This document shows, one piece after another, positions 1-64,000 of a DNA stretch of 64,000 nt (within the stretch, counting starts at the first letter, position 1; the number at the start of each line of letters is the position of its first letter). Both the position numbers and the translations under genes were made by a program. Origin of the DNA: Pirellulales bacterium (GTDB lineage: Bacteria > Planctomycetota > Planctomycetia > Pirellulales > UBA1268); the NCBI GenBank assembly GCA_040397545.1, contig JBBAVV010000022.1, forward strand, positions 4,174 through 68,173, given 5' to 3'. Under the pieces are notes generated by a model. It saw only the letters and a program-made list of their open reading frames with translations. It did not search any database and had not been told where the DNA came from.

Positions 1-1
1 G

Positions 2-2650
2 ATGCGACGGGAGGGGGGAGCGATGGCGCGAATGATTGTGGGGCGATGGTTGCGGACGCTCGTTGCGGGCTTCGAGATCATGCTTGTCCTGGCAGTGGCG
101 CCGGCGCTTGCCGCGGGGGAGATCCGTACCTGGCGTGACGAGTCGGGGAAGTTCGAGGTCCGTGCCGAGCTCCTCGACTTCGATGGCGAGAAGGTCCGGC
201 TGGCGAAGGAGGATGGCAAGGAGATCACCGTCCCCCTCTCCCGGCTGTGTGCGGCCGATAGGGCCCATGTCCGGCGCGTCATGAAGAACAACGACGACAC
301 GAGCAAGGACGGCGCGGGGAAATCGGGGCCCGATCGCTCTGGAAAATCCGCCGCCGACGACGCTGAGGAGGAAGCGGACGGGGAAGCAGGGGAGGCCGGC
401 GCGAAGCAGGCCAATGTCGATCTGGTGCGGCTCCGCGACATCCCCGCGAAGCGAGCCGGAAAACCCAAGGGAGTGCTCGTCTGGCCGACCAAGCTTGCCA
501 CGCCGGCTGAACCGGTGGGGGGCTATGTCAGCGATCCGGGGGTAACGCTCGGGGCGATCAAGGCAGGTTTCGGCGCCTCTTTTGGCAAGTACTACGGCAC
601 CGAGCACGTGTCGCGCGCGGTGCCGCTCGACACGGAGGGACGGCGTTTCCTCATGAGCGTCATTAGGCGGGAATCGGCAAACTTGCGCTCCCGGATCTAC
701 CTCATCGATGCCTCCGCCGACACCGCGACGATGGTCCAGGAGACGAAGGAGCTCTACGAACTTCTCGATCATGACATCGAATCAGGCATGACGCTCCTCG
801 GCGAGCGCGGTTCGAAGTACGGCATCATGGCGGCCGATAAGCCGACGCGGCTGGTGCTCGCCTCCGGCTTTCCCGAGGAGACGCCTGCATTGAAGCTCAT
901 CCGGGATTGCCCCCAGATTGACAAGGACATCGCGGCGGAGATCGTCGGGGCCAGGCTCCTCTCGGCCCGCCATGCGCTCGTGTCGTTCACGACCGCCGCC
1001 GGCGTCTGGGAGCTCGACACCTGCAAGGCGCTCCAGGTGTTTCCGAGCACCGGGCCGGCGGTCGCCAGCGGAGGCCTGCGCTATGCGGCGATCCCCACCG
1101 CCAATCAGGTCGTGGTCATCGAACCGGCCTCACGGCGCACGGTGGTGAGGGTGCCCACGGCGCTGACTGTTTCTGGTCTGGCCTTCGATCCCGCGGGGCA
1201 GAAGCTGGCGATCGTCGAGCCGGGATGGGTGTCGATCCAAGACTGTGTTGCTGGCGGGGATCCGGTCCGTTTCCAGTCGCCGGAGGCGACCGGCACGGTA
1301 GCGTGGGTGGGACCAACGACGATCCTCACCGGATCGGGAGCGCTGATCGATGTCGGGCGCAAGGCGGTGCTCTGGAAATACCAGATGAGCAGCGGCTGGA
1401 GCGTATCGGGATCGACGGTGGTTGCCCGCGTGGACGATCAACTGTGCTTCCTCACCGTGCCCCACCCGGCCGCGGAGGCCAGACGCGCCAGCTGGGTGGC
1501 CGTGGCCGATCCGATCTTGCTTCGCGCGGGGAGCGCGGTGAAGGTCGCCTGCGAGGTCTCCCAAGGGGTGCAGATCGATCAGGCGGCGCTCGAGCAGACG
1601 CTCGCCGGCCTCGCCCAACAGGCCGGCTACCAGGTCGTGGCGGAGGCCCCGACGAGGCTCGTCGCCCGACTCGATCGCCTCGCCCCCCGGACCGCGGCCC
1701 TCGGGGTCGTGTTCGGCGTCGGGCGCGGCAGCAGCCCGGGAGGGCCACCGACCATGGAGACCAATCCACTCGTGGCATCGATCGAGTTTCGGACGGCGGA
1801 CGGCGTGGCCTGGTCGGAAAACCTCATCTATTCGTCCCTCCCCGTCGTCAGGCTCCAGCCGAATGAGTCGCTCGAGCAGGGGATCCGCCGCCTGGAGACG
1901 CCCTCGATCGCCACGTTTGCCGCCGTGGCCCTGCCGACCATGGTCGAGCGGCCCGAAGTGGTAGCGGGACAGGGGAGGAGCGAGCCGCAGGAGTCAGGCT
2001 GGAAGGACCTGCCGATCGATGCCTCAAAGAGCAGGCACGATCAGATCGTCAACGTCGACCGTCAACTGCGGGACACGATCGCCGAAACAAACAAGATCAG
2101 GGAGAAAGCCCTCGAACAGATCCGCAATCCGGGCGCCGCGTTCGATCCGAAGCAGTTCGAGGAGGCCGTTCGAGAGGGGGCCAAGCGTGACCTGGAGCGG
2201 CAGGGAGGGGGAGCGGCAGCGCCGCGAGCTGCCGCCGGATGGGTCGTCGCGGTTTTGGGTGTAACGCTCGTCCTCGCCTTTGCCATGGCCGCCGCGGTGT
2301 GGATCATCTTTACCAAGGCCGGTCGACAGGGCTGGGAGTGCGTGATCCCCTTTTACAATAATGTCGTCTTTCTCGACATCGCCGGCCTGCCCGCGTGGGT
2401 GATGGTGTTCTACTTCCTTCCACAGATCGGCGCGGTGATCGTGTCGGCGGCCGGCCTGGCGGGGACTTTCGCCGGCTTGGCGATCGTCGTCATCGGCATG
2501 CTCGCGAGCATGCTGGCCTACGCGCTCAACTGCCAGGGGCTGGCGAGAAACTTTGGCAAGGGGCTCGGGTTCGCCTGTGGGCTGTTCTTCCTGCCGTTTA
2601 TCTTCCTGCCGATCCTCGCCTTCGGCAGCGCCCGCTACAGACGCCGGTGA
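2..2650 (+). CDS. Membrane-anchored protein with SHD1 (SLA1-homology) domain and C-terminal DUF5684-like multi-TM region
   Basis: 882-codon ORF. N-terminal hydrophobic anchor 'LRTLVAGFEIMLVLAVAPALAAG', then 'IRTWRDESGKFEVRAELLDFDGEKVRLAKEDGKEITVPLSRLCAADRAHV' (SHD1-type module common in Planctomycetota). The C-terminus 'GWECVIPFYNNVVFLDIAGLPAWVMVFYFLPQIG...' resembles DUF5684. The true start may be ATG 23 or 32. Confidence 0.75.
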   Translation: MRREGGAMARMIVGRWLRTLVAGFEIMLVLAVAPALAAGEIRTWRDESGKFEVRAELLDFDGEKVRLAKEDGKEITVPLSRLCAADRAHVRRVMKNNDDTSKDGAGKSGPDRSGKSAADDAEEEADGEAGEAGAKQANVDLVRLRDIPAKRAGKPKGVLVWPTKLATPAEPVGGYVSDPGVTLGAIKAGFGASFGKYYGTEHVSRAVPLDTEGRRFLMSVIRRESANLRSRIYLIDASADTATMVQETKELYELLDHDIESGMTLLGERGSKYGIMAADKPTRLVLASGFPEETPALKLIRDCPQIDKDIAAEIVGARLLSARHALVSFTTAAGVWELDTCKALQVFPSTGPAVASGGLRYAAIPTANQVVVIEPASRRTVVRVPTALTVSGLAFDPAGQKLAIVEPGWVSIQDCVAGGDPVRFQSPEATGTVAWVGPTTILTGSGALIDVGRKAVLWKYQMSSGWSVSGSTVVARVDDQLCFLTVPHPAAEARRASWVAVADPILLRAGSAVKVACEVSQGVQIDQAALEQTLAGLAQQAGYQVVAEAPTRLVARLDRLAPRTAALGVVFGVGRGSSPGGPPTMETNPLVASIEFRTADGVAWSENLIYSSLPVVRLQPNESLEQGIRRLETPSIATFAAVALPTMVERPEVVAGQGRSEPQESGWKDLPIDASKSRHDQIVNVDRQLRDTIAETNKIREKALEQIRNPGAAFDPKQFEEAVREGAKRDLERQGGGAAAPRAAAGWVVAVLGVTLVLAFAMAAAVWIIFTKAGRQGWECVIPFYNNVVFLDIAGLPAWVMVFYFLPQIGAVIVSAAGLAGTFAGLAIVVIGMLASMLAYALNCQGLARNFGKGLGFACGLFFLPFIFLPILAFGSARYRRR

Positions 2651-2685
2651 CGGGGCGACGTCGGTGGCTGTCCACGGCTGTCGAG

Positions 2686-3336
2686 TCACGCTCCGGCGAG
2701 GTCGAGCTCCATCCAGGTGGTCGGATCGCTCTCCCAGGGAAACTCGGGGGGCGCTCCGTAGGGGATCCGCCCGAGGCGGCGATCGATCACCGCGGCGAAG
2801 AATCCGAGCCGGGGGATCTCCGCCGGATCCCAGCCGGGGAGGGCTGCGGCGGTGATGAAAGCTTCGATGCTCCAGCCGTCGGCGTGGAGCTTGGCCTCGA
2901 TCGGCACCGCCCCCTCGGGGAGCTCGGCCGGGATCTCGCTCGTTCGCGGGATGACTGCCGCCACGGCCACCGGCTTGTCGGCGAGCTTGCCGCCGCCGGT
3001 CGGGAGGAGGGCGAGCCGGCGGCAGAATCGGCCGGCCCGGTGGCTCTCGCCGGTGGGGCGGGTGGCGATCCAGAGATGGAGGCCGTCGCTATCCTCCGGT
3101 CGGGTCGGCTGGCACCAGCGCGCTGCTCCCACCCCCTTCATCTCCCCGCGCACCCGCAGGCCGCTGTCATTCCAGGCCAGCCACAGCGAGACGAGGTCGG
3201 GCACGCCGACGATATTGGCCAGCGACGGCAGCCGAAAGGCGTCGTCGAGCGGGGCCGAAGTGGGGGGCCAGAGTGTTTTCCGCTTCCGGCAGGGGAAGCG
3301 GAAGGTGAACAGGGAACCGGGGTTCACAAGCGGCAC
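2686..3336 (-). CDS. Hypothetical protein
   Basis: 216-codon ORF with balanced, Trp-rich composition ('WLAWNDSGLRVRGEMKG...DGWSIEAFITAAALPGWDP...WMELDL'). The overlapping frames are Arg/Pro-rich by contrast. No family recognised. Confidence 0.5.
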   Translation of the reverse strand: MPLVNPGSLFTFRFPCRKRKTLWPPTSAPLDDAFRLPSLANIVGVPDLVSLWLAWNDSGLRVRGEMKGVGAARWCQPTRPEDSDGLHLWIATRPTGESHRAGRFCRRLALLPTGGGKLADKPVAVAAVIPRTSEIPAELPEGAVPIEAKLHADGWSIEAFITAAALPGWDPAEIPRLGFFAAVIDRRLGRIPYGAPPEFPWESDPTTWMELDLAGA

Positions 3337-3513
3337 GGCACGGGCTCCGAGGAATGACCGGGGCTCCGAGGATCGGCAGGGGCTCCGAGGGCAACCGGGA
3401 GGCCCGATCGACGGGCCATACTATACTGCTGCGGTTGCCACGGGGAGCGGAATGATCGGCTGGTGAGGCCTCTTCCCGGTGCAGCGATTCACGATCCCTG
3501 AGGAGTTGCGATC

Positions 3514-6500
3514 ATGGGGCGGTTCATTCCTGAAGTTCGGCACTCGGTTCGGCCGTCGCTCGGCGGTTGGTGTGGAGCCGCTGCCGGCATCGCGGCGATC
3601 GTCGCGTGGGCCTCCCTTCCTTCCGCCCCCGCCGCCGATCAGGGGTCGGGCTCGCAGCCGCTGTGGAGCAGCGCGCTTGTCACCGCTGCCACGCCGACCC
3701 GCTCCGTCGCCTTCGATGTTGAGCTCGGTGGCGCCACGTCGGTGTGGCTCGTGGTCGATGACGGCGGCGATGGGTTCGGGTGCGATTGGGCCGACTGGGT
3801 CGATCCGGTCTTCAAGGGAGCCGGCCTCGAGAAGCCGCTGGTCGATCTCGAATGGAAGCGCGCCGCCGCCGAGTGGGGCAAGGTGCAAAAAGGCCGGAAC
3901 GCCGGAGGGGACGAGCTCAAGCTCGACGGCAAGCTTGTTGCCCGCGGCATCGGCACGCATGCCAATTCGGTGATCGAGGTGGCGGTGCCGGCCGGAGCGA
4001 CGCGGCTGGTGGGACGGGCCGGGCTCGACGACGGCGGCGCCAATCAAGGCTCCGGGTCGATCCGCTTCGCCATTCACACCAAGGCCCCGGCGCTTCGCCC
4101 CAAGCGCGCGGAGGCCGGCGGCGCTGTCGCTCCCGCTGACGGCGCTGCCACGCTCGTGGTCCCGGAAGAACTCGAAGCGACGCTGTTCGCCGCCGAACCG
4201 CTCCTCTCGAGCCCCTCGGATATCGACATCGACGCGTCGGGGCGGGTGTGGGTGTGCGAAGTCACCAACTACCGCGGCCGCAAGGACACGCGGCCCGACG
4301 GCGACCGGATCCTCGTTCTCGAAGACACCGACGGCGACGGCGCCGCCGACACCTCGAAGGTTTTTTACCAGGGGCGCGACGTCGATTCGGCCCTCGGTAT
4401 TTGCGTCATCGGCGACGGGCCGGGGCGGAAGGTGATCGTGTCGTGTGCGCCGGACGTGTTCGTGTTCCACGATGACGATGGCGATCTCGTCGCCGACCGG
4501 AAGGAGTCGCTGTTTACGAAGACCGGCGACCCGCAGCACGACCACTCCGTCCATGCCTTCTCCGTCGGCCCCGACGGCCGCTGGTATTTCAACTTCGGCA
4601 ACACCGGCCACGCCGTCCATGATCGTGATGGGAAGCCGGTCGTCGACCGGATGGGAAATGTCGTCAACGACAGCGGCAAGCCCTATCGGCAGGGGATGGT
4701 GTTCCGCTGCAATCCCGACGGCAGCGACTTCGAGGTTCTCGGCAACAACTTCCGCAACAACTACGAAGTCGCCGTCGATTCCTACGGCACGCTCTGGCAG
4801 AGCGACAACGACGACGACGGCAACCAGGGGGTGCGGATCAACTTCGTCATGGAGGGGGGCAACTACGGCTATGTCGACGAACGCACCGGGCAGGGCTGGC
4901 AGGTGCCGCGGACGAATCTCGAGGCGGAGGTCCCGAAGCGACACTGGCACTTGAACGATCCCGGTGTCGTCCCCAACCTTCTTCAGACCGGCGCGGGATC
5001 GCCGACCGGGATCTGCGTCTACGAGGGGACGCTCCTCCCCGAACGCTTTCGCGGCTCGCTCCTCCACTGCGACGCCGGCCCGAATGTCGTCCGCGCCTAT
5101 CACGTGAAGGCCGATGGGGCGGGCTACGCCGCCACGAGTGAAAACGTCGCCGACGGCTCGGCTGATCGCTGGTTTCGGCCGAGCGATGTCTGCGTCGCCC
5201 CCGATGGCTCGATTCTCGTGGCCGATTGGTATGACCCTGGTGTCGGCGGCCACGGGATGGGGGATGTCGAGAAGGGGCGGATCTACCGGATCGCGCCGCA
5301 CGGCTCGGCTTGGTCGGTGCCGAAGGTCGATCTGGCCTCGATCGACGGCGCTGTCGCGGCCCTGGCGAGCCCGAATCTCTCCACGCGAGCCACCGCTCTC
5401 GAGCGGCTCGCGAAGGAGCCCGAAGCGGCTGCCAAGGTCCTCGCGGCGGCCCTCGATCGCTCCAATGACAGCCGGCACGCCGCCCGTCTGGCCTGGGCGC
5501 TGGGGGGGCTTCCCGGGAAGGGGGCTGCCACTGTGGCGCAGTTGCTTGGATCGAAGGATGAGAACCATCGGATCGTCGGCCTGCGATTGGCCCGCATGGC
5601 CGACGTCGACCCGCTTGGCGCGCTTGAAAAACTCGCGGCCGATCCGTCGGCAGCGGTCCGTCGCGAGGTGGCCGTGGCGCTGCGTGGCGTCGCTGGGCCA
5701 CGGGCCGATGCCGTGTGGGCCAAGCTCGCCAAGGCGCACTCGGCCGGCGATCGCTGGGAGCTCGAGGGGCTCGGCATCGCGGCCCAGGGGCGCGGCAACA
5801 CGAGCCTCTGGGACGGCCGCCTCGCCGCCTGGCTGGCGGCGGTCGGTGACGGCTGGAAGACCCCCGCCGGCCGCGAGGTCGTGTGGCGGAGCCGGGCCGC
5901 GGCGTCGCCGCAGCTGATCTGCGAGCTCCTTGCCGATCCCCGCGTCGGCACGTCGGAGTCGCTGGCGCTCATCCGCTCCCTCGACTTCCAGGAGAGCGCA
6001 GCGGCTGCCGTGGCGATCCGCGATCTCGTCACCCGCCTCGACGCTCCTGATGAAAAACTCCAGGTGATCCTCCCGGAGCTCGTTCTGCGGATCGACCCGG
6101 CCGGTGGGGTCGAAGGGAAGCTCGCCGAGCGGATCGCGGCGGCGGCGGCGGCCGTCCCCGGTACTCAAGCCTTCGTCGATATCATCCAGCGCTTCCGAAT
6201 CAAAAGCCGCGCGGCTGAGCTTGTCGAGCTCGCCGCCGCCGGCGGCACGACCGACCAGGTGGCGGTGTCGGCGCTCGCCGCGGCCCTCGATCTCGGCGCT
6301 GCCGATACGGTGCGCGAGGCGATCGCTGCGGCGAGTGCTGCTCCTGATGAGACGATCGACATCCGTCGCGCGGCGGCCCAGGGGGAGACCCCCGTGTCAC
6401 CGGCCGTCACCAAGGCCACGCGCCTGCTCTCGGCCTGTGGCCTGCGCGGCCAGGGGCCGGCGCTCGAGATCATTCTGGCAACGCTTGCCTCGGCCGAGGC

Positions 6501-7164
6501 CTCCCCGGAGATCAAGGGGGGAGCGATTCGTGGGCTAGCCCGCACCCAGGGGGGGGCGGTGAGGCTCGTCGAAATGGCCAAGGCGGGGGAGCTGACAGGC
6601 ACCCTCCCGCAGGCAGCGGCGCTGGCGATCTCTGCTTGCCCGTGGGGAGACATCCGCCAGGCGGCGGCCGACGTGCTGCCGCTCCCCAAGGGACGCGGCG
6701 GTGAGAAGCTCCCGCCGCTTGCCGATCTTCTCAAGCGCGCCGGCAGCGCCGAGAAGGGGAAGGCGGTCTTCGCCGGAGTCGGCACGTGTGCGAAGTGCCA
6801 TGTCGTCCAGGGGGAGGGGAAGATGGTCGGGCCCGACCTCTCCGGGATCGGGGCGAAGCTCTCGCGCGAGGCGCTCTATGAATCGGTCCTCGCCCCGTCG
6901 GCGGCGATCAGCCACAACTACGAGGCTTGGACGGGCTTGACGAAGGACGGCCGGGCGATCACCGGCCTGCTTGTCTCGAAGACGCCGCAGCAGGTCGTGA
7001 TCCGGGGAGCCGACGGCGTCGATGCAACGGTGGCTGGCGACGATCTCGAAGAGCTCGTTCGGCAGCCGGTGTCGCTGATGCCGGCCGATCTCGCCTCGAC
7101 GCTGTCGGCCGAGGAGCTCGTCGATGTCGTCACCTGGCTCGAGACGCTCCGGGGCCAGCGGTGA
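3514..7164 (+). CDS. PVC-type membrane-bound dehydrogenase-domain protein with NPCBM-like N-terminus, HEAT repeats and C-terminal heme-binding (CxxCH) domain
   Basis: 1216 aa. 'GCDWADWVDPVF...GIGTHANSVIEV' (NPCBM-like). 'FAAEPLLSSPSDIDIDASGRVWVCEVTNYRG...DRILVLEDTDGDGAAD' (membrane-bound dehydrogenase domain). Ala/Leu-rich HEAT-like middle region. 'GKAVFAGVGTCAKCHVVQGEG...GPDLSGIG' (Pirellula/Verrucomicrobium-type heme-binding domain). Confidence 0.9.
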   Translation: MGRFIPEVRHSVRPSLGGWCGAAAGIAAIVAWASLPSAPAADQGSGSQPLWSSALVTAATPTRSVAFDVELGGATSVWLVVDDGGDGFGCDWADWVDPVFKGAGLEKPLVDLEWKRAAAEWGKVQKGRNAGGDELKLDGKLVARGIGTHANSVIEVAVPAGATRLVGRAGLDDGGANQGSGSIRFAIHTKAPALRPKRAEAGGAVAPADGAATLVVPEELEATLFAAEPLLSSPSDIDIDASGRVWVCEVTNYRGRKDTRPDGDRILVLEDTDGDGAADTSKVFYQGRDVDSALGICVIGDGPGRKVIVSCAPDVFVFHDDDGDLVADRKESLFTKTGDPQHDHSVHAFSVGPDGRWYFNFGNTGHAVHDRDGKPVVDRMGNVVNDSGKPYRQGMVFRCNPDGSDFEVLGNNFRNNYEVAVDSYGTLWQSDNDDDGNQGVRINFVMEGGNYGYVDERTGQGWQVPRTNLEAEVPKRHWHLNDPGVVPNLLQTGAGSPTGICVYEGTLLPERFRGSLLHCDAGPNVVRAYHVKADGAGYAATSENVADGSADRWFRPSDVCVAPDGSILVADWYDPGVGGHGMGDVEKGRIYRIAPHGSAWSVPKVDLASIDGAVAALASPNLSTRATALERLAKEPEAAAKVLAAALDRSNDSRHAARLAWALGGLPGKGAATVAQLLGSKDENHRIVGLRLARMADVDPLGALEKLAADPSAAVRREVAVALRGVAGPRADAVWAKLAKAHSAGDRWELEGLGIAAQGRGNTSLWDGRLAAWLAAVGDGWKTPAGREVVWRSRAAASPQLICELLADPRVGTSESLALIRSLDFQESAAAAVAIRDLVTRLDAPDEKLQVILPELVLRIDPAGGVEGKLAERIAAAAAAVPGTQAFVDIIQRFRIKSRAAELVELAAAGGTTDQVAVSALAAALDLGAADTVREAIAAASAAPDETIDIRRAAAQGETPVSPAVTKATRLLSACGLRGQGPALEIILATLASAEASPEIKGGAIRGLARTQGGAVRLVEMAKAGELTGTLPQAAALAISACPWGDIRQAAADVLPLPKGRGGEKLPPLADLLKRAGSAEKGKAVFAGVGTCAKCHVVQGEGKMVGPDLSGIGAKLSREALYESVLAPSAAISHNYEAWTGLTKDGRAITGLLVSKTPQQVVIRGADGVDATVAGDDLEELVRQPVSLMPADLASTLSAEELVDVVTWLETLRGQR

Positions 7165-7305
7165 GCCGCCGACCGGCCGGGATCGACCCGGGAGGGGGGC
7201 CGGACGACCGTTTTTTTCCGGACGAACTTCCTGGTCGGAAATCCTGACCTAGAGTTGCCTGCGAGCGGTCCGGACCCCCGAGCCTCATGAAGACGTAGGC
7301 GGCCC

Positions 7306-8808
7306 ATGCGTGTCCTCCAGGTGGCGAGCGAAGCGGCCCCCTTTGCCAAAACCGGTGGCCTGGCCGACGTCGTCGGCGCGCTCCCTGGGGCGCTCTCCCG
7401 GCTCGGTTGCCATGTCACCGTCGCGATGCCCGCCCACCGCGAGGCATTTTCGTCGCGCCGGCTCCCGATCGAGTCGACGGGGTGGGAGTTTGACGTGCCG
7501 GTCGGGACGCGAAAGCAGAAGGCGAAGATCTTCCAGTCGCACCTGCCGGGCCGGGACGGCTCCCCTGATGTCACCGTCTATCTCGTCGGCAACGATGCCT
7601 ACTTCGACCGTCCGACGCTCTACGGTGGCGCCGAGGATTATCCCGACAACTCCGAGCGGTTCATCTTCTTCTCCCGCGCCGTCCTCGAACTGGCCAACCG
7701 CTTCGAGGAACCGTGCGACGTCATCCACAGCCACGACTGGCAGACCGGCCTCGTGCCCGCCTACCAGAAGGTGCTCGCCTCCCAGTGGCCCAGGCTGGCC
7801 CGGGCGCGGACGCTCCACACGATTCACAACATGGCCTATCAGGGCGTTTTTTGGCACTGGGACATGCTCCTGACGGGGATCGATTGGCGGTATTTCAATT
7901 GGCAGCAGATGGAGTATTTCGGCCAGCTCAACCTCCTCAAGACGGGGGTCGTGTTCGCCGACATGGTGAGCACCGTCAGCCCGACGTATGCCCGCGAGAT
8001 CCAGTCGGCCCCCGGCGGATGTAGCCTCGAGGGGGTGCTCTCGGCGCGGGGCGATTCGCTTGCGGGAATTGTCAACGGCATCGACACCGCAGCCTGGAAC
8101 CCCGGCAACGATCCCCATCTCCCCAGGCCTTATGGCGAGGCTGACGTCGCCGAGGGGAAATACGCCGCGAAGGCGGCGCTTGCCTCCCGCCTCGGCCATG
8201 TCGCCCCCGATCCGCGCCCGCTGATCGCGTTTGTCGGTCGGCTCGCCGAGCAGAAAGGGATCGGGCTCGTCTTCGATCTCCTCGAACGCTTGGCCGGAAG
8301 TGGACGGGCCCGGTTCCTCGTGCTCGGCACGGGGGATCCGCGGGCCGAGGACGGTCTGCGGCGGCTGGCCGCCTCCTACCCGGGAACGATCGACCTCGTC
8401 ATCGGCTTCGACGAGGGGCTCGCGCACCTCGTTCAGGGCGCGGCCGACATGCTCCTCATACCGAGCCTCTACGAGCCCTGCGGGCTGACGCAGCTCTACG
8501 CCCTTCGCTACGGCACGATCCCGATCGTCCGAGCCACTGGTGGGCTCGTCGACACCGTCGTCGATGCCACCCCGGAAGCACTCGCCGACGGCACGGGGAG
8601 TGGCTTCCGATTCTCGGCCGTTGATGGCACCGCCTTCGCGCACGCCGTCGAGCGGGCGCTCGAGCTCCACGCCGACACCGACCGCTGGCTGTCGCTCGTC
8701 CGCCGCGTCATGCAAGAAGATTGGTCGTGGGATGCCAGTGCCCGGAAATACCTGCGGCTTTACGAGCGCGCCCTCGCCAGCCCGCCGACGCCGGTCCGGG
8801 TGCCGTGA
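7306..8808 (+). CDS. glgA: Glycogen synthase (ADP-glucose type)
   Basis: N-terminus 'MRVLQVASEAAPFAKTGGLADVVGALP' carries the KTGGL motif. Length of 500 aa and 'PSLYEPCGLTQLYALRYGTIPIVRATGGLVDTV' are typical of GlgA. Confidence 0.95.
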   Translation: MRVLQVASEAAPFAKTGGLADVVGALPGALSRLGCHVTVAMPAHREAFSSRRLPIESTGWEFDVPVGTRKQKAKIFQSHLPGRDGSPDVTVYLVGNDAYFDRPTLYGGAEDYPDNSERFIFFSRAVLELANRFEEPCDVIHSHDWQTGLVPAYQKVLASQWPRLARARTLHTIHNMAYQGVFWHWDMLLTGIDWRYFNWQQMEYFGQLNLLKTGVVFADMVSTVSPTYAREIQSAPGGCSLEGVLSARGDSLAGIVNGIDTAAWNPGNDPHLPRPYGEADVAEGKYAAKAALASRLGHVAPDPRPLIAFVGRLAEQKGIGLVFDLLERLAGSGRARFLVLGTGDPRAEDGLRRLAASYPGTIDLVIGFDEGLAHLVQGAADMLLIPSLYEPCGLTQLYALRYGTIPIVRATGGLVDTVVDATPEALADGTGSGFRFSAVDGTAFAHAVERALELHADTDRWLSLVRRVMQEDWSWDASARKYLRLYERALASPPTPVRVP

Positions 8809-8957
8809 GACCAGAGGCCTCGGAGGCCGGGGAATCCCCGCTCCTCCCAGATCTCGCCAGCGACTGGACAACTGGGCAACTGGGCAATCCGGGGAAACCC
8901 TGACGCTCGGTCTGAATGAGCGGAGCGTGACGGTTCTTCCGGCCGATACCGTCTGGC

Positions 8958-9569
8958 ATGAACACTCTCCGCTTCGCCGGGCGGCGCCCGGCCTGCACCG
9001 CCGTGGTGCTCTTCGTCGTGGCCGTGGCCTTCGTCGGGCCGGCCCGTTCGGCCTCTGCGTGGCCCTGCCGCACCTGTGGGCCGCAGCCGGGCTTTCTCCG
9101 CTCACCCGTGGGCGAGACGATGCCCTGCGGGAGCCAGGGATGTGGGCCTCGTTATTGGGGACCGCGCGGCGAGGAGCCGTGCGGGCCAGACCCGTGCAGC
9201 AACTGCAACCGCTGGCACGACTGCCATGGCGTCAGCCGTGGCCCTGATCTGCTCGCGCCGTGGCAGTTGCCCCCCGGGCGCGGGTTCATGGACCCGGCGG
9301 AGGTCGGCTACATCACCGAGAATCCGTGCGACGACTGCAACAAGATCAGCGGCTGCCTGTTCGGGGGGCCGAGTTGCCTTCAGAAGATCAATCCCTGCCA
9401 TCCCGACTGCATCCTCACGCTTTTCCCTTGGCCCTGGAAGCGCCGCGCCGCCGGCTGCGGTGAGTGTCAGTCGTGCCGCGAATGCCAGCCGGCGGTGACG
9501 GCCGGGAGCGTGGCGGCAAAATCAGCACCGGTCAAAACGGCTGCCGCCCAGACGCCTGCGACGAAGTGA
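8958..9569 (+). CDS. Secreted cysteine-rich hypothetical protein
   Basis: 203 aa with a signal-like 'ACTAVVLFVVAVAFVGPARSASA' and more than 20 Cys ('CRTCGP','CSNCNRWHDCHG','CGECQSCRECQ'). No family recognised. Confidence 0.55.
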   Translation: MNTLRFAGRRPACTAVVLFVVAVAFVGPARSASAWPCRTCGPQPGFLRSPVGETMPCGSQGCGPRYWGPRGEEPCGPDPCSNCNRWHDCHGVSRGPDLLAPWQLPPGRGFMDPAEVGYITENPCDDCNKISGCLFGGPSCLQKINPCHPDCILTLFPWPWKRRAAGCGECQSCRECQPAVTAGSVAAKSAPVKTAAAQTPATK

Positions 9570-9596
9570 CGGCTCGCGCGCTTTGGCCGGCTCTGG

Positions 9597-10859
9597 TCAG
9601 GCTGTGGCGCGTTCCGCGGCGAGTGTGGCGGCGAACGTGATCTCGTCGCCGTGCTCCCGGCAGGCCTTCCGCAGCGGGCCGAAGTCGCCGGAGGCCGCCG
9701 CCATGTCGACCAGCGAGGGCAGCATCCCGGTGGCCTGGAGGAGGCTCGGTCCGGAATCGTCGCGCGGCCGATCGAGCGCGGCGTGGAGCGCCTCGGCGGG
9801 GCGGGCGAGCCGCCAGAGGAGGAGGACAAGCACGTCGCCGGGGAGTGATCCCTCCTGTTCCACCTTTGCCAGCACTGCCGCCTTGCGAAAGAAGGCGATC
9901 GCCCCCTCGACGTCGATCCCGAGCTGGGCGCCGTAGAAGAGCCGTGAGGCCGCGCCGACGTTCTCGAACGGGGGCTCGCCGGGGTAGACGCTCTCCCTCG
10001 GTAGGCGACAGGCATAGCAGGCGAGCTCCCACGCCCGGCGCAGCGTGACGTGGTCGGTGCAGACCCTCGCGATCCGCAGCACCGACTGGAGGTGCGAAAC
10101 GTCGACATGGACGGCCGGGTCGTCGTTCAATCCACCGGCCGCCTCGAGGACACCGGTGAGCGAGGCATCGGGGCCGGGCTCGACCGGGATGCCCCGGCGG
10201 TGGAGATCGTGAACGAGCGAGGCGAGCACCTCACGGTGGAGATGGGCGACGAGGAGATCGGCCGCGGGACGCTGCCGCGCCGCGGGGAGCCGCGAGACCG
10301 CCTGCTCGTAGGCAGTGATCGTGTTGCAGGTGCCGTTGCGGGCCAGGAGCAGCTTCAGGCCGAGGGCCGGATCGGCCCCCTCCCACAGCGCCACATGGAT
10401 GATCTCCTGGATCGTCTCGTCGGCCCGTTCGGCATCAGGGGCGTCGTCGGTGGCCGGCGGGGGATCGCTCGTCGTGGCCGGGACCTCGACGCGCTCGGCG
10501 AGCGCCGCCATCCGCCGCCCCATCTCCTCAGGTTCGACCGCCGCGCGGAGATACATCCAGCCGGCCGCCACCTTCCCCTCTTCGACGAGTGGCCAGCCCA
10601 CCTCGCGGCAGGCCTCGAGCGACTTCGCCTCGAGCGCCGCCTGTTTCTCCGCGGGGATCGTCCGCGAGTCGCCAGCGAGCGGCAGGCCGAGCGCGGCTCG
10701 TGCCTCCATGAGGCGGGCGTCGAAGAGAGAGTGCCAGCGCTGCCGGGCGGCAAGCGAGGCGGTGAGCTCGGCGAACATCCCCTCCAGGCCGCGTGCGGCG
10801 ACCGTGGCGGCAAGCGTGTCACACAGTTCGCTCGATCCAGTGGGGGAACCGTCGTTCAC
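9597..10859 (-). CDS. Hypothetical protein (alpha-helical, cytoplasmic)
   Basis: 420-codon ORF with protein-like composition. It fills the gap between neighbouring genes, and the overlapping frames are low-complexity Arg/Pro. No family recognised. Confidence 0.6.
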   Translation of the reverse strand: MNDGSPTGSSELCDTLAATVAARGLEGMFAELTASLAARQRWHSLFDARLMEARAALGLPLAGDSRTIPAEKQAALEAKSLEACREVGWPLVEEGKVAAGWMYLRAAVEPEEMGRRMAALAERVEVPATTSDPPPATDDAPDAERADETIQEIIHVALWEGADPALGLKLLLARNGTCNTITAYEQAVSRLPAARQRPAADLLVAHLHREVLASLVHDLHRRGIPVEPGPDASLTGVLEAAGGLNDDPAVHVDVSHLQSVLRIARVCTDHVTLRRAWELACYACRLPRESVYPGEPPFENVGAASRLFYGAQLGIDVEGAIAFFRKAAVLAKVEQEGSLPGDVLVLLLWRLARPAEALHAALDRPRDDSGPSLLQATGMLPSLVDMAAASGDFGPLRKACREHGDEITFAATLAAERATA

Positions 10860-10904
10860 GGGGACCTCGGTAGGGGAGAGAGGGGATGAGGGGCGAAGCG
10901 TTGG

Positions 10905-11780
10905 TCAATCGCGCTGACCCTGCCGGAGACTTTCGTAGGCGAGGACGGCGGCGGTGGCCGAGACGTTGAGGCTGTCGGCGGCGCCGTGCATCGGGAGATG
11001 GACCGACTCGAGGACGATCTTCCCCGCATCGGCCGCTTCCTGCCAGGCGGGCGAGATGCCGTGGGCCTCGCTGCCGAGAAGGATTGCGGTAGCGCCGGCG
11101 AGCCGCGCCTGGTGCCAGGGGATCGATCCCTGCGGGCGGGCGGCGATCACGCGGCGCGGGGCGCTCGAACACCAGGCTATCGTCTCGGCAGTGTCGGCGC
11201 TCGAGAGCTTCACGGAGAAGACGGCCCCGAGGCTCGCCCGGATGACCGCCGGGTTGGCCGGATCGGTCCGCGCGTCGCAGGCGATCACGCCAGCGAGCCC
11301 GGCGGCGTCGGCGGTGCGGAGGATGGCGCCGAGATTTCCCGGTTTTTCGACCCCTTCAACGATCAGGACCGGACGGTCGGCAAGCGTCGTCCAGTCGGAG
11401 AGCGGGCCGGGGCGGAAGCGGACGATGCCGACGCAGCCTTCGTTGCGGCTGCCGAAGGCCAGTTTCTCGAACGCCGGCTTGGAGAGGAGCGTGATCCGCG
11501 TACCCCCCGCCACCACCTCGGCGAGCCAGGAGTCGAGATCGGCCCCCGACGGCAGGCCGGTGGCATCGGCATCGTGTCTGCCGGCATCGGCGCGGGCGAG
11601 GATCGATTCGTCCAGAAACAAGTCCACGAGGGGAATGCCCGCGGCCAGCGCCCGGCGCACCTCGCGGCCGCCGTCGACGGGCGTCAGGCCGCTATCGCGG
11701 CGCGCCTGGGGCTCACGGAGCCGGGCAGCTTCCCGCAGGCGGGGGTTGGCGGTGCTCGTGATGATGTCGTGCGGGATCAT
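10905..11780 (-). CDS. TrmH/SpoU-family RNA 2'-O-methyltransferase
   Basis: 'VEGVEKPGNLGAILRTADAAGLAGVIA' and 'IPMHGAADSLNVSATAAVLAYE' are the SpoU methylase motifs. 291 aa. Confidence 0.9.
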   Translation of the reverse strand: MIPHDIITSTANPRLREAARLREPQARRDSGLTPVDGGREVRRALAAGIPLVDLFLDESILARADAGRHDADATGLPSGADLDSWLAEVVAGGTRITLLSKPAFEKLAFGSRNEGCVGIVRFRPGPLSDWTTLADRPVLIVEGVEKPGNLGAILRTADAAGLAGVIACDARTDPANPAVIRASLGAVFSVKLSSADTAETIAWCSSAPRRVIAARPQGSIPWHQARLAGATAILLGSEAHGISPAWQEAADAGKIVLESVHLPMHGAADSLNVSATAAVLAYESLRQGQRD

Positions 11781-11822
11781 GGTGGGGCGGCGGAAGGAGT
11801 CCTGCTCAATCGCTCAATTGTA

Positions 11823-13040
11823 TCAGCCGGCATTCCCGTCGATCGTGGCAACGATCCGCTCGCCGATCGCCAGGCTCGCGGTGGCCGCGGGGGAGGGGGC
11901 ATTGACGACATGGAGGATCCCGTCGCCACGGACGAAATGGAAGTCGTCGACGAGCCGCCCGTCGGGCCACATCGCCTGGGCCCGGACACCGGCGCCGCCG
12001 GGAGCGAGGTCGCGCGGCGTCACCTCGGGAACGAGCTTCTGGAGTGAACGGCAAAAGGCGCCACGGCTCGAGGAGCGGTAGAGCTCGTAGGCCGACATCG
12101 AAGCGTGCCGCGCCACAAACCGCCACAGGGCCGGCGTGGTGAGTGATTCGACGAGGTCGCGGAGATTGATGGAGAGCGGCGTGTAGCCCTCGCGGGCGAA
12201 GGCGAGGACGGCATTGGGTCCAGCCTCGATCCCGCCGTCGATCATCCGCGTGAAGTGGACGCCGAGGAACGGGAAACGCGGGTCGGGGACCGGATAGATG
12301 AGGTGGCGCACGAGGTGCTCCGCAGCGGGGCGGAGGCGGAGATACTCGCCGCGGAACGGGACGATCCGCGCCGCCGGCTTCATTCCCGAAAGCCCCACGA
12401 TCCGGTCGGCGTGCAGCCCGCCGCAATTGATCACCAACTCGGCGCCAACCTCGCCGGCGGTGCTCGCCAATCGCCAGGTGCCGCCGATCCGCTCGATCCG
12501 CGTCACCCGGGCGTTCACGACGACACGCCCCCCGAGCCGCCCGATCTCGCGCTCGAGGGCATCGGCGACCCCGCGGTAGTCGACGATCCCCTCCTGCGGC
12601 ACGTGGATGGCGGCGATCCCCGCGGCATGCGGCTCGAGCTCGCGGATCGCCTCAGGGCAGTCGAGGCGACGGAGGCCGACGAGGCCGTTTTGGGTTCCCC
12701 GTTCCCAGAGCGTGTCGAGCCGGGCCACCTCGGCGGCGTCGGTGGCGACGACGATCTTCCCGCAGATCTCGTGACGGACGCCATGCTCCTGGCAGAACGC
12801 GACCATCTGCCGCAGGCCGCGGACGCTCAAAGCTGCCTTCTCGGAGCCGGGCTTGTAGTACAGCCCACTGTGGAGGACGCCGCTGTTGTGGGTCGACTGC
12901 TGCGAGGCGACCTTGGCATCCTTTTCCAGCAGCGTCACCTCGTCGCAGCGCCGCGACTGGAGGAGCCGCCAGGCCGTGGCCAGGCCGACGAGCCCGCCGC
13001 CGACGACCACGACCGACCGCGTTTTGAAGCCGGAATCCAT
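11823..13040 (-). CDS. lhgO: L-2-hydroxyglutarate oxidase (FAD-dependent)
   Basis: 'SVVVVGGGLVGLATAWRL...EVTLLEKDAKVASQQSTHNSGVLHSGLYYKPGSEKA' is the LhgO signature. Start placed at internal ATG 13040 (MDSGFKTRS...) just before the FAD fold; the ORF extends to 13166. Confidence 0.88.
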   Translation of the reverse strand: MDSGFKTRSVVVVGGGLVGLATAWRLLQSRRCDEVTLLEKDAKVASQQSTHNSGVLHSGLYYKPGSEKAALSVRGLRQMVAFCQEHGVRHEICGKIVVATDAAEVARLDTLWERGTQNGLVGLRRLDCPEAIRELEPHAAGIAAIHVPQEGIVDYRGVADALEREIGRLGGRVVVNARVTRIERIGGTWRLASTAGEVGAELVINCGGLHADRIVGLSGMKPAARIVPFRGEYLRLRPAAEHLVRHLIYPVPDPRFPFLGVHFTRMIDGGIEAGPNAVLAFAREGYTPLSINLRDLVESLTTPALWRFVARHASMSAYELYRSSSRGAFCRSLQKLVPEVTPRDLAPGGAGVRAQAMWPDGRLVDDFHFVRGDGILHVVNAPSPAATASLAIGERIVATIDGNAG

Positions 13041-13270
13041 CGGTGAAGTTTCGGTATACTCTCGAGATTCCGCGGCATCCGTACCTTGTCCAGGCATCGG
13101 GCGCATCGCCACCGACGCAGGCCTCGGCCGACATCCGTGCACCGATGAGACTTGAGACTGCGCCATGCGACGCCAAAGCGCTCACTATAGCCGCGGCGAT
13201 CACCTTCAGCGCCGAGAAACCGTCGCCCGTGGCAAGCCGCTGACCGGCTGCTTTCGGCTGGAATCCCCCT

Positions 13271-13309
13271 CTGAACCCACGCTCTGAACTCCCCTGCTGA
13301 ACTCCCCTG
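13271..13309 (+). promoter_or_regulatory. Three tandem 13-bp direct repeats (CTGAACCCACGCT, CTGAACTCCCCTG x2) ending 19 nt upstream of the first gene of the glycan operon
   Basis: Read directly from the sequence. They lie in the 288-bp divergent lhgO/epimerase intergenic region. Confidence 0.4.
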
Positions 13310-13328
13310 CTAGGCCCACCCTCCACCG

Positions 13329-14363
13329 ATGAAACTGCTGGTCACCGGAAATCTGGGATATATCGGTTCGGTCCTCACCGAGGAACTGAAGACCTCCGGC
13401 CACGACGTGGCCGGGCTCGACATCGGCTACTTCCGCGACTGCCGGCTGGCGGAGGCACCGGAGCCGGCGCGGCAATCGGTCAAGGACATCCGCGACGTCG
13501 AGCTCGCGGACTTCGCCGGCTTCGAGGGGGTCGTCCATCTGGCCGCCCTGTCGAACGATCCCCTCGGCGAATTCGCGCCGACGCTCACCGAGGCGATCAA
13601 TTTCGCCGGCACGGTCCGCGCGGCCGAGCTTGCCAAGCGGGCCGGCGTGCGCCGGTTCGTGTTCGCCTCGTCGCAGAGCATGTACGGCGTGTCGACGACG
13701 GATGACGAGCTCGACGAGGACGTGAGCGAGAAGAGACCCGTCACGGCCTATGCCCGGACGAAGTGGGAGGCCGAACTGGCGATCCGGAAGCTCGCCGCGC
13801 CCGGCTTTGTCGTCACGGCCCTGCGGCCGTCGACCGTCTTCGGCGTCAGCCCCCGACTGCGGAGTGACATCGTCTTCAACAATCTGGTCGGATGTGCGTT
13901 CACCCGTGGGCGGATCGAGATCAAGAGCGACGGCACGCCGTGGCGCCCTGTGGTGCATGTGCGCGACGTCTGCCAGGCGTTCCTCGCCGGCCTCACGGCG
14001 CCGGAGGAGATCGTGCAGGGGCGGTCGTTCAACGTCGGCATTCCGAATGGCAATTTCACCGTCCGCGATCTCGCCGAGGCGGCGAGCCGCTGCATGCCCG
14101 GATCGACCCTGACCTTCACTGGCGAGCACGGAAAGGACTCACGCAGTTACCGGGTGTCGTTCCGCCGCATTCTCGGGGAACTGGCGCCTTGGTTCCGCCC
14201 CTCGTGGGATCTCGACCGTGGTGGCCAGGAGCTCGTCCGGTTTTTCCGCGACATCGCCTTCACCGATCAGGACTTCACGGGCCGCAGGACGATCCGCCTG
14301 GAGCATCTGAAACATCTCGTCGCGACCGGCGCCCTCGACCGTGACCTCCGCTGGCAGGCCTGA
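13329..14363 (+). CDS. NAD-dependent epimerase/dehydratase (extended SDR)
   Basis: 'MKLLVTGNLGYIGSVLTEEL' Rossmann motif and 'YARTKWEAE' (YxxxK). 344 aa. Confidence 0.85.
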   Translation: MKLLVTGNLGYIGSVLTEELKTSGHDVAGLDIGYFRDCRLAEAPEPARQSVKDIRDVELADFAGFEGVVHLAALSNDPLGEFAPTLTEAINFAGTVRAAELAKRAGVRRFVFASSQSMYGVSTTDDELDEDVSEKRPVTAYARTKWEAELAIRKLAAPGFVVTALRPSTVFGVSPRLRSDIVFNNLVGCAFTRGRIEIKSDGTPWRPVVHVRDVCQAFLAGLTAPEEIVQGRSFNVGIPNGNFTVRDLAEAASRCMPGSTLTFTGEHGKDSRSYRVSFRRILGELAPWFRPSWDLDRGGQELVRFFRDIAFTDQDFTGRRTIRLEHLKHLVATGALDRDLRWQA

Positions 14364-14379
14364 TCCCCGAGGAGTCCCC

Positions 14380-14919
14380 ATGGAATTCGAACCCCAGTCG
14401 CTGCCCGGCGCGTTTCTCATCAAGCCCAACCTGTTCCACGACGAGCGCGGGGTGTTTCGCCGGCATTTCTGTGCCCGTGAGTTCGCGGCCCACGGCATCG
14501 CATCGCACGTCCTCCAGTCGAATATCTCGGAGAACCGCCATGCCTTCACCCTGCGTGGCTTCCACTACCAACTGCCGCCGCACGGTGAAGGGAAGACCCT
14601 CACCTGCCTGCGCGGCAAGCTCCACGACATCATGGTCGACATGCGTTCCGATTCGCCGACCTTCATGAAGTGGATCTCTTTCGAGCTCGACGGTGTGAAC
14701 CGCCACAGCATCCACATTCCCCCCGGGTGCGCGAATGCCTTCATGACCATGGAGGACGACACCATCGTCTATTACGTCGTGTCGGAGTTCTATCAATCCT
14801 CCGCGGAGCGGGGGGTTCGATGGAATGACCCACGGTTCGGATTCCGCTGGCCACGCGATCCGGCCCACATTTCAGCGAAGGACGCCGGCTGGCCCGACTA
14901 TGTCTCTCCGCAGGCATGA
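14380..14919 (+). CDS. RmlC-like cupin sugar-nucleotide 3,5-epimerase
   Basis: 'FLIKPNLFHDERGVFRRHF...LRGFHYQLPPHGEGKTLTCLRGKLHDIMVDMR...IHIPPGCANAF' matches the dTDP-4-dehydrorhamnose 3,5-epimerase fold family. ATG 14380 follows the stop of the previous gene (14363). Confidence 0.85.
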   Translation: MEFEPQSLPGAFLIKPNLFHDERGVFRRHFCAREFAAHGIASHVLQSNISENRHAFTLRGFHYQLPPHGEGKTLTCLRGKLHDIMVDMRSDSPTFMKWISFELDGVNRHSIHIPPGCANAFMTMEDDTIVYYVVSEFYQSSAERGVRWNDPRFGFRWPRDPAHISAKDAGWPDYVSPQA

Positions 14920-15000
14920 GCGACGAAGAGTTTTCCGTCTCGAGACGCCGATTGGGGCGTTGCGCCGGTGACTCATCGATTTGAAATGATAGGAGACCCC

Positions 15001-16221
15001 ATGATCACGGATCAGGCCGTCATTCTCTGTGGCGGCCGAGGCGAGCGGCTCCGGCCGATGACGGACTCGTTACCCAAGCCGCTGGCGCCCGTTGCTGGTC
15101 GTCCGTTCCTTATGCATCTTCTTGGGCAACTTCGCGATAACGGCTATCGAGAGGCCGTGCTTCTCACTGGTTACCGCGGCGAGATGATCCATGAAAACCT
15201 CGGCGATGGCTCCGACATCGGCATCCGGCTCGAGTATCGCCATGGCCCCGAGGAGTGGCAAACCGCACGTCGATTGTGGGACGCACGGCCGCTCCTGAAA
15301 CCGACTTTTCTTCTGCTTTACGGTGACAACTACGCGACCTATCAGCCGCAGCGGGTCGAGGAGGTCTTTCGAACGCACGGCCGTCTTGGATGCCTGACGG
15401 TTCATCCCCGGGAAACACGGGCAAACGTCGCCGTGAACGCCACCGGTCAGATCACAGCGTACGACCCTACCCGTCGCGTTTCCGGACTCAACGCCGTGGA
15501 AATCGGCTACGCCCTGTTTTCAGCGAAGATCTTCGACTCTTTCACCGGAGCGGACGAGTCCTTCAGTGCGGTTCTTGAACGGCTTTCGGCGGCCCGGCAA
15601 CTCTCTGCCTACCTCCAACGCGACGCCTATCAAAGCATATCGGATCCGCTACGGCTCTCGGCTGCTGACGCCTATTTCACTCCCAAGAAAATACTCCTTA
15701 TCGATCGTGACGGGACGATCAACTGCAAGCCCGAGCGGGCTCGTTACCTTTCGGCCTGGGACGACTGGAGGTTCGTGGTGGAAACGCTCGACGCTCTGAA
15801 GCGTCTGGCGGCAGCCGGATGGGCTTTCATCGTGATCTCCAACCAAGCCGGTGTGGGACGTGGGATGGTGACCGAGGAGCAAGTATGGGAGATCGACCGG
15901 CGGATGAAAGAGGCCCTCGGGCGCGTGGGCGTGCCGATCCTCGGGAGCCACTACTGCTTCCACCACTGGGATGATCACTGCCTGTGCCGTAAGCCGGAGC
16001 CGGGGATGTTTTACGCTGCGGCTCGGGATTTCTCGCTCCGGCTGGACCAGACGTGGTATCTGGGCGACGATCCAAGGGACTGCACGGCGGCTTGGCGAGC
16101 GGGCTGCCGCTGTGGCTACATAGGCCCCCCTAGGGAACTCGATTCGCTGCCTGTGGCAGAAAAACCCGCCGCGATGTTCCCCGACGCCACCGGCTTTGCG
16201 GAAATGCTTCTCCGATCATGA
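15001..16221 (+). CDS. Bifunctional sugar-1-phosphate nucleotidyltransferase (HddC-like) / D,D-heptose-1,7-bisphosphate phosphatase (GmhB-like HAD)
   Basis: N-terminal half 'AVILCGGRGERLRPMTDSLPKPLAPVAGRPFL' (NTP-transferase). C-terminal half 'LIDRDGTIN', 'ISNQAGVGRG', 'YCFHHWDDHCLCRKPEPGM', 'YLGDDPRD' (HAD-IIIA GmhB motifs including the Zn-binding Cys/His set). Confidence 0.85.
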   Translation: MITDQAVILCGGRGERLRPMTDSLPKPLAPVAGRPFLMHLLGQLRDNGYREAVLLTGYRGEMIHENLGDGSDIGIRLEYRHGPEEWQTARRLWDARPLLKPTFLLLYGDNYATYQPQRVEEVFRTHGRLGCLTVHPRETRANVAVNATGQITAYDPTRRVSGLNAVEIGYALFSAKIFDSFTGADESFSAVLERLSAARQLSAYLQRDAYQSISDPLRLSAADAYFTPKKILLIDRDGTINCKPERARYLSAWDDWRFVVETLDALKRLAAAGWAFIVISNQAGVGRGMVTEEQVWEIDRRMKEALGRVGVPILGSHYCFHHWDDHCLCRKPEPGMFYAAARDFSLRLDQTWYLGDDPRDCTAAWRAGCRCGYIGPPRELDSLPVAEKPAAMFPDATGFAEMLLRS

Positions 16222-17204
16222 TCATATCGCGAACGCCATTTCGGGTCAGTTTCATCGGCGGAGGTACAGACCTCGAGAGTTACTACGTGGCGGGTGAAGG
16301 CCGGGTGCTCAGTACGACCATTGACAAGTACATCTACGTCTGCGTGAAGAAACCCGTCGATATCGTGGAGCACCGGTATCGAATCGTGTGGAGCCGCTTG
16401 GAATGCAAGGACCGGATCGAGGACATCGAACATCCCATCGTGCGCGAGACACTCGATTTCCTGAAGATCGATCATCCGGTCGAGATCGTCACGGTAGCGG
16501 ACGTCCCGGCTCAAACCGGGCTGGGGTCATCCAGTGCTTTCGCAGTCGGGTTGTTGAACGCGCTGTATTGCCTCTCTGGAAAGACGGTGACAAAGTACCG
16601 GCTGGCAAGTGAGGCGGCCCATATCGAGATCGAAAGGCTCGGCCGTACGATCGGCAAGCAGGATCACTTCGCGGCGGCGTACGGCAACATCAACACGTTC
16701 ACGTTCTGTTCCAACGGCCGTGTGAGCGTCGATCCGGTACCGTACAACCCGACGACGAAGCGGGCGATCCAGGATCGCCTCATGCTCTTCTACACGGCAT
16801 TGAAGCGCGACGCGAGCAAGGTGCTGGAGACTCAAAGGGGCGGTGAGGATTGTTCGCGGGTGGTGCTTGACGAGTTGGTCAAGTTGGTTGAGCCGGCAGC
16901 CGAGGTGCTCAGGTCAACAGGGTCGCTGCTGCGTTTCGGCGAATTGCTTCACGAGGCTTGGGTGCTGAAACGATCGCTGCCGGGGAGTGTCTCAAACCCT
17001 GAGATCGACGCTCACTACGAGGCTGCTCGGGGTGCCGGGGCGGTCGGTGGAAAGCTGCTCGGTGCGGGTGGAGGAGGCTTTCTCCTGTTCTATGTCGAAC
17101 CCGACCGGCAGAGTGCCGTGCGGGCGGCTCTCGCGAGCCTCTTCGAATTACCGTTTCGGTTTGATGACTCTGGAAGCCGGATAACGTACTACGATGAAAG
17201 GTAG
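16218..17204 (+). CDS. hddA: GHMP kinase, D-glycero-alpha-D-manno-heptose-7-phosphate kinase-like
   Basis: 'MIISRTPFRVSFIGGGTDLESYY' N-terminus and 'PAQTGLGSSSAFAVGL' GHMP motif. ATGA start/stop overlap with the upstream HddC-GmhB gene. Confidence 0.85.
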   Translation: MIISRTPFRVSFIGGGTDLESYYVAGEGRVLSTTIDKYIYVCVKKPVDIVEHRYRIVWSRLECKDRIEDIEHPIVRETLDFLKIDHPVEIVTVADVPAQTGLGSSSAFAVGLLNALYCLSGKTVTKYRLASEAAHIEIERLGRTIGKQDHFAAAYGNINTFTFCSNGRVSVDPVPYNPTTKRAIQDRLMLFYTALKRDASKVLETQRGGEDCSRVVLDELVKLVEPAAEVLRSTGSLLRFGELLHEAWVLKRSLPGSVSNPEIDAHYEAARGAGAVGGKLLGAGGGGFLLFYVEPDRQSAVRAALASLFELPFRFDDSGSRITYYDER

Positions 17205-17288
17205 TTGCCGTGGGATGGCGATGCATTTTACGTAAGGAGCCGTTGTAGCTGGAGTGGGACGTGTTGGTCGCGAAGCGAAAGGACGTGG

Positions 17289-18125
17289 TTGCCAGTGGTC
17301 GTTGAGCCTGAAATCAGCGTGGTGGTGCCGGCCTACAATGCAGCCCGTTATCTGCAGCAGACGATCGAATCCGTCCTGTGCCAGACATTTGCAAAGTGGG
17401 AGCTCGTGATCGTCGATAATGCATCGACAGATGAAACGCATCGGGTCATCGATGATCTCCTGGCGAAGGCCAACGATTCGCGTATTCGGGCAGTGCGAAA
17501 CAATGCTACCGTTGCCGCACCGGAGAATTGGAACATCGCGGTGTCGATGTCCCGGGCAGGTTTGCTGAAGCTTCTGTGTGCCGATGACGTCCTCGAGCCC
17601 GATGCGCTCGAGCGGCAGTATCGCTCTTTGATGGACCATCCGCAGGCCAGCTTTGCGACGAGTGCGAGGCTTCTTATCAACAGTTCAGGGAAGCCGCTTT
17701 TCGTGCGAAATGCCATCGGGAAATCCGGTTTCTATGATGGAAACGCGATGATACGCCGTTGCATCATGTCGGGCACGAATATCATAGGAGAGCCGGTACA
17801 CGTGATGTGGCGACGCTCGGCCATGGAGCGAGTTGGATTGTTCGACCCGGAGGTGGCCTACGCCACGGATGTCGAATATTGGTTGCGTCTGCTCGGCGTT
17901 GGTGGCATGTTTCACGACGTCAAGCCGGTCGGCTGGTACCGCATTCACGCGGACGCCGCAACGACGCGCTTGGCCGCGGTCACGGTTGAGGATTTCGTAC
18001 GTACCGCTCGGAAGCAGGTAGACCGAGGGACCGTCACCTTGAGCGCTTTTGATTTCCGAGTCGTACGTGCGAAATCCTGGTTGAAAAGCAAGGTGAGACA
18101 AGCTCTTTACAAAACGCTTGGGTGA
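17289..18125 (+). CDS. Family 2 glycosyltransferase
   Basis: 'ISVVVPAYNAARYLQQTIESVLCQTFAKWELVIVDNASTDET'. No in-frame ATG before this motif, so the start is taken as TTG 17289 (or GTG 17295) after 'AAAGGA'. The ORF is open from 17205. Confidence 0.85.
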   Translation: MPVVVEPEISVVVPAYNAARYLQQTIESVLCQTFAKWELVIVDNASTDETHRVIDDLLAKANDSRIRAVRNNATVAAPENWNIAVSMSRAGLLKLLCADDVLEPDALERQYRSLMDHPQASFATSARLLINSSGKPLFVRNAIGKSGFYDGNAMIRRCIMSGTNIIGEPVHVMWRRSAMERVGLFDPEVAYATDVEYWLRLLGVGGMFHDVKPVGWYRIHADAATTRLAAVTVEDFVRTARKQVDRGTVTLSAFDFRVVRAKSWLKSKVRQALYKTLG

Positions 18126-18432
18126 AACGCCCGGCTACGGACCGCAAACAGGGCGTCCTTGGGGCGTTGATCCTGTGTTCCTGTCATGCAGCGTCGGGAT
18201 CGCCGGTTCCAGGTCGTGCTTTTTTCCTCAGTGGGTGGCATCGGAGATCTCTGGAAAGTAGCATGCGGCAGCCCTGGTGACACGCAAGTTCGAAAGGGAG
18301 TGTCATGCATGCCATGTCCGGCACAGGAGGGCGAGCAGTGGCCCCGCGCACTTCGCAACTGGCTTTCGTTGAGGCCCCACTTTTTTGTCGGTCGTGCTCT
18401 TCCGCAGAAATGACATAGGAACGGTATGTGAA

Positions 18433-19371
18433 ATGAAGAGCGCAATTGTGACCGGCGCGACCGGACGTCTTGGGTCGGCGCTGGTATCGCACCTTGCAAA
18501 GCAAGGCATCCCGACGTTGGGTGTCGGAAGATTGCCGCCATCCAGCGATACGGTCTTTCATGTGCAGACCACCGGGGAGTGTGTCACCCACGTGGGGCTC
18601 GCTCCTGCGGCTTACAGCGACACAGATTTCCTCGTTGCCAACGTTCCCTGGAAGCCAGCGGGGGAGTGTGTGTTGTTTCACTTGGCATGGGGCGCGGGTG
18701 GCCAACTCGCGACGCCTGACGTTCCCTTGCAGGTGGCGTCGGCGGCAGCGATCTCGGATGCAGTGAATCTGGCGGCAGCGTTCACCTGCTCAAAGCTGGT
18801 CAATGCGGGGAGCCAGCAGGAGCGATTCGTTCAGGATTACCTCGTTGACCGCTGGCCGGAGGTGGCCTACCCGACCAATCAAGGCATCTACGGTGCCGCG
18901 AAGTTGATCGCTCGCGATCTCGGCTCCATTCTTTGCTACATCAAAAAGATCGACTACGTGAACGTGCGCTTCTCGACGTACGTCACGCCGTCACTCGACG
19001 GGGCGGGATATGTCGCTTCCGTCCTCCGGGCGATCAGGGATCGCCGCGGGTATGAACCGCTGCGCAGTCGGCAGTGGACGGAGATTCTGCCCATCGGTGA
19101 GGTAGCCCGGGCGTTCGCCATGATCGGGGCCCAAGGCAAGAACAAAGCCGACTATTATATCGGCACCATCAGGCCGCGTACGCTGACGGAGCTTTTCCGA
19201 TATTTCGAACTCGTCATGGATGGCTCGATGGCGCCGGAGTCGGCCTGGATGTCCGCGCCGCTGAGTGTCGAGGACAGATACCACTTCGATCCCGAGCCGT
19301 TGCGCCGTGAGGTTGGATTCGAACTCCGGGAGACGTTCGAAACTTTGGCTGCGGAGGTTGCTCGACGATGA
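18433..19371 (+). CDS. NAD(P)-dependent epimerase/dehydratase/reductase (SDR)
   Basis: 'MKSAIVTGATGRLGSALVSHL' and 'YGAAKLIARD' (YxxxK). Start at ATG 18433. Confidence 0.8.
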   Translation: MKSAIVTGATGRLGSALVSHLAKQGIPTLGVGRLPPSSDTVFHVQTTGECVTHVGLAPAAYSDTDFLVANVPWKPAGECVLFHLAWGAGGQLATPDVPLQVASAAAISDAVNLAAAFTCSKLVNAGSQQERFVQDYLVDRWPEVAYPTNQGIYGAAKLIARDLGSILCYIKKIDYVNVRFSTYVTPSLDGAGYVASVLRAIRDRRGYEPLRSRQWTEILPIGEVARAFAMIGAQGKNKADYYIGTIRPRTLTELFRYFELVMDGSMAPESAWMSAPLSVEDRYHFDPEPLRREVGFELRETFETLAAEVARR

Positions 19372-20330
19372 AACAGGCGATTGTGAACGGGGCGACCGGA
19401 TTCATCGGTTCCGCGCTGGTGCGGCAACTGGTGGCCGATGGGGTGGAGGTATTGGGGCTGGGCCGTCGGGCCGCCGATGCGTTACCGATCCACCGACTCC
19501 CTACCGCAGAGAGCTTTCGCTACCGTACGCTGCCGCTCGACGAAACGGAACGTCTGCCGGACGTGGTGCGCGAGGCGGGTTTCCCTGTCGATGATTGCGT
19601 GTTTTTCAACATTGCGTGGTGGGGCACCGAGAAGGTGTCGGACTTCGGCGTCCATGCGCAGCTGAGAAACGTCATCCGCGCAACGGCCTCATTGGCTGCG
19701 TCAGCTGCAGTCGGCTGCCGGCTTTTCGTGCACGCCGGTTCTATGGAGGAGCATTTTGCCGAGGCCTATGTTGGACTCGATTATCACCAGTCCAATGCCT
19801 CCAACCGGCACATTATCTATGCGTTGTCGAAGTGCGGGGCCAAGCGGATGCTCAAGATGCTCCACGCCGATTCACAAACACCGGTTGTCTTGACGACGTT
19901 CTCTCATGTCATGGGGGTTGATGACGGCAAAGATTCTTTTCTTCAGGTTGCCTTGGACAAGTTTCTTCATGGGGGGGATCTCTCTTTTACGTCAGGAGAG
20001 CAAATCTTCGACACGATCCATGTCTCTGATGTAACGCGCGGCTTGGTGAGCGTTGGCAAGCATGGCCGGCCTGGCCAAGATTATTGGATCGGGTCGGGGC
20101 ATGCCCGGCGGCTGCGAGAGTACGTGGAGGAGATGGCAAGGCTCTACCCGCCCGGGCAGGAGCTCGGTTTCGGCAGGGTGAGTTTCAGCGACGTCATCCT
20201 GCCGAAGGAGCTTTTTGCAATAGATCTCATCAGGGAGCATACCGGCTTCGAGCCAAGGGTCTCTTTCGAGATGATGGTCAGGGAACTTGCCGTCTGGCTG
20301 AAGGAGCGCCGGGCGAAGGCCGGGCGCTGA
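19368..20330 (+). CDS. NAD(P)-dependent epimerase/dehydratase/reductase (SDR)
   Basis: 'MKQAIVNGATGFIGSALVRQL' and 'YALSKCGAKRM'. ATGA overlap with the previous SDR gene. Confidence 0.85.
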   Translation: MKQAIVNGATGFIGSALVRQLVADGVEVLGLGRRAADALPIHRLPTAESFRYRTLPLDETERLPDVVREAGFPVDDCVFFNIAWWGTEKVSDFGVHAQLRNVIRATASLAASAAVGCRLFVHAGSMEEHFAEAYVGLDYHQSNASNRHIIYALSKCGAKRMLKMLHADSQTPVVLTTFSHVMGVDDGKDSFLQVALDKFLHGGDLSFTSGEQIFDTIHVSDVTRGLVSVGKHGRPGQDYWIGSGHARRLREYVEEMARLYPPGQELGFGRVSFSDVILPKELFAIDLIREHTGFEPRVSFEMMVRELAVWLKERRAKAGR

Positions 20331-20766
20331 CGCTCGGCAGAAGAACGCTTCACCAGCTTCTCTCGCCAAGTGTTCGCCTCGGTCCAAACGATCGTTGAAT
20401 GCATCGTGGCGACAAAAGCGGATCCCACCGCAAGGGTCTCGAATCTAACCAACGACCGGTGTTTTGTTATTATGGCATGGCGCCCGAGTCCGTCGCCGTT
20501 GGTGGAAGATTCTCGGGGCAGATACTGGTGGTTTTCTTTTCTCGCTGTCGAACCCGCCCAACAGGACGCCTTGCGACACTCGCTCGGATCGCTCATGGAA
20601 TACCGCTTCCGGTTCGTCGTCGGGGGGAGCCGGATCACGCTCGACTCGAGCGATAGCCTGCCGTGGTTTGGTAGAGCCGCCGCTCAATGCGGCGAACAAG
20701 AGCTTCCGGGAGAACTCGGGGGTGTCGTGGGTGAAGGAGCGGTATGCAAGACTTTGTTTGTTGCCC

Positions 20767-21558
20767 ATGCAGAGGAGGCCGTCCCTGATGGTCAGAAAGT
20801 TGTCGATGATTGCCACGGAGCGGGTGAAGTCCGGGGAATGGCTTCCGCCGTGGACTGTGGCCGAGCATGAGGCGAGGTATGCCTTCGCGAGCCGGTTCGT
20901 GCGCGGACTGGCGGTGGTCGACTGCGCATCGGGGAACGGAAACGGCGCTGCGGTGTTTCTCCGGAGCGAACCCGCCTCCCTCGTCGGCTTTGACGTCGAT
21001 CAGGAGGCGGTCGATGCCGCCAACTCCGCGTTGGGGACTGACCTTGCCTCGTTCCGGCGGGCGGAAGCCACGGCGCTCCCCGCGGGGGATGCAACGGCTG
21101 ACGTGTTCATCAGTCTGGAGACGGTCGAGCACATCGAGGACGACCGTGGATTTCTCGGTGAGGTGGCACGGGTGTTGAAGCCGGACGGGTTGTTCATCTG
21201 CTCGACACCGAATCGTTCGGTTACCAATCCGGGGACGGGCCTCACCGACCGCCCCTGGAATCCGTTTCATGTCAGGGAATACACGCCGCTCGAGTACCTC
21301 GATCTCCTCACCGAGCGGTTCGAGGTGGTCGGTTGGTACGGACAAAACAGGACTGCCGGCGCCAAGGTGCGATGGCTGGAGTGGATCGCCGGTATCTTCG
21401 GCCCGAAGGTGGCGGTGCGAATCAACCAGGCCTGGAAGTGCCGCTGGTTTCTTGTGGCCGGGGACGCGGTCCACCGAGTGACCGAATCGGCCCCGGATCA
21501 CCACGACGAATATATGGTGGCCGTCTGCCGCCCCAAGGCCAAGCAGCCGGATCGATGA
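20767..21558 (+). CDS. Class I SAM-dependent methyltransferase
   Basis: 'VVDCASGNGNGAAVF' (motif I) and 'VFISLETVEHIEDDRGFLGEVARVLKPDGLFICSTPNR'. The start is uncertain (ATG 20767, 20788 or 20803). Confidence 0.8.
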   Translation: MQRRPSLMVRKLSMIATERVKSGEWLPPWTVAEHEARYAFASRFVRGLAVVDCASGNGNGAAVFLRSEPASLVGFDVDQEAVDAANSALGTDLASFRRAEATALPAGDATADVFISLETVEHIEDDRGFLGEVARVLKPDGLFICSTPNRSVTNPGTGLTDRPWNPFHVREYTPLEYLDLLTERFEVVGWYGQNRTAGAKVRWLEWIAGIFGPKVAVRINQAWKCRWFLVAGDAVHRVTESAPDHHDEYMVAVCRPKAKQPDR

Positions 21559-21911
21559 CCACGTCGCCGCGGATCTCCGCCGTGATTCCTGTCTCCAACG
21601 CCCCGGCCGACGGCGAGGATACGTTCCGTGCGGTCGTCACCGGCACCGAAATCGAGTACTGGCTCCGAATCATGAGCCTGAGCGACGGCTTCGATGCGCG
21701 GCCGGTCGGCTCTTACGGTCGGCCCCTACCGGATCCATGCCAAGGCGGCGGCGACGGGACTGGCCGGCGTGACAGTGCGCGACTTCCTCCACCTGGCGCG
21801 ACTGCAGGAGGCGAGGGAGAGCGCGTCGCTCCGCTCGACCTGCGGATCATCGCGTTGAAAACACGCTTCAAGAGTCTGCTGCGGCCGATGATCTTGCGTC
21901 TGCTGGGGTGA
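21555..21911 (+). pseudogene. Decayed family-2 glycosyltransferase (paralog of 17289..18125): internal deletion plus two compensating frameshifts
   Basis: It starts 'MTTSPRISAVIPVSNAP...' (GT2 N-terminus) and jumps after about 30 aa to 'EIEYWLRIMSL...ARPVG'. That aligns with the C-terminal 'DVEYWLRLLGV...VKPVG' of the intact GT2. The next about 34 ancestral codons are only readable in the +1 frame ('YRIHAKAAATGLAGVTVRDFLHLARLQEARE' versus 'YRIHADAATTRLAAVTVEDFVRTARKQVDRG'). The original frame then resumes ('LDLRIIALKTRFKSLLRPMILRLLG' versus 'FDFRVVRAKSWLKSKVRQALYKTLG'). Confidence 0.65.
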
Positions 21912-22905
21912 CCGTGCACGGGGCGCCGGCCCCCCCCGACCCGAGGGCCGGTTTCCAGCGGACAGGCTCCGTTGGACTGGAACGCGCCGTTTCCGCGACG
22001 ATGAAAATGGGCCTGTTCTTCCCCTGAAAGTAGACCCGGCTGACGTATTCCCCGACGATTGCCGTGGCGACGAGGTTCGCGCCGCCGAGCATGAAGGCGA
22101 GCACGAGCAGCGATGTCCAGCCGCGGACCGCTTGGCCGCCGAAGACGAATTGGCCGACCAACGTGGTCGCCAAGTAGGCGCCGGCGACGAGGCACACGAC
22201 GATCCCGAGAATCAGCGACAGTCGAATCGGCACTTTGGAATACCCGAACAGACCGTCGAGGGCCCCTTCGATCCTTCTGGCCACGCTGTAGCGGGTGGTG
22301 CCGGCGTAGCGCCCGGGGCGATCGTAGGGAATGCCGATCTGCTTGAATCCCACCCAGCTCCGCATGCCACGGATGAGGCGATCGCGTTCGGGCATCTGGG
22401 CGATCAGCTTGGCGACCCGCTGGCTCATCAGCCCGAAGTCGCCGGCGTCGAGCGGAATTGGCCGCTCGGAGATGGCGTTGAAAAGTCGGTAGAACGACGC
22501 GAAGCAGAACCGGAGCCAGAGCGGCTCCTTGCGGTTTTTCCGGACACCGTAGACGACGTCGTAGCCATGCCGGAAATGATCGAGGAAATCGACGATCAAT
22601 TCCGGCGGGTCTTGGAGATCGGCATCGAGGAACACGACGGCGTCCCCGGATGCATGCTGCATGCCGGCGGTGATCGCGGCCTGGTGGCCGAAGTTTCTCG
22701 AGAGTTGGACGAGCACCCACTGCAGATTGCCGACGACTGGCAGGGCACGGATGCTGCCGGGGGTGTCGTCCGTGCTGCCGTCGTCGACGAAGACGGCTTC
22801 GAACTCGACATCCGACAGGCCGGACGTGACGCCGCGCAACCGGGACCAGAGTGCCGGGAGGTTTTCCGATTCATTGAGAACGGGAATGACCAGCGAAACA
22901 AGCAT
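21868..22905 (-). CDS. Polyprenyl-phosphate glycosyltransferase (GtrB/ArnC/DPM1-like GT2)
   Basis: 'MLVSLVIPVLNESENL...EAVFVDDGSTDDT...SRNFGHQAAITAGMQHASGDAVVFLDADLQDPPE...VVYGVRKNRKE' plus two C-terminal TM helices. Start at ATG 22905; the ORF extends to 23172. Confidence 0.9.
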   Translation of the reverse strand: MLVSLVIPVLNESENLPALWSRLRGVTSGLSDVEFEAVFVDDGSTDDTPGSIRALPVVGNLQWVLVQLSRNFGHQAAITAGMQHASGDAVVFLDADLQDPPELIVDFLDHFRHGYDVVYGVRKNRKEPLWLRFCFASFYRLFNAISERPIPLDAGDFGLMSQRVAKLIAQMPERDRLIRGMRSWVGFKQIGIPYDRPGRYAGTTRYSVARRIEGALDGLFGYSKVPIRLSLILGIVVCLVAGAYLATTLVGQFVFGGQAVRGWTSLLVLAFMLGGANLVATAIVGEYVSRVYFQGKNRPIFIVAETARSSPTEPVRWKPALGSGGAGAPCTVTPADARSSAAADS

Positions 22906-23065
22906 GAAAGCACCAAGGGGACCCGATGGAGCGTGTCGCCGGACCGGGGGCCATTCTCGATCCGTATTTTCCGCGTAACATACCAGAAAATCGGTGTATT
23001 CTGCATGCCCCCGTCCGGGAAAGCCTGATGGGTCGGTGAGGGTCTTTTCATGGGAAGGGCGGTTG

Positions 23066-24856
23066 ATGGAAAACTCGAGGGGACGCCGGACTTGGCCGCC
23101 ATCGCGCGATCTCCTGGCGGTCGTGATCGTGGGTGTGATGGCGGTGTTGTGTTGGTGTGCCGCCAATGACAAATGGACATGGCGGTCGTTGACCTACCCC
23201 ATGACGTATCTCGACGACCTGGAGCGATCGGACTTCTTTTCGACTGCCGCCTACATCAAGGCCTCCGACAACTGGCTCGGCCTGCCGTTCCTCTGGAAGA
23301 CGGTGCCGGAACTGGGGGCCCCCTACGACGGCAACTGGAACGACTTCCCCTCGCCCGATGAAGTCGTGCTGGGGATTCAGGCCGTTCTCGTCAAGTGCCT
23401 CGGGCTGTTCGCCGGTTTGAACGCGAGCTTCGCGCTGGCACACGTCCTGGCGGCAGCGGCCTTCTATCTCACCGCCCGGCTTTCGGCGTGCAACAGGCTG
23501 TGGTCATTCGTCGGTGCGCTCGCCTTCGGCGTGGCGCCGTACATCTTCGCCCAGTCGCCGCACCACATGCAGGTCGCGTATGTCTGGCCGGTGGCTTTTT
23601 TTCCGCTCGTGTGGCGGTGGTGTGCCTCGGACGCCTTCGATCCTTCGGCGTCGCCACCCGGTCCGCGGCGGGCACTCTGGTTGGCGATCGGCATCGCCTT
23701 CGTCTCGGGGGTCCACTTCGTCTACTACACGAACGTCCTTTGTCAGTTGGTGCTCCTCACGTCCCTGGTCCGGTGCTGGCAGCGGCGGTCTCTGGCCCCA
23801 CTGCGGCCGGGCTTGGCCATCATTGCCGCCGCCGCCGCCGGTTTCGCGCTCATGAACATCGACTCCTGGACCTACCGGCTCTTCCACGAGCCGAACGTCA
23901 ACGCCTTCGTGCGCGAATACAAGTGGCTCGAGTTGTACGGACTCAAGCTCAAGGATCTCTTCATCCCGCCGATGAACCACCGCTCCGAGGTGTTCGCCTC
24001 GTTTTCAAAGGCGCACTGGCAGGCAGCGCCGCTGCTCGATGAACGGTCTTCGTATCTCGGGATCATCGGGATCGGGGCGTTTCTCTGGCTGTTGCTCACC
24101 GGCCTGCGGGCGATGGTCGAGCGCCGGGAGCGCGACGTCCCACTCGAGGTCTGGCAGATCCTCTGGATCGTGCTCATGTTCACCACGGGTGGGCTCAATG
24201 CGATCATCGGATCGGCTGGAATCACGATGTTCCGTGCCGGCTGTCGCTACAGCGTCGTCATTCTTGTGATTTCGCTGCTCTGGGCGGCACGGCGGCTGAC
24301 CGTTCTCCAGGCGAGATCCGAGGAATCACACCCCGGAGAGGCGACGACATGGCAGTGGTACGCTGTCGCATCGGCAGTCGGAATGATGGTGTTGTGGGAC
24401 CAGGTTCCCCGCCCTCCCACGGCCCAAGAGACCACCTCGATCATCCGCCAGGTCGATGCCGACCGCGAGTTCGCCGGGAAAATGGAGGCGGCGCTTCCCG
24501 CGGGGGCGATGGTCTTCCAGCTGCCGATCATGGAGTTCCCCGAGATGCCGGCGCCGGGGGTTCCCCCGTACGACCATTTTCGTTCTTATCTCTACAGTAA
24601 GAACCTCCGCTATTCATTCGGATCGATGAAGGGACGCCCGCGCGAGGCGTGGCAGAAAGAGCTCGGCAAGCGATCGCTCGAGGAGGCTGTTGCCGAAATC
24701 AAGAAGCGGGGCTTTGCGGCGATCTACATCAACCGCAACGGCTTCCCCGATCGGGCCCTGCCGGTGGAGAAGGCGCTGCGGGCGATGGGTTACACCAAGC
24801 CGCCGATTGTGAGCGCCACCGGCGACTTGGTCTGTATCCCACTCGAGAAGCCCTGA
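23066..24856 (+). CDS. Polytopic membrane protein, possible GT-C-type glycosyltransferase
   Basis: 596 aa with many hydrophobic helices in the first about 400 aa. An acidic first loop 'YPMTYLDDLERSD' follows TM1, and a soluble C-terminal domain follows the membrane region. It is divergent from the GtrB-like gene. The family call is by context only. Confidence 0.6.
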   Translation: MENSRGRRTWPPSRDLLAVVIVGVMAVLCWCAANDKWTWRSLTYPMTYLDDLERSDFFSTAAYIKASDNWLGLPFLWKTVPELGAPYDGNWNDFPSPDEVVLGIQAVLVKCLGLFAGLNASFALAHVLAAAAFYLTARLSACNRLWSFVGALAFGVAPYIFAQSPHHMQVAYVWPVAFFPLVWRWCASDAFDPSASPPGPRRALWLAIGIAFVSGVHFVYYTNVLCQLVLLTSLVRCWQRRSLAPLRPGLAIIAAAAAGFALMNIDSWTYRLFHEPNVNAFVREYKWLELYGLKLKDLFIPPMNHRSEVFASFSKAHWQAAPLLDERSSYLGIIGIGAFLWLLLTGLRAMVERRERDVPLEVWQILWIVLMFTTGGLNAIIGSAGITMFRAGCRYSVVILVISLLWAARRLTVLQARSEESHPGEATTWQWYAVASAVGMMVLWDQVPRPPTAQETTSIIRQVDADREFAGKMEAALPAGAMVFQLPIMEFPEMPAPGVPPYDHFRSYLYSKNLRYSFGSMKGRPREAWQKELGKRSLEEAVAEIKKRGFAAIYINRNGFPDRALPVEKALRAMGYTKPPIVSATGDLVCIPLEKP

Positions 24857-24857
24857 T

Positions 24858-24889
24858 CGGTCCGATCGTCGAGACGGAGATGCGGACCG
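24858..24889. terminator. Hairpin between convergent genes (CGGTCCG...CGGACCG, extendable by ATC/GAT), followed by TTTGG
   Basis: Inverted repeat read directly. It sits exactly between stop 24856 (+) and stop 24896 (-). The loop is long and the U-tract short, so it is weak. Confidence 0.35.
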
Positions 24890-24895
24890 TTTGGC

Positions 24896-25831
24896 TCAAG
24901 GGGCTCTGCGGCCAGGCTGCGGCCCGCGCCGGGCGTGCGCACCGAACTCCAGGCTCCGCCCCGCGGCGTCGCTGCAGGTGAGAGGACCGGAGGTGATCCC
25001 TTGGCCGTCTCCCCCCGCGACGACGGCGAGCGCTTCGGCCAGCCGCCGCGCCGTCCAACCGGCGGAGTGGCAGGAGAGGAGCAGGGGGCCTGCTGCCGGC
25101 GCGGGGACGAGCCCGGCGAGATCGGCGAGGAGGAGAGGGAGATCGCGGTCGATGGCGAAGGCTTGCCCCTTCGGCCCGTGGCCCCAGGACGGAGGATCGA
25201 GGACGACGCCGTCATAGCGGCTGCCACGCCGCAGTTCCCGCTGCACGAACACCCGCGCGTCTTCGCACACGAACCGGATCGGGGCGGTTGCGAGCCCTGA
25301 AGCTTCTGCATTGCGCCGGGCGAGGCCGATCGCCTGTCGGGAGGCGTCGACATGGACCACCTCGGCGCCGGCCGCGGCCAGCGCCAGCGTGGCGGCCCCG
25401 GAGTGGGCAAAGAGGGAGAGGATCCGTGTACCGCGATGTGTCACTCGCTCGAGCCAGGTCCATTGCGGCGCCTGCTCCAAGAACAGCCCGGTCTGGCCGG
25501 AGGCGGCGGGGCGGACCTCGAGGTGGAGTGTCGTGGCATGGAGCGGGATCGCCACCCGCCAGGGGGCGGGAAACGGCCGGAATTGTCGCCAGCCACGGGG
25601 GAGTTCAGGCGCCTGTTCCCCTGTCCAGATGCGGCTTTCCCCCCCCGGTCCACCGGTGTAACTTAGAGAGGCTTCAGCCCACAGGCTGGGGAGGCGACGG
25701 GGGAGCCTCGCCTGGGGGAGGGGTCGATCGACGAGGACGCCGGCGAGGCGTTCGAGCCGGCGGCCCTGTCCGAAGTCAATGAGTGTCGCCGTTTTATCGC
25801 CGGGGGAAGACGGGTCTGGGGGGGTGGCCAT
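24896..25831 (-). CDS. Class I SAM-dependent (RlmI/YwbD-like) methyltransferase
   Basis: 'ILSLFAHSGAATLALAAAGAEVVHVDASRQAIGLARRNAE...RYDGVVLDPPSWGHGPKG'. Confidence 0.85.
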   Translation of the reverse strand: MATPPDPSSPGDKTATLIDFGQGRRLERLAGVLVDRPLPQARLPRRLPSLWAEASLSYTGGPGGESRIWTGEQAPELPRGWRQFRPFPAPWRVAIPLHATTLHLEVRPAASGQTGLFLEQAPQWTWLERVTHRGTRILSLFAHSGAATLALAAAGAEVVHVDASRQAIGLARRNAEASGLATAPIRFVCEDARVFVQRELRRGSRYDGVVLDPPSWGHGPKGQAFAIDRDLPLLLADLAGLVPAPAAGPLLLSCHSAGWTARRLAEALAVVAGGDGQGITSGPLTCSDAAGRSLEFGAHARRGPQPGRRAP

Positions 25832-25957
25832 GATGCCTCAAGGATACGTCGCCCCCGGGCCGTTCCCAATTCCACCACATTCCCTTCGCTCGATCCACGC
25901 TCGCAGCGGTGGTGCCGTTTTGCATCGCCCTCGAGGTTGCCCATCAGGAGACTTGTC

Positions 25958-27343
25958 ATGCGCTGCTCGATCGATTCCTTGCTCATCGCCGTCCGTCGGG
26001 CTGTCGCCGCTGCCGGATGCGTGGCCTTTGTGACCACGGGAAACGCGACGTTCGCGGAGCCGGAAGCGCGGGCCGTGACCGCGCGGGGGCTTGAGCAAAC
26101 CGCCGACGACGCGATCGCCAAGCTCGTCGACTTCCTCCAGCATCCTGAAGGAGGGCCTGAAGGAGGGCCTGAAGGGGGGGCTCGTTCTCCTCATCACGCC
26201 CCGCAGCCGAATCAAGAAGTGCAAGCCGGGCCCCCGGCGGGCTGGGGAGGGCCGCTTGTTCCGGGGCAGGGGGGAGCGATCGTCCTGCCGCCGAAGGTGG
26301 CGGTGTTCTCCTTCGATGTCGAAGTCGGGGCGGACGGCAAGGTGAAGCAGGGCTCCGGTGGACCCGCAGGCTTCACCTTCGACTCGATCGAAGGTCTCGA
26401 AGGGATTATCGCCCGGCACGTGCAGTCGATGCAGGGCCCGTCCCAGCCGCAACCCCAGCCACTCCAGCAGCCGCAGCCGCCGCAGGGACCGCACCATCCA
26501 GGGCAGCCCCATCATCCGCAGCCCAATCATCCGCAGCCCAATCAATACGGGCAGCCCCAGTTCCAGGCGCCGCTTCCGCCGCATGTCCCAACCCCATTCC
26601 CTCCGCCGGCGATGGCTCCCGTACCCTTTGATGTTCAGAACATCCGTGCGCACGCCCACGTCACCCAACAGCTCGATCAGATTCTCGGCAAGCTCGATCG
26701 CCTCGAGGCCCGTCTCGGAGGGCCCTCTCCGCAGGGCCAGCCGCCGTTTGCGCCGCTGCCGCACGGTGGTCCGCGTCAGTCGGGTCCTCAGCGCGGCGGC
26801 CCGGGGCCTCAGTTCCACGGTCGAATGGTGCCCCCCGGACAGCATCAGCCCGGCCCCGGTCCTGGTGGCCCCAATCCCGACGAGCTCAACCGCCGCTTCG
26901 AGGAGCACGCCCGTGATCTCCACCGCCACGTCGAAGAGATGGCCAGGGGGCTCGGTGAGAAGCTTAAAGGTGCGGCAGGTGGTGGCGAGGAGCTGCGGCA
27001 GATGCTTGAGAAGCTGGCAAAGACGCACGAGCAGCTCCAGGATCGGTTCCAGGACATCCGCCGCCGCTTCGCCGAGCAGCAGGAGCGGATCGAGCGCCTC
27101 GAGCAGGAGGTGAGGCGGCTCCATGAGGCGCACGGCGTCGGCCGTGCCGAGGGAGAGAAGCGTGATCGGAAGCACGGGGAGAAAGGTGCGAAGCAGAGGG
27201 ACGGGGAGAAGGGGAAGAAGGGTGATCGGGAGCGCGACGAGACGGGGGCGAAGCGAAGGGACGCAGAGAAGCAGGGGGCTGCACCTGGAGCGACGCAAAC
27301 GCCGAACGTCTCGTACGAAGGCGAGGAAAGCGCGTCGCTGTGA
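25958..27343 (+). CDS. Secreted low-complexity Pro/Gln/His-rich protein with charged coiled-coil C-terminus
   Basis: RBS AGGAG (25946-25950) precedes ATG 25958. Signal-like 'LLIAVRRAVAAAGCVAFVTTGNATFA'. 'GGPEGGPEGG' comes from a 12-bp x3 repeat at 26145-26180, and 'HHPQPNHPQPN' from a 15-bp x2.3 repeat at 26511-26544. The C-terminus reads 'EKRDRKHGEKGAKQRDGEKGKKGDRERDE'. Confidence 0.6.
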   Translation: MRCSIDSLLIAVRRAVAAAGCVAFVTTGNATFAEPEARAVTARGLEQTADDAIAKLVDFLQHPEGGPEGGPEGGARSPHHAPQPNQEVQAGPPAGWGGPLVPGQGGAIVLPPKVAVFSFDVEVGADGKVKQGSGGPAGFTFDSIEGLEGIIARHVQSMQGPSQPQPQPLQQPQPPQGPHHPGQPHHPQPNHPQPNQYGQPQFQAPLPPHVPTPFPPPAMAPVPFDVQNIRAHAHVTQQLDQILGKLDRLEARLGGPSPQGQPPFAPLPHGGPRQSGPQRGGPGPQFHGRMVPPGQHQPGPGPGGPNPDELNRRFEEHARDLHRHVEEMARGLGEKLKGAAGGGEELRQMLEKLAKTHEQLQDRFQDIRRRFAEQQERIERLEQEVRRLHEAHGVGRAEGEKRDRKHGEKGAKQRDGEKGKKGDRERDETGAKRRDAEKQGAAPGATQTPNVSYEGEESASL

Positions 27344-30300
27344 ACACCCTCCACACCAGCCGGCGGCGCCGGTCCATCACGGCCCCATCGATCCGGCCAC
27401 GGATGGGGGCCATGATTTTGGCGTGGGGTGCGTGGCTCCTCGTCGGCGCGTGGTCGCCGGTCGTCGCTGCGGAGCACGCTCCTCCGGCGGCGCCAGTGTC
27501 GCCGGTCGATTTCAACCGCGACATCCGTCCGCTCCTCTCTGACCGCTGTTTTGCCTGCCATGGCCCCGACGCGGCCAAGCGGCAGGGGGGCTTACGCCTC
27601 GATGAGCCCGCTGGAGCCAGTCTCGTGCTCGAAAGTGGCAGCCGGGCGGTGGTGCCGGGCGATGCGGCGGCCAGCGAGTTGCTCTCCCGAATCGAGTCGA
27701 CCGATCCCGATCTCGTCATGCCGCCGCCGCATGTCGGCAAACCGGTGACGGCGGCCGAGGCAGAGCTGCTGGGCCGCTGGATCGCAGCCGGCGCCGCGTA
27801 CCGGGGCCACTGGGCCTTCGAGAGGGTCACGCGGCCGGAGGTGCCGGAGACGCGCGACTCGCAGTGGCCGCGGACGCCGGTTGACCACTTCATCCTCGCG
27901 CGGCTCGCGGCCGAAGGGATGAGCCCCAACGGCGAAGCTTCCCGCGAGCTGCTCGCCCGCCGCGTCAGCCTCGATCTGACGGGCCTGCCGCCGACGCCGG
28001 AGGAGGTTGCCGCGCTGGTCGCCGATCCTTCCCCCGAGGCGTATGAAAAGTATGTCGACCTGAAGCTCGCGAGCCCGCACTTCGGCGAGCGGATGGCGAT
28101 CGAATGGCTCGATGCGGCCCGCTATGCCGATAGCCATGGCTACCAGACCGATTCGAGCCGCTCGAACTGGCCGTGGCGCGATTGGGTGATCGCGGCCTAC
28201 AACCGCAACCTCCCCTTCGATCAATTCACGATCCACCAACTCGCCGGCGACATGCTTCCGCCCGTGCCGGGCGACGAGGCGGCGACGCGCGACGCGATCA
28301 TCGCCACCGGCTTCAACCGCAACCACCGGATCAACGGCGAGGGGGGCATCATCGCCGAGGAGTGGCGCGTGGAGACGGTCATCGATCGCGTCGAGACGAC
28401 CGGCCAAACTTGGCTCGGCCTCTCGGTCGGATGTGCCCGCTGCCACGATCACAAATACGACCCGCTCACGCAGCGCGAGTTCTACGCCCTCTTCGCGCTG
28501 TTTTGTAACGTTCCCGAGACCGGCACGATCATGGGAAGCGAGACGCGCAGCGGCGGCAACTCCGATCCGCTCTATCCGCTGCCGTCGGCCGAACAATCAG
28601 CCGAGATCGCCCGGCTAGAGAAGACGATATTCGACGCCGACGAGGCGGTCCGCGCCGGCGAGAAGGATCTTGGATCCCTCGTTGCCGACTGGGAGCGTTC
28701 GATCCGCCCGGTGCTCGACCTGCCGGACGACATCTGGCAGACGCTCGAGCCGCTCGAATTGAAGAGCTCGGGAGGGGCGACGTTTCGCCGGCTCGAGGAT
28801 GGCTCGTGGCTCGTCGAGGGGGCCAAGCCGCCGCTCGACACCTACGAGATCTCAGCCCTCCTTCCCGCCGGTCCGTTTGGAGGCGTCCGCCTCGAACTGC
28901 TTGCTGATCCGTCCCTCTCCGGTGGCGGCGGCTTCGGCCGCAACCACAACGGCAACGTCGTCGTGAGCCGGGTGGAGGTGGAGATCGATCCGCCGGGGGA
29001 CGCGCCGGCTCTCCCAGTGGCGCTTGGCCGTGCCGAGGCCGACTACGAGCAGGCCGGCTGGCCGGCGGCGAGCGTGCTCGGGGGAGGGCAGGGCTGGGCG
29101 ATCGACGGGCATCTTCCCGACAAGCGCCAGCCGCGTCGCCTGGCCGTATTTCCCGCAGCGACGGTCGATGTGCCGGAGAATGCCCGGCTGCGGATCCGCG
29201 TGCGGCAGGAGGTGATCGACGGGCATGCCTTCGGGCGCTTCCGGCTCACTCGGTCGTCGGCCCCGCCGGAGCTTGCCGGTGTGTCGGGGCTCGGTGTCCC
29301 GGCGCCGGTGCGCGACAGCCTGCGGATCGCCACCGCCGCGCGGACTCTCGAGCAGCAGGGGGTGATCACGGCGTATTACCGCGACAAGGTCGGGGGGCCG
29401 GTGAAGCAAGCTGAAGCCGCTCGCGACATGGCGCGGAAGGCCCTCGATGCGTTTCGCGATGCGCTCCCCAGCGCCATGGTGATGCGCGAGGGGCCGCCGC
29501 GGGATGCCTTCGTGCTCACGCGCGGCGAATACGACAAGCCGGGGGAGAAGGTCGAGCCGGGGCTGCCCGCCTTCCTCCCGCCACTCCCGCCGGGAAGGAA
29601 AGCCGATCGGCTGACACTCGCCGAGGGGATCGTCTCCCGCGATCATCCGCTCACGGCACGGGTGTGGGTGAATCGCCAATGGGAGCGGCTCTTCGGCACG
29701 GGCCTGGTGAAGACGAGCGAAAATCTCGGCAGCCAGGCCGAGTATCCGAGCCACCCGGAGCTCCTCGACTGGCTCGCGGCCGAGCTCATGGAGGGGACGA
29801 ATCTGCCCCGGGTGTCGGGCTCCCCGGCCCGCCCCTGGGACATGAAGGCCTTTCTCAAGCTCCTGCTCACGAGCTCCGTTTACCGGCAGACGAGCCTGGT
29901 CACGGCCGATGGGCTGGCCCGCGATCCGGCCAACCGGCTCCTCGCGCGTGGCCCGCGGGTGCGGTTGCCTGGGGAGATCGTCCGCGATCAGGCGCTCGCC
30001 GCGGCGGGGCTTCTCGTCCCCGCGATCGGCGGCCCGAGCGTGCGGCCGTGGATGCCTGAAGGCGTGTGGGACGAGACGAGCAAGTATGGCAATCTGCGGG
30101 GCTATGTTGCCGACGCCGGCCCAGGGCGGTTTCGCCGCAGCATGTACACGATCTGGAAGCGGACGGCCGGGCCGCCGACGATGCTCCTCTTCGACGCCCC
30201 CAACCGCGAGACCTGTACCGTGAAGCGCTCGCGAACGAACACGCCGCTGCAGGCGCTGGCGCTGCTCAACGAGACGACCTTCCTCGAAGCGGCCCAGGGG

Positions 30301-30603
30301 CTCGCGCGGCGGATGGTAGCCGAGGGGGGCGCCGATCCCGCGGCTCGGATCGGCCGCGGCTACTCGCTCGCGCTCGGGCGGGCACCCGACGGGCCCGAGC
30401 TCGAGACACTCCTTGCCGGCTTGGCCGCCGATCGTGGTGCGTTTGCCGCCGATGCGAAATCGGCCGAGGCCTTCATCGTTGCCGGTGCGGCCGGCAGGCC
30501 GGTGGCGGAAGCGACGGCGGGCCTTGCGGCCGACGAGTTTGCCGCCTGGTGCCTCGTGGCCAACGTGATTTTGAACCTCGACGAATTCGTGATGCGGGAG
30601 TGA
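27340..30603 (+). CDS. PSCyt1/PSCyt2(DUF1549)/PSD1(DUF1553) planctomycete cytochrome-c-domain protein
   Basis: 'FNRDIRPLLSDRCFACHGPD' (CxxCH), 'IEWLDAARYADSHGY', 'GCARCHDHKYDP', and C-terminal 'NVILNLDEFVMRE'. The start is GTG 27340 (overlapping the upstream stop) or ATG 27403. Confidence 0.9.
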   Translation: MNTLHTSRRRRSITAPSIRPRMGAMILAWGAWLLVGAWSPVVAAEHAPPAAPVSPVDFNRDIRPLLSDRCFACHGPDAAKRQGGLRLDEPAGASLVLESGSRAVVPGDAAASELLSRIESTDPDLVMPPPHVGKPVTAAEAELLGRWIAAGAAYRGHWAFERVTRPEVPETRDSQWPRTPVDHFILARLAAEGMSPNGEASRELLARRVSLDLTGLPPTPEEVAALVADPSPEAYEKYVDLKLASPHFGERMAIEWLDAARYADSHGYQTDSSRSNWPWRDWVIAAYNRNLPFDQFTIHQLAGDMLPPVPGDEAATRDAIIATGFNRNHRINGEGGIIAEEWRVETVIDRVETTGQTWLGLSVGCARCHDHKYDPLTQREFYALFALFCNVPETGTIMGSETRSGGNSDPLYPLPSAEQSAEIARLEKTIFDADEAVRAGEKDLGSLVADWERSIRPVLDLPDDIWQTLEPLELKSSGGATFRRLEDGSWLVEGAKPPLDTYEISALLPAGPFGGVRLELLADPSLSGGGGFGRNHNGNVVVSRVEVEIDPPGDAPALPVALGRAEADYEQAGWPAASVLGGGQGWAIDGHLPDKRQPRRLAVFPAATVDVPENARLRIRVRQEVIDGHAFGRFRLTRSSAPPELAGVSGLGVPAPVRDSLRIATAARTLEQQGVITAYYRDKVGGPVKQAEAARDMARKALDAFRDALPSAMVMREGPPRDAFVLTRGEYDKPGEKVEPGLPAFLPPLPPGRKADRLTLAEGIVSRDHPLTARVWVNRQWERLFGTGLVKTSENLGSQAEYPSHPELLDWLAAELMEGTNLPRVSGSPARPWDMKAFLKLLLTSSVYRQTSLVTADGLARDPANRLLARGPRVRLPGEIVRDQALAAAGLLVPAIGGPSVRPWMPEGVWDETSKYGNLRGYVADAGPGRFRRSMYTIWKRTAGPPTMLLFDAPNRETCTVKRSRTNTPLQALALLNETTFLEAAQGLARRMVAEGGADPAARIGRGYSLALGRAPDGPELETLLAGLAADRGAFAADAKSAEAFIVAGAAGRPVAEATAGLAADEFAAWCLVANVILNLDEFVMRE

Positions 30604-30607
30604 ATCG

Positions 30608-32056
30608 ATGGACCGTCTCATGAAGGGCTTCCACCTCCAAGACGCGCTCAACCGCCGCGTCTTCCTTGGCGGTGCTGCCGGCACCTTGGCTGCGGCCGTC
30701 GCCGGGCTCACTCCGCCGGCATCAGCCGTGGCGGCAGTGCCGGGCATCCCCCATCACGCGCCGAAGGCGAAGCGGATCATCTATCTCTTCCAGTCGGGCG
30801 CGCCATCGCAGATGGATCTCTTCGATCCCAAGCCGGCGCTGGCCACGCAGCGCGGGGAGGAGCTGCCCGAATCGATCCGTCAGGGGCAGCGGCTGACGAC
30901 GATGACCAGCGGCCAGTCGAGCTTCCCGGTGGCGCCGACGATCTTCCCCTTCGCCCAGCATGGCAAGAGCGGGATGTGGTTCAGCGATCTGATTCCGGGA
31001 ATCGCCTCGAAGGCCGATCAGTGGTGCATGATCCGTTCGATGCACACCGAGGCGATCAACCACGATCCGGCGATCACCTTCTTCCAGACCGGGAGTCAGT
31101 TGGCCGGCCGGCCGAGCATCGGCTCCTGGGCAAGCTACGGCCTGGGAAGCGAGAACGCCGATCTCCCTGCCTATCTCGTCCTCACGAGCTTTGGCAGCGG
31201 CCGCCCGGACGATCAGCCTCTCTACGACCGGCTGTGGGGAACGGGGTTTTTGCCGACGGAGCATCAAGGGGTGCGGTTCCGCAACAGCGGTGCCCCGGTT
31301 CTGTATCTTTCCGATCCGCCGGGGATCGCCCGGCAGACGCGCCGGGCAACGCTCGACCGGATCGCGGCGCTCAACGGCCGCCGCGCCGAGCTCGTCGGCG
31401 ATCCCGACATCGCGGCCCGAACGAGCCAGTATGAGATGGCCTTCCGGATGCAGACGAGCGTGCCCGATCTCGTGCGGATCAGCGATGAGCCGAAGCACGT
31501 GCTCGAGGCCTACGGGCCCGACGTCGAGCGCCCCGGGAGCTATGCCTACAACTGCCTCCTTGCCCGGCGCCTCTCGGAGCGTGGCGTGCGCTTCGTGCAG
31601 CTGTTTCACATGGGGTGGGACCATCATGGCGGCCTCCCCGACGCGATCCGCGGGCAGTGCCGCGACACCGACCGGGCGACCGCGGCGCTGATCGACGATC
31701 TCTCCGCGCGCGGCCTCCTCGACGAGACGCTCATCGTCTGGGGGGGAGAGTTTGGCCGGACGATCTATTCACAGGGGGGAATCAGCGAATCAAGCTACGG
31801 CCGCGATCACCATCCGCGCTGCTTCACGACGCTCTTGGCCGGCGCCGGGATCCAGGGGGGGCTGACCTGGGGGGCGACCGACGACTACTGCTACAACGTG
31901 ACGACGCCCGACGAGCATGTCCACGTCCATGATCTCAACGCCACGATCCTGCATCTGATGGGGATCGACCATCTCCGCCTCACCTATCCCTATCAGGGGC
32001 GCGACTTTCGTCTCACCGACATCCATGGCGAGGTCGTGAAGGGGATTCTGGCGTGA
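30608..32056 (+). CDS. DUF1501 (sulfatase-fold) protein with Tat-type signal
   Basis: 'NRRVFLGGAAGTLAAAV', 'IIYLFQSGAPSQMDLFDPKP', 'GGEFGRT...GRDHHP', 'HDLNATILHLMGIDH'. This is the canonical partner of DUF1553 proteins. Confidence 0.9.
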   Translation: MDRLMKGFHLQDALNRRVFLGGAAGTLAAAVAGLTPPASAVAAVPGIPHHAPKAKRIIYLFQSGAPSQMDLFDPKPALATQRGEELPESIRQGQRLTTMTSGQSSFPVAPTIFPFAQHGKSGMWFSDLIPGIASKADQWCMIRSMHTEAINHDPAITFFQTGSQLAGRPSIGSWASYGLGSENADLPAYLVLTSFGSGRPDDQPLYDRLWGTGFLPTEHQGVRFRNSGAPVLYLSDPPGIARQTRRATLDRIAALNGRRAELVGDPDIAARTSQYEMAFRMQTSVPDLVRISDEPKHVLEAYGPDVERPGSYAYNCLLARRLSERGVRFVQLFHMGWDHHGGLPDAIRGQCRDTDRATAALIDDLSARGLLDETLIVWGGEFGRTIYSQGGISESSYGRDHHPRCFTTLLAGAGIQGGLTWGATDDYCYNVTTPDEHVHVHDLNATILHLMGIDHLRLTYPYQGRDFRLTDIHGEVVKGILA

Positions 32057-32270
32057 GGTCTTCTCCACCCGCCTCCCCGACCGAAAGTGGCCGCGCGTAG
32101 ACGCGGGGATTGGTCCCGATGCGGACGAAGGCTGTCAGCACGGTCCAGCACAGGGAGACGGGATCATCGCCCGACAGCCGCGCATCCCACCAATCGCGGG
32201 CCGCGGTGTGCCGGACAGCCTGGGAGTCGTCCGCGTAGAGAAGCAGGTTCGCATCGACCAGGATCATCAT
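32013..32270 (-). pseudogene. Truncated VapC-like PIN-domain toxin remnant
   Basis: 'MMILVDANLLLYADDSQAVRHTAARDWWDARLSGDDPVSLCWTVLTAFVRIGTNPRVYARPLSV' matches the first half of VapC-family PIN toxins. Similarity ends near 32078, and the ORF then runs into the 3' end of the DUF1501 gene. About half the domain is missing, including the distal acidic residues. Confidence 0.55.
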
Positions 32271-32467
32271 CGGCTCCGCTGATCACGATCAGCTCCGCCC
32301 TTCGCCGTCGAGTAGTGACAACAGCTCCTGTCCAGACAGAGCCACCAACGGCTCCCGTGCCCGCCGATTCTCCCCCGGTTCCGGCCGTGTCGGGGCTGAT
32401 GGGTAGGGGGAGACCTGCAGACCGATAGACTGCCGATCCTCCCTCCCGACACGAGAGGCGCCGCCCG

Positions 32468-34405
32468 ATGGATCCGGATTCGACGTCGAGCCCCGCCCCC
32501 CACCACCCCCATGGGGCGGCCGGCCGGGGCGATCTCCTCCATCCGGCGTTCCTGGCGCTGGGCGTCGTCTTTGGTGACATCGGCACGAGCCCCCTCTACA
32601 CGCTCAAAGAATGCCTTCATGTCGCCGCCGCCCACGGCGACACCGTCGACCGCACCGATCTGTTCGGCATCCTCTCGCTCATGTTCTGGGCACTGATCCT
32701 CGTTGTCACGGTGAAGTATGTCGTCTTCGTGATGCGGGCCGACCATGGCGGGGAAGGGGGGATCCTGGCGCTTTTGGCCCTCGTCCCTGATCGCTACCGC
32801 CACTCCGCCCACGGGATCGGCGGTGTCTCCGGGATGACGCTCCTGGCCGTCGTCGGCGCATCGCTCCTCTACGGCGATGGCGTGATCACGCCGGCGATCT
32901 CCGTGCTCTCGGCCGTCGAGGGGCTCGCCGTCGCCAGCCCCGCGCTCAAGAGCTTCGTCGTTCCGATCACCTGCCTGATCCTCATCGGCCTGTTCGCGAT
33001 CCAATCGCGCGGCACCGGCGATGTCGGCAAGTTGTTTGGGCCGGTGATGCTCGTGTGGTTCACGACGCTCGCGCTGCTGGGGCTACGGCAGATCGTGCTG
33101 GAGCCGGAGGTCATCGGGGCTCTCTCCCCCGGGTGGGGCATCGAGTTCTTTCTGCGGCACGGCTTCCGCGGGATCCACATCCTCGGATCGGTCGTCCTTG
33201 TCGTCACCGGTGGCGAGGCCCTCTATGCCGACATGGGCCACTTCGGGCTCAAGCCCATTCGCCTCGCCTGGAGCGTGCTCGTCCTGCCGGCGCTCGTCCT
33301 TGCCTACCTGGGGCAAGGGGCGCTCATCCTCCGCGATCCCACCGCCGCCGACGAGCCCTTTTTCCGCATGGTGCCTCCCGGAGCAGCCACTTGGGCGCTG
33401 GTCATTCTCTCGAGCCTTGCCACCGTCATCGCCTCGCAGGCACTGATCTCCGGCGCCTTCTCGCTGACGCGGCAGGCGATGCTCCAGGGCTTTCTCCCCC
33501 GGATGACGATCCGCCACACCGCCCGCGACAACGAAGGGCAGATCTACATCCCCGAGGTCAACGCGCTGTTGGCCATCGGCTGCCTGGCGCTCGTGCTCAC
33601 CTTCCGCGAGAGCGTGCGGCTCGCCGCGGCCTACGGCATCGCCGTCACCGGCACGATGGCCGTGACCTCGGTCCTCTATTACCTCGTCGTCCGCTACAGC
33701 TGGGGCTGGTCGAAGTGGCCGAGCCTTGGGCTGCTCGCCTTCTTCCTTGCCCTCGACATCCCCTTCCTTGCCGCCAACCTCTTCAAGTTTTTCGATGGCG
33801 GCTACGTGCCGATGCTCATCGGCGCGGCGCTGATCGCCGGCATGCTCATCTGGAGCCACGGGCGGACGGCGGTCATCGATCGCTACTCCCGGCAATTCGG
33901 CCCCTGGGAAGAGGAATGGCCGGTACTCAAGGGCCACGTGGCCTCGCGCGTACCGGGCGAGGCCGTGTTCCTAACGCCGAGTGTCGAGCACGTCCCCCCG
34001 GTCCTCGTCCACCACGTGGAACTGACGCGGGCACTCCAAGAGACGGTCATCCTCCTCACGGTCGTCGATGCCACCGTCCCCGAGGTCCCCGAGGGGGAGC
34101 GGTCGAAGGTCGAGCAGCTCACCGACGGCTTCTGGAGGATCACCGTCCGGTTCGGATACATGGAGGAGCCGCTGTTGATCCCCCTCCTCCGCCGGCTCGC
34201 CACGGAGCACCACATCCCGTTCGACGTCGACAGCGCCACGTTTTTCATCGGCCATTCGACGATCATCGCCGACGAGGGAGGGCGGCTGACCCACATCCCC
34301 GAGGCGATCTTTGCCTACCTCAAGCGGAATGCCGTCCAGGAGGAACGCCGCTACCAGGTCCCGGCCGATCAAGTGATGGAGATCGGCGAGCAGATCTCGC
34401 TGTAA
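32468..34405 (+). CDS. kup: KUP/HAK/KT potassium transporter
   Basis: 'LALGVVFGDIGTSPLYTLKEC', 'GGEALYADMGHFG'. 645 aa with 12 TM plus a cytoplasmic tail. Confidence 0.95.
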   Translation: MDPDSTSSPAPHHPHGAAGRGDLLHPAFLALGVVFGDIGTSPLYTLKECLHVAAAHGDTVDRTDLFGILSLMFWALILVVTVKYVVFVMRADHGGEGGILALLALVPDRYRHSAHGIGGVSGMTLLAVVGASLLYGDGVITPAISVLSAVEGLAVASPALKSFVVPITCLILIGLFAIQSRGTGDVGKLFGPVMLVWFTTLALLGLRQIVLEPEVIGALSPGWGIEFFLRHGFRGIHILGSVVLVVTGGEALYADMGHFGLKPIRLAWSVLVLPALVLAYLGQGALILRDPTAADEPFFRMVPPGAATWALVILSSLATVIASQALISGAFSLTRQAMLQGFLPRMTIRHTARDNEGQIYIPEVNALLAIGCLALVLTFRESVRLAAAYGIAVTGTMAVTSVLYYLVVRYSWGWSKWPSLGLLAFFLALDIPFLAANLFKFFDGGYVPMLIGAALIAGMLIWSHGRTAVIDRYSRQFGPWEEEWPVLKGHVASRVPGEAVFLTPSVEHVPPVLVHHVELTRALQETVILLTVVDATVPEVPEGERSKVEQLTDGFWRITVRFGYMEEPLLIPLLRRLATEHHIPFDVDSATFFIGHSTIIADEGGRLTHIPEAIFAYLKRNAVQEERRYQVPADQVMEIGEQISL

Positions 34406-34471
34406 CGCACGCCGTTGGCCCGCATGGCTCCACGGGGCGTGGCGACGTAAACTTGCGGCGGGAGTCTTCCT

Positions 34472-37468
34472 ATGCCAATTCCATCAGAGCCATCGGTCCG
34501 TCGCACCCGCATGGCGGGGGCCGCGGTGGCGATGATCGCGCTGGTCGCGGCAGTCGGGTCAGCCAGCGAGGATGATCGGCGAGTGGCCGAGGAGAACGCT
34601 GCCGATCAGGCGTTCTTCGAGTCACGCATCCGCCCGCTTCTCCACGACCATTGCCTGGAGTGCCATGCCGCCGGGGCCGAGGGGGGGTTGCGGCTCGACT
34701 CGCTTGGAGCGCTCCTCGCCGGAGGGGATTCGGGGCCTGCGGCGGTCGCTGGCCACCCCGACGGGAGCCTGCTGGTGAAGGCGGTCCATTACGGCGACCC
34801 CGCCCTCCAGATGCCCCCCGCTGGCCGGCTCGCGCCAGCGCAGATCGAGGTGCTCGAGGCGTGGGTGCGGCGCGGTCTCCCCTGGCCGGGTGCGAAGGGA
34901 GAGCCTGTCGCCGCCGTCCGCCGGGCCGGGTTCACGATCAGCGCTGACGATCACTCACGCTGGGCCTACGCGCCGGTCGTCAGGCCCGCCGTGCCGATGG
35001 CTGGAGAGGGAACCGATCAGGGATTGGGAGCCATCGACGCGATCTTGAGGGCGCGGATGGCCAAGGCCGGCATCGGCCCCAATCCCCCCGCCACACCGCG
35101 CGAGCAGGTGCGGCGGGTGTGGTTCGACACCGTCGGCCTGCCGCCGCCACTGGAAGTGGTAGAGGCGTTCGAGCGCGATCCCTCTGACGCCGCCTGGGAG
35201 GCGCTCGTCGAGAAGCTCCTGGCGATGCCCGCCTATGGCGAGCGACAGGCGCGGCACTGGCTCGATGTCGTCCGCTATGCCCAGACCAACGGCTACGAAC
35301 GCGACGACGAGAAGCCCTATGCCTGGCGCTACCGCGACTGGGTGATCGGTGCGATCAACGACGACATGCCGTTCGACCGGTTCGTCCGCGAGCAGATCGC
35401 CGGCGATCTCCTCGAGCCGCGCACCGACTCCGCCGTCATCGCCTCCGGCTTCTGGCATCTGGGGACGTGGGATGACGAGCCGGACGACATCCGCCTCGCC
35501 CGGTACGACGAGCTCGACGACGCCCTCTCCACGATCGGTCAGGCGTTCCTCGGCGCGACGATCGGCTGTGCCCGCTGCCACGACCACAAGTTCGATCCGT
35601 TCTCGCAGGCCGATTACTACAGCCTCATCGGCATGATCCGGGGCGTGCGGCGCTACGAGCGGGCCCTGCTCCCCCCGAAGCCGGACGCGGCGATGTTCCT
35701 GCCGATCGCCGCAGGGGAGGAGTGGGCGCTGTCGGCGCGCGAGGCCGATGCCCCGACGGAGCCCTGCCACGTTCTGATACGCGGCAACCCCGCCACACCC
35801 GGCGTCGTCGTCGCTCCCGGCCTCCCCGAACTGTTCCGCAGCGGGGCCGCGGCTCCCTCGGGCCTCGAAGGGCGGCGGGCGCTTGCCGAATGGATCGCAA
35901 GCCCCGCCAATCCGCTCACGGCCCGCGTCGCCGCCAACCGCGTCTGGCAGCACAGTTTCGGTCGCGCTCTCGTCGCCACGCCGAACGACTTCGGCGCCGC
36001 CGGCCTCGCCGCCACCCATCCGGAACTGCTCGATTGGCTCGCGGCGGAGCTCGTCGACTCGGGTTGGAGCCTTAAACACCTCCACCTGAAGATCCTCCAT
36101 TCGCGGGCCTACCGGATGTCGTCGCGGGCTGATCGGCCGGAGTGCCTTGCGGCGGACGAGCCAAACACGCTCCTCTGGCGGCAGAACCGGCGCCGGCTCG
36201 AGGCGGAGATCATTCGCGATGCTTTTCTGGCTGCGTCGGATTCGATCAATCCTGCAGTCGGCGGCCGCGGGTTCTTCATGCAGGTCGGGCCCGATTCGCT
36301 CTCCGGTCAGTCGCGCCCCGGTCTCGGCTGGGAGATCTCGCATCCGCGAGAGCAGGATCGCCGCAGCATCTACGGCTTCGTGAAGCGCACGCTCATCGTG
36401 CCGGAGCTCGAAGCCCTCGATTACACCAATACCACCAGCCCCGTCGGCGAGCGCGCCATCACCACCGTCGCCCCCCAAGCCCTCCTCTTGATCAACGGCG
36501 ACTTCGCTCGCAGCCGAGCCCGGGCCCTCGCCGAGCGCGTCACGGCGGAGACCGGCCCGAGCGCGCCCGAGGGGGAAGACGGGGCGTTCATTCGTCGCCT
36601 CTTCGAGCGGGCGCTGTCGCGACGGCCGACCTCGGAGGAGGCTGGGATCGCCCTCGACTATCTCGACCGGCAGACATCGACCTGGGCCTCCCGTGCCGAC
36701 GCGATCGTGCTGCGGCCGCTCGTTCCCAGCGCCCTTCAAGAGGGCTACCGGAAGATTCTCCGCCCGGAGCAGATCCTCGAGGTCAGCCCGGCGGAGGGAT
36801 GGAGTGTGGGCGGGGGTGTTTGGGGGGGGAGTTACGAGGGGATCGTCAACGCCGACCCTGCCGCGGGTCCATTTACGCTGTTTGGTGGCGAGCCGTCGAC
36901 CGTGCTGCCGGCCGGATTCGCCCCGGGAATGGCGTTTCGGGACGGCGTCATCGAGGCCGAGGTGTTTGTGCGCGACGCGGCTGACATCGTGGCCCTCGTG
37001 TTCGCCGGTGTCCCCTCCGGCGAGCCGGCCGCACAGCGCTCCACCGGCTACGAGCTGGTCCTCGTGCCCGAGGATGGCGTCGTCGAACTGCGGCGGGTGA
37101 ATCCCGATGGCGTGGTGGTGCTCGCGTCGGTGAAGGCGCCGCTGCGGACCGATGCCTGGAGCCGGCTGCGGCTCGAGCGCCGCGGGGCGCATCTGGTGGC
37201 GTGGCTGGCCGACGGAGCGTCGCCGCTGCCGACGGTGCCTTTGCTCGAGGCTGTCGATCGAGAGCCGCTCGATCGTCCGGGGCGGGCCGGCTTGAGAACG
37301 CTCGGGGCCGGTACGATGGCCCGCCGGTTCTTCGTCCATCCCGCCGGTGGCGAACCGTTCCGTGTCGATCCAGCCGTGCCTCCGAGCCGCGACGAGGCCC
37401 GGCACCGTGCTCGCCGCGATCTCGCCCTGGTCGTTTTGAACCTCAACGAGTTTGTCACCGTCGACTGA
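34472..37468 (+). CDS. PSCyt1/DUF1549/DUF1553 protein with extra jelly-roll (DUF1080/LamG-like) insertion near the C-terminus
   Basis: 'FESRIRPLLHDHCLECHAAG', 'RHWLDVVRYAQTNGY', 'GCARCHDHKFDP'. An extra block of about 230 aa reads 'GWSVGGGVWGG...FRDGVIEAEVFV...GYELVLVPEDGVVELRR...'. It sits before the conserved end 'VVLNLNEFVTVD'. Confidence 0.9.
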   Translation: MPIPSEPSVRRTRMAGAAVAMIALVAAVGSASEDDRRVAEENAADQAFFESRIRPLLHDHCLECHAAGAEGGLRLDSLGALLAGGDSGPAAVAGHPDGSLLVKAVHYGDPALQMPPAGRLAPAQIEVLEAWVRRGLPWPGAKGEPVAAVRRAGFTISADDHSRWAYAPVVRPAVPMAGEGTDQGLGAIDAILRARMAKAGIGPNPPATPREQVRRVWFDTVGLPPPLEVVEAFERDPSDAAWEALVEKLLAMPAYGERQARHWLDVVRYAQTNGYERDDEKPYAWRYRDWVIGAINDDMPFDRFVREQIAGDLLEPRTDSAVIASGFWHLGTWDDEPDDIRLARYDELDDALSTIGQAFLGATIGCARCHDHKFDPFSQADYYSLIGMIRGVRRYERALLPPKPDAAMFLPIAAGEEWALSAREADAPTEPCHVLIRGNPATPGVVVAPGLPELFRSGAAAPSGLEGRRALAEWIASPANPLTARVAANRVWQHSFGRALVATPNDFGAAGLAATHPELLDWLAAELVDSGWSLKHLHLKILHSRAYRMSSRADRPECLAADEPNTLLWRQNRRRLEAEIIRDAFLAASDSINPAVGGRGFFMQVGPDSLSGQSRPGLGWEISHPREQDRRSIYGFVKRTLIVPELEALDYTNTTSPVGERAITTVAPQALLLINGDFARSRARALAERVTAETGPSAPEGEDGAFIRRLFERALSRRPTSEEAGIALDYLDRQTSTWASRADAIVLRPLVPSALQEGYRKILRPEQILEVSPAEGWSVGGGVWGGSYEGIVNADPAAGPFTLFGGEPSTVLPAGFAPGMAFRDGVIEAEVFVRDAADIVALVFAGVPSGEPAAQRSTGYELVLVPEDGVVELRRVNPDGVVVLASVKAPLRTDAWSRLRLERRGAHLVAWLADGASPLPTVPLLEAVDREPLDRPGRAGLRTLGAGTMARRFFVHPAGGEPFRVDPAVPPSRDEARHRARRDLALVVLNLNEFVTVD

Positions 37469-37485
37469 AGCGGAGTCCTTCCCCG

Positions 37486-38952
37486 ATGGATGATCGCATG
37501 CTCCCATCCTCCCGCACCGGGCTCCGCCGCCGGTTCCTCCTCAAGGCCGGTGCCGGCTTCACTGGCCTCGCCCTCACGGGCCTCCTCGAGAAGGACGGTT
37601 TTTTCGCATCGGCTGCCGGCCCTGCCGACAGCCGGCCGCTCGCGCCGAAGCCGGCCCACCGCAAGGGGGCCAAGGCGTGCATTTTTCTCTACATGTATGG
37701 CGGTCCGTCGCAGATGGACCTCTTCGACTACAAGCCCGAGCTCCAGAAGCGCGACGGGCAGGAGATCGAGCTCGAGATCCGCCGCCGCTCGCTCCAGAAG
37801 CAGACGCTCCTCGGATCGAAACGGACCTTCCGCCAACATGGCCAGTCGGGCCTGTGGATCTCCGACGCGCTGCCCAAGCTCGCCGCGCATGCCGATGAGC
37901 TGGCCGTCGTGAAGAGCCTGTGGGCCGATTCCTTCGCCCACGGCTCGGCGAATCTGCAGATGAACACGGGGAGGATTCTCCAGGGACATCCGGCGCTGGG
38001 GAGCTGGCTCTCCTACGGCCTGGGGAGCGAGAACGACAATCTTCCCGGCTTCGTCGTCATGCTCGATCCGCGCGGCGGGCCGATCCCCGGTGCCGCCAAC
38101 TGGGCAGCCGGGTACATGCCCTCGGCCTACCAGGGAACGGTGTTCCGCTCGGCCGGCGAAGCGATCCCGGCCCTCGATCCGCCCGCCGGGGTGACGCGGG
38201 GGATGCAACGCGACGGCGTCGACACCCTCGCCGTGCTCAACCGGATCCACGCCGATGCCCGCACCGCCACCGGCGATCTCGACGCTCGTGTGGCAGCTTA
38301 CGAGCTCGGTTTCCAGCTTCAGACGAGCGGCCCGGAGCTCCTCGATCTCTCCGACGAGAGCCCGGCGACGCTCGCCGCCTACGGGCTTTTCGAGAAGAAG
38401 GGGGCCCACCCGCTCTCGCTCGGCCCCGCCCCGTTCGGGCGCCAGTGCCTCGTCGCCCGCCGGCTCGTCGAGCGCGGTGTCCGCTTCGTGCAGATCTATT
38501 CAGGTGGCGGGCACCAGCAGCAGAATTGGGACGCCCACAACGGCGTCGAGGAGAATCTCGCCATCCACGCTCCGGAGATCGACCAACCGATCGCGGCGCT
38601 GCTTTCCGACCTCAAGGCCCGCGGGCTCCTCGACGACACGCTCGTCGTCTGGGGAGGGGAGTTCGGTCGCCAGCCGGTGGGGCAGGGGGCCAACGGTGGC
38701 CGCGACCACAACCCGAAGGGTTTTTCCTCCTTTCTGGCCGGCGGTGGCGTGAAGGGGGGGACGAGCTACGGCGAGACCGACGACCTCGGCCATGAAGCCG
38801 TTGTCGACCGCCATCACGTCCGCGATCTCCACGCCACGATCCTCCATCTGATGGGGCTCGAGCCCGAGCGGCTCACCTACTTCTACGGTGGCCTCGACCA
38901 GAAATTCACCGGCGTCCAACCAGCCCGACCGATTCAGGGAATCCTCGCTTGA
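37486..38952 (+). CDS. DUF1501 protein with Tat-type signal
   Basis: 'MDDRMLPSSRTGLRRRFLLKAGAGFTGLAL', 'CIFLYMYGGPSQMDLFDYKP', 'GGEFGRQP...GRDHNP', 'HDLHATILHLMGLE'. Start at ATG 37486; the ORF is open from 37201. Confidence 0.9.
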   Translation: MDDRMLPSSRTGLRRRFLLKAGAGFTGLALTGLLEKDGFFASAAGPADSRPLAPKPAHRKGAKACIFLYMYGGPSQMDLFDYKPELQKRDGQEIELEIRRRSLQKQTLLGSKRTFRQHGQSGLWISDALPKLAAHADELAVVKSLWADSFAHGSANLQMNTGRILQGHPALGSWLSYGLGSENDNLPGFVVMLDPRGGPIPGAANWAAGYMPSAYQGTVFRSAGEAIPALDPPAGVTRGMQRDGVDTLAVLNRIHADARTATGDLDARVAAYELGFQLQTSGPELLDLSDESPATLAAYGLFEKKGAHPLSLGPAPFGRQCLVARRLVERGVRFVQIYSGGGHQQQNWDAHNGVEENLAIHAPEIDQPIAALLSDLKARGLLDDTLVVWGGEFGRQPVGQGANGGRDHNPKGFSSFLAGGGVKGGTSYGETDDLGHEAVVDRHHVRDLHATILHLMGLEPERLTYFYGGLDQKFTGVQPARPIQGILA

Positions 38953-39893
38953 CTGCGCTGCCATCTTCGCCTCCGCTGCCATCCTCGCCTCCGCTGCCAT
39001 CTTCGCCTCCGCTGCCATCCTCGCCTCCGCTGCCGGGCCGCCGTCTCCGCGTCGGCTGCGGCGAGTGGGGCTTCCGCGATCTGCCGATGGCCGATCACTT
39101 TCGGATAGGGGAGGAGTTCGGGTTTCGTGAGCTCGAGTTTGGAATCGGCGGCGGCCAGCCGGGCCGCCTGCCCGAAGCTCCCTCCGCGGCCGACATCGCC
39201 GCGTTCCGGTGCTTGGTCACCTCCAGCGGTATCGCGACCCCCGGCTGCTGCATCGAAAACGACTTCTCTGCCGGTGGGCCCGAAGCGGTGGCAGCGGCGG
39301 TCGTGAAGGCGATCCGCCAGTCACGGGCAGCCGCCGAGTGTGGCGCCAGGCAGGTCCGGTATTTCGCCGCTTTCACCCCCTGGGCTGCCATGGACGACGC
39401 CCGCTATGCCCGGATGGTCGATGCGCTGGTGGCCTGCGACCGGGAGCTCGAGCGCCTTGGGCTTTCGATGGCGATCGAGACCCACGGGGCGATCAGCCAC
39501 GGCTCCGACGGCTCCGCCATCCACACCCACACCGTCACCACCCACCCCGCCGGACTGCGCCGGCTTCTCGCCGATCTTCCGGCCAGGATCGGCTTCAACT
39601 TCGACCCCGGCAATCTCCGCGCGGCCGATCCGGCCGACCGTTCCTGTGCCGTCGATCTCCTCCGCGGCCGGATCACCTACTGCCATCTGAAGGACTGGGC
39701 GCGGGAAGGCGAGGGCTGGCGGGCTGCCGCCGTGGGCGACGTCGCCGACGGCATCGACTGGGCTGATCTCCTTCCTCGTACCGGCTACGACGGCACTTTC
39801 CTTATCGAATACGAACCGCTCCACGACACCCGCGACGGCATCCGCCGCAGTCTCGCGGCGCTCGAAGCGGCGGGGTTTGTGTTGGAATACTGA
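38949..39893 (+). CDS. Sugar-phosphate isomerase/epimerase (xylose-isomerase-like TIM barrel)
   Basis: 'LRVGCGEWGFRD...FRELEFGIGG...MAIETHG...FNFDPGNL...YCHLKDW...DGTFLIEYEP'. The only in-frame start upstream of the barrel is TTG 38949, which overlaps the DUF1501 stop. That puts a (L)PSSPP x4 repeat at the N-terminus. Confidence 0.75.
   Translation: MTALPSSPPLPSSPPLPSSPPLPSSPPLPGRRLRVGCGEWGFRDLPMADHFRIGEEFGFRELEFGIGGGQPGRLPEAPSAADIAAFRCLVTSSGIATPGCCIENDFSAGGPEAVAAAVVKAIRQSRAAAECGARQVRYFAAFTPWAAMDDARYARMVDALVACDRELERLGLSMAIETHGAISHGSDGSAIHTHTVTTHPAGLRRLLADLPARIGFNFDPGNLRAADPADRSCAVDLLRGRITYCHLKDWAREGEGWRAAAVGDVADGIDWADLLPRTGYDGTFLIEYEPLHDTRDGIRRSLAALEAAGFVLEY
38958..39034 (+). repeat. 18-bp tandem repeat x4.3 (CTGCCATC[T/C]TCGCCTCCG)
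   Basis: Read directly. Units start at 38958, 38976, 38994 and 39012, with a partial unit at 39030. They alternate T/C at position 9, so the array is effectively 36 bp x2. Confidence 0.95.
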
Positions 39894-39934
39894 TCCGCTC
39901 CCTGTTGGGGGAAGACGTCGAGGCGCGCTCCACG

Positions 39935-42010
39935 ATGCGATTCATTTGGCTTTTGTGTCTTCTGTCGGCGCTGGGAAACGCCGCGCTGCTGGCATCTGAT
40001 CCGCCGGGAGATTCGCTCCGTGACGACCAAGGAGGTGAGCCGATTGCCGCCGAGCGGCTCGAACTGCAGTCGCAAAGCGGTGGTCGCGTGCCCTTTGCCG
40101 ACCTTCTCGGGGCCGATGGGCAGGCGGTCTGCTTTGCCTTCCTCCATCCCGCCTGTCCGCTCGCTCAGGACTACGCCCCGGTGCTCGGGCAACTGGCGGA
40201 CGAGTTCGCTGACAAAGGGATCCGCTTCGTCGGGGTGGTCTGTGAGGTTGACGCCCCTGACGACATCGAGGCTTATCGCCGCGATTTCAAGATCCCCTTT
40301 CCGATCGATCTCGACAGCGAGTTCCGCCTGGCGGAGGCTCTCGATGCGACGGTCACCCCCGAGGTGGTGCTCGTCGACCGCGACCGGCGTGTGCGGTACG
40401 TCGGCCGGATCGACGACCGCTACAAGATCCGCGGCGTGATGTCGCCGGGGACACCCGATCCTGAACTGCGCGAGGCGATCGTCGACCTCGTCGCCGGCCG
40501 CGCGATTGCTGTGCCCCGCACCAAGGCCGTGGGGTGCCCGCTCGACCGGCCGGAGCGGCCAGCGTCCGATCGATCTTCGAGTGAATCGCACGCCGTGACC
40601 TACTTTCACGATGTGCTGCCGTTTCTCCATGGCCACTGTCAGCAGTGCCACAGTCCGGGGCAGGCTGGCCCGTTCAGCCTCCTCTCCTACGATGACGCGG
40701 TCGACTGGATCGACATCGGGCTCGAGGAGATCGAGGCCCGCCGCATGCCGCCGGGGCAGATCGAAAGCGACTTCGATTTCTCCGGCCCGAAGGCGCCGAC
40801 GGCAGCCGAGATCGCCATGCTGCAGGCCTGGGTGGCAGCCGGAAAACCGGAAGGGAATGCCGCCGACCATCCCGCATTCGAACCGCTGCCCGACTACGGG
40901 GCCTTCGAGGAGGATCTCGGCCCCCCCGACCTCATTCTCGAGCAGCCCGAGCCGACGCAGCTTGGCGCCCACGGCAACGATGTCTATCGCAACATCGTCT
41001 TTCCGCTCGCTCGGCCCGAGGATCTGCGGCTCCGCGCGATCCAGGTGCTCCCCGGGAATCGGAAGGTCGTGCACCACGCGCTGATCGGGCACCTGCCACG
41101 CGAAACGGTAAACGAAGCGGTCCGTCAGCATGGTGGGCGAGATGGCTTCAGCCACCCGGACGATTCCGCGGGGGGCTTCCAGGATCCGCATGGCATCGGC
41201 TTTCGGGTGCCACCGATCCGCGCCGACGGCCAGCCGCGGGCCTCGTTCGTTGGTGGCTACGTGCCGGGGGTGCGGGCGTTGGTCGCCCCCGCCGATGCGG
41301 GTGTCTTGATCCCAGCAGGCTGCGACATTACGGTGCAGGTCCACTACGTACGGACCGGCAAGATGGAGGCCGATTCGAGCCGGGTCGGCCTGTGGCTCGA
41401 AAAGCGGCCGCCGCGCAGCGTGACGAACATCATTTACCTCTCTGGCGATTTCGCAGTGGTGCCGCCGGGTGTCACCGACTTCCGCGTCACGGGTAGCTAC
41501 ACGCTCCACCAGGACGCCGATCTCGTGGGGGTCATCCCGCACGCCCACCAGTTGGCCCGCTGGTTGGCGATTAGGGTCCATGTGCCCGGCGAGGAGCAGA
41601 CTCGCTTGCTGCTCCGGGTGCCGCAGTGGGACTACAACTGGCAGTCCCCCTACAACCTCGGAAAACCGGTCCGATTTCCCGCCGGGACCCGGTTTGAAGC
41701 CGAGTGTTCCTACGACAACTCCGCCGCCAATCCGCGCAACCCGTTCGATCCACCGCAGAACGTCTGGCACGACGAGACGATCAACGACGAGATGCTGCTG
41801 CCGATGTTCACGTTCGCCTCCGAGCGGCCGCTCGATCCCCAAGGCGACTCGTTCAGGAAATTCTACTCGACGATCGTGCGATCGCGGTTTTACAGGCGCC
41901 AGGTTGATCACCGCCACAAGTACGTCGCGGATGCCGAGGGCAACATCATCATCTCCCCCGACTTCGATCCCGACGATCACCACCTCGAGAACCAACTCCC
42001 GCGCCCATGA
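39935..42010 (+). CDS. Secreted tri-domain protein: redoxin/thioredoxin-like + cytochrome c (CxxCH) + copper type II ascorbate-dependent-monooxygenase-like domain
   Basis: Signal 'MRFIWLLCLLSALGNAALLA'. 'VCFAFLHPACPLAQDYAPVL...VTPEVVLVD' (AhpC/TSA-like). 'FHDVLPFLHGHCQQCHSPGQAGPFSLLSYDD' (heme c). 'VVHHALIGH', 'IPHAHQLARW', 'WDYNWQ' and 'NDEMLLPM' match the PHM/DBH copper-ligand pattern. Confidence 0.8.
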   Translation: MRFIWLLCLLSALGNAALLASDPPGDSLRDDQGGEPIAAERLELQSQSGGRVPFADLLGADGQAVCFAFLHPACPLAQDYAPVLGQLADEFADKGIRFVGVVCEVDAPDDIEAYRRDFKIPFPIDLDSEFRLAEALDATVTPEVVLVDRDRRVRYVGRIDDRYKIRGVMSPGTPDPELREAIVDLVAGRAIAVPRTKAVGCPLDRPERPASDRSSSESHAVTYFHDVLPFLHGHCQQCHSPGQAGPFSLLSYDDAVDWIDIGLEEIEARRMPPGQIESDFDFSGPKAPTAAEIAMLQAWVAAGKPEGNAADHPAFEPLPDYGAFEEDLGPPDLILEQPEPTQLGAHGNDVYRNIVFPLARPEDLRLRAIQVLPGNRKVVHHALIGHLPRETVNEAVRQHGGRDGFSHPDDSAGGFQDPHGIGFRVPPIRADGQPRASFVGGYVPGVRALVAPADAGVLIPAGCDITVQVHYVRTGKMEADSSRVGLWLEKRPPRSVTNIIYLSGDFAVVPPGVTDFRVTGSYTLHQDADLVGVIPHAHQLARWLAIRVHVPGEEQTRLLLRVPQWDYNWQSPYNLGKPVRFPAGTRFEAECSYDNSAANPRNPFDPPQNVWHDETINDEMLLPMFTFASERPLDPQGDSFRKFYSTIVRSRFYRRQVDHRHKYVADAEGNIIISPDFDPDDHHLENQLPRP

Positions 42011-43986
42011 AGCTCGCTGCGCAGAAAGGCCTCTCGGTCGTGGCCGACGGATTGACCGTGACGGTGTCGGCTGGCCGGGCTGGCCGGGAGCGGAGGACGC
42101 TCCTCGATCGGTTGAGCTTTCGGATCGAGCCGGGCGAGTTCATCTGCGTGCTCGGCCCCAGCGGCGCCGGCAAGAGCACGTTCGTGCGGAGCTTGCTCGG
42201 CGAGCGGGAGATCGCCTCCGGCCGGTTGCTGGTCGGGGGGCACGACGTCTTTCGGGAAGCCGACGCGCTTCGCGGCGCGATCGGCTATGTCCCCCAGCGT
42301 GACATCAATCCGACGGCCCTGCCGGTCGAGCGGGCGCTCCAGTTTGCCTCGGAGGTGAGGCTTCCGGCGGGAGCGTCGGCGGCCGAGAGGCGGTCCGCGA
42401 TCGACCGCGTCATCGCCGAGGTCGGCCTCGAGAAGGTGCGGCTCCAGGCGATCGGCGACCTCTCCGGGGGGGAGATGAAGCGGGCGAGTCTGGCCGCAGA
42501 AATGCTCGCCGCGCCGGGCCTGCTCGTGCTCGACGAGGCGACCTCCAGCCTCGATCCGGCCACCGAGGCCCGGATCATGGCACTCCTGGCGGAGCGGGCC
42601 CGGGCGGGCATGACCGTGATCGCGGTCACCCACCACCTCGACAACGTTGACGAGGCCGACAGGCTTCTGATTCTCGGCCACGGCGAGGTGGTTTGGTTTG
42701 GCTCCCGCGTGGAAGCCCTCGGCCACTTCGCGGTGCAGCGGCTCGCCGATGTCTACGTCGCCATCGAAGACAAGCCGCCCGGATTCTGGTCGGCCCGCTG
42801 GCGGGACAGGCGCGCTGAAGATCCGCGGCTGGCGGAGGCGCGGGAGACTGGCGGTGCAACCATCGATCCCGAAATGAGAACCGCGTCGCTCGCGGCGGTC
42901 TCGATTCCCGGTTTCGGACGGCAGTTTACCTCCTTCCTTGGCCGTGAGCTCGAGACGCTCCTCCGCGACCGCGTCGGCCTGTGGATGTCGCTGCTGCTGC
43001 CATTGGCGCTAGCGCTGGTCGTCCTCGCCGGCTTCTCCGCCACGCGATACAAAAATCCGCTCATGGTCACGCGGCTGCTCGACCCCGGCGAGAAACAGGT
43101 CTTGGCTGACGTCTGGGGCGAGGTGGCAGAGGCGATCGCCACCGACACGGTCGCCGATCAGGATGCGAGCATCCCCGCGCAGATCCGGGTGTTCCTCGAC
43201 AGCCAGCCGAAGCTGCTCGCCCATCTCCGGGAGTCTTCGACCGAACGAATCATCCGCGATGCCCTGACCGATACCGTCCCGGTCGCCCCCGATCGGGAGA
43301 TCATCGATCCGGGCGGCACGTTCAAGTGGCTGTCGCTGATGAGCATCTGCATGGTGATCCTCGGGTTCGTGTCCGGCTTCCGGGAAATCGTCAAGGAGCG
43401 TCCGATGCTCGACCTCGAGCGGCGGCATGGCCTGCGGTTTGCTGCCTACGTGGTCGCGAAGGTTGCGGCGCTCGCGCTGTTGCTCGCCGTCCAGGTCGCG
43501 ATCTTCCAGACCACGGTCGAACTCGGGTGTCTGCTGGGCGAGGCGTTCGGCGGCGAGATTCCTGCCGCGATCTACCGGCGCGGGGCGATCGTTTCCGCCT
43601 CCTACAACTGGCTTGCGGCGGTGGCCTGCGCGACGATCGGCCTGATCGTCTCGGCCTGCGTCCGTTCGACCGACAAGGGCGTGCTTGCGGTGCCGCTGTT
43701 GATCACGCCCCAGATCCTGCTCGGAGCGACGATCCTGCCGATCAAGGGCGGGTTGCTCAAGGTCATCGCCATGCTCTTTTCGCCGCTCTATTGGGCCCAT
43801 CGTGGCTGCCGCAGCGAAGGGCCCGGCGTGCCCGAGCTCTGGCGGAATCTCGGCGACTACAACCCGGCGCCCTGGATCCCGTATGCGGCCCTCCTCGCGG
43901 AGATTCTCGTGGCGACGCTCGTCACGATCTTCGTGCTGCGCTCTCAGGAGCGGTCTGCCCTGGGGCGCAATCGCCCCGTGCGATGA
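42007..43986 (+). CDS. ABC transporter, fused ATP-binding domain + ABC-2-type permease
   Basis: Walker A 'GPSGAGKST', signature '[12 protein letters not shown]', Walker B '[12 protein letters not shown]'. The C-terminal half has about 6 TM helices. ATGA overlap with the upstream gene. Confidence 0.9.
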
Positions 43987-44075
43987 CGGGCCGGTCGTGC
44001 TCCCCAGAGAATGCGCCGTGGCCTGTCGGCCCCGGAGCGACAGGCCGGTCATCCCCGGTTCCCGGAGAGGCTCAC

Positions 44076-44438
44076 GTGGCAAAGCACCGCATCTTCACGA
44101 CGCCCTTCGCGAGCGTCTATCCGCACTATGTCGCGAAGGCGGAGAAGAAAGGGCGCACGAAGGACGAAGTCGATGAGATCATCCGCTGGCTCACCGGCTA
44201 CACCCGGCGGCAATTCGAGTCGACCCTGAAGAACAAGACCGACTTCGAGACATTCTTTGCCGACGCGCCGCGGATGAATCCGCTGCGGACCCTGATCAAG
44301 GGAACGGTGTGCGGGATCCGCGTCGAGGAGGTCGAGGAGCTTTCGATGCGGGAGATCCGCTACCTCGACAAACTCGTCGACGAATTGGCGAAGGGAAAGG
44401 CGATGGGGAAGATCCTCCGGAAGCCACCGGAGGCCTGA
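44076..44438 (+). CDS. DUF2200 family protein
   Basis: '(M)[41 protein letters not shown]' is the characteristic DUF2200 N-terminus. GTG 44076 is preceded by GGAGAGG. Confidence 0.85.
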
Positions 44439-44831
44439 TGGCGCGACGAATGATCGCTTGCTGTCCCTGCTGTTGTGTCTATGGCCTGTGGGTGGTTCGT
44501 CGGCGGGGCCGGCAAAAGTCTCGTCGTTCCTCGGAGGACCTCGTCACTCCTCGAGCGTTCGCCGTTCCCCGCCTCGTCTGAGCGCTGGGATTCAATCACA
44601 TCCCTCAACGCCCCGCAGCGAGGGGTCGCCCGTGCTTCGAGAGCCGGCGTAGGATGCGAGCGGAGCCATGGATGGCGGAGCGAAGCAGGCTCCGAGCGAA
44701 CGGAGGCCACGAAGGCCGCAGTGAGCGTCCGGCGACGGGGCACGGGCGATCCCGAAGCCGCGTTCGAGCCCGGGATTGGGAGGCCCGATGAGCTTCTGGC
44801 CTGTTGGGGGGGCTTCGGCTGGGCAGGTCTC

Positions 44832-47129
44832 TTACTTTCCCTTCTTCCCCTTCGCGGTCTTCTTCGCACCGCCCTTCGCGGGCTTCGCCTTCGGCTCGTC
44901 GCCGCCCTCGTCTCCCTCGTCGTCCGCGGCATCCCCTTCGACGGTGGCGATCTTCCCGCGCTTGCCCCTCGTCGGCGGCTTCCGTCCGGCGGAGATGTCG
45001 TCGTCGACCAAATCGGCGGCGGCCTGGGTGAGGCCGACCTCGCCCGGCGCGACGATGATGCAATGCTTGCCCAGATCGAGCTCGTCCTCCTCCTCCACGA
45101 TCGGTCGGCCCCGGTCGTCGTAGCGGATGTCGGCCTGGGCGGTCTTCTTCTTGGCCAGCGCCAGGAGATCCTCGTAGAGCTTCTTGGCGTCGGTGCCGTT
45201 GATCACCGAGACGGCCTGGGCCACCTCGCCGAGGTAACGGAGGAAGATGCTGCGGCGCTGTCCTTCCTGGGCGACGCGAAGGCGGCGCCGCAGATACATG
45301 CCGAGGTTGCGCCCCACGGCCTGGAGGGCGAGGCGGATCTCCTTCTGGATCTCCGGGTAGGAGGCGATCGCCTCCTTCGATTCACTCGTGAACGGCACCC
45401 ACACGCTCGCCATGTGAACCATCACCGTCACCGGCCCCGAGGGGAGGCTGCCACGCGACTGGGAGAGGCCGTAGGAGCGCCAGTTCGTGGCGAGGATCGT
45501 CTGGGTGACGGCGCAGGCGGAATGCTGGAACTGGAGCGGCACGCGGTTGGCGAAGCGCAGCACCGACATGTTCGAGCCCTCGTCCACGTTGACATGCTGC
45601 ATCGCGGAGTGGAGCGTTGCCAGGGCGTCCTTCTTGAGCTTCGAGGGGGACTGGCGGCTGGCGAGCTTCGCCTCGTCGAGGATCTTGTCGGCCGCCTCGC
45701 CGCTCATTCCGGAGAACGTTGTCGTGAGGAACTGCCGCAAGCTGCGGGCGTCGCTCTCGCCGGCGATCTCCGTGAGCGCCTCGAGCGACACTTTCTGCGC
45801 CCCGGGCCCGCCGCCGTAGGCCAGCGACGCCTCGATCACGAACGGGTTGCCCCGGTAGACCCCCGGCGGCCGGGTGGCGGCGGTGAAGAACTCCCCCGGC
45901 ACGACCTGCCGCAATCCCGCCAGCAAACGTGGCTCGCCGATCGGCACGATGCAGTCGGTGGCCGGCGGTGGGATCTTGGTCTCTTGGATCGCCTTGTAGA
46001 GGGCATCGGCCTCGCCGCGGCCGAGCTTCGCGCAGCTGACCCGCGTCGAGAGCTTCGCCGAGTCGCAGATCTTCCGGGCGATGCCGGAGGAGACGCGCGA
46101 GAAGGAGCCGGTGAGGAACTGGGCCAGCGTCAGCTTGGTGTGTTCCTGGAGCATCGTCACGAGGCGACCGAGCTCGATGCCGTAGGGATGCGGCTTGATC
46201 TCCTTCGGCTCCGGTGGCAGTTCGTGCGTCGATCGCTCGAGGATCCGCTCCGGGCCGTCGGGTCCCTGGAAATGGATGCGGCAATGGGGATTGGCGATTG
46301 CCGTCTGCTCGAGATACTCCTCGACGCTGCCACGGCCACGCTGGAACTTCGCCTCCATCTCGATCGTCACGCGTGTGCCATGATCGATCGCGTGGCCGAG
46401 ATCGTTGGCGGCCACCCACTCGATGCCATGCTTGGCCATCAGGTCAGCGCCCGCTTTGCCGGGGGGAAGATCGACGCCCTCCCCCTTGCCGTTGAGGATC
46501 TGCGGTTCGTTGGTCTTCGTGTCGATCCGCAGTTCGTAGTAGTGGGCCGCTTCCTTGACGGAGATCTTCGAGATGATCTTCACCGGCTTGCCGGTCGTGA
46601 GCACGCCGTACATCCCGGCCGCCGAGATCCCGATCCCCTGCTGGCCGCGGCTCATCCGCAGCCGGTGGAACTTCGAGCCGTAGAGGAGCTTGCCGAAGAT
46701 CAACGGGATCTGCTTGCGCACGATCCCCGGGCCGTTGTCCTGCACCCCCATGCGGAAGCGCGAGGTGGAGTCGCTCACGGCTTCGATGTGGACCCAGATC
46801 TCGGGAAGGATGCCCGCCTCCTCGCAGGCATCGAGCGAGTTGTCGACCGCTTCCTTGACGCTCGTGAGGAGCGCCTTGCGGGGCGAATCGAACCCGAGCA
46901 GATGGCGGTTCTTCGCGAAGAACTCGCTGACCGAGATGTCGCGCTGGCCGGCGGCAAGGGTCTGGGCCGTGGCACGGCGCTTCGTCGGCGCGGGAGGGGG
47001 CGCGGGGGCCGGTGTCGACGGCTCCGTGTCGGGCTGGTCCTTGACGGTTGCCGTGGCTGGGGCGGTGGCTTTCTTGACCGCCGTGACGGCACTCGACGCG
47101 GCGGAACGGGGGGGGGGCTGCTTGACCAT
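44832..47129 (-). CDS. top6B: DNA topoisomerase VI subunit B (GHKL ATPase + H2TH + transducer) with low-complexity N- and Lys-rich C-terminal tails
   Basis: 'ISVSEFFAKNRHLLGFDSPRKALLTSVKEAVDNSLDACEEAGILPEI' (Bergerat N-box). 'DNGPGI', 'SRGQQGIGISAAGMYGVLTTGKP' (ATP lid). 'MVHMASVWVPFTSESKEAIASYPEIQKEI' (transducer). The C-terminus reads '...KAKPAKGGAKKTAKGKKGK'. Start at ATG 47129; the ORF is open to 47264. Confidence 0.9.
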   Translation of the reverse strand: MVKQPPPRSAASSAVTAVKKATAPATATVKDQPDTEPSTPAPAPPPAPTKRRATAQTLAAGQRDISVSEFFAKNRHLLGFDSPRKALLTSVKEAVDNSLDACEEAGILPEIWVHIEAVSDSTSRFRMGVQDNGPGIVRKQIPLIFGKLLYGSKFHRLRMSRGQQGIGISAAGMYGVLTTGKPVKIISKISVKEAAHYYELRIDTKTNEPQILNGKGEGVDLPPGKAGADLMAKHGIEWVAANDLGHAIDHGTRVTIEMEAKFQRGRGSVEEYLEQTAIANPHCRIHFQGPDGPERILERSTHELPPEPKEIKPHPYGIELGRLVTMLQEHTKLTLAQFLTGSFSRVSSGIARKICDSAKLSTRVSCAKLGRGEADALYKAIQETKIPPPATDCIVPIGEPRLLAGLRQVVPGEFFTAATRPPGVYRGNPFVIEASLAYGGGPGAQKVSLEALTEIAGESDARSLRQFLTTTFSGMSGEAADKILDEAKLASRQSPSKLKKDALATLHSAMQHVNVDEGSNMSVLRFANRVPLQFQHSACAVTQTILATNWRSYGLSQSRGSLPSGPVTVMVHMASVWVPFTSESKEAIASYPEIQKEIRLALQAVGRNLGMYLRRRLRVAQEGQRRSIFLRYLGEVAQAVSVINGTDAKKLYEDLLALAKKKTAQADIRYDDRGRPIVEEEDELDLGKHCIIVAPGEVGLTQAAADLVDDDISAGRKPPTRGKRGKIATVEGDAADDEGDEGGDEPKAKPAKGGAKKTAKGKKGK

Positions 47130-47136
47130 GCTGCTC

Positions 47137-47170
47137 GGGGAAAACCTGGGAAAACGAGGGGAAAACCGGG
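47137..47170 (-). promoter_or_regulatory. Three phased (10-11 bp) GTTTTCCC repeats immediately upstream of the top6B start codon
   Basis: The plus strand reads GGGGAAAACCT GGGAAAACGA GGGGAAAACCG. On the gene strand the array ends 8 nt before ATG 47129. Confidence 0.35.
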
Positions 47171-47412
47171 TTCTTGGCCCGGTCTCAAACCGGGAACAGC
47201 CGTGTCGATGTCTGGGAAGTTGGGCAGAGTATAGCGGCTTTGCGGGGGGCAGTTCTCCGGCCACGGCGACCCTCCGGGGACCGGGGACCTTGCCTGCTGG
47301 GAAGAGGCGTCACAGGCGTCGTGCCGCGACTGATGCGTCGATTCGTCACCAGCCGAAACCCCTTTGGGCCGGTGAAGACCGGCGCACCAATCGACGTTCC
47401 GGAGGTGATGCG

Positions 47413-47763
47413 ATGACTCTCTCTGCTTCATGGCGGCGCGTGCTGCCGGCCCTGCTCGTGGTGGCGGCCGGTGTCTGCGGATCGTCCGCGCTCCACGCGG
47501 CCCCCATCAACCACGGCATCGACGCCCCCACGCCGGACGTCTTCTCCAACTACTGGGTACCGCCGGTTCCGGCCGGTGCCTCGCCAGGTTTCGGCGCCCA
47601 ACTTTACGTCGCCCCGCGGCCGGTGCCGCCGCGAGTCGGCCATACCTGGTACACGTACCCGCCGTTCATGCCGCACGAGTTTCTCTACAAGCACCATCGC
47701 AAGTACGTCCGTCCCGCCGGCGCCACCGGCCTCCGCAACGAGGTCCGTGCCGTCTGGTGGTGA
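47413..47763 (+). CDS. Small secreted Pro-rich hypothetical protein
   Basis: GGAGG (47401) precedes ATG 47413. Signal 'WRRVLPALLVVAAGVCGSSALHA'. 116 aa, including 'VGHTWYTYPPFMPHEFLYKHHRKY'. Confidence 0.6.
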   Translation: MTLSASWRRVLPALLVVAAGVCGSSALHAAPINHGIDAPTPDVFSNYWVPPVPAGASPGFGAQLYVAPRPVPPRVGHTWYTYPPFMPHEFLYKHHRKYVRPAGATGLRNEVRAVWW

Positions 47764-47829
47764 GCCCTGGCGTTGCGGCTGGCCCCACCTTTCACCTCCC
47801 CTCTCGACTTCTCCCTGCAGGATCTGTCC

Positions 47830-48237
47830 ATGAAACCGTCTCTTGCCCCTCGGCCGGATGCCCTGGCCCGCACCGTGATCCTCGTCGGCCTCATCGCGAT
47901 CCTCCTCGCCGGACTCTCGTCGGTGGCCCGCGCCGGCGACAAGGCGACCGAGAAGCGCTACTTTCTCCGTGCCAAGGGGAAGAGCTGGCACAGCGTTTGG
48001 TATGACCCGTCGATCGGGCGTCCAATGGCGCTGGTCGTGCCGCCGACGGCGGAGTTCACCTCCGAGTACGCCTGGGGCGTGCCGAGCTCACGGGTGATGC
48101 CGCTCTATCACCAGTACCAGCGTCCCTACCCGGGGCCTGGGGCCGTTCCCGGACAGGGCGCCGGCATGCTCCCCACTCCTTACTGGCCCAGCGACACCGT
48201 CCAGTTCGGTGTTCACAGTGTCCGCGGTCCGTGGTGA
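47830..48237 (+). CDS. Small secreted/anchored hypothetical protein
   Basis: ATG 47830. Hydrophobic 'RTVILVGLIAILLAGLSSVARA'. 135 aa. No family recognised. Confidence 0.55.
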   Translation: MKPSLAPRPDALARTVILVGLIAILLAGLSSVARAGDKATEKRYFLRAKGKSWHSVWYDPSIGRPMALVVPPTAEFTSEYAWGVPSSRVMPLYHQYQRPYPGPGAVPGQGAGMLPTPYWPSDTVQFGVHSVRGPW

Positions 48238-48295
48238 TCGGGCGCGAATGGAGGCGGGCGCGGAGGACGATCCGCCGGTCGATCGAGCGGCTCTT

Positions 48296-49381
48296 TCAGC
48301 AGCGGTCGGCGAGGCGTTCGATGGCCGTCCGCGCCCAGGGGCTGTCGGGGGCGAGCGCCACGAACGTGCGGAGGTGTCTCGTGGCGTCGAGCACCCTCCC
48401 AACGCTGTCGAGGATGCCGGCGAGATGCCAGTGGGCGTCGGCGTAGTCGGGCTGCTGCCGCAGGACTCCGTCGAGGGCCGCCTCGGCGAGCTCGGGGTCG
48501 CCCAGTTCGGCCAGGACACATCCCAGCCCCGTGCGGGCCTCGAGGTGGTCGGGGTCGAGTTCGATGGCGGCGTAGTATCGTTCCCGTGAGGCGGTCAGGT
48601 CGCCGACGCGGTAGAGCAGCTCCGCAAGCATGAACGATACCCGGGCGCTCGGCCCACCGGCCTGGAGGAGCGCCCGGAGCGCCTCGGTGGCGGGCTCGAG
48701 GTCCCCGCTGGCCTCGAGATCGGCCGCCATCGCCAGCAACTCGGCCTCTTCCGGAGGCGCTTCCCCGTCGAGGGTGAAGGCGCCTGACGCGGCGCCATCG
48801 GCCGGCGCGGACCATGCCAGCCCGGCCACAGGGGGGGGGTCTTCATCCTTCAGAGCGGGTGTGTAAAAGCTGAGTTGCCGTTGCCCGCCGGGGCCGAGCA
48901 GGTCGCCGCCGCAACGGAGGCTCAAGCGCCGGCCGTCGACGACGATCCGTTCGAGATCGCGGGCCGCCCCGGCCGCCCCCTGGGGATGGAGGGCCGCCAG
49001 TCGGCTGTCGAGCTCACGGAGACCGAAGCCCGCCCGCAGCAATCTCGTCAGACGTCGGCCCACGACGAGCTCGCCGAAATCGAACCAGTCGATCCCGGCA
49101 TGGTGGTGGGTCGGCTGCAGCAGCCCCCCGCGGACCCAGTGACGGATCGCGGTCACTGGGACCTCGAGCACCCCCGCCATCATCGCCACGGTATGGTGAC
49201 CACGGACGCCAGCCAGCGCGGCGCTGTCGTCGTCGATGATCGCGTCGAATTGGCGCTGGGTTGGGATCACGGGCGAAAGTCTGTCGTTCCCTGCGGTCTG
49301 TGGGCGGCCCGATCCATGGCCTGCCCAGACCGGAACGACCGGGGGAGACAACGAGGGCTTCCCGCGGTCGGTGGCCGCCAC
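48296..49381 (-). CDS. MerR-family HTH regulator fused to C-terminal TPR repeats
   Basis: 'HTVAMMAGVLEVPVTAIRHWVRGGLLQP...FDFGELVVGRRLTRLLRAGFGLRELD' (MerR HTH). The C-terminus 'AELLYRVGDLTASRERYYAAIELDPDHLEARTGLGCVLAELGDPELAEAAL...QPDYADAHWHLAGIL' is TPR-like. The start is uncertain (ATG 49381 or GTG 49270). Confidence 0.7.
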   Translation of the reverse strand: MAATDRGKPSLSPPVVPVWAGHGSGRPQTAGNDRLSPVIPTQRQFDAIIDDDSAALAGVRGHHTVAMMAGVLEVPVTAIRHWVRGGLLQPTHHHAGIDWFDFGELVVGRRLTRLLRAGFGLRELDSRLAALHPQGAAGAARDLERIVVDGRRLSLRCGGDLLGPGGQRQLSFYTPALKDEDPPPVAGLAWSAPADGAASGAFTLDGEAPPEEAELLAMAADLEASGDLEPATEALRALLQAGGPSARVSFMLAELLYRVGDLTASRERYYAAIELDPDHLEARTGLGCVLAELGDPELAEAALDGVLRQQPDYADAHWHLAGILDSVGRVLDATRHLRTFVALAPDSPWARTAIERLADRC

Positions 49382-49414
49382 GTCCTGTGGCGAAAGTCGG
49401 TGTCCCTGCCCGCG

Positions 49415-50299
49415 CTACCGGCCAGCGAAGGGACGGCTGCTGATCCTGTCGGCGGTGGGGAAGTCGTCCGGTAGTTTCTGGGTCACCTTGCCGGTGGCCG
49501 CCCATTCCGCGCCGCGCTGGAAAACGGTGATGAACCCGACGCACTCCTGCGACTCGTCGGCATGGCCCATCGGCGTGTGGAAGACGCGCCCCTTGCCATG
49601 ATCGACGACGATCAGCATCGGCTCATGGCGGTTGGTGACATCCGAGCGAGCGGTGGCGAGGATCTGCATGTTCCGGGCCGGGCCGCGGAGCTTGTCGTAG
49701 AGCTCGTCCTTGACATGGAGCCAGACCGGCGGCATCCCCGCCGTGATCGGATGGCCTGGATCGCGTACAATGACCGGAAAGGCCCACTGGGCGCCATGGT
49801 TCCCCCCGGGGCCGGGGGACTCGTCACGCACGGTTCGCCCCGCGTCGTCGAGGTAGACGTAGGGGCCGCTGCGCTCGTTGCGGTTCCCCCAGCCACCGAG
49901 GCCGATCATCTCGTTGTAGGCCGGCCACGAGGGGAACGAGTTGTCGGCGGCGTGGACCGCCACGAAGCCCCCGCCGTCCGACACGTACGCCTCGAAGGCC
50001 TTCCTGGTCTCCTCCGGCCAATCGGCGGCACCGTGGCCGAAGTTGCTCACGACCACGGCGTACCGGCCGAAATCCGGCCGGAAGGAGGGGTCTGGCCCCT
50101 GCGGCGCGTGGGTGACGACATCGACGGTGAACAGGCCCGTCTCCTCGAGGGCCGCCTTCATCATCTTCGTCGTCGTCGGCCAGTTGCCGTGGTTGTTCTG
50201 GCCATCGACGATCAGGGCCCGCATCGGCTCGGCAGCGACAGCCCCCGGCGCGGCGAGCAGCCCCACCATGGCCCATGCCATCATCACCACTTGGCGCAT
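49415..50299 (-). CDS. ThuA-domain (trehalose-utilisation-like, class I glutamine-amidotransferase fold) secreted protein
   Basis: Signal 'MRQVVMMAWAMVGLLAAPGAVAA', then 'ALIVDGQNNHGNWPTTTKMMKAALEETG...FVAVHAADNSFPSWPAYNEMIGLGGWG...VFHTPMGH'. Confidence 0.85.
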   Translation of the reverse strand: MRQVVMMAWAMVGLLAAPGAVAAEPMRALIVDGQNNHGNWPTTTKMMKAALEETGLFTVDVVTHAPQGPDPSFRPDFGRYAVVVSNFGHGAADWPEETRKAFEAYVSDGGGFVAVHAADNSFPSWPAYNEMIGLGGWGNRNERSGPYVYLDDAGRTVRDESPGPGGNHGAQWAFPVIVRDPGHPITAGMPPVWLHVKDELYDKLRGPARNMQILATARSDVTNRHEPMLIVVDHGKGRVFHTPMGHADESQECVGFITVFQRGAEWAATGKVTQKLPDDFPTADRISSRPFAGR

Positions 50300-50344
50300 C
50301 ACTTGGATCCCTCCGGTTCCCGCTATGCTCCATCCCCCCCAAAC

Positions 50345-50378
50345 CATCGCCACCTGTCATCGCCACCTGTCATCGCCA
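50345..50378. repeat. 13-bp tandem repeat x2.6 (CATCGCCACCTGT) between icd stop and thuA-like start
   Basis: Read directly. Units at 50345, 50358 and 50371 (partial). Confidence 0.85.
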
Positions 50379-50386
50379 GACCGAAT

Positions 50387-51622
50387 TCAGGCCCGACCGG
50401 CTGTCACCGTGGCCCGCAGGTTTGCATCGATCGCCGCCAGGAAGGCCTGGGTGTCGAGATGCGCCTGGCTCGGACCGACGAGGATGGCGAGATCCTTTGT
50501 CATCTTCCCCGACTCGACCGTCTCGACGCAGACCCTCTCGAGCGTGTCGGCGAACTGGGTCACCGCCGGCGTGCCGTCGAGTTTGCCACGGTGGGCCAGC
50601 CCGCGGGTCCAGGCGAAGATCGAGGCGATCGGGTTGGTGGAGGTCGGCTTGCCCTGCTGGTGCTGGCGGTAGTGCCGGGTGACCGTGCCGTGGGCCGCCT
50701 CGGCCTCGACCGTCTTCCCATCCGGTGTCATCAGCACGCTTGTCATCAGCCCCAGCGAGCCGAAACCCTGGGCCACGATGTCGCTCTGGACATCGCCGTC
50801 GTAGTTCTTGCAGGCCCACACGTAGCCCCCCTCCCACTTGATGGCCGAGGCGACCATGTCGTCGATGAGGCGGTGCTCGTACGTCAGCCCCTTGGAGGCG
50901 AAGTCGGCCTTGAATTCGGCGTCGAACACCTCTTGGAAAATATCCTTGAAGCGGCCGTCGTAGGCCTTCAGGATCGTGTTTTTGGTCGAGAGATAGACCG
51001 GGTAGCTCCGCGCCAGACCATAGCGGAAACTGGCCCGGGCGAAATCGCGGATCGAGTCGTCGAGGTTGTACATCGCCATCGCGACGCCGGCCGACGGGAA
51101 CTCGTAGACCTGCATCTCCATCGGCTTCGAGCCATCGGCCGGCGCGAAGGTGAGCGTGAGCTTCCCGGCACCGGGGATCTTCACGTCGGTGGCCCGGTAC
51201 TGATCGCCGAAGGCATGGCGACCGACGACGATCGGCTTCGTCCAGCCGGGGACGAGTCGCGGGATGTTGCCGATGATGATCGGCTCCCGAAAGATCACAC
51301 CGCCGAGGATGTTGCGGATCGTGCCATTCGGGCTCTTCCACATCTTGGAGAGCGAGAATTCCTTCACCCGCGCCTCGTCGGGCGTGATCGTGGCGCACTT
51401 CACGCCGACGCCATGCTCGAGGATCGCGTGCGCGGCGTCGATCGTCACCTGATCACCCGTCGCCTCGCGGTGCTCGATCGAGAGGTCGTAGTATTTCAGC
51501 TCGAGATCGAGATACGGGAGGATGAGTTGGTCCTTGATGAACTGCCAGATGATGCGAGTCATCTCGTCACCATCGAGCTCGACGACCGGACCGACGACCT
51601 TGATCTTGCCGGGCTTGCTCAC
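50387..51622 (-). CDS. icd: NADP-dependent isocitrate dehydrogenase (IDH1-type homodimeric)
   Basis: '[48 protein letters not shown]...' and '[17 protein letters not shown]'. 411 aa. Confidence 0.95.
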
Positions 51623-51810
51623 GCGCTTCTCCAGGAAACCGGTGGGATGAGGAGTCTTGCCGCCCCTCCACGATCTCCTCCCCTCATCACCCCGCCGGTG
51701 CGACGGAGCGGGTCGAAGATCTCCAAACGTTGGGTGAAACTACCCCGTTGGCCCCGGCGTGACAACTCACGGAACGCTCATGTCGGCCAGCGCGACGCGC
51801 AATGACACCG

Positions 51811-51859
51811 ACAGAAAACGAAATCAGCCCCGGACGCGCACTTGCTGCTGCGTCCGGGG
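51811..51859 (-). terminator. Rho-independent terminator downstream of the YTV-repeat gene
   Basis: Perfect 10-bp GC-rich stem CCCCGGACGC/GCGTCCGGGG (51828-51837 / 51850-51859), extendable by GCA/TGC within the loop. On the minus strand it is followed by CUGAUUUCGUUUUCUGU. It lies 40 nt after the stop at 51899. Confidence 0.7.
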
Positions 51860-51898
51860 CCGACGGTCTCGAGCGCTGAAAGCCGACCTGCGCAGGAG

Positions 51899-54049
51899 TC
51901 AGGTCGAGCGGTCGCCGAAGGGGGCGACGAAGCGCGAGGGGCGACTGCTCGTTCCCGCCGCCGGGAGATCGCGGCTGTCGGTCGCGGGAGGGGCCGGGGA
52001 AACCGACGGACCTTTCGGCGCGGCGGGCTGATCCTTCGGCGCGCCGAATTCGAGCGTCGGAGCCTCGGCCTGGACGCCCTTGGCAGTCTCCGCCGGCGCG
52101 GTCGTGGCCGGAGCCTTCGCTGCCGGGAGAGGGATGACCTCGATCTTCTCCAGCGGCAAGGGGGACGAGTCACCGACGATCACGGGCTTCTCAGCGACGG
52201 TCGGGGTGCCGGACGAAGCGGGTGAGCCCACGGCGGGATCGGCATGCTTCAGCGGCGAGGGCCCCCATCCCTCGGCGGCCGGCTTGCCGGTTTCGGCCGG
52301 AGTGACATCGCGGTAGGTCTTGAGGGGGAACGCCTCGGCCGGAGTCAGGGCCGGGGCGGCGGTCGCCGCAGGGGCCGGGCCGGCCGGCTTCGCTGACGGC
52401 AGCGGGGCGATGGCCGTGGCCGGAACGACAGCGCTGGTGGTCGCCGCGCTCCGCGGGGCGGCAGCGGAGACGGTCGCCGCCGGGGCAGCCGGGATCGGAT
52501 TGCCGCACGGATCGAGCGGCACCCGGAGGACGACCGTGCGCGGCGCGCGGACGGTGTACGTGTAGGGGGTCCGCTTCTCGACCACCCGTGGCACCTGGGT
52601 CGTGCGTTCCTCGGTGACGAACTTGCAGACCTGCACGGTCACCGGCTCGACCTTCTCCTCGGTGACGAGCTTGTAGACCTGGACCGGCACCTTGCGGACC
52701 TGCTCCTCGGCCACGTACTTGCAGACCTGGACCGGCACCTTGTTCTCGACCCGCTCCACGACCTTCCGCACGGTCTGCACCGGCACCTGACGGACCTGCT
52801 CCTCGGCCACCATCTTCGTGACCTGGATGGGCACCTGCTGGACGACCTGCTCGTCGACATAGCGGACGGTCTGGACCGGGACCTGCTGGACGACCTGCTC
52901 GTCGACATACTTCATCGTCTGGACAGGAACCTGCTGGATGACCTGCTCGTCGACGTATTTCATCGTCTGGACGGGCACCTGCTGGACGACCTGCTCATCA
53001 ACGTAGCGCATCGTCTGCACCGGCACCTTCCGGGTGACGACGCGGTTGACGACGGTCGTCTCGGGGACCTGCATCGCCACGACGTTCGGCTGGTAGACAC
53101 GGTTGACCTGATTCATGACGACGCCCGGCGTCATCGTCCAGGCGTAGCCCCCAGGCTGCCAGTTCGCCAAACCGGTGTACGGGTTGACCGCCCATCCCCC
53201 CTGCACCCAGCCGAGTTGGGTGCTGCCGGGCGCGACCATGGGCGTCACCTGGTCGACATAGCCGCCGCGGTCGGCGTAGGCCGTTTTGTACGTGGTAACC
53301 GGCTCGGCGACGGTGTAGGCCTCCTCGCGCTCCGCGGTCTCGTAGACCGGCTTGCGGACGACGCTCACCTGCTGCTGCATGACCGTCTCGGCGACCGGCT
53401 TGCGGACAACGCTCACCTGCTGCTGCATGACCGTCTCGGTGACCGGCTTGCGGACGGTCGTCACCTGCTGCTGCATGGCGGTCTCGTAGACCGGCTTACG
53501 GACCATGCTCACCTGCTGCTGCATGACGGTCTCGGCGACCGGCTTCATGACGGTGAACCGCTCCTCGCGCGTCGAGGTCTCGACGACGTCGCGCACTTGG
53601 TCGTAGCTGCGGTCCTCGACAACGGTTTCCCAGACCGGCTTCATGACGGTGGAGCGCTCCTCGCGCGTCTGCGTCTCCCATACGGGACGCTGAACGGTGG
53701 AGCGGCGCTGAGTCGTCTGCGTCTCCCACACCGGCTTGGAGACGGTGTAGGTCTTCGTGTCGTAGACCGTCTCGTAGGTGACGCGGACCGCCTCCATCTG
53801 CCGTTCGTCGTACACCGTCTGGAAGTCGAGCCGGTAAGTCTGGGTCGGGGCCGGGGCGGCGGCCGTGACCGTCTCCCCGCAGCAACCGGCGTCGGCGACC
53901 GGTTGGAGCAGCGGAAGCGGCATGAGCTGCGAGAGGGCGACGAGCATGGCGCCGAGGGTGTCACGACGACGGTGCCGGCCAGACCGGACGGCCGGAACGG
54001 TCAACGTGGACTCCGCGACTCGGGACGGGTTGTGCATGGTGACGACCAT
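51899..54049 (-). CDS. Secreted YTV-type repeat protein with two 16-residue periodic arrays and Ala/Pro-rich C-terminus
   Basis: AGGAGGA RBS precedes ATG 54049. Signal-like 'RRRDTLGAMLVALSQLMPLPLLQPVADA'. Repeated 'KPVxET...' and 'VPVQT.KYVDEQVVQQ' units. 'YTV' motifs occur at 'KTYTVSKPV', 'EAYTVAEPV' and 'YTYTVRAP'. The 925-aa ORF in the track over-extends upstream across the DUF1854 gene. Confidence 0.85.
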   Translation of the reverse strand: MVVTMHNPSRVAESTLTVPAVRSGRHRRRDTLGAMLVALSQLMPLPLLQPVADAGCCGETVTAAAPAPTQTYRLDFQTVYDERQMEAVRVTYETVYDTKTYTVSKPVWETQTTQRRSTVQRPVWETQTREERSTVMKPVWETVVEDRSYDQVRDVVETSTREERFTVMKPVAETVMQQQVSMVRKPVYETAMQQQVTTVRKPVTETVMQQQVSVVRKPVAETVMQQQVSVVRKPVYETAEREEAYTVAEPVTTYKTAYADRGGYVDQVTPMVAPGSTQLGWVQGGWAVNPYTGLANWQPGGYAWTMTPGVVMNQVNRVYQPNVVAMQVPETTVVNRVVTRKVPVQTMRYVDEQVVQQVPVQTMKYVDEQVIQQVPVQTMKYVDEQVVQQVPVQTVRYVDEQVVQQVPIQVTKMVAEEQVRQVPVQTVRKVVERVENKVPVQVCKYVAEEQVRKVPVQVYKLVTEEKVEPVTVQVCKFVTEERTTQVPRVVEKRTPYTYTVRAPRTVVLRVPLDPCGNPIPAAPAATVSAAAPRSAATTSAVVPATAIAPLPSAKPAGPAPAATAAPALTPAEAFPLKTYRDVTPAETGKPAAEGWGPSPLKHADPAVGSPASSGTPTVAEKPVIVGDSSPLPLEKIEVIPLPAAKAPATTAPAETAKGVQAEAPTLEFGAPKDQPAAPKGPSVSPAPPATDSRDLPAAGTSSRPSRFVAPFGDRST
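52595..53026 (-). repeat. Coding tandem array, 9 x 48 bp (16 aa: VPVQT[M/V][K/R]YVDEQVVQQ and diverged copies)
   Basis: Unit boundaries were derived codon by codon. The first four units (about 52835-53026) are near-identical at nucleotide level. Confidence 0.9.
53312..53743 (-). repeat. Coding tandem array with 48-bp periodicity over 432 bp (16 aa: V[R/M]KPVxETxMQQQVxx and diverged copies)
   Basis: The four central units (about 53360-53551) are near-identical. The flanking units are diverged ('VSKPVWETQTTQRRST', 'VQRPVWETQTREERST'). Confidence 0.9.
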
Positions 54050-54118
54050 CGGTTCTCCTCCTGGGAAAGCACTCCCGAGACTAATTCCGTGAACGCGGCC
54101 TTCAAGCGGTTTGTTCAC

Positions 54119-54146
54119 TTTTTTTCCGAGGATTTCCCGGAAAAAA
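54119..54146. repeat. AT-rich perfect palindrome TTTTTTCCG-(9 nt)-CGGAAAAAA between the DUF1854 stop and the YTV gene start
   Basis: Read directly (54120-54128 pairs with 54138-54146). It stands out in GC-rich DNA. The T-run is 5' of the stem on both strands, so it is not a canonical terminator. Confidence 0.5.
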
Positions 54147-54263
54147 CACCCCTCGAGCCGGCGCCAACGGTGTAATCGTTCCAGCTTACGGCGGCCGGCA
54201 AGGGGCGGGGCCGGCGGCGCATGGGGAGAGGGGGGCTGGGGGGCGTGGGGGGTGAGGGGCTGG

Positions 54264-54755
54264 TCACTCCATCGTTCGGTCGAGGAGGCGCCGGCTGTGG
54301 GAGTCGAGGGCGGCGATGGCGGCGATCCGGTAACGGACCCCCGACCCGTCGACGACGAACGCGCTGCCGTCCGCGAGGCGTTCGACGTCGTCTGGGGTCG
54401 CCACCTGGAAGCGCCGCGGGCCACGATCGGTGAGCACCGTCCATTCCGCCGGGTCGCTGTCGCTGATCGCCTCGATCCGGTCGATGACCGGGAGGAATTC
54501 CCGGGAGGACAGTTGCCGCAACAGCTCTCCCCGGAGGGGCTCTGGCAGGTTGCCGATCGTGTCGATCCAGGCCAGCTCGCTGCCGTCCGGGGCGACGACC
54601 GCCACCGGCCCGAGCGGGGCGCTGATCGGGAAGGCACGCAGAAGGTCGATGTCGAGATGGAGGTTGCCAGCGGCATCGACGACGTCGAGCCGGCCGTGGG
54701 GACGGGGGATGAACTGCCAGGCGGCGGGTTCGGCAGGTCGGGAAGGCGGGGCCAT
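54264..54755 (-). CDS. DUF1854 family protein (cyanophycin-metabolism-associated)
   Basis: 163 aa from ATG 54755: 'LDVVDAAGNLHLDIDLLRAFPISAP...LAWIDTIGNLPEPLRGELLRQLSSREFLPVIDRIEAI...WTVLTDRGPRRFQV...VVDGSGVRYRI'. It lies directly downstream of the ABC gene. Confidence 0.8.
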   Translation of the reverse strand: MAPPSRPAEPAAWQFIPRPHGRLDVVDAAGNLHLDIDLLRAFPISAPLGPVAVVAPDGSELAWIDTIGNLPEPLRGELLRQLSSREFLPVIDRIEAISDSDPAEWTVLTDRGPRRFQVATPDDVERLADGSAFVVDGSGVRYRIAAIAALDSHSRRLLDRTME

Positions 54756-54780
54756 AGGTGTCCTCTGGAGGCGGGCCCGG

Positions 54781-57216
54781 TCAGGACGCCGCGGTCGTGT
54801 CCGCGGAGGCTGTTGTCTGGGCGTGGTAGAGGCGGGCATAGGCCCCATCCCGTGCGAGCAGGTCGTCGTGCGTCCCGATCTCGACGATCCGCCCGGCATC
54901 GAGGACGACCAGGCGGTTGGCGCGGCGGAGCGTCGACAGGCGGTGGGCGATGGCGATCGTGGTCCGGCCGGTGACGAGCCGGTCGATGGCCGACTGGATC
55001 ACCACCTCCGTCTCCGCATCGACCGACGAGGTCGCCTCGTCGAGGATCAGGATCGCAGGATCGACCAGGAGGGCCCGGGCGATCGAAATCCGTTGGCGTT
55101 CACCGCCGGAGAGTGAACCACCGCGCTCACCGATGCGCGAGTCGTAGGCGTTGGGAAGGCCGAGGATGAAGCCGTGGGCTCCGGCGGCGCGGGCGGCGCT
55201 GACGACCCGCTCCGGGCCGGCATCGGGGCAGCCATAGGCGATGTTCTCGGCGACGCTCCCGAAGAACAGGAGTGGCTCCTGAAGAACGCAGCCGAGATTG
55301 CGCCGGTAATCCGTCACGGCCAGCCGCCGCAGGTCGGTGCCGTCGACGGAGACGGTGCCGCTGGAGGGATCGAAGAACCGGCAGACGAGATTGGCGAGCG
55401 TCGACTTCCCTGAACCGCTCGCCCCCACCAGGCCGATCATCTCCCCCGGCTCGATCACCAGATCGATGCCATGGAGGATCTCGCGCGTGCCGTAGCGAAA
55501 GTGGACGCCGGCAAACTCGATCCGTCCGCGCACCCGTCCGGGGCGGATCGGGTGCGGATCCTCGGCGACGGTCGGACGGCAGTCGAGGATCTCAAACAAC
55601 CGTTGCGCGCTGGACGAGGCCCGCTGGGCGGCAGGCACCATCCTCACCATCGATTCAACGCGGCCGTAGAACCGGGCGATGTAGGCCAAGAACGCGGTCA
55701 GGCCACCGACCGTCACCGCTCCCTGGAACACCATCCAGGCACCGGCCGCCCAAACCACGAGCAGCCCGATCTCGCTGAACAGACTGACGAGCGGCCCGAA
55801 GAATGCCCACACGGTGTTGACGCGGTCGTTGGCCTCGAGGACATGGTCGTTGGCGCGGCGGAAGCGGTCGGTCTCCCGCGTCTCCTGGGCGAAGGCCTTG
55901 ACGACGCGGATGCCCGGGATCGTGTCGGCGAGAACACTCGAGACCTCGGCCCAAGCGATGTTGGATCGCGAAAAACCCCGATGGAGCCGCTCGCGGACCG
56001 CGTAAACGAGCCACACGACGAGCGGGAAGGGAGCGAGCGTGACGAGGGCAAGGAGCGGATTCATCCACGCGAGCACGGCTGCCGTCAGGAGCACGAGCAT
56101 CGTGTCGGAGAGGAAGCCGATGAGATTGAGCGAGAGGAAATTGTTGATCTGGTCGGTGTCGTTGCTGATCCGCGACATCAGGTCGCCGGTCCGCTTGGCG
56201 GCGAAGAAGTCAAGCGACAGCGCTTGCATGTGCGAATAGGTGCGCACCCGCAGATCGGCCGACACCCGCTCGCTCACCCAGGCGAGGACCCAGGTCTGGG
56301 CCCAGGAGAGGAGCCAGGCGACCAGCGCCGCGGCCACCAACCCCCCCAGATACCACCACACGAGGGCGAAAGGGACGTCCTCGCCGGCCTGCCTCGGGAT
56401 CAGCACGCGGTCGACCAGCGGCATGGTCAGGTAGGGGGGGACGAGGGCCGCCACCGTGCCCGCCAGCGACAGGCCACACCCGAGCAGCGCCATCCCTGCA
56501 TTCGGCCGCGCGAACGTCAGGATGCGGAGGAGCGACCGCCACGACGTCTGGGCATCCCCGACGGGAGCCTCGTCATCGATCTCGGCTCCGCCGAAGCGTG
56601 GGTGGGGGGCGGGGGGCGGCGGAGGGGGATCCTCGGCGGGGATGGTGTCGGACAGAGGGGGGCCGCCCGGCAGCGGTTGGCCGCGCGAAGCGGGGGCCTG
56701 CCGGTGGGTGCGGCGCTGGTCGAAGGCATCCTCGAGGACGTGGATCGGCTTGGCCTGCGCCGGCGTGAACAGCCAGCGGGCGAGCACCTGGCCGGCGCGG
56801 GAGAGCTCGATCCGGCCGACGCCGCCACGGACGCGGACGTCGAGACAACTCGCGTCGTCGAGCAGCCAGGCATGGAGGCCGTCCGGCGACGTCGTCGCCC
56901 CCTCGGCGGAAGCCGGATTGTCGCCGAGCAGGCGCTGGTCGGTGAGCGCCAACCATCCTTCCGTGAAACGCAGGTCGCAATCGAGATCGAACCGGGCGGT
57001 CGCCACCAGGCGCTCGCCGGGAAGGAGCTCGATCCGTTCTGCGATCGGCGCCGCCGGCGGGCGGCGGTGTGCGGCCGGGCCGCCTGCCACGGGACGGCCC
57101 GCGCGGTCGGGGGACGGTGGAGCAAGGGAGGATGAGGGAGGGCGGGTCACGGCGGGATTCGGCTCAAACGTGAGGGAAAACCCGGCGGAGGCGGCCGTGC
57201 CGGCGCGGCCCGGCAC
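54781..57216 (-). CDS. Exporter-type ABC transporter (fused TMD-NBD, MsbA-like) with about 230-aa N-terminal cytoplasmic extension
   Basis: Six-helix TMD ('LLGCGLSLAGTVAALVPPYLTMPLVD...'). Walker A 'GASGSGKST', signature 'LSGGERQRISIARAL', Walker B 'ILILDEATSSVD'. The N-terminal 'LLPGERLVATARFDLDCDLRFTEGWLALTDQRLL' looks PH/GRAM-like. The start is uncertain. Confidence 0.88.
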   Translation of the reverse strand: MPGRAGTAASAGFSLTFEPNPAVTRPPSSSLAPPSPDRAGRPVAGGPAAHRRPPAAPIAERIELLPGERLVATARFDLDCDLRFTEGWLALTDQRLLGDNPASAEGATTSPDGLHAWLLDDASCLDVRVRGGVGRIELSRAGQVLARWLFTPAQAKPIHVLEDAFDQRRTHRQAPASRGQPLPGGPPLSDTIPAEDPPPPPPAPHPRFGGAEIDDEAPVGDAQTSWRSLLRILTFARPNAGMALLGCGLSLAGTVAALVPPYLTMPLVDRVLIPRQAGEDVPFALVWWYLGGLVAAALVAWLLSWAQTWVLAWVSERVSADLRVRTYSHMQALSLDFFAAKRTGDLMSRISNDTDQINNFLSLNLIGFLSDTMLVLLTAAVLAWMNPLLALVTLAPFPLVVWLVYAVRERLHRGFSRSNIAWAEVSSVLADTIPGIRVVKAFAQETRETDRFRRANDHVLEANDRVNTVWAFFGPLVSLFSEIGLLVVWAAGAWMVFQGAVTVGGLTAFLAYIARFYGRVESMVRMVPAAQRASSSAQRLFEILDCRPTVAEDPHPIRPGRVRGRIEFAGVHFRYGTREILHGIDLVIEPGEMIGLVGASGSGKSTLANLVCRFFDPSSGTVSVDGTDLRRLAVTDYRRNLGCVLQEPLLFFGSVAENIAYGCPDAGPERVVSAARAAGAHGFILGLPNAYDSRIGERGGSLSGGERQRISIARALLVDPAILILDEATSSVDAETEVVIQSAIDRLVTGRTTIAIAHRLSTLRRANRLVVLDAGRIVEIGTHDDLLARDGAYARLYHAQTTASADTTAAS

Positions 57217-58310
57217 CGGCCACTCGGGAAAAGATGCGACCCGCCGCTGTCCGAATCAACCGTACACCATCCGCGGCCTGCGCCGTGGCCGGGCGTTGAA
57301 AAAAACGGGGAGGGAGCGGGGAAATAATTTCAAGTTTCTGGGAAGAATCTACCCGGGCCGACCGGCTTCGGGGGCTTCGTCGGTCACCGGATCGGCTGGC
57401 TGCCGACGGATTTGTCCCGCGGAAAACGCTCATTCGCCGGCCGGTTCGCCGTGCTGCGATGGGCTTGGCATGAAATCTGCAGATCTGGTTCTTCAGCGCC
57501 GACGATTCGCATTTCACTCATGGAAGCGTAGACTTGGCGAAGGTGTCGGCGATTCACCGGTGATCCCCGGTGGATCCTGGCACGCTCCGGTGCGGTGGCT
57601 GGTCGGCTCACGGTGATTGCGGTCGCTTCGGCGGCCCGATGGCCGGCAGGGTCGCCCCGATCCGAGCCGGGGTGTTTCGATTCAAGGTGCCGGAGGGAAC
57701 AGGCATCGCGCTCAAGCGTGCGTCCGTGTGACGCACGGCGATGCTCGACGGCCCTCCGGTTGGGGAAAACTTCGACCCATGGCCATCACGGCCGGTTCGT
57801 TGTCGGTCATTCGTCGGCTGCCGCGGAAGGATCTCGATTCGCTCCGCGGCGACGACGGTCGGCTTCCTGCCGAGGGCTTTTCAGCCCCCGGGAGCGTTGC
57901 CAAAGTCTTTTCAGGCCGCTTCCGACCCCTCGTGGGTCGCGGCCGACCCGCCCTTCCAAGCCCTGGCGGATTCCGCCATGGCCCTGGGGGAAGTGGCTTT
58001 TGCGGGTGTGGCTTCGTGATGTCGGCCCGGCTCTTCGGGCCGCCAGCGGTGACGGGAGGCTCCTCCCGTCCACCGATCTCACTTCCATCGCCGGGGTGCT
58101 GGGCGCCGCCCTGACGGCGTCCACAAACACCTCGTTCGATGGTCCCTGCTACCAACCGCTCTGGTCCGGCGACGCGCCGGCCCGGAAGCCTGCGATCGGT
58201 GCAGCCTCCTCCCACAAGGGTCGCCGGAATGTCCGGTAGCCGGGAAGGGACGCACCCCCAACCAGCCGACGCACGCGTCTGCGCTCCGGCCTGAAGTCAC
58301 AAGCCCATCC

Positions 58311-61300
58311 ATGGAGATCACGTCTGTCCGGGTTCTGCGCGGTCCGAACCAGTGGACATGGTTCCCGGTCCTTGAGGCGATTGTCGACCTCGGCCGGCTC
58401 GAGGAGTTCCCTTCCAACACGCTTCCGAACTTCAACGAGCGGATCATGGAGTGGCTGCCGACGATGGTCGAGCACCGCTGCTCGATCGGCACCCGGGGTG
58501 GATTCTTCCAGCGACTCCGCACCGGCACCTGGATGGGGCATGTCCTCGAGCACGTGACGATCGAGCTGCAGTCGCTCGCGGGGTCCGTCGTGCAGTACGG
58601 CCGGGCCCGTGAGACCTCGACCGCCGGTGTCTACCGGGTCGTGGTCGAATACAAGGAGGAGGCCTTCGCAATCGAGTGCCTCCACACCGCCCACCGCCTC
58701 ATCGGCTGCGCCATCTCGGGCGATCCTTTCGACATCGCGGCCGAGATCCGTCGCCTCCGTGCGATCCTCCTCGACGGCCAACTCGGGCCCAGCACCCGGT
58801 CGATCGTCGAGGCTGCCACGGCTCGCGGCATTCCCCACCGTCGGCTCACCGCCGGCTCGATGGTCCGGCTCGGCATCGGTGCCAAGCAGCGACGGATCGT
58901 CGCCGCGGAGAGCGACCGCACCAGCGCGATCGCGGAATCGATCGCCCAGGACAAGGATCTGACCCGCAAGCTCCTCGCCGAGGCGGGGATTCCCGTCCCT
59001 GAGGGGCGGCCGGTGACCGACGCGGCCGACGCCTGGGCGGCGGCGGAGGAGATCGGGGCCCCGGTTGTCGTCAAGCCGCGCTACGGCAATCAGGGGCGCG
59101 GTGTCTCGGTCAATCTTTCGACGCGCGAGGAGGTCGAGCAGGCCTGGAAGGTGGCCCGCGAGGAGGAGTCGACGATCGTTGTCGAACGCTCCTGCCATGG
59201 GCAGGACTACCGGCTGCTCGTCGTCGGCGGGGCGCTGGTGGCCGCGGCGCGGCGCCATCCGCCGACGGTCGTCGGCGATGGGAGGTCGACCGTGCGCGAG
59301 CTCGTCGATGCCGTCAATCAGGACCCGCGGCGGTGCGGCGACCACGCCGGCAGCTTGAGCCCCGTGCCCCTTGACGAGGTAGCGCTGGCGGTGCTCCGCG
59401 ACCAGGGGCTCGATGTCGGGATGGTCCCGGCCGACGGTCAGACCGTGGTCCTGCGGCGCAACGCCAACCTCTCCACCGGCGGAACCGCCGAGGATGTCAC
59501 CGACATCGTCCACCCGGAGGTCGCTGCCCGGGCGATCGAGGCGGCGAGGATCATCGGCCTCGACATCGCCGGCATCGATTGCATGGCGACCGACATCTCC
59601 CGGCCACTGGAGTTGCAGGGGGGGGTGTTCATCGAGGTTAACGCCGGCCCCGGCCTGCGGATGCATCTGGAGCCGGCGGTTGGCAAGCCGCGCAATGTCG
59701 GGGCCGCGATCATCGACACGCTCTTCGCGCCGGGGGATGACGGTCGGATCCCCGTTGCGGCGGTGACCGGCACCAACGGCAAGACGACGGTCGTCCGGCT
59801 CCTCTCCCACATCGCCACCGTCGGCGGCGCCACCGTCGGCACGACCTGCACCGAGGGGATCTGGGTGGGGGGGCGGAAGATCGACAGCGGTGATTGCAGC
59901 GGTCCGCAGAGTGCCCGCCGCGTGCTCGCCAACCCCTCGGTCACCACGGCGGTCTTCGAGACGGCCCGCGGCGGCATCCTCCGCGAGGGCTGCGGCTTCG
60001 ATGCCTGCGACGTCGGCGTCGTCACGAACATCGGCTCGGGCGACCATCTCGGCATGGCCGATATCGATACCCCCGAGAAGCTCGCCTGGGTGAAGGGGGC
60101 GGTCGTCCAGTCGGTGCGGGAATCGGGTGCCGCAGTGCTCAACGGCGCCGATCCGCTCGTCGTCGACATGCAGAAGTGGTGCTCTGGCCAGGTCGTCTAC
60201 TTCTCGCTCGACCCCGATCTCCCCTTGGTCGTCGAGCATCTGGCGAACGGGGGCCTGGCGGCCACGGTCCGCGACGGCTGGATCGTCCTCTGCGACGGCC
60301 CGCGGGAGACGCGCCTGGCGCATCTCGACCGCGTGCCGCTGGTCCATCGCGGGGCGATCGGCTTCCAGGTCGAGAACGTCCTGGCAGCGGCGGCGGCGGC
60401 CTGGCGGCTGGGTGTGCCGCTGGAGCTCGTTCGGCTCGGTCTGGAGAGCTTTCCTGCCGGCCGGACCGGATCGCCGGGGCGCTTCAATCTCCTCTCGCTC
60501 GACGGGGTCGGGATCGTCTGTGATTACGGTCACAACCCCGCCTCACTCGAGCAGATCTGCACCGCGATGGCACGCCTGCCCCACGATCGTCGCACCGCCG
60601 TCTATTCCGCTGCCGGCGACCGCCGCGACGCCGACATCCTCGATCAGGGGAGGATGCTCGCCCGGCACTTCGAGCGCGTGGTGATCTACGAGGATGCCTA
60701 CACCCGGGGGCGCCAGCCGGGCGAGATCACCCGCCTGATCGCGCAGGGGGTGGCGGAGGGAGCTCCGGCAGGGCGGACGGTGGAGGTCGAATTCGGCGGT
60801 GATTGGGCCGCGTCTGCGGCCATGGTCCTCGACGCGGCGCGGCCGGGGGATCTCATCCTTCTTCAGCCCGACACGATCGAGCAGACCATTCCCTGGCTCC
60901 ATGCCCGCTACGGCAGCCGGATGCGCGAGACGACCTTCGACGAGCTCGGCGGCGCCGCCATCGGCGGCCCGGAAGAGCGGCAGCCCGGGCCGAGCGAGCC
61001 GGTCGAGGTGCAAACGGGGCGGCTCGGGCACGGGATCCATGCCTCGCGGCCGATCGCCGCCGGCGAGACGATCCTCCGCGCGTGGGGGCCGATCCTGGCG
61101 AAGCGGAGCCGGCACACGATGCAGGTCGACGCGACGACGCACGTCCTCCCCGACGGGCTCATCGTTCATGCGAATCATTCCTGCGAGCCGAACTGTGTCG
61201 TCCGTATCCGCGCCGGGGAACGGGAGATCGTCCTCGAGGCCCTCCGGGCGCTGGCCGTCGGCGAGGAGCTGACGGTCGATTACGACACGTTCGAATACGA

Positions 61301-61466
61301 GGTCGAGCACCTCGGTGGACCGTGCCGGTGCGGGGCGGCGAAGTGCCGCGGCCGGGTGAGGGGCTACAAGCACCTCTCGGCGGAGGTGAAGGCACGGTGC
61401 AGTGCGATGGTGGTCGACTACCTCCGGGCGATGGATGCCGAGGTGCCGCTTCCCTATGGGGCCTGA
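58311..61466 (+). CDS. cphA: Cyanophycin synthetase fused to a C-terminal SET domain
   Basis: 'MEITSVRVLRGPNQWTWFPVLEAIVDLG...GTWMGHVLEHVTIELQ' (CphA N-domain). 'DKDLTRKLLAEAGIPVPEG...VVVKPRYGNQGRGV' (ATP-grasp). 'VAAVTGTNGKTTVVRLL' (Mur-ligase-like). The same frame continues with no stop into the SET module from about 60999. Confidence 0.9.
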   Translation: MEITSVRVLRGPNQWTWFPVLEAIVDLGRLEEFPSNTLPNFNERIMEWLPTMVEHRCSIGTRGGFFQRLRTGTWMGHVLEHVTIELQSLAGSVVQYGRARETSTAGVYRVVVEYKEEAFAIECLHTAHRLIGCAISGDPFDIAAEIRRLRAILLDGQLGPSTRSIVEAATARGIPHRRLTAGSMVRLGIGAKQRRIVAAESDRTSAIAESIAQDKDLTRKLLAEAGIPVPEGRPVTDAADAWAAAEEIGAPVVVKPRYGNQGRGVSVNLSTREEVEQAWKVAREEESTIVVERSCHGQDYRLLVVGGALVAAARRHPPTVVGDGRSTVRELVDAVNQDPRRCGDHAGSLSPVPLDEVALAVLRDQGLDVGMVPADGQTVVLRRNANLSTGGTAEDVTDIVHPEVAARAIEAARIIGLDIAGIDCMATDISRPLELQGGVFIEVNAGPGLRMHLEPAVGKPRNVGAAIIDTLFAPGDDGRIPVAAVTGTNGKTTVVRLLSHIATVGGATVGTTCTEGIWVGGRKIDSGDCSGPQSARRVLANPSVTTAVFETARGGILREGCGFDACDVGVVTNIGSGDHLGMADIDTPEKLAWVKGAVVQSVRESGAAVLNGADPLVVDMQKWCSGQVVYFSLDPDLPLVVEHLANGGLAATVRDGWIVLCDGPRETRLAHLDRVPLVHRGAIGFQVENVLAAAAAAWRLGVPLELVRLGLESFPAGRTGSPGRFNLLSLDGVGIVCDYGHNPASLEQICTAMARLPHDRRTAVYSAAGDRRDADILDQGRMLARHFERVVIYEDAYTRGRQPGEITRLIAQGVAEGAPAGRTVEVEFGGDWAASAAMVLDAARPGDLILLQPDTIEQTIPWLHARYGSRMRETTFDELGGAAIGGPEERQPGPSEPVEVQTGRLGHGIHASRPIAAGETILRAWGPILAKRSRHTMQVDATTHVLPDGLIVHANHSCEPNCVVRIRAGEREIVLEALRALAVGEELTVDYDTFEYEVEHLGGPCRCGAAKCRGRVRGYKHLSAEVKARCSAMVVDYLRAMDAEVPLPYGA
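60999..61466 (+). other. SET + post-SET domain portion of the cphA ORF
   Basis: 'GHGIHASRPIAAGETIL', 'NHSCEPNC' (61173-61193), 'ELTVDYD', and post-SET 'CRCGAAKCRG' (61322-61351). It is preceded by the Gly/Pro linker 'GGAAIGGPEERQPGPSEP'. Confidence 0.8.
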
Positions 61467-61474
61467 TGCCCCTC

Positions 61475-62551
61475 CTACTTGATCCCGGCAGGGCGACGGT
61501 CGAGGGCGCCGCGGACGCCGAGCTGCTCGGGGTGGCGGGCGATCTTGTCGGTGAACACCCGGACGTCGTCGACGATCGGCCGCAGTTCGAGCGTGAGGTG
61601 ATTGACGTTGGAAACCGCCAGCGCCAGTTCGTCGTAGACCTTGGGATCATTGACGAGCTTGCCGAGGGTACCCTGCGAGTCGCCGAGGGCCTTGGCGAAC
61701 GACGCGATCTCCTGGAGGACGGCATCGAGCCGGCCGATGGTCTTGTCGATCTGGGCGACCATCTCCCCGCCGCGCTCGCCGAGCGGCTTGGTGAGACCCT
61801 CGAGGTTTCGCAGGTTGCGGTCGGCGGTCTCGACGGTCGCGCCGATTCCCTTCACGGTGCTCTTGAGCTCGCCGATCACCTCCGGCAGGGAGCTGATCGT
61901 GTCGAGGATCTCCTCGCGGGCGGCCGCGTTGCCGACGACGGCGTTGATGTTGGTCATCGCCAGCGAGAATTCGTCGAGCGTCGCCTCAGTTTTCTTCACG
62001 AGCTGTTGGAAGCGGTCGCCATTCTCGGGGTTGAGGAGCGTGCGGTCGAGGTTGGCGGAGAGGCGGTTGACCGATTCACTCGCCTGGACGAGCGACTCGA
62101 GCGCCAGACCGAGCTTCGGCTCGAGCGACGCGAAGACGTCGAAAGGATTCCGGGCCGCAGTGCCGCGGAGAGTGTCGTTCTGCCCCACCTTCTCCCGTTG
62201 GGGCTGGATGATTCCGGGGACGAGCGAGATCTCGGCATCGCCGAGGATCGAGCCGGAGATCTGCGCTTCCTCGTCCTTGTAGATCGGGACGGCGGAGTCG
62301 ATGTCGGCGACGACGTTCACCCCCCCCTTCTCGTCGAGGGCGACGTTTGTCACCCGCCCCACGAGGATGCCGTTCTTGCGCACGGGTGTCCCGGGCGTCA
62401 CGCCGCGGGCATCGGAGAAGTTCATCCGCAGCGGATAGGTGCGCTGGACGAGCGACGGGAGGTCGCCGAAGAGGACGATCAAAATACCGGCGATGATGGC
62501 CGTGGCGAGCACCATCACGCCGACGCGGAACTGCATGACTCGGTCGTTCAT
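61475..62551 (-). CDS. mlaD: MlaD/MCE-family substrate-binding protein
   Basis: 'MNDRVMQFRVGVMVLATAIIAGILIVLF...GVTPGTPVRKNGILVGRVTNVAL' plus a long helical C-terminus. Confidence 0.88.
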   Translation of the reverse strand: MNDRVMQFRVGVMVLATAIIAGILIVLFGDLPSLVQRTYPLRMNFSDARGVTPGTPVRKNGILVGRVTNVALDEKGGVNVVADIDSAVPIYKDEEAQISGSILGDAEISLVPGIIQPQREKVGQNDTLRGTAARNPFDVFASLEPKLGLALESLVQASESVNRLSANLDRTLLNPENGDRFQQLVKKTEATLDEFSLAMTNINAVVGNAAAREEILDTISSLPEVIGELKSTVKGIGATVETADRNLRNLEGLTKPLGERGGEMVAQIDKTIGRLDAVLQEIASFAKALGDSQGTLGKLVNDPKVYDELALAVSNVNHLTLELRPIVDDVRVFTDKIARHPEQLGVRGALDRRPAGIK

Positions 62552-63459
62552 GATTCGTCTCCGGACGCTGCCGCCCCCCTCCCGTCGGCCGTCGTTTCCA
62601 GCGCCGTCGTGGCCGCGCGCTCCTGTTCGTCCTGCAGTTCCGTGAGCCGGTTGCCGGCACGCCCCTCGACGAACTGGCGGATCCGCGGATCGCGGCAGCG
62701 GTCGAGCTCCGCTGGCGTTCCCTCGAACATGATCTGGGAATCGGTTGGACCCAAGCGGAAGAGAGGGTAGAGCATGATGATCCGGTCGGCCACCTTCCTC
62801 GCGGTGTGCATGTCGTGGGTGACGACAACGCTCGTCACCCCGCCGCGGTGGCTGACGCGCAGGATCAATTCGTTGATGACGTCGCTCATGATCGGGTCGA
62901 GGCCGGTGGTCGGCTCGTCGTAGAGGACGACCGGCGGCTCGAGGGCCAGCGCCCTGGCCAGGCCCGCTCGTTTCCGCATCCCTCCGGAGAGCTCCACCGG
63001 CTTCTTCGCCGCTGCCGACCGGGGGAGCCCGACCTCGGCGAGGAGATCATCGACGATCTCGACGACCCGCGACTCGGGGATCCGCGTGTGCTCACGGAGC
63101 GGGAAGGCGATGTTGTCGAAGATCGAGAGGCTGTCGAACAGCGCCGCCCCCTGGAACACGAATCCGTACCGGGTGCGGACGCCGGCGAGCTGCCGGTCGG
63201 TGAGCCCGGAGAGCGATTTCCCCTCGAAGCGGATCTCCCCTGCCGAGGGCCTGACCAGGCCGATGAGCGTCTTCAGAAGGACCGTCTTGCCGCAGCCGCT
63301 CTCGCCGAGGATCACGACCGTCTCCGCGCTACCGATCGAGAGGCTGATGTCGCGGAGCACCTGCTGGCTGCCGAAACGCACCGAGACATGATCAACCTCC
63401 AGGACCGGGCCGGTGGCACGGTCGGTGGCGGCGGCGGCGGTGGCGGCAGGGACGGGCAT
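62548..63459 (-). CDS. mlaF: ABC transporter ATP-binding protein (MlaF-like)
   Basis: 'VVILGESGCGKTVLLKTLIGL', 'LSGGMRKRAGLARAL', 'VVLYDEPTTGLDP'. Overlaps the mlaD start (ATGA). Confidence 0.9.
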   Translation of the reverse strand: MPVPAATAAAATDRATGPVLEVDHVSVRFGSQQVLRDISLSIGSAETVVILGESGCGKTVLLKTLIGLVRPSAGEIRFEGKSLSGLTDRQLAGVRTRYGFVFQGAALFDSLSIFDNIAFPLREHTRIPESRVVEIVDDLLAEVGLPRSAAAKKPVELSGGMRKRAGLARALALEPPVVLYDEPTTGLDPIMSDVINELILRVSHRGGVTSVVVTHDMHTARKVADRIIMLYPLFRLGPTDSQIMFEGTPAELDRCRDPRIRQFVEGRAGNRLTELQDEQERAATTALETTADGRGAAASGDES

Positions 63460-63501
63460 GGTGGCTGTCGGGGGAGGTCGGTCGAGCGTGGCTCGAGCGG
63501 A

Positions 63502-64000
63502 TCAGAGGAGGCGGCGCGGCCCCTCCGGGCGGAAGAAGTCGTGAACGTTGTTGAGCCACATCCCCAGGAAGAGGTCGAGGACGAGGATCAGAACGAACGA
63601 GTGGACGAAGGCATTCGTGGCGGCGCGGCCGACTCCCTCGGCGCCCGGCTCGCTGTGGAAGCCGTGGTGGCAGCTCACCAGCGCGATCGCTGCACCGAAG
63701 AACAGGCTCTTGAAGATCCCCGTGAGGAAGTCGAAGGCGTCGACGTACTCGCGGGAGTTGTTCCAGTAGTGGTGGTAGTCGATCCCGAGGACGATGTTGG
63801 AGTAAAGATAGCCCCCCAGCACCCCCATGAAGTCGGCCATCACCGTCAGGGTGGGGATCAGAATCAGGCAGCCGAGGAAGCGGGGGACGACGAGGTAGTA
63901 GAGCGGGTTGGCCCCCATGCTCTCCAGGGCGTCGATCTGCTCGGTGACGCGCATCGTGCCAAGCTCTGCCGCCATGGCGCTCCCCACTCTCCCGGCGAGC
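63502..64000 (-). CDS. mlaE: MlaE-family ABC permease (partial; 5' end beyond window)
   Basis: '[44 protein letters not shown]'. The frame stays open to the window edge. Confidence 0.85.

Follow-up and report, generated by a model that had tools for sequence, protein, structure and literature searches.

A topoisomerase VI B subunit with a second H2TH domain and an unlinked Top6A partner in a Pirellulales bacterium

The stretch of DNA analysed here (64 kb in all, hereafter the window) comes from a freshwater Pirellulales MAG that is 94% complete in 153 contigs, and it carries a gene for the B (ATPase) subunit of DNA topoisomerase VI (topo VI). The reading that best explains the whole, to which we give a probability of roughly 0.88, is that this protein, Top6B, is the B subunit of a normal A2B2 topo VI, that its Top6A partner is encoded at an unlinked site, and that the enzyme is likely a dedicated decatenase. 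The gene has been passed down vertically and encodes the type IIB topoisomerase that nearly every member of the order carries; it is not a horizontally acquired oddity. The enzyme we describe is therefore a familiar one whose gene order is unusual and whose charged tails are disordered, and the finding is ordinary. A sequence-only or automated reading could mistake the gene for an orphan or a horizontal acquisition, which matters little beyond correct annotation.

The open frame spans 44832..47264 on the minus strand, and translation from the ATG at 47129 gives the product listed in Table 1. This ATG is kept in same-genus relatives (as MAKQ or MVKQ) and sequence further upstream diverges, both of which support the assigned start. 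The product is a genuine Top6B and not a member of another GHKL family. It scores 658 bits against NCBIfam NF003218 (cut-off 274), 485.9 bits against TIGR01052 (cut-off 380.7) and 167 bits against the Pfam transducer family Topo-VIb_trans (PF09239; cut-off 24, E 3e-49), and its sequence aligns with the Top6B of M. mazei (2q2e_B) at an E value of 1e-133. The other Pfam matches are to generic HATPase_c models and to NFACT_N across the H2TH region, and the Pfam and NCBIfam searches found none of the family-specific domains of MutL, MORC, Hsp90, histidine kinases or GyrB/ParE. A preliminary description of this DNA had claimed the full Top6B layout and had named MORC and MutL as families to which the protein might instead belong; the layout is borne out by profile score, alignment, motifs and fold, and the profile searches gave neither of those families.

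The ATP-binding motifs EAVDN (93-97), DNGPGI (131) and GQQGIGIS (162), which we take to be the N-box, G1 and G2 of Top6B, align with the same motifs of 2q2e_B. In the transducer, K585 of the SESKEAIA segment at 582 aligns with the SESK of M. mazei and is thus the switch lysine, WRSY is the counterpart of WKxY, and R607 is the counterpart of M. mazei R457. The KGRR loop, defined for topo VI in PMC5922973, has its counterpart in RGR at residues 264-266. The AF2 model of the protein (pLDDT 85.8, pTM 0.82) tells the same story. Its best Foldseek matches are the B subunits of M. mazei and Saccharolobus shibatae topo VI, with E values from 1.7e-55 to 4e-38 (1.7e-55 for 9o0g_D; TM-score to target 0.77 for 2q2e_B and 0.88 for 1mx0_C), while GyrB/ParE fragments reach only E ~1e-11 and TM ~0.3.

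Table 1. Coordinates of the features discussed (positions in the window unless another contig is named; residue numbers are those of Top6B)
Feature	Position	Strand	Properties and basis
DUF2200 gene	44079..44438	+	170 bits; convergent with top6B
top6B, B (ATPase) subunit of DNA topoisomerase VI	44832..47129	-	765 aa + stop
C-terminal disordered tail, aa 696-765	44835..45044	-	basic patch with KIATVEG, acidic run, terminal Lys-rich cluster
Order-wide conserved C-terminal element, aa 663-695	45045..45143	-	...DDRGRPI..EE..LDLG..CIIV
Transducer domain, aa 389-662	45144..45965	-	WRSY aa 550-553, K585, long helix 592-644
H2TH copy 2, aa 442-517, inside transducer	45579..45806	-	73-aa internal duplicate
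H2TH copy 1, aa 312-388	45966..46196	-	net charge +6; alignment and model
GHKL/Bergerat ATPase domain, ~aa 55-300	46230..46967	-	N-box E93/N97, G1 DNGPGI 131, G2 GQQGIGIS 162
Lineage-specific insertion in GHKL domain, aa 213-248	46386..46493	-	alignment
N-terminal disordered Ala/Pro-rich tail, aa 1-49	46983..47129	-	pLDDT 38-50
small1, hydrophobic N-terminus	47421..47763	+	small ORF
small2, small secreted-protein gene	47830..48237	+	signal peptide, conserved domain ending RGPW
top6A	contig C82:15119-16273		385 aa, open to contig end; PF04406, 2zbk_A match

Comparison with the solved archaeal enzymes shows both what is standard in this protein and what is not. The M. mazei protein (PDB 2Q2E; cryo-EM 9O0G/9O8P) arranges its GHKL, H2TH and transducer domains in the same order, with ~40% identity in the Foldseek alignment. 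The bacterial protein differs from it in lacking the Ig-like C-terminal domain, in having a GHKL segment of 36 residues in place of 10, in an additional second H2TH domain, and in the disordered tails at both ends. S. shibatae topo VI (2ZBK, 1MX0) likewise has the same fold (TM-score to target 0.81-0.89), although its Top6B is only 26-27% identical and has neither the insertions nor the tails. The GHKL insertion measures 29-42 residues in the Pirellulales rows of the alignment and ~9-10 residues in most distant representatives, where it can reach 35.

Where, then, is Top6A? The preliminary description had stated that top6A is neither adjacent to top6B nor within the window, and had proposed a search of the whole genome. 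It was right about the window: the genome-wide profile search gave one PF04406 match, at C82:15425-15631 on another contig. The same match leaves the orphan status that the description implied without support. The gene found there is cut by the contig edge ~14 codons before its end and is otherwise complete-looking; its product matches TOP6A-Spo11_Toprim (188 bits), TP6A_N (54 bits) and Topo_VI_alpha (35 bits), has 2zbk_A as its best match (E 9e-70), and contains the motifs IRGLYY, HVEKD and DNDPWG. For a true orphan, acting as a stand-alone GHKL ATPase of the MORC or MutL kind or with another nuclease partner, one could point to the lack of top6A in the window and to the unrelated flanking genes. 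Such a protein is nevertheless very improbable here, considering that an intact Top6A with catalytic motifs is encoded in the same genome, that both genes occur in 144 of 151 sampled Pirellulales genomes (B in 148, A in 145), that A is as conserved as B within the own-family clade (82-99% and 72-97% identity, respectively), that the transducer, WRSY and R607 elements facing Top6A and the DNA are kept, and that no MutL or MORC match was obtained.

The unlinked arrangement could also have been produced by assembly or binning, a case that the preliminary description had allowed for, such that the genes are in truth neighbours or their contigs belong to separate organisms. The location of top6A at the very end of its contig, in a MAG of 153 contigs, speaks for such an artefact. 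However, top6B is well inside its own 72.9-kb contig, C22, 21 kb from one end and 49 kb from the other, with contiguous sequence on both flanks, and its context (small2 upstream, DUF2200/ABC downstream) is repeated in independent assemblies. Each same-genus genome has one near-identical copy of each gene, with full-length matches of 86-97% for B and 89-99% for A. Moreover, none of the 13 genomes of the host's family has the B-A pair, and in two of them (G017 and G160) top6A and top6B sit 184 kb apart on one contig. Adjacency in none of 13 genomes and the wide spacing on single contigs rule against an artefact, which we regard as scarcely credible.

The split is thus real, and it is recurrent. 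In 101 of the 144 two-gene genomes top6A follows top6B on the same strand at a gap of -118 to 2072 bp; the other 43 lack such a pair. In a set of 80 related loci, 48 of them with at least 2 kb of sequence downstream of top6B, top6A was found in none. These distributions would be accounted for by an ancestral top6B-top6A pair that stayed intact in most Pirellulales, was broken in the ancestor of the host's family and, in separate events, in several further families. Repeated splitting of the operon means that A and B have to be co-regulated in trans.

The genes that now flank top6B agree with the preliminary description, which had reported a DUF2200 gene and small secreted proteins; the first is found, as is a small secreted-protein gene with a signal peptide (small2). 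The DUF2200 gene sits where top6A lies in other families, and it neighbours top6B in only seven related loci, five of them at 90% identity or above. The small1 frame was matched in 40 related loci, all in the own-family clade; throughout Pirellulales, small2 is conserved upstream of top6B in divergent orientation. Neither small1 nor small2 has a Pfam or NCBIfam family match, and in the ESM Atlas small2 matched only Planctomycetota 'hypothetical protein' clusters. The order-wide back-to-back arrangement of top6B and small2 hints at a common conserved control region.

The preliminary description had also called topo VI sporadic in bacteria, which is misleading for Pirellulales given the 148 of 151 genomes that carry Top6B. 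The protein described here shares 61-74% identity with representatives of the order's other families. Topo VI of Pirellulales has in fact been published, in three families, and a published tree already places the clade (Allen & Maxwell 2024, PMC11302465); the Top6B proteins of Pirellula staleyi, Thermogutta terrifontis and Lacipirellula parvula treated in the available part of that paper belong to the same clade as ours. They share with it the transducer insertion, the Top6A partner, and gyrase in the absence of topo IV, and differ in that the genes here are unlinked and the C-terminal tail, acidic and then basic, is specific to the host's family. A search of the literature that paired topoisomerase VI with planctomycete genus names returned taxonomy papers only. 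The bacterial type IIB relatives Topo VIII and Mini-A, which occur in some Planctomycetes among others, are reported in the accessible text of Takahashi et al. (2020, PMC7671362) from plasmids and integrated elements. The gene described here, in contrast, was inherited with the order, scores above the curated cut-offs of the topo VI-B equivalogs, and has a separate Top6A partner.

What does the enzyme do in the cell? The genome encodes one GyrA (with the GyrA box QRRGGKG), one GyrB and one topo IA. Following a check that the preliminary description had suggested, gyrase was thus found and topo IV was not: PF00521 and PF00204 have one match each in this 94%-complete genome. Taken by itself, a MAG of this completeness may have missed a parC/parE pair. 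PF00521 occurs in 38 of 41 relatives as one gene each, the two double matches being non-overlapping fragments of one gene, and parC and parE were found in none of 40 relatives, including one with a closed 6.1-Mb genome. Judging by this gene complement, the cell probably relies on topo VI as its dedicated decatenase and to relax positive supercoils. By analogy with the solved archaeal enzyme, ATP would bring two B subunits together as a dimer that captures one DNA duplex, the transducer helix would relay the signal to the A dimer, and the A dimer, each subunit combining a winged-helix fold that bears the catalytic tyrosine with a Toprim fold, would cut a second duplex, pass the first through it and reseal the break. 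Topo VI is reported to be a preferential decatenase (McKie et al. 2022, PMC8837201, in the part of the article available), and Allen & Maxwell (2024, PMC11302465) state, in the available text, that topo IV does not occur outside Pseudomonadota and Terrabacteria; the decatenase rationale for Pirellulales was already proposed there.

The enzyme could instead be active in an accessory role, for example in replication termination, budding division or a condensed nucleoid, with gyrase carrying out bulk decatenation. Some bacteria manage with gyrase only, and topo VI could then be accessory; Pirellulales, moreover, divide by budding and without FtsZ. The lineage-specific second H2TH domain and the tails suggest altered substrate handling, and Allen & Maxwell (PMC11302465, in the text available) regard the role of topo VI in bacteria as unsettled. 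Retention in 148 of 151 genomes and the lack of a second type IIA enzyme fit an essential housekeeping function better, however, as does the very strong purifying selection. An accessory role is therefore unlikely, and that of a dedicated decatenase is preferred.

One lineage-specific feature is the second H2TH domain. Copy 1 aligns to residues ~235-311 of the M. mazei protein and shows the four-helix pattern in the model. Copy 2, inserted in the transducer, is a duplicate of it: the two match in BLASTP at 26 of 74 identical positions (42 bits) and in hhalign with 99.3% probability (E 8e-21). The model is confident both for copy 2 (pLDDT 86-97) and for the long transducer helix (pLDDT of at least 90). 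Copy 2 is present in all Pirellulales rows of the alignment and missing from 63 of 64 distant representatives. Allen & Maxwell (2024) describe in the transducer of Pirellulales topo VI an 'alpha-helical bundle', the only term used in the available part of that paper (PMC11302465); this bundle proves to be the H2TH duplicate. Constraint on it matches that on the catalytic core, with dN/dS values against nine same-genus loci of 0.02-0.07 for copy 2 and 0.03-0.16 for the core. Copy 2 has a net charge of -2, and has T469, G474 and N514 where the M. mazei protein contacts DNA through R263, K268 and K308, so it need not bind DNA as copy 1 does.

The tails change faster than the core, though with dN/dS still below 1. 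The N-terminal tail is Ala/Pro-rich, as the preliminary description had it, although nearer 50 residues long than the ~60 given there; residues 1-53 include 12 Ala and 12 Pro and carry a net charge of +5, and the tail is followed directly by an order-wide conserved basic strap, KRRATAQ (50-56). Its dN/dS is 0.31-0.85 against 0.03-0.16 for the core in the same nine comparisons. Basic disordered N-terminal arms are found on both topo VI subunits throughout Pirellulales. The C-terminal tail is acidic and then Lys-rich, just as first described, with a net charge of -6 over residues 706-744 and +8 over 745-765, and the pLDDT of the model falls below 50 at 1-35 and 707-765. A basic C-terminal tail occurs in all 75 loci of the host's family and in one of 14 from other families, so that the acidic-then-basic form is, on present sequences, restricted to the host's family. 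The operon split does not explain the basic tail, an idea that we rejected upon finding that two families with split genes (f2, locus L096; f15, locus L097) lack it.

Actinobacterial topoisomerase I and HupB are examples of bacterial DNA-binding proteins with Lys/Ala/Pro-rich tails. Those tails are likewise a disordered K/A/P/G-rich terminus on a DNA enzyme, and Top6B differs in having an acidic run before the basic cluster. The preliminary description had suggested that the C-terminal tail binds DNA non-specifically; the tail would probably contribute non-specific affinity for DNA, or modulate that affinity. Perhaps, on the other hand, the charged tails are interaction or localisation signals (for example, the conserved KIATVEG peptide could dock on another protein) or tolerated low-complexity extensions, and not DNA-binding arms. 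Of the 75 family tails, 24 keep an IATVE-like peptide, the C-terminal tail evolves several times faster than the core and yet keeps dN/dS below 1, and the acidic run could fold back onto the adjacent basic end. Against this, all 75 family tails end with a K/R cluster whatever their sequence, a conservation of composition that would be typical of non-specific nucleic-acid binding. A sliding-clamp motif was also considered and rejected for the clade, the QL[SD]LF type being found in 0 of 91 N-terminal and 0 of 90 C-terminal tails; a looser Q..L..F pattern occurs in four of the 91 and one of the 90, with N-terminal windows that include possibly untranslated upstream sequence. The absence of the clamp motif, too, counts against a protein-docking function, and we consider a role other than DNA binding possible, though less probable than one in DNA affinity.

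A scan of the proteome for Lys-rich C-termini (open frames of at least 100 residues with at least eight Lys in the last 30) returned 11 frames including Top6B. The ten others are L7/L12, L33, a DEAD-box helicase, a Cas protein, an M16 peptidase and five frames with no Pfam match; only the first four of these are related to nucleic acids. The set is too mixed for the scan to say what such tails do, and it hardly supports the idea that Lys-rich tails mark nucleic-acid binding in this organism.

Could topo VI of Pirellulales be a bacterial form of the enzyme with a function of its own, the order's sole dedicated decatenase, altered by its second H2TH domain and, in the host's family, fitted with a C-terminal module? 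We consider this doubtful. If it were true, copy 2 in the transducer would alter the sensing or holding of the transported DNA, and the family-specific tail with KIATVEG would be a self-masking DNA tether or a docking module. Three findings could be of use to the topo VI field: the published helical bundle is a strongly constrained second H2TH domain, basic disordered arms are general on the subunits of this clade, and the repeated break-up of the operon calls for co-regulation in trans. The Pirellulales enzyme is thus a reasonable bacterial model for the roles of H2TH domains and tails in crossing recognition and decatenation.

The product of the window's top6B gene, here called P0001, shows each testable defining feature of Top6B, DNA topoisomerase VI's B (ATPase) subunit, and its partner is encoded in the same genome; P0001 falls within the Pirellulales clade of bacterial topo VI that has already been published. 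Pfam searches matched the topo VI-B transducer (167 bits) as well as the GHKL ATPase domain, and the NCBIfam topo VI-B equivalogs NF003218 and TIGR01052 scored 658 and 486 against cut-offs of 274 and 381. The best match among solved structures is M. mazei Top6B (E 1e-133), which aligns with three stretches of P0001, aa 55-212, 249-447 and 518-643. An AlphaFold2 model built from a 98-row alignment (mean pLDDT 85.8, pTM 0.82) retrieved M. mazei and S. shibatae topo VI-B at the top of a Foldseek search (E 1.7e-55 to 4e-38), with GyrB/ParE fragments far lower (E ~1e-11). The M. mazei DNA-sensing elements, as defined in passages of Wendorff & Berger 2018 (PMC5922973), were placed on P0001 by hand from the M. 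mazei alignment: the counterparts of KGRR, WKxY and R457 are R264-G-R266, WRSY and R607, respectively.

The start codon chosen in the preliminary description is supported, since the ATG is kept in same-genus relatives (MAKQ/MVKQ), with divergent sequence upstream of it. Against nine same-genus loci the core of the protein has a dN/dS of 0.03-0.16, a constraint that supports a working enzyme.

Features of the window and of Top6B (P0001)
Feature	Position	Strand	Details
DUF2200 gene	44079-44438	+	flank of top6B
top6B open frame	44832..47264	-	ATG at 47129, giving 765 aa (P0001)
C-terminal tail of Top6B	44835-45044	-	aa 696-765
small1	47421-47763	+	
small2	47830-48237	+	135 aa; signal peptide; C-terminal domain ...ALVVPPTAE...WGV...PTP.WPSDT.QFGV..VRGPW
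TPR-repeat protein	48296-49381	-	361 aa
ThuA	49415-50353		
Isocitrate dehydrogenase	50387-51622		
ATP-binding boxes			EAVDN at 93; DNGPGI at 131; GQQGIGIS at 162
GHKL insertion	aa 213-248		29-42 aa in Pirellulales
H2TH, copy 1	aa 312-388		H2TH domain
H2TH, copy 2	aa 445-517		73-aa insertion relative to M. mazei
WRSY	aa 550-553		
Switch lysine	K585		in SESKEAIA
R607			present

Is this top6B an orphan? The window indeed holds no top6A, as first described, but a search of the whole source genome (G000; 5.14 Mb, 153 contigs, 94% complete), of which the window is C22:4174-68173, found a single Top6A N-terminal domain, on contig C82, and the notion of an orphan subunit falls with it. The C82 open frame codes for 385 aa and runs past the contig end, lacking only ~14 final residues by comparison with complete relatives. 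It contains Toprim (188 bits), TP6A_N (54 bits) and all-beta domains, aligns with S. shibatae Top6A (E 9e-70), and has the motifs IRGLYY, HVEKD and DNDPWG, which we take to hold the catalytic tyrosine and the metal-binding residues. The two subunits have opposite nearest structures: Top6B scores 451 bits with M. mazei and 255 with S. shibatae, Top6A (L001:1195-2349) 148 and 239 bits, respectively. Unequal rates or differing histories of the two subunits could account for this.

The distance between the two genes was placed in context with an evenly drawn, order-wide sample of 151 genomes, all at least 85% complete, in which the coordinates of the B matches listed were paired with those of A. 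Both genes were found in 144 genomes, one or both being absent from the other 7. B is followed by A on the same strand in 101 of the 144 (gap -118 to 2072 bp); in 7 the genes share a contig but lie 55 to 712 kb apart, and in 36 they are on different contigs, although ten more B matches stand outside those listed and a few of these cases may be fragments. The pair occurs in 0 of 13 genomes of f1, the family to which the window belongs, with the genes on different contigs in 11 and 184 kb apart on a single contig in G017 and G160. They are also split in families f2 (2/2), f15 (3/3), f20 (8/10) and f24 (4/11).

Such a separation could also be produced by an assembly artefact. The window's top6B, however, has 21 kb of its 72.9-kb contig on one side and 49 kb on the other, and its neighbours are seen again in independent assemblies, so that this explanation does not apply. 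Furthermore, none of 80 closely related top6B loci (78-97% identity), 48 of them with at least 2 kb of sequence 3' of the gene, contains a Top6A match. The lack of an adjacent top6A reported at the outset is thus real, and the separation is a genuine rearrangement that has recurred in the order.

The flanks are also as first described: a DUF2200 gene and two small open frames, neither with a family match in Pfam or NCBIfam. The second of these, small2, stands next to top6B, upstream and divergent, in all 66 related loci with at least 1.5 kb upstream and in 12 of 15 loci of other Pirellulales families; in the ESM Atlas it falls only into Planctomycetota 'hypothetical protein' clusters. The TPR-repeat gene neighbours small2 and top6B in 60 related loci, every one from the own-family clade, and is followed in closer relatives by ThuA and then isocitrate dehydrogenase.

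The preliminary description had pictured topo VI as sporadic in bacteria, a picture that does not suit this gene. Of the 151 genomes, 148 yielded Top6B and 145 Top6A; among 41 genomes from the genus, family and order the counts are 41 and 37. By these counts topo VI is nearly universal and vertically inherited in Pirellulales rather than a sporadic acquisition. The nearest public loci come from MAGs of freshwater origin whose labels read Pirellulales, Planctomycetia or Planctomycetaceae, some with an evidently wrong 'Kuenenia' label. Many public MAG records with the gene (78-97% identical to P0001) are titled 'Candidatus Kuenenia stuttgartiensis', 'Planctomicrobium piriforme' or even 'Chitinophaga sp.', which look like submission-level mislabels.

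Two insertions distinguish the Pirellulales protein. The GHKL segment is mostly ~9-10 aa long in more distant representatives, with a few up to 35 aa. The 73-aa insertion in the transducer duplicates the protein's own H2TH domain: the two copies are identical at 26 of 74 positions without gaps (42 bits), and profile-profile comparison gave a probability of 99.3% (E 8e-21, 71 columns). Copy 2 repeats the helix pattern of copy 1 and is modelled with pLDDT 86-97. All 21 aligned Pirellulales loci, and likewise the full-length representative P0123, have an insert of precisely 73 aa, while 63 of 64 more distant representatives lack it (0-23 residues there); the other, P0130, has a 76-aa insert of unlike sequence. 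The dN/dS of copy 2, 0.02-0.07, indicates constraint equal to that of the catalytic core. The two copies differ in net charge (+6 for copy 1, -2 for copy 2), and the M. mazei DNA-contact residues R263/K268/K308 correspond to T340/R345/K385 in copy 1 and to T469/G474/N514 in copy 2. Copy 2 is what Allen & Maxwell 2024 (PMC11302465) described in their P. staleyi model as a 'unique alpha-helical bundle', which passages of that paper do not name as an H2TH copy.

Both ends of Top6B carry tails that are modelled as disordered and evolve faster than the core (C-tail dN/dS 0.0-0.63, N-tail 0.31-0.85, over 43-65 codons each). At the N terminus, a basic strap, KRRATAQ.LAAGQRDI, is conserved order-wide and, in nearly all Pirellulales members, follows a low-complexity arm that includes a basic patch; in the window's genus the arm is chiefly Ala/Pro/Thr with few charges. 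Top6A has its own basic arm, MAKKP...K, throughout the order. At the other end, the order-wide element DDRGRPI..EE..LDLG..CIIV leads into a C-tail that, in all 75 complete family-clade loci, measures 21-85 aa and has 6 or more K/R among its last 20 residues. Only 1 of 14 loci of other families (L102) has a basic C-tail, and 12 of the 14 have at most 3 K/R. Could the operon split have caused the basic tail? Families f2 and f15 are split but lack it, which excludes that origin and makes the tail a family trait. The tails may plausibly bind DNA. Ten other open frames of 100 aa or longer in the genome, of mixed function, also have Lys-rich C-termini. An IATVE-like peptide followed by an acidic run (K/R..K-I-A-T-V-E-G/D) is found in 24 of the 75 family tails, including that of P0001, the remaining tail being variable. 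The peptide, possibly a short linear motif for interaction, is unlike the sliding-clamp motif, and no sliding-clamp-binding motif was found in the Top6B tails of this clade.

The preliminary description had raised the question of whether gyrase and topo IV accompany the enzyme. Gyrase is present: there is one gene of the GyrA/ParC type, carrying the GyrA box QRRGGKG, and one of the GyrB/ParE type; no second gene of either type, and hence no topo IV, was found in the 94%-complete genome. A single topo IA is present, as two matches inside one 984-aa open frame. The GyrA gene (G000:C10:86605-88011 (-), L002) lies in a 1340-codon open frame, and its product has a long Gly/Asp/Glu-rich insertion between C-terminal domain blades and a C-terminal end that is acidic and Gly-rich. 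A PF00521 match was found in 38 of 41 relatives, one of them a closed 6.1-Mb genome, and each of the 38 has a single gene, since the paired matches in two of them are non-overlapping pieces; the other three relatives, which have no match, are 67-76% complete. Considering that topo IV is missing, topo VI is the obvious candidate, from gene content, for decatenation and the relaxation of positive supercoils. Passages of Allen & Maxwell 2024 (PMC11302465) propose the same role, and list Pirellulaceae, Lacipirellulaceae and Thermoguttaceae as having topo VI but no topo IV. What this window adds is modest: a basic C-tail shared across the family, order-wide numbers for the presence of topo VI and the repeated splitting of its operon, and a conserved gene for a small secreted protein lying back-to-back with top6B.

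Follow-up and report, generated by a model that had tools for sequence, protein, structure and literature searches.

In a freshwater planctomycete, a complete cyanophycin synthetase of the CphA1 type is continued in frame by a C-terminal SET/post-SET domain, an architecture recognized in a preliminary description of the sequence and upheld here by all profile and structure tests. As judged from sequence comparison, the product would represent a four-module enzyme whose SET domain targets the amino acid that the M domain attaches as side chain, resulting in the storage of N-methylated cyanophycin; this reading is assigned a probability of roughly 0.45. Cyanophycin is generally viewed as an Asp-Arg(/Lys) store of simple chemistry, formed by one enzyme. 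If the reading is true, the coupling of a methyltransferase to the side-chain module would mean that the polymer is tailored in nature, with bearing on its solubility, granule formation and resistance to foreign cyanophycinases and dipeptidases as well as on nitrogen cycling by abundant freshwater planctomycetes, and would provide a one-gene route to modified cyanophycin for biotechnology.

No paper describing a CphA-SET fusion was found in a literature search, and a C-terminal SET extension is mentioned in none of the structural and bioinformatic papers on CphA1 that were searched. The earlier statement that no CphA-methyltransferase fusion had been described thus stands for the literature searched; the protein itself is already present in databases, where ~76 clusters of ~1050-aa orthologs carry the plain name 'cyanophycin synthetase'. 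In a 2021 review of modified cyanophycins, the methylated form appears solely as the product of chemical (formaldehyde) treatment; the fused SET domain may represent the first enzyme found to tailor cyanophycin in nature. Whatever its substrate, the fusion broadens the range known for bacterial SET domains. Jointly with BurB and with the SETs fused to ATP-grasp or saccharopine-dehydrogenase domains, the cphA-linked SETs point to a sizeable clade engaged in amino-acid and small-molecule chemistry, not chromatin.

Gene structure and domain architecture

The fusion gene occupies positions 58311..61466 (+) of the window, i.e., the whole 64,000-nucleotide stretch of planctomycete DNA that was analysed. 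As originally proposed, it forms one uninterrupted ORF of 1051 codons plus TGA, leading from ATG 58311 to TGA 61464-61466 and coding for 1051 aa. The start codon at 58311 is right, since residue 1 aligns with residue 1 of TeCphA1, and GC3 is 0.87-0.89 across every domain. The CphA1 N domain (residues 1-160; 58311..58790, +; PF18921, 133 bits) harbours the primer-generating HxxEH motif (H77-V-L-E80-H81; 58539-58553, +) and is followed by the ATP-grasp G domain, which extends the poly-Asp backbone (residues 161-480; 58791..59750, +; detected by Pfam and NCBIfam), and by the Mur-ligase-like M domain, responsible for adding Arg at the Asp side chain (residues 481-866; 59751..60908, +; Mur_ligase_M and Mur_ligase_C) and contains the P-loop GTNGKTT (residues 487-493; 59769-59789, +). 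A flexible linker of low identity, raised dN/dS and low pLDDT (residues 867-897; 60909..61001, +), ending in GGAAIGGPEERQPGPSEP (residues 880-897), connects the M domain to the SET and post-SET domain (residues 898-1020; 61002..61370, +), which is supported by PF00856, AF2 and Foldseek. The C-terminal helical extension (residues 1021-1051; 61371..61463, +) is common to standalone relatives and BurB.

The three CphA modules named in the preliminary description were all found by Pfam (Cyanophycin_syn N, residues 25-132; ATP-grasp, 212-316; Mur_ligase_M, 485-696; Mur_ligase_C, 723-852), and the equivalog cutoffs were exceeded (NCBIfam NF010623, 1186 bits versus cutoff 877; TIGR02068, 1057 bits versus cutoff 850). 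Both equivalog profiles cover residues 1-866 only, and the alignment to TeCphA1 (7wac) stops at residue 867; canonical CphA1 therefore ends where the Gly/Pro linker starts, as had been surmised. Residues 1-867 align end to end with TeCphA1 (7wac) and SuCphA1 (7lg5) at 700 and 697 bits, respectively, and have in common with these enzymes all three domains (N, G, M), the two P-loops, the HxxEH site and the catalytic Lys/Arg residues. In contrast to CphA1, the fusion protein possesses ~185 additional C-terminal residues, composed of the flexible linker and the SET/post-SET methyltransferase.

The TeCphA1 key residues K220, K261, R309 and R323 (PMC9427784) correspond to K215, K255, R301 and R315, all of which are invariant, as is K491 of the M domain, the counterpart of TeCphA1 K499. 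The ARGG, DHLG, DYGHN and AGDRR motifs of the M domain are likewise conserved. The HxxEH motif, defined as primer-generating in PMC9262961, is optional in CphA1 and marks primer-independent enzymes; it is present in the fusion protein, with H77, E80 and H81 invariant among 51 sequences. On the basis of these residues, the three known CphA1 active sites are all intact.

SET domain

Every SET hallmark quoted in the preliminary description was located, in the same order: GHGIHASRPIAAGE (residues 906-919) at the start of the SET motifs with GxG at 906-908, NHSCEPNC at 955-962, ELTVDYD at 986-992 and the post-SET cluster CRCGAAKCRG at 1005-1014 (CxCGxxxC at 1005-1012). A further motif, RHTMQV, lies at 934-939. 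Pfam assigned PF00856 to residues 906-991 with 41.7 bits versus a gathering score of 22.4. Residues G906, H956, S957, C958, P960, C962, E986, D990, C1005, C1007 and C1012 are invariant in the SET clade, and Y991 is kept in at least 90% of the sequences; the SET domain keeps every cofactor, zinc and catalytic-Tyr motif. Modelling with AF2 yielded a confident fold for the domain (pLDDT 91, pTM 0.85), for which Foldseek retrieved 352 PDB matches at E <= 1e-3, the best 50 of 352 all being SET domains. From the invariant motifs and the confident predicted fold, the SET/post-SET part is predicted to be a catalytically competent SAM-dependent methyltransferase. The C-terminal extension is modelled with helices at residues 1024-1029 and 1036-1043, and its Y1037 and L1038 are nearly invariant. 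The full-length AF2 model (pTM 0.47), with its disordered linker, is uninformative as to where the SET domain docks.

The best PDB match of the SET part by sequence is BurB of B. thailandensis (PDB 9l4t, 9l4v), a standalone 172-aa SET-domain L-methionine S-methyltransferase of the DMSP/malleicyprol pathway, matched over the whole domain at E 4.5e-13. BurB was also recovered by hhalign (99.4%, E 5e-21, 34% identity, 119 columns) and ranked first in Foldseek (probability 1.0, TMq 0.67, E 3e-10). Both proteins have in common the NHSC/HSC motif, the four cysteines of the Zn site and a helical extension at the C-terminus, the alignment running through 'GYKHLSAEV'; the substrate/cofactor loop R70-L-H72-T73-L-Q of BurB aligns with S933-R-H935-T936-M-Q, and its catalytic-site Tyr of the D-Y motif, Y124, with Y991. 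Among the published SAM contacts of BurB (R42, A44, H72, H93, R133, H138), R42, H72 and H93 are conserved as R904, H935 and H956, whereas A44 is changed to H907, R133 to L1001 and H138 to the variable R1006. In the preliminary description, only Lys or Arg of a polymer or protein had been considered as target. Since the substrate of BurB, the closest characterized SET protein, is a free amino acid, small molecules have to be counted among the candidate substrates as well.

The eukaryotic histone lysine methyltransferases MLL1/KMT2A, ASH1L, SETD2 and NSD share the SET fold and the post-SET zinc cluster with the fusion protein, Foldseek assigning a probability of 1.0 and a TM of 0.57-0.65. The C-terminal half (NHSCEPNC...ELTxDY...CxCGxxxC) is very similar, whereas alignment is poor in the N-terminal half and in the SET-I region, and AWS, pre-SET and partner-binding modules are missing; the context is a non-ribosomal polymer synthetase rather than chromatin. 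With Foldseek E values of 1e-9 for MLL1, ASH1L and SETD2 versus 3e-10 for BurB, histone methyltransferases are structurally almost as close as BurB, and the fold can therefore not discriminate the substrate class.

Genomic context and alternative gene arrangements

Divergent to the fusion gene, the window contains a cyanophycin metabolism-associated ABC transporter gene (54781..57216, -; NF052233, 993 bits versus cutoff 880) and, next to it, a gene for a cyanophycin metabolism-associated DUF1854 protein (54264..54899, -; NF052234, 136 bits versus cutoff 150 and hence sub-threshold, E 9e-40), both being known cyanophycin-associated neighbours. The ABC transporter neighbour is common to fused, unfused and short-G loci, and PF08909, representing the DUF1854 neighbour, was found in orthologous loci. 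An Rfam scan of the 1.1-kb gap upstream of the fusion gene for a SAM riboswitch or similar element returned one sub-threshold chance match only.

The survey of planctomycete cphA genes for fused versus split SET, outlined in the preliminary description, revealed both forms and, in addition, fusions to a dead-G/live-M paralog and cases of probable secondary absence. In the split form (L095/L096), which belongs to another lineage, cphA is followed after 97 nt by a separate SET gene. In the short-G fusions (L102, P0245/L177, P0292, L100), the G domain has lost its P-loop, K215, K255, G-omega and the EVN motif; every M motif is kept, SET is carried and a complete cphA adjoins, which in L177 codes for 848 aa. 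At least three independent gene arrangements tie the SET subfamily to cphA, and where the synthetase splits into two paralogs, SET remains with the intact-M, dead-G copy. The cphA-linked SETs cluster in about 73% of NJ bootstraps, the supports in the SET tree (68-74%) being rough as some saturated distances gave NaN; BurB, used as outgroup, falls outside this clade. Some SETs of the clade (L018, L098) lie in loci without a nearby cphA, and no conserved neighbour of the nearest standalone SETs was found among 27 loci. The SET profile further retrieves SET domains in fusion with a Ddl-type ATP-grasp and with a saccharopine-dehydrogenase domain.

CphA2 enzymes polymerise beta-Asp-Arg by means of an active G domain, their M domain being reduced. 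The short-G/SET paralogs are the mirror image of this arrangement (G dead, M intact) and carry a SET domain in addition. Like CphA2, a precedent for CphA paralogs with one of two ligase domains decayed beside a full CphA1 (PMC10273328), the paralogs L102, P0245 and P0292 have one decayed ligase domain and a full CphA1 alongside. No description of the dead-G/live-M/SET form was found in the literature searched.

In an NJ tree of CphA cores, calculated without bootstrap, close relatives that lack SET are interleaved with fused ones; SET loss rather than multiple gain is the more parsimonious of the two explanations. Since close relatives do without it, SET is dispensable for polymer synthesis. 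No CphA positions or lysines tracking the presence of SET were found in the comparison of fused with unfused relatives; as no CphA position differs systematically, the M site is without adaptation to a methylated substrate. A 150-aa ORF following an unfused cphA (L090) was considered as SET relic and turned out to code for a zinc-ribbon/TM protein.

Predicted function of the SET domain

The proposed enzyme would combine a primer-independent CphA1 (N domain with HxxEH, G domain for the backbone, M domain for the side chain) and its mobile M-lid with a ~30-residue tether and the SET/post-SET methyltransferase. CphA1 is a tetramer in which a mobile lid, Mlid, covers the Arg-adding site, and it is Mlid to which the SET domain is joined in the fusion protein. 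The SET domain would methylate the pendant Lys or Arg after ligation, or the free amino acid just before ligation; a pendant Lys or Arg resembles a free amino acid, because the free alpha-carboxylate is still present after ligation. Methylation would alter the solubility or packing of the polymer, or how readily it is attacked by cyanophycinases and isoaspartyl dipeptidases. Action on the side-chain amino acid is inferred from the free-amino-acid substrate of BurB, the attachment to Mlid and the retention of SET with the M-intact paralog. SET enzymes are known to catalyze Lys-N, His-N and Met-S methylation, and we know of none for arginine methylation; arginine being the main cyanophycin side chain, this counts against the reading. 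Further points against it are the two BurB SAM contacts that are not conserved (R133, H138), the lack of CphA positions differing between fused and unfused relatives, the dispensability of SET in close relatives and the SETs of the clade that are remote from any cphA. In its favour, Lys commonly occurs as a minor side chain (PMC8560796).

Held more tentatively is the wider proposal that the planctomycetes with the fusion make enzymatically N-methylated cyanophycin. The SET domain would then be not only the first natural tailoring enzyme known for this polymer but also the first known SET with a non-ribosomal poly-amino-acid, namely its side chains, as substrate in place of a protein or free metabolite, and the dead-G/live-M/SET paralogs might represent dedicated 'side-chain decorating' enzymes working on the backbone of the neighbouring CphA1.

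Alternatively, the SET domain could be a protein-lysine methyltransferase that acts on CphA (in cis or across the tetramer) or on a partner such as the ABC transporter or the DUF1854 protein and regulates activity or localisation of the synthetase rather than polymer chemistry. Methylation of protein lysines is the activity of nearly all characterized SET domains, matches to MLL1, ASH1L and SETD2 exist by sequence as well as by fold, and a flexible tether suits cis or trans action on a large complex. The Phe/Tyr-switch position, the role of which is known from DIM-5 and MLL1, is occupied by V, F or I, resembling multi-methylating lysine methyltransferases. However, no lysine of CphA is enriched in the fused forms relative to unfused ones, the closest characterized homolog acts on a small molecule, the SET domain aligns in its N-terminal half to BurB and hardly to MLL, and side-chain chemistry accounts more easily for the retention of SET in the M-only paralog; protein-lysine methylation is therefore considered unlikely.

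Quite improbable is a BurB-like methylation of a free metabolite, e.g., of Met to S-methylmethionine, with a product outside the polymer and a fusion that serves to co-regulate two nitrogen or methyl-pool activities. The first rank of BurB by sequence, profile and fold and the correspondence of H935, T936 and Y991 to its H72, T73 and Y124 speak for such an activity, but identity to BurB amounts to only 31-34% and BurB lies outside the cphA-linked clade. Genes of the burI, burD and burE type (SMM decarboxylase, aminotransferase, dehydrogenase) were not found among the annotated ORFs of the window, and it would be left unexplained why SET has become linked to the cphA M module repeatedly and independently.

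Little probability is likewise attached to a catalytically silent SET domain serving as SAM/SAH sensor, oligomerisation module or polymer-binding module. Such a role would be in line with the oligomeric state of BurB (tetramer or dimer) and of CphA1, with the close relatives dispensing with SET and with one sequence (P0137) in which an internal deletion takes out NHSC; against it, residues needed for catalysis or cofactor binding only (NHSC, Y991, GxG and the Zn cysteines) are invariant or nearly so across ~77 sequences as well as the short-G and split forms.

Conservation and integrity of the fusion

The fusion was detected in ten GTDB species representatives, all of them MAGs of uncultured planctomycetes, of which nine (L008-L013, L015-L017) contain it full-length, gapless and collinear, with 70-97% identity and without N across the junction; the tenth (L014) is also in frame across the junction, a contig end cutting the gene at residue 167. 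Full-length fusions with the junction in one frame were also present on four metagenome contigs (L099, L101, L103, L104), and ~76 protein clusters of 1044-1079 aa all contain PF00856. Distances of the CphA and SET parts co-vary (r = 0.86). A dN/dS of 0.28 shows purifying selection on the SET part, the corresponding values being 0.16-0.20 for the CphA domains, 0.30 for the C-terminal extension and 0.54 for the linker. Mean pairwise identity of the ~30-residue linker is 0.475 versus ~0.80 for CphA, pLDDT drops below 50 at residues 881-889, and both ends are conserved.

An assembly, frameshift or missed-stop artefact uniting two separate genes, as might be suspected from near-identical GROS21 scaffolds where N runs exactly at the junction give rise to a 115-aa 'standalone' SET call, is effectively refuted by the 13 gap-free, independent full-length contigs in frame, the ~76 protein clusters with 65-99% identity and a translated linker conserved at both ends. 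The 115-aa protein in question (P0014, 96% identity), at first sight a split gene in a sister strain, is due to a scaffold gap over the junction (100 N in L001, 10 N in L003). Many matches of 213-300 aa that resemble short proteins are pieces of fused genes cut by a contig end or gap. In L001, an antisense shadow ORF was also picked by the gene caller.

Architecture and conservation of the cphA-SET gene

A single ORF of 1051 codons with the stop codon TGA extends over 58311–61466 (+) of the window, as claimed in the preliminary description, and all motifs named there were located at their places in the product. Pfam detected the cyanophycin-synthase N domain (residues 25–132), ATP-grasp (212–316), Mur_ligase_M (485–696), Mur_ligase_C (723–852) and SET (PF00856; 906–991; 41.7 bits vs. 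a gathering score of 22.4). The NCBIfam cyanophycin synthetase models NF010623 (1186 vs. cutoff 877) and TIGR02068 (1057 vs. cutoff 850) span residues 1–866 only, and the alignment to the solved structure of TeCphA1 (7wac; 700 bits) stops at residue 867. Both parts are thus recognized by their profiles, and canonical CphA1 ends close to the linker start, in accordance with the preliminary assignment. Since GC3 is 0.87–0.89 in each domain and equal to that of adjacent genes, the SET part is not a compositionally foreign insert.

The catalytic residues published for TeCphA1 (K220, K261, R309, R323 and K499; PMC9427784) correspond to K215, K255, R301, R315 and K491, none of which varies among 51 aligned sequences, and the HxxEH motif, which belongs to the primer-generating site of the N domain (PMC9262961), is present as H77-V-L-E80-H81. 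By these sequence features the gene encodes a predicted complete CphA1. With all of them retained, the SET domain, which extends from the end of the mobile lid (Mlid) of the site where arginine is added, would represent a fourth catalytic module.

In pairwise comparisons of 77 fused sequences, the three domains of CphA share a mean identity of ~0.80, compared with 0.67 for SET and 0.48 for the linker. Pairwise dN/dS across 10 genomic orthologs is 0.16–0.20 for the N, G and M domains, 0.28 for SET, 0.30 for the C-terminal tail and 0.54 for the linker; SET is under purifying selection. Distances of CphA and SET co-vary (r = 0.86), as expected for one stable fusion. Invariant or nearly so are the GxG motif, R904, H935-T936-x-Q938, N955-H-S-C958-x-P-x-C962 and G984-E-E-x-T-x-D990-Y991 in SET, and C1005-x-C1007-G-x-x-x-C1012-R in post-SET. 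Modelled alone, the SET domain is confidently predicted (pLDDT 91, pTM 0.85). In the full-length model (pTM 0.47) the linker is disordered (pLDDT < 50 at 881–889), so SET is predicted to be a folded unit on a leash, without a predicted docking pose. Judged from motifs and models, the protein carries an intact-looking SET domain on a predicted flexible tether. In the fused ortholog P0137 (995 aa) an internal SET deletion takes out the NHSC motif, owing either to decay of SET or to faulty assembly.

Genomic context

The cphA-SET gene is divergent from a gene for the NCBIfam cyanophycin metabolism-associated ABC transporter (993 bits vs. 880), whose DUF1854 partner scored slightly below cutoff (136 vs. 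150 bits), and convergent with an MlaD/MlaF/MlaE operon. Neither a second cphA nor a cyanophycinase gene was found in the window. The gap between the two divergent genes is unusually long (1.1 kb; 57217–58310), and an Rfam scan revealed no element within it. Genes for PSCyt1/2, PSD1, DUF1501 and YTV proteins identify the window as planctomycete. The large protein encoded at 51899–54676 (−), adjoining the DUF1854 gene, contains repeated 'VRKPV.ET' and 'VPVQT.KYV.E' units (planctomycete-specific Pfam YTV repeats); its true start is probably internal, because the long ORF overlaps the DUF1854 ORF. An 810-aa protein combining a topoisomerase VI B transducer domain with a GHKL ATPase, uncommon in bacteria, is encoded at 44832–47264 (−).

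Relationship of the SET domain

Among solved structures, BurB (9l4t) is the closest in sequence (E 4.5e-13) and aligns across the whole domain, whereas alignments to MLL, ASH1L and SETD2 cover mainly the C-terminal half. Profile comparison with BurB yielded a probability of 99.4%, with 34% identity across 119 columns, and Foldseek ranked BurB first (E 3e-10, TMq 0.67), with MLL1 and ASH1L close behind. BurB is a 172-aa SET enzyme converting free L-methionine to S-methylmethionine, in which R70, T73 and M132 hold the amino acid through main-chain contacts, H72 contacts SAM and Y124 lines the site (PMC12542666). In the alignment its R70-L-H72-T73-L-Q corresponds to S933-R-H935-T936-M-Q and its Y124 to Y991; R133 and H138 are not conserved. 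The domain is therefore a predicted genuine SET/post-SET enzyme whose nearest characterized relative acts on an amino acid; neither fold nor sequence fixes its substrate.

Other proteins matching the same SET profile include P0299 (656 aa; D-Ala-D-Ala-ligase-type ATP-grasp plus two SET domains) and P0307 (735 aa; saccharopine-dehydrogenase C-domain together with two SET-like repeats, of which Pfam scored just one). The search was topped by large proteins such as P0186–P0188 (1415–1479 aa; 5–9 tandem SET domains) and by many two-SET proteins. At L091:5437–7516 a standalone SET gene (P0033) overlaps the terminal part of a gene fusing GNAT to CN_hydrolase; this may be an operon joining SET to amide/amine chemistry.

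Alternative arrangements of cphA and SET

The fused and split forms anticipated in the preliminary description both occur, alongside two situations it had not foreseen: fusions to a short-G paralog and absence of SET. In the split form (loci L095/L096; 58% GC), the cphA gene, whose G and M motifs are intact, closes at a stop codon and is followed after 97 nt, on the same strand, by a 152-aa SET gene, 41% identical to the window SET. Short-G proteins (L102, L100, P0292 and P0245, the last from locus L177 of an NCBI planctomycete MAG; 954–986 aa) consist of N domain, degenerate G, M and SET. Their G domain has lost K215 and K255 together with its P-loop, the EVN metal/ATP motif and G-omega, a module of ~75 residues; GTNGKTT, ARGG, DHLG, DYGHN and AGDRR are retained. 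The short-G genes at L102:2508–5468 (no ATP-grasp Pfam match) and L177:7001–9943 are directly followed by complete cphA genes (L102:5627–8020 and L177:10282–12828), whose M domains carry variant motifs (DYAHN; 'SGC-NRRD' in place of 'AAGDRRD'); L177 also has the DUF1854-ABC pair upstream, as at the window locus. These tandems suggest that labour is divided between two synthetases.

Unfused planctomycete CphAs (886–925 aa; Ala/Pro-rich tail end) are as similar to the window core (74–77%) as the fused ones and share the DUF1854-ABC...MlaD/F/E synteny; no SET gene was found near these syntenic loci. Their interleaving with fused CphAs in an NJ tree without bootstrap suggests SET loss. In the SET-domain tree, with BurB as outgroup, cphA-linked SETs (full fusions, short-G fusions, the split form and a few standalone relatives, e.g., L018 and L098) cluster in 73% of bootstraps, apart from actinobacterial standalone SETs and BurB. 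The linkage of SET to the M module is recurrent. Taken together, these arrangements indicate a functional link between cphA and SET, with SET accompanying the side-chain module where the labour of the synthetase is divided.

Proposed function

Tentatively, at a probability of about 0.45, SET would methylate the basic side-chain residue. Methylation could follow ligation, acting on pendant Lys or Arg, which would resemble the free amino-acid substrate of BurB because the α-carboxylate remains free, or could just precede it; N-methylated cyanophycin would result by either route. Among the minor side chains Lys is common, and it has a strong effect on solubility (PMC8560796). Counting against side-chain methylation, relatives can dispense with SET, no residue of CphA tracks its presence and SET enzymes are not known to methylate arginine. 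Methylation of a protein lysine, in CphA itself or in a partner, is rather unlikely, given that BurB acts on a free amino acid. BurB-like methylation of a metabolite unconnected with the polymer has little probability, as has a non-catalytic SET serving as sensor or in oligomerisation.

Occurrence and annotation of the fusion

When one genome was scanned for each GTDB species, 10 representatives matched from the CphA tail onward; all resemble planctomycete MAGs, and most bear the label Pirellulales or Planctomycetia. In nine, the fusion is a collinear ORF of 1050–1052 codons free of gaps and N (70–97% identity); in the tenth (L014) the contig end cuts it at residue 167. Four metagenome contigs also harbour the gapless fusion (one 98.9% identical to the window), and ~76 clusters of 1044–1079 aa in a 5.8-billion-protein collection contain all CphA domains plus PF00856. 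This gap-free, in-frame recurrence leaves an artefactual fusion with a negligible probability.

A separate 115-aa SET gene in near-identical scaffolds of one sample series (GROS21) was rejected as an artefact, an N gap lying exactly over the linker/SET junction (100 N in L001, 5856–5955; 10 N in L003, ~716–725). Unlike these, the N-run of L006 (~4661–4689) falls within the M domain. Such breaks may stem from differences between strains or from the very high GC content of the linker (GC3 0.97). An antisense shadow ORF of 794 codons, typical for a 70% GC genome, covers cphA at 58149–60533 (−) of the window. Since the public gene call of L001 replaced cphA-SET by such an antisense ORF (632 aa, no Pfam match) and the SET stub, the fusion is under-represented in public protein sets.

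Fused sequences are already public but undifferentiated, the clusters being labelled, if at all, just 'cyanophycin synthetase'. In agreement with the preliminary description, a search of open-access papers and preprints yielded no account of CphA fused to SET. Nor did it yield one of cyanophycin being methylated enzymatically, the only open-access paper containing both terms being an unrelated Legionella genome paper; the mirror-image companion (dead G, live M, SET) also appears undescribed. The closest species representative, L008 (CALQRA010000117.1; 96.6% identity, 68% GC), is labelled 'Candidatus Kuenenia stuttgartiensis', L016 Chitinophagaceae and L012 Planctomicrobium piriforme; these three labels look doubtful.
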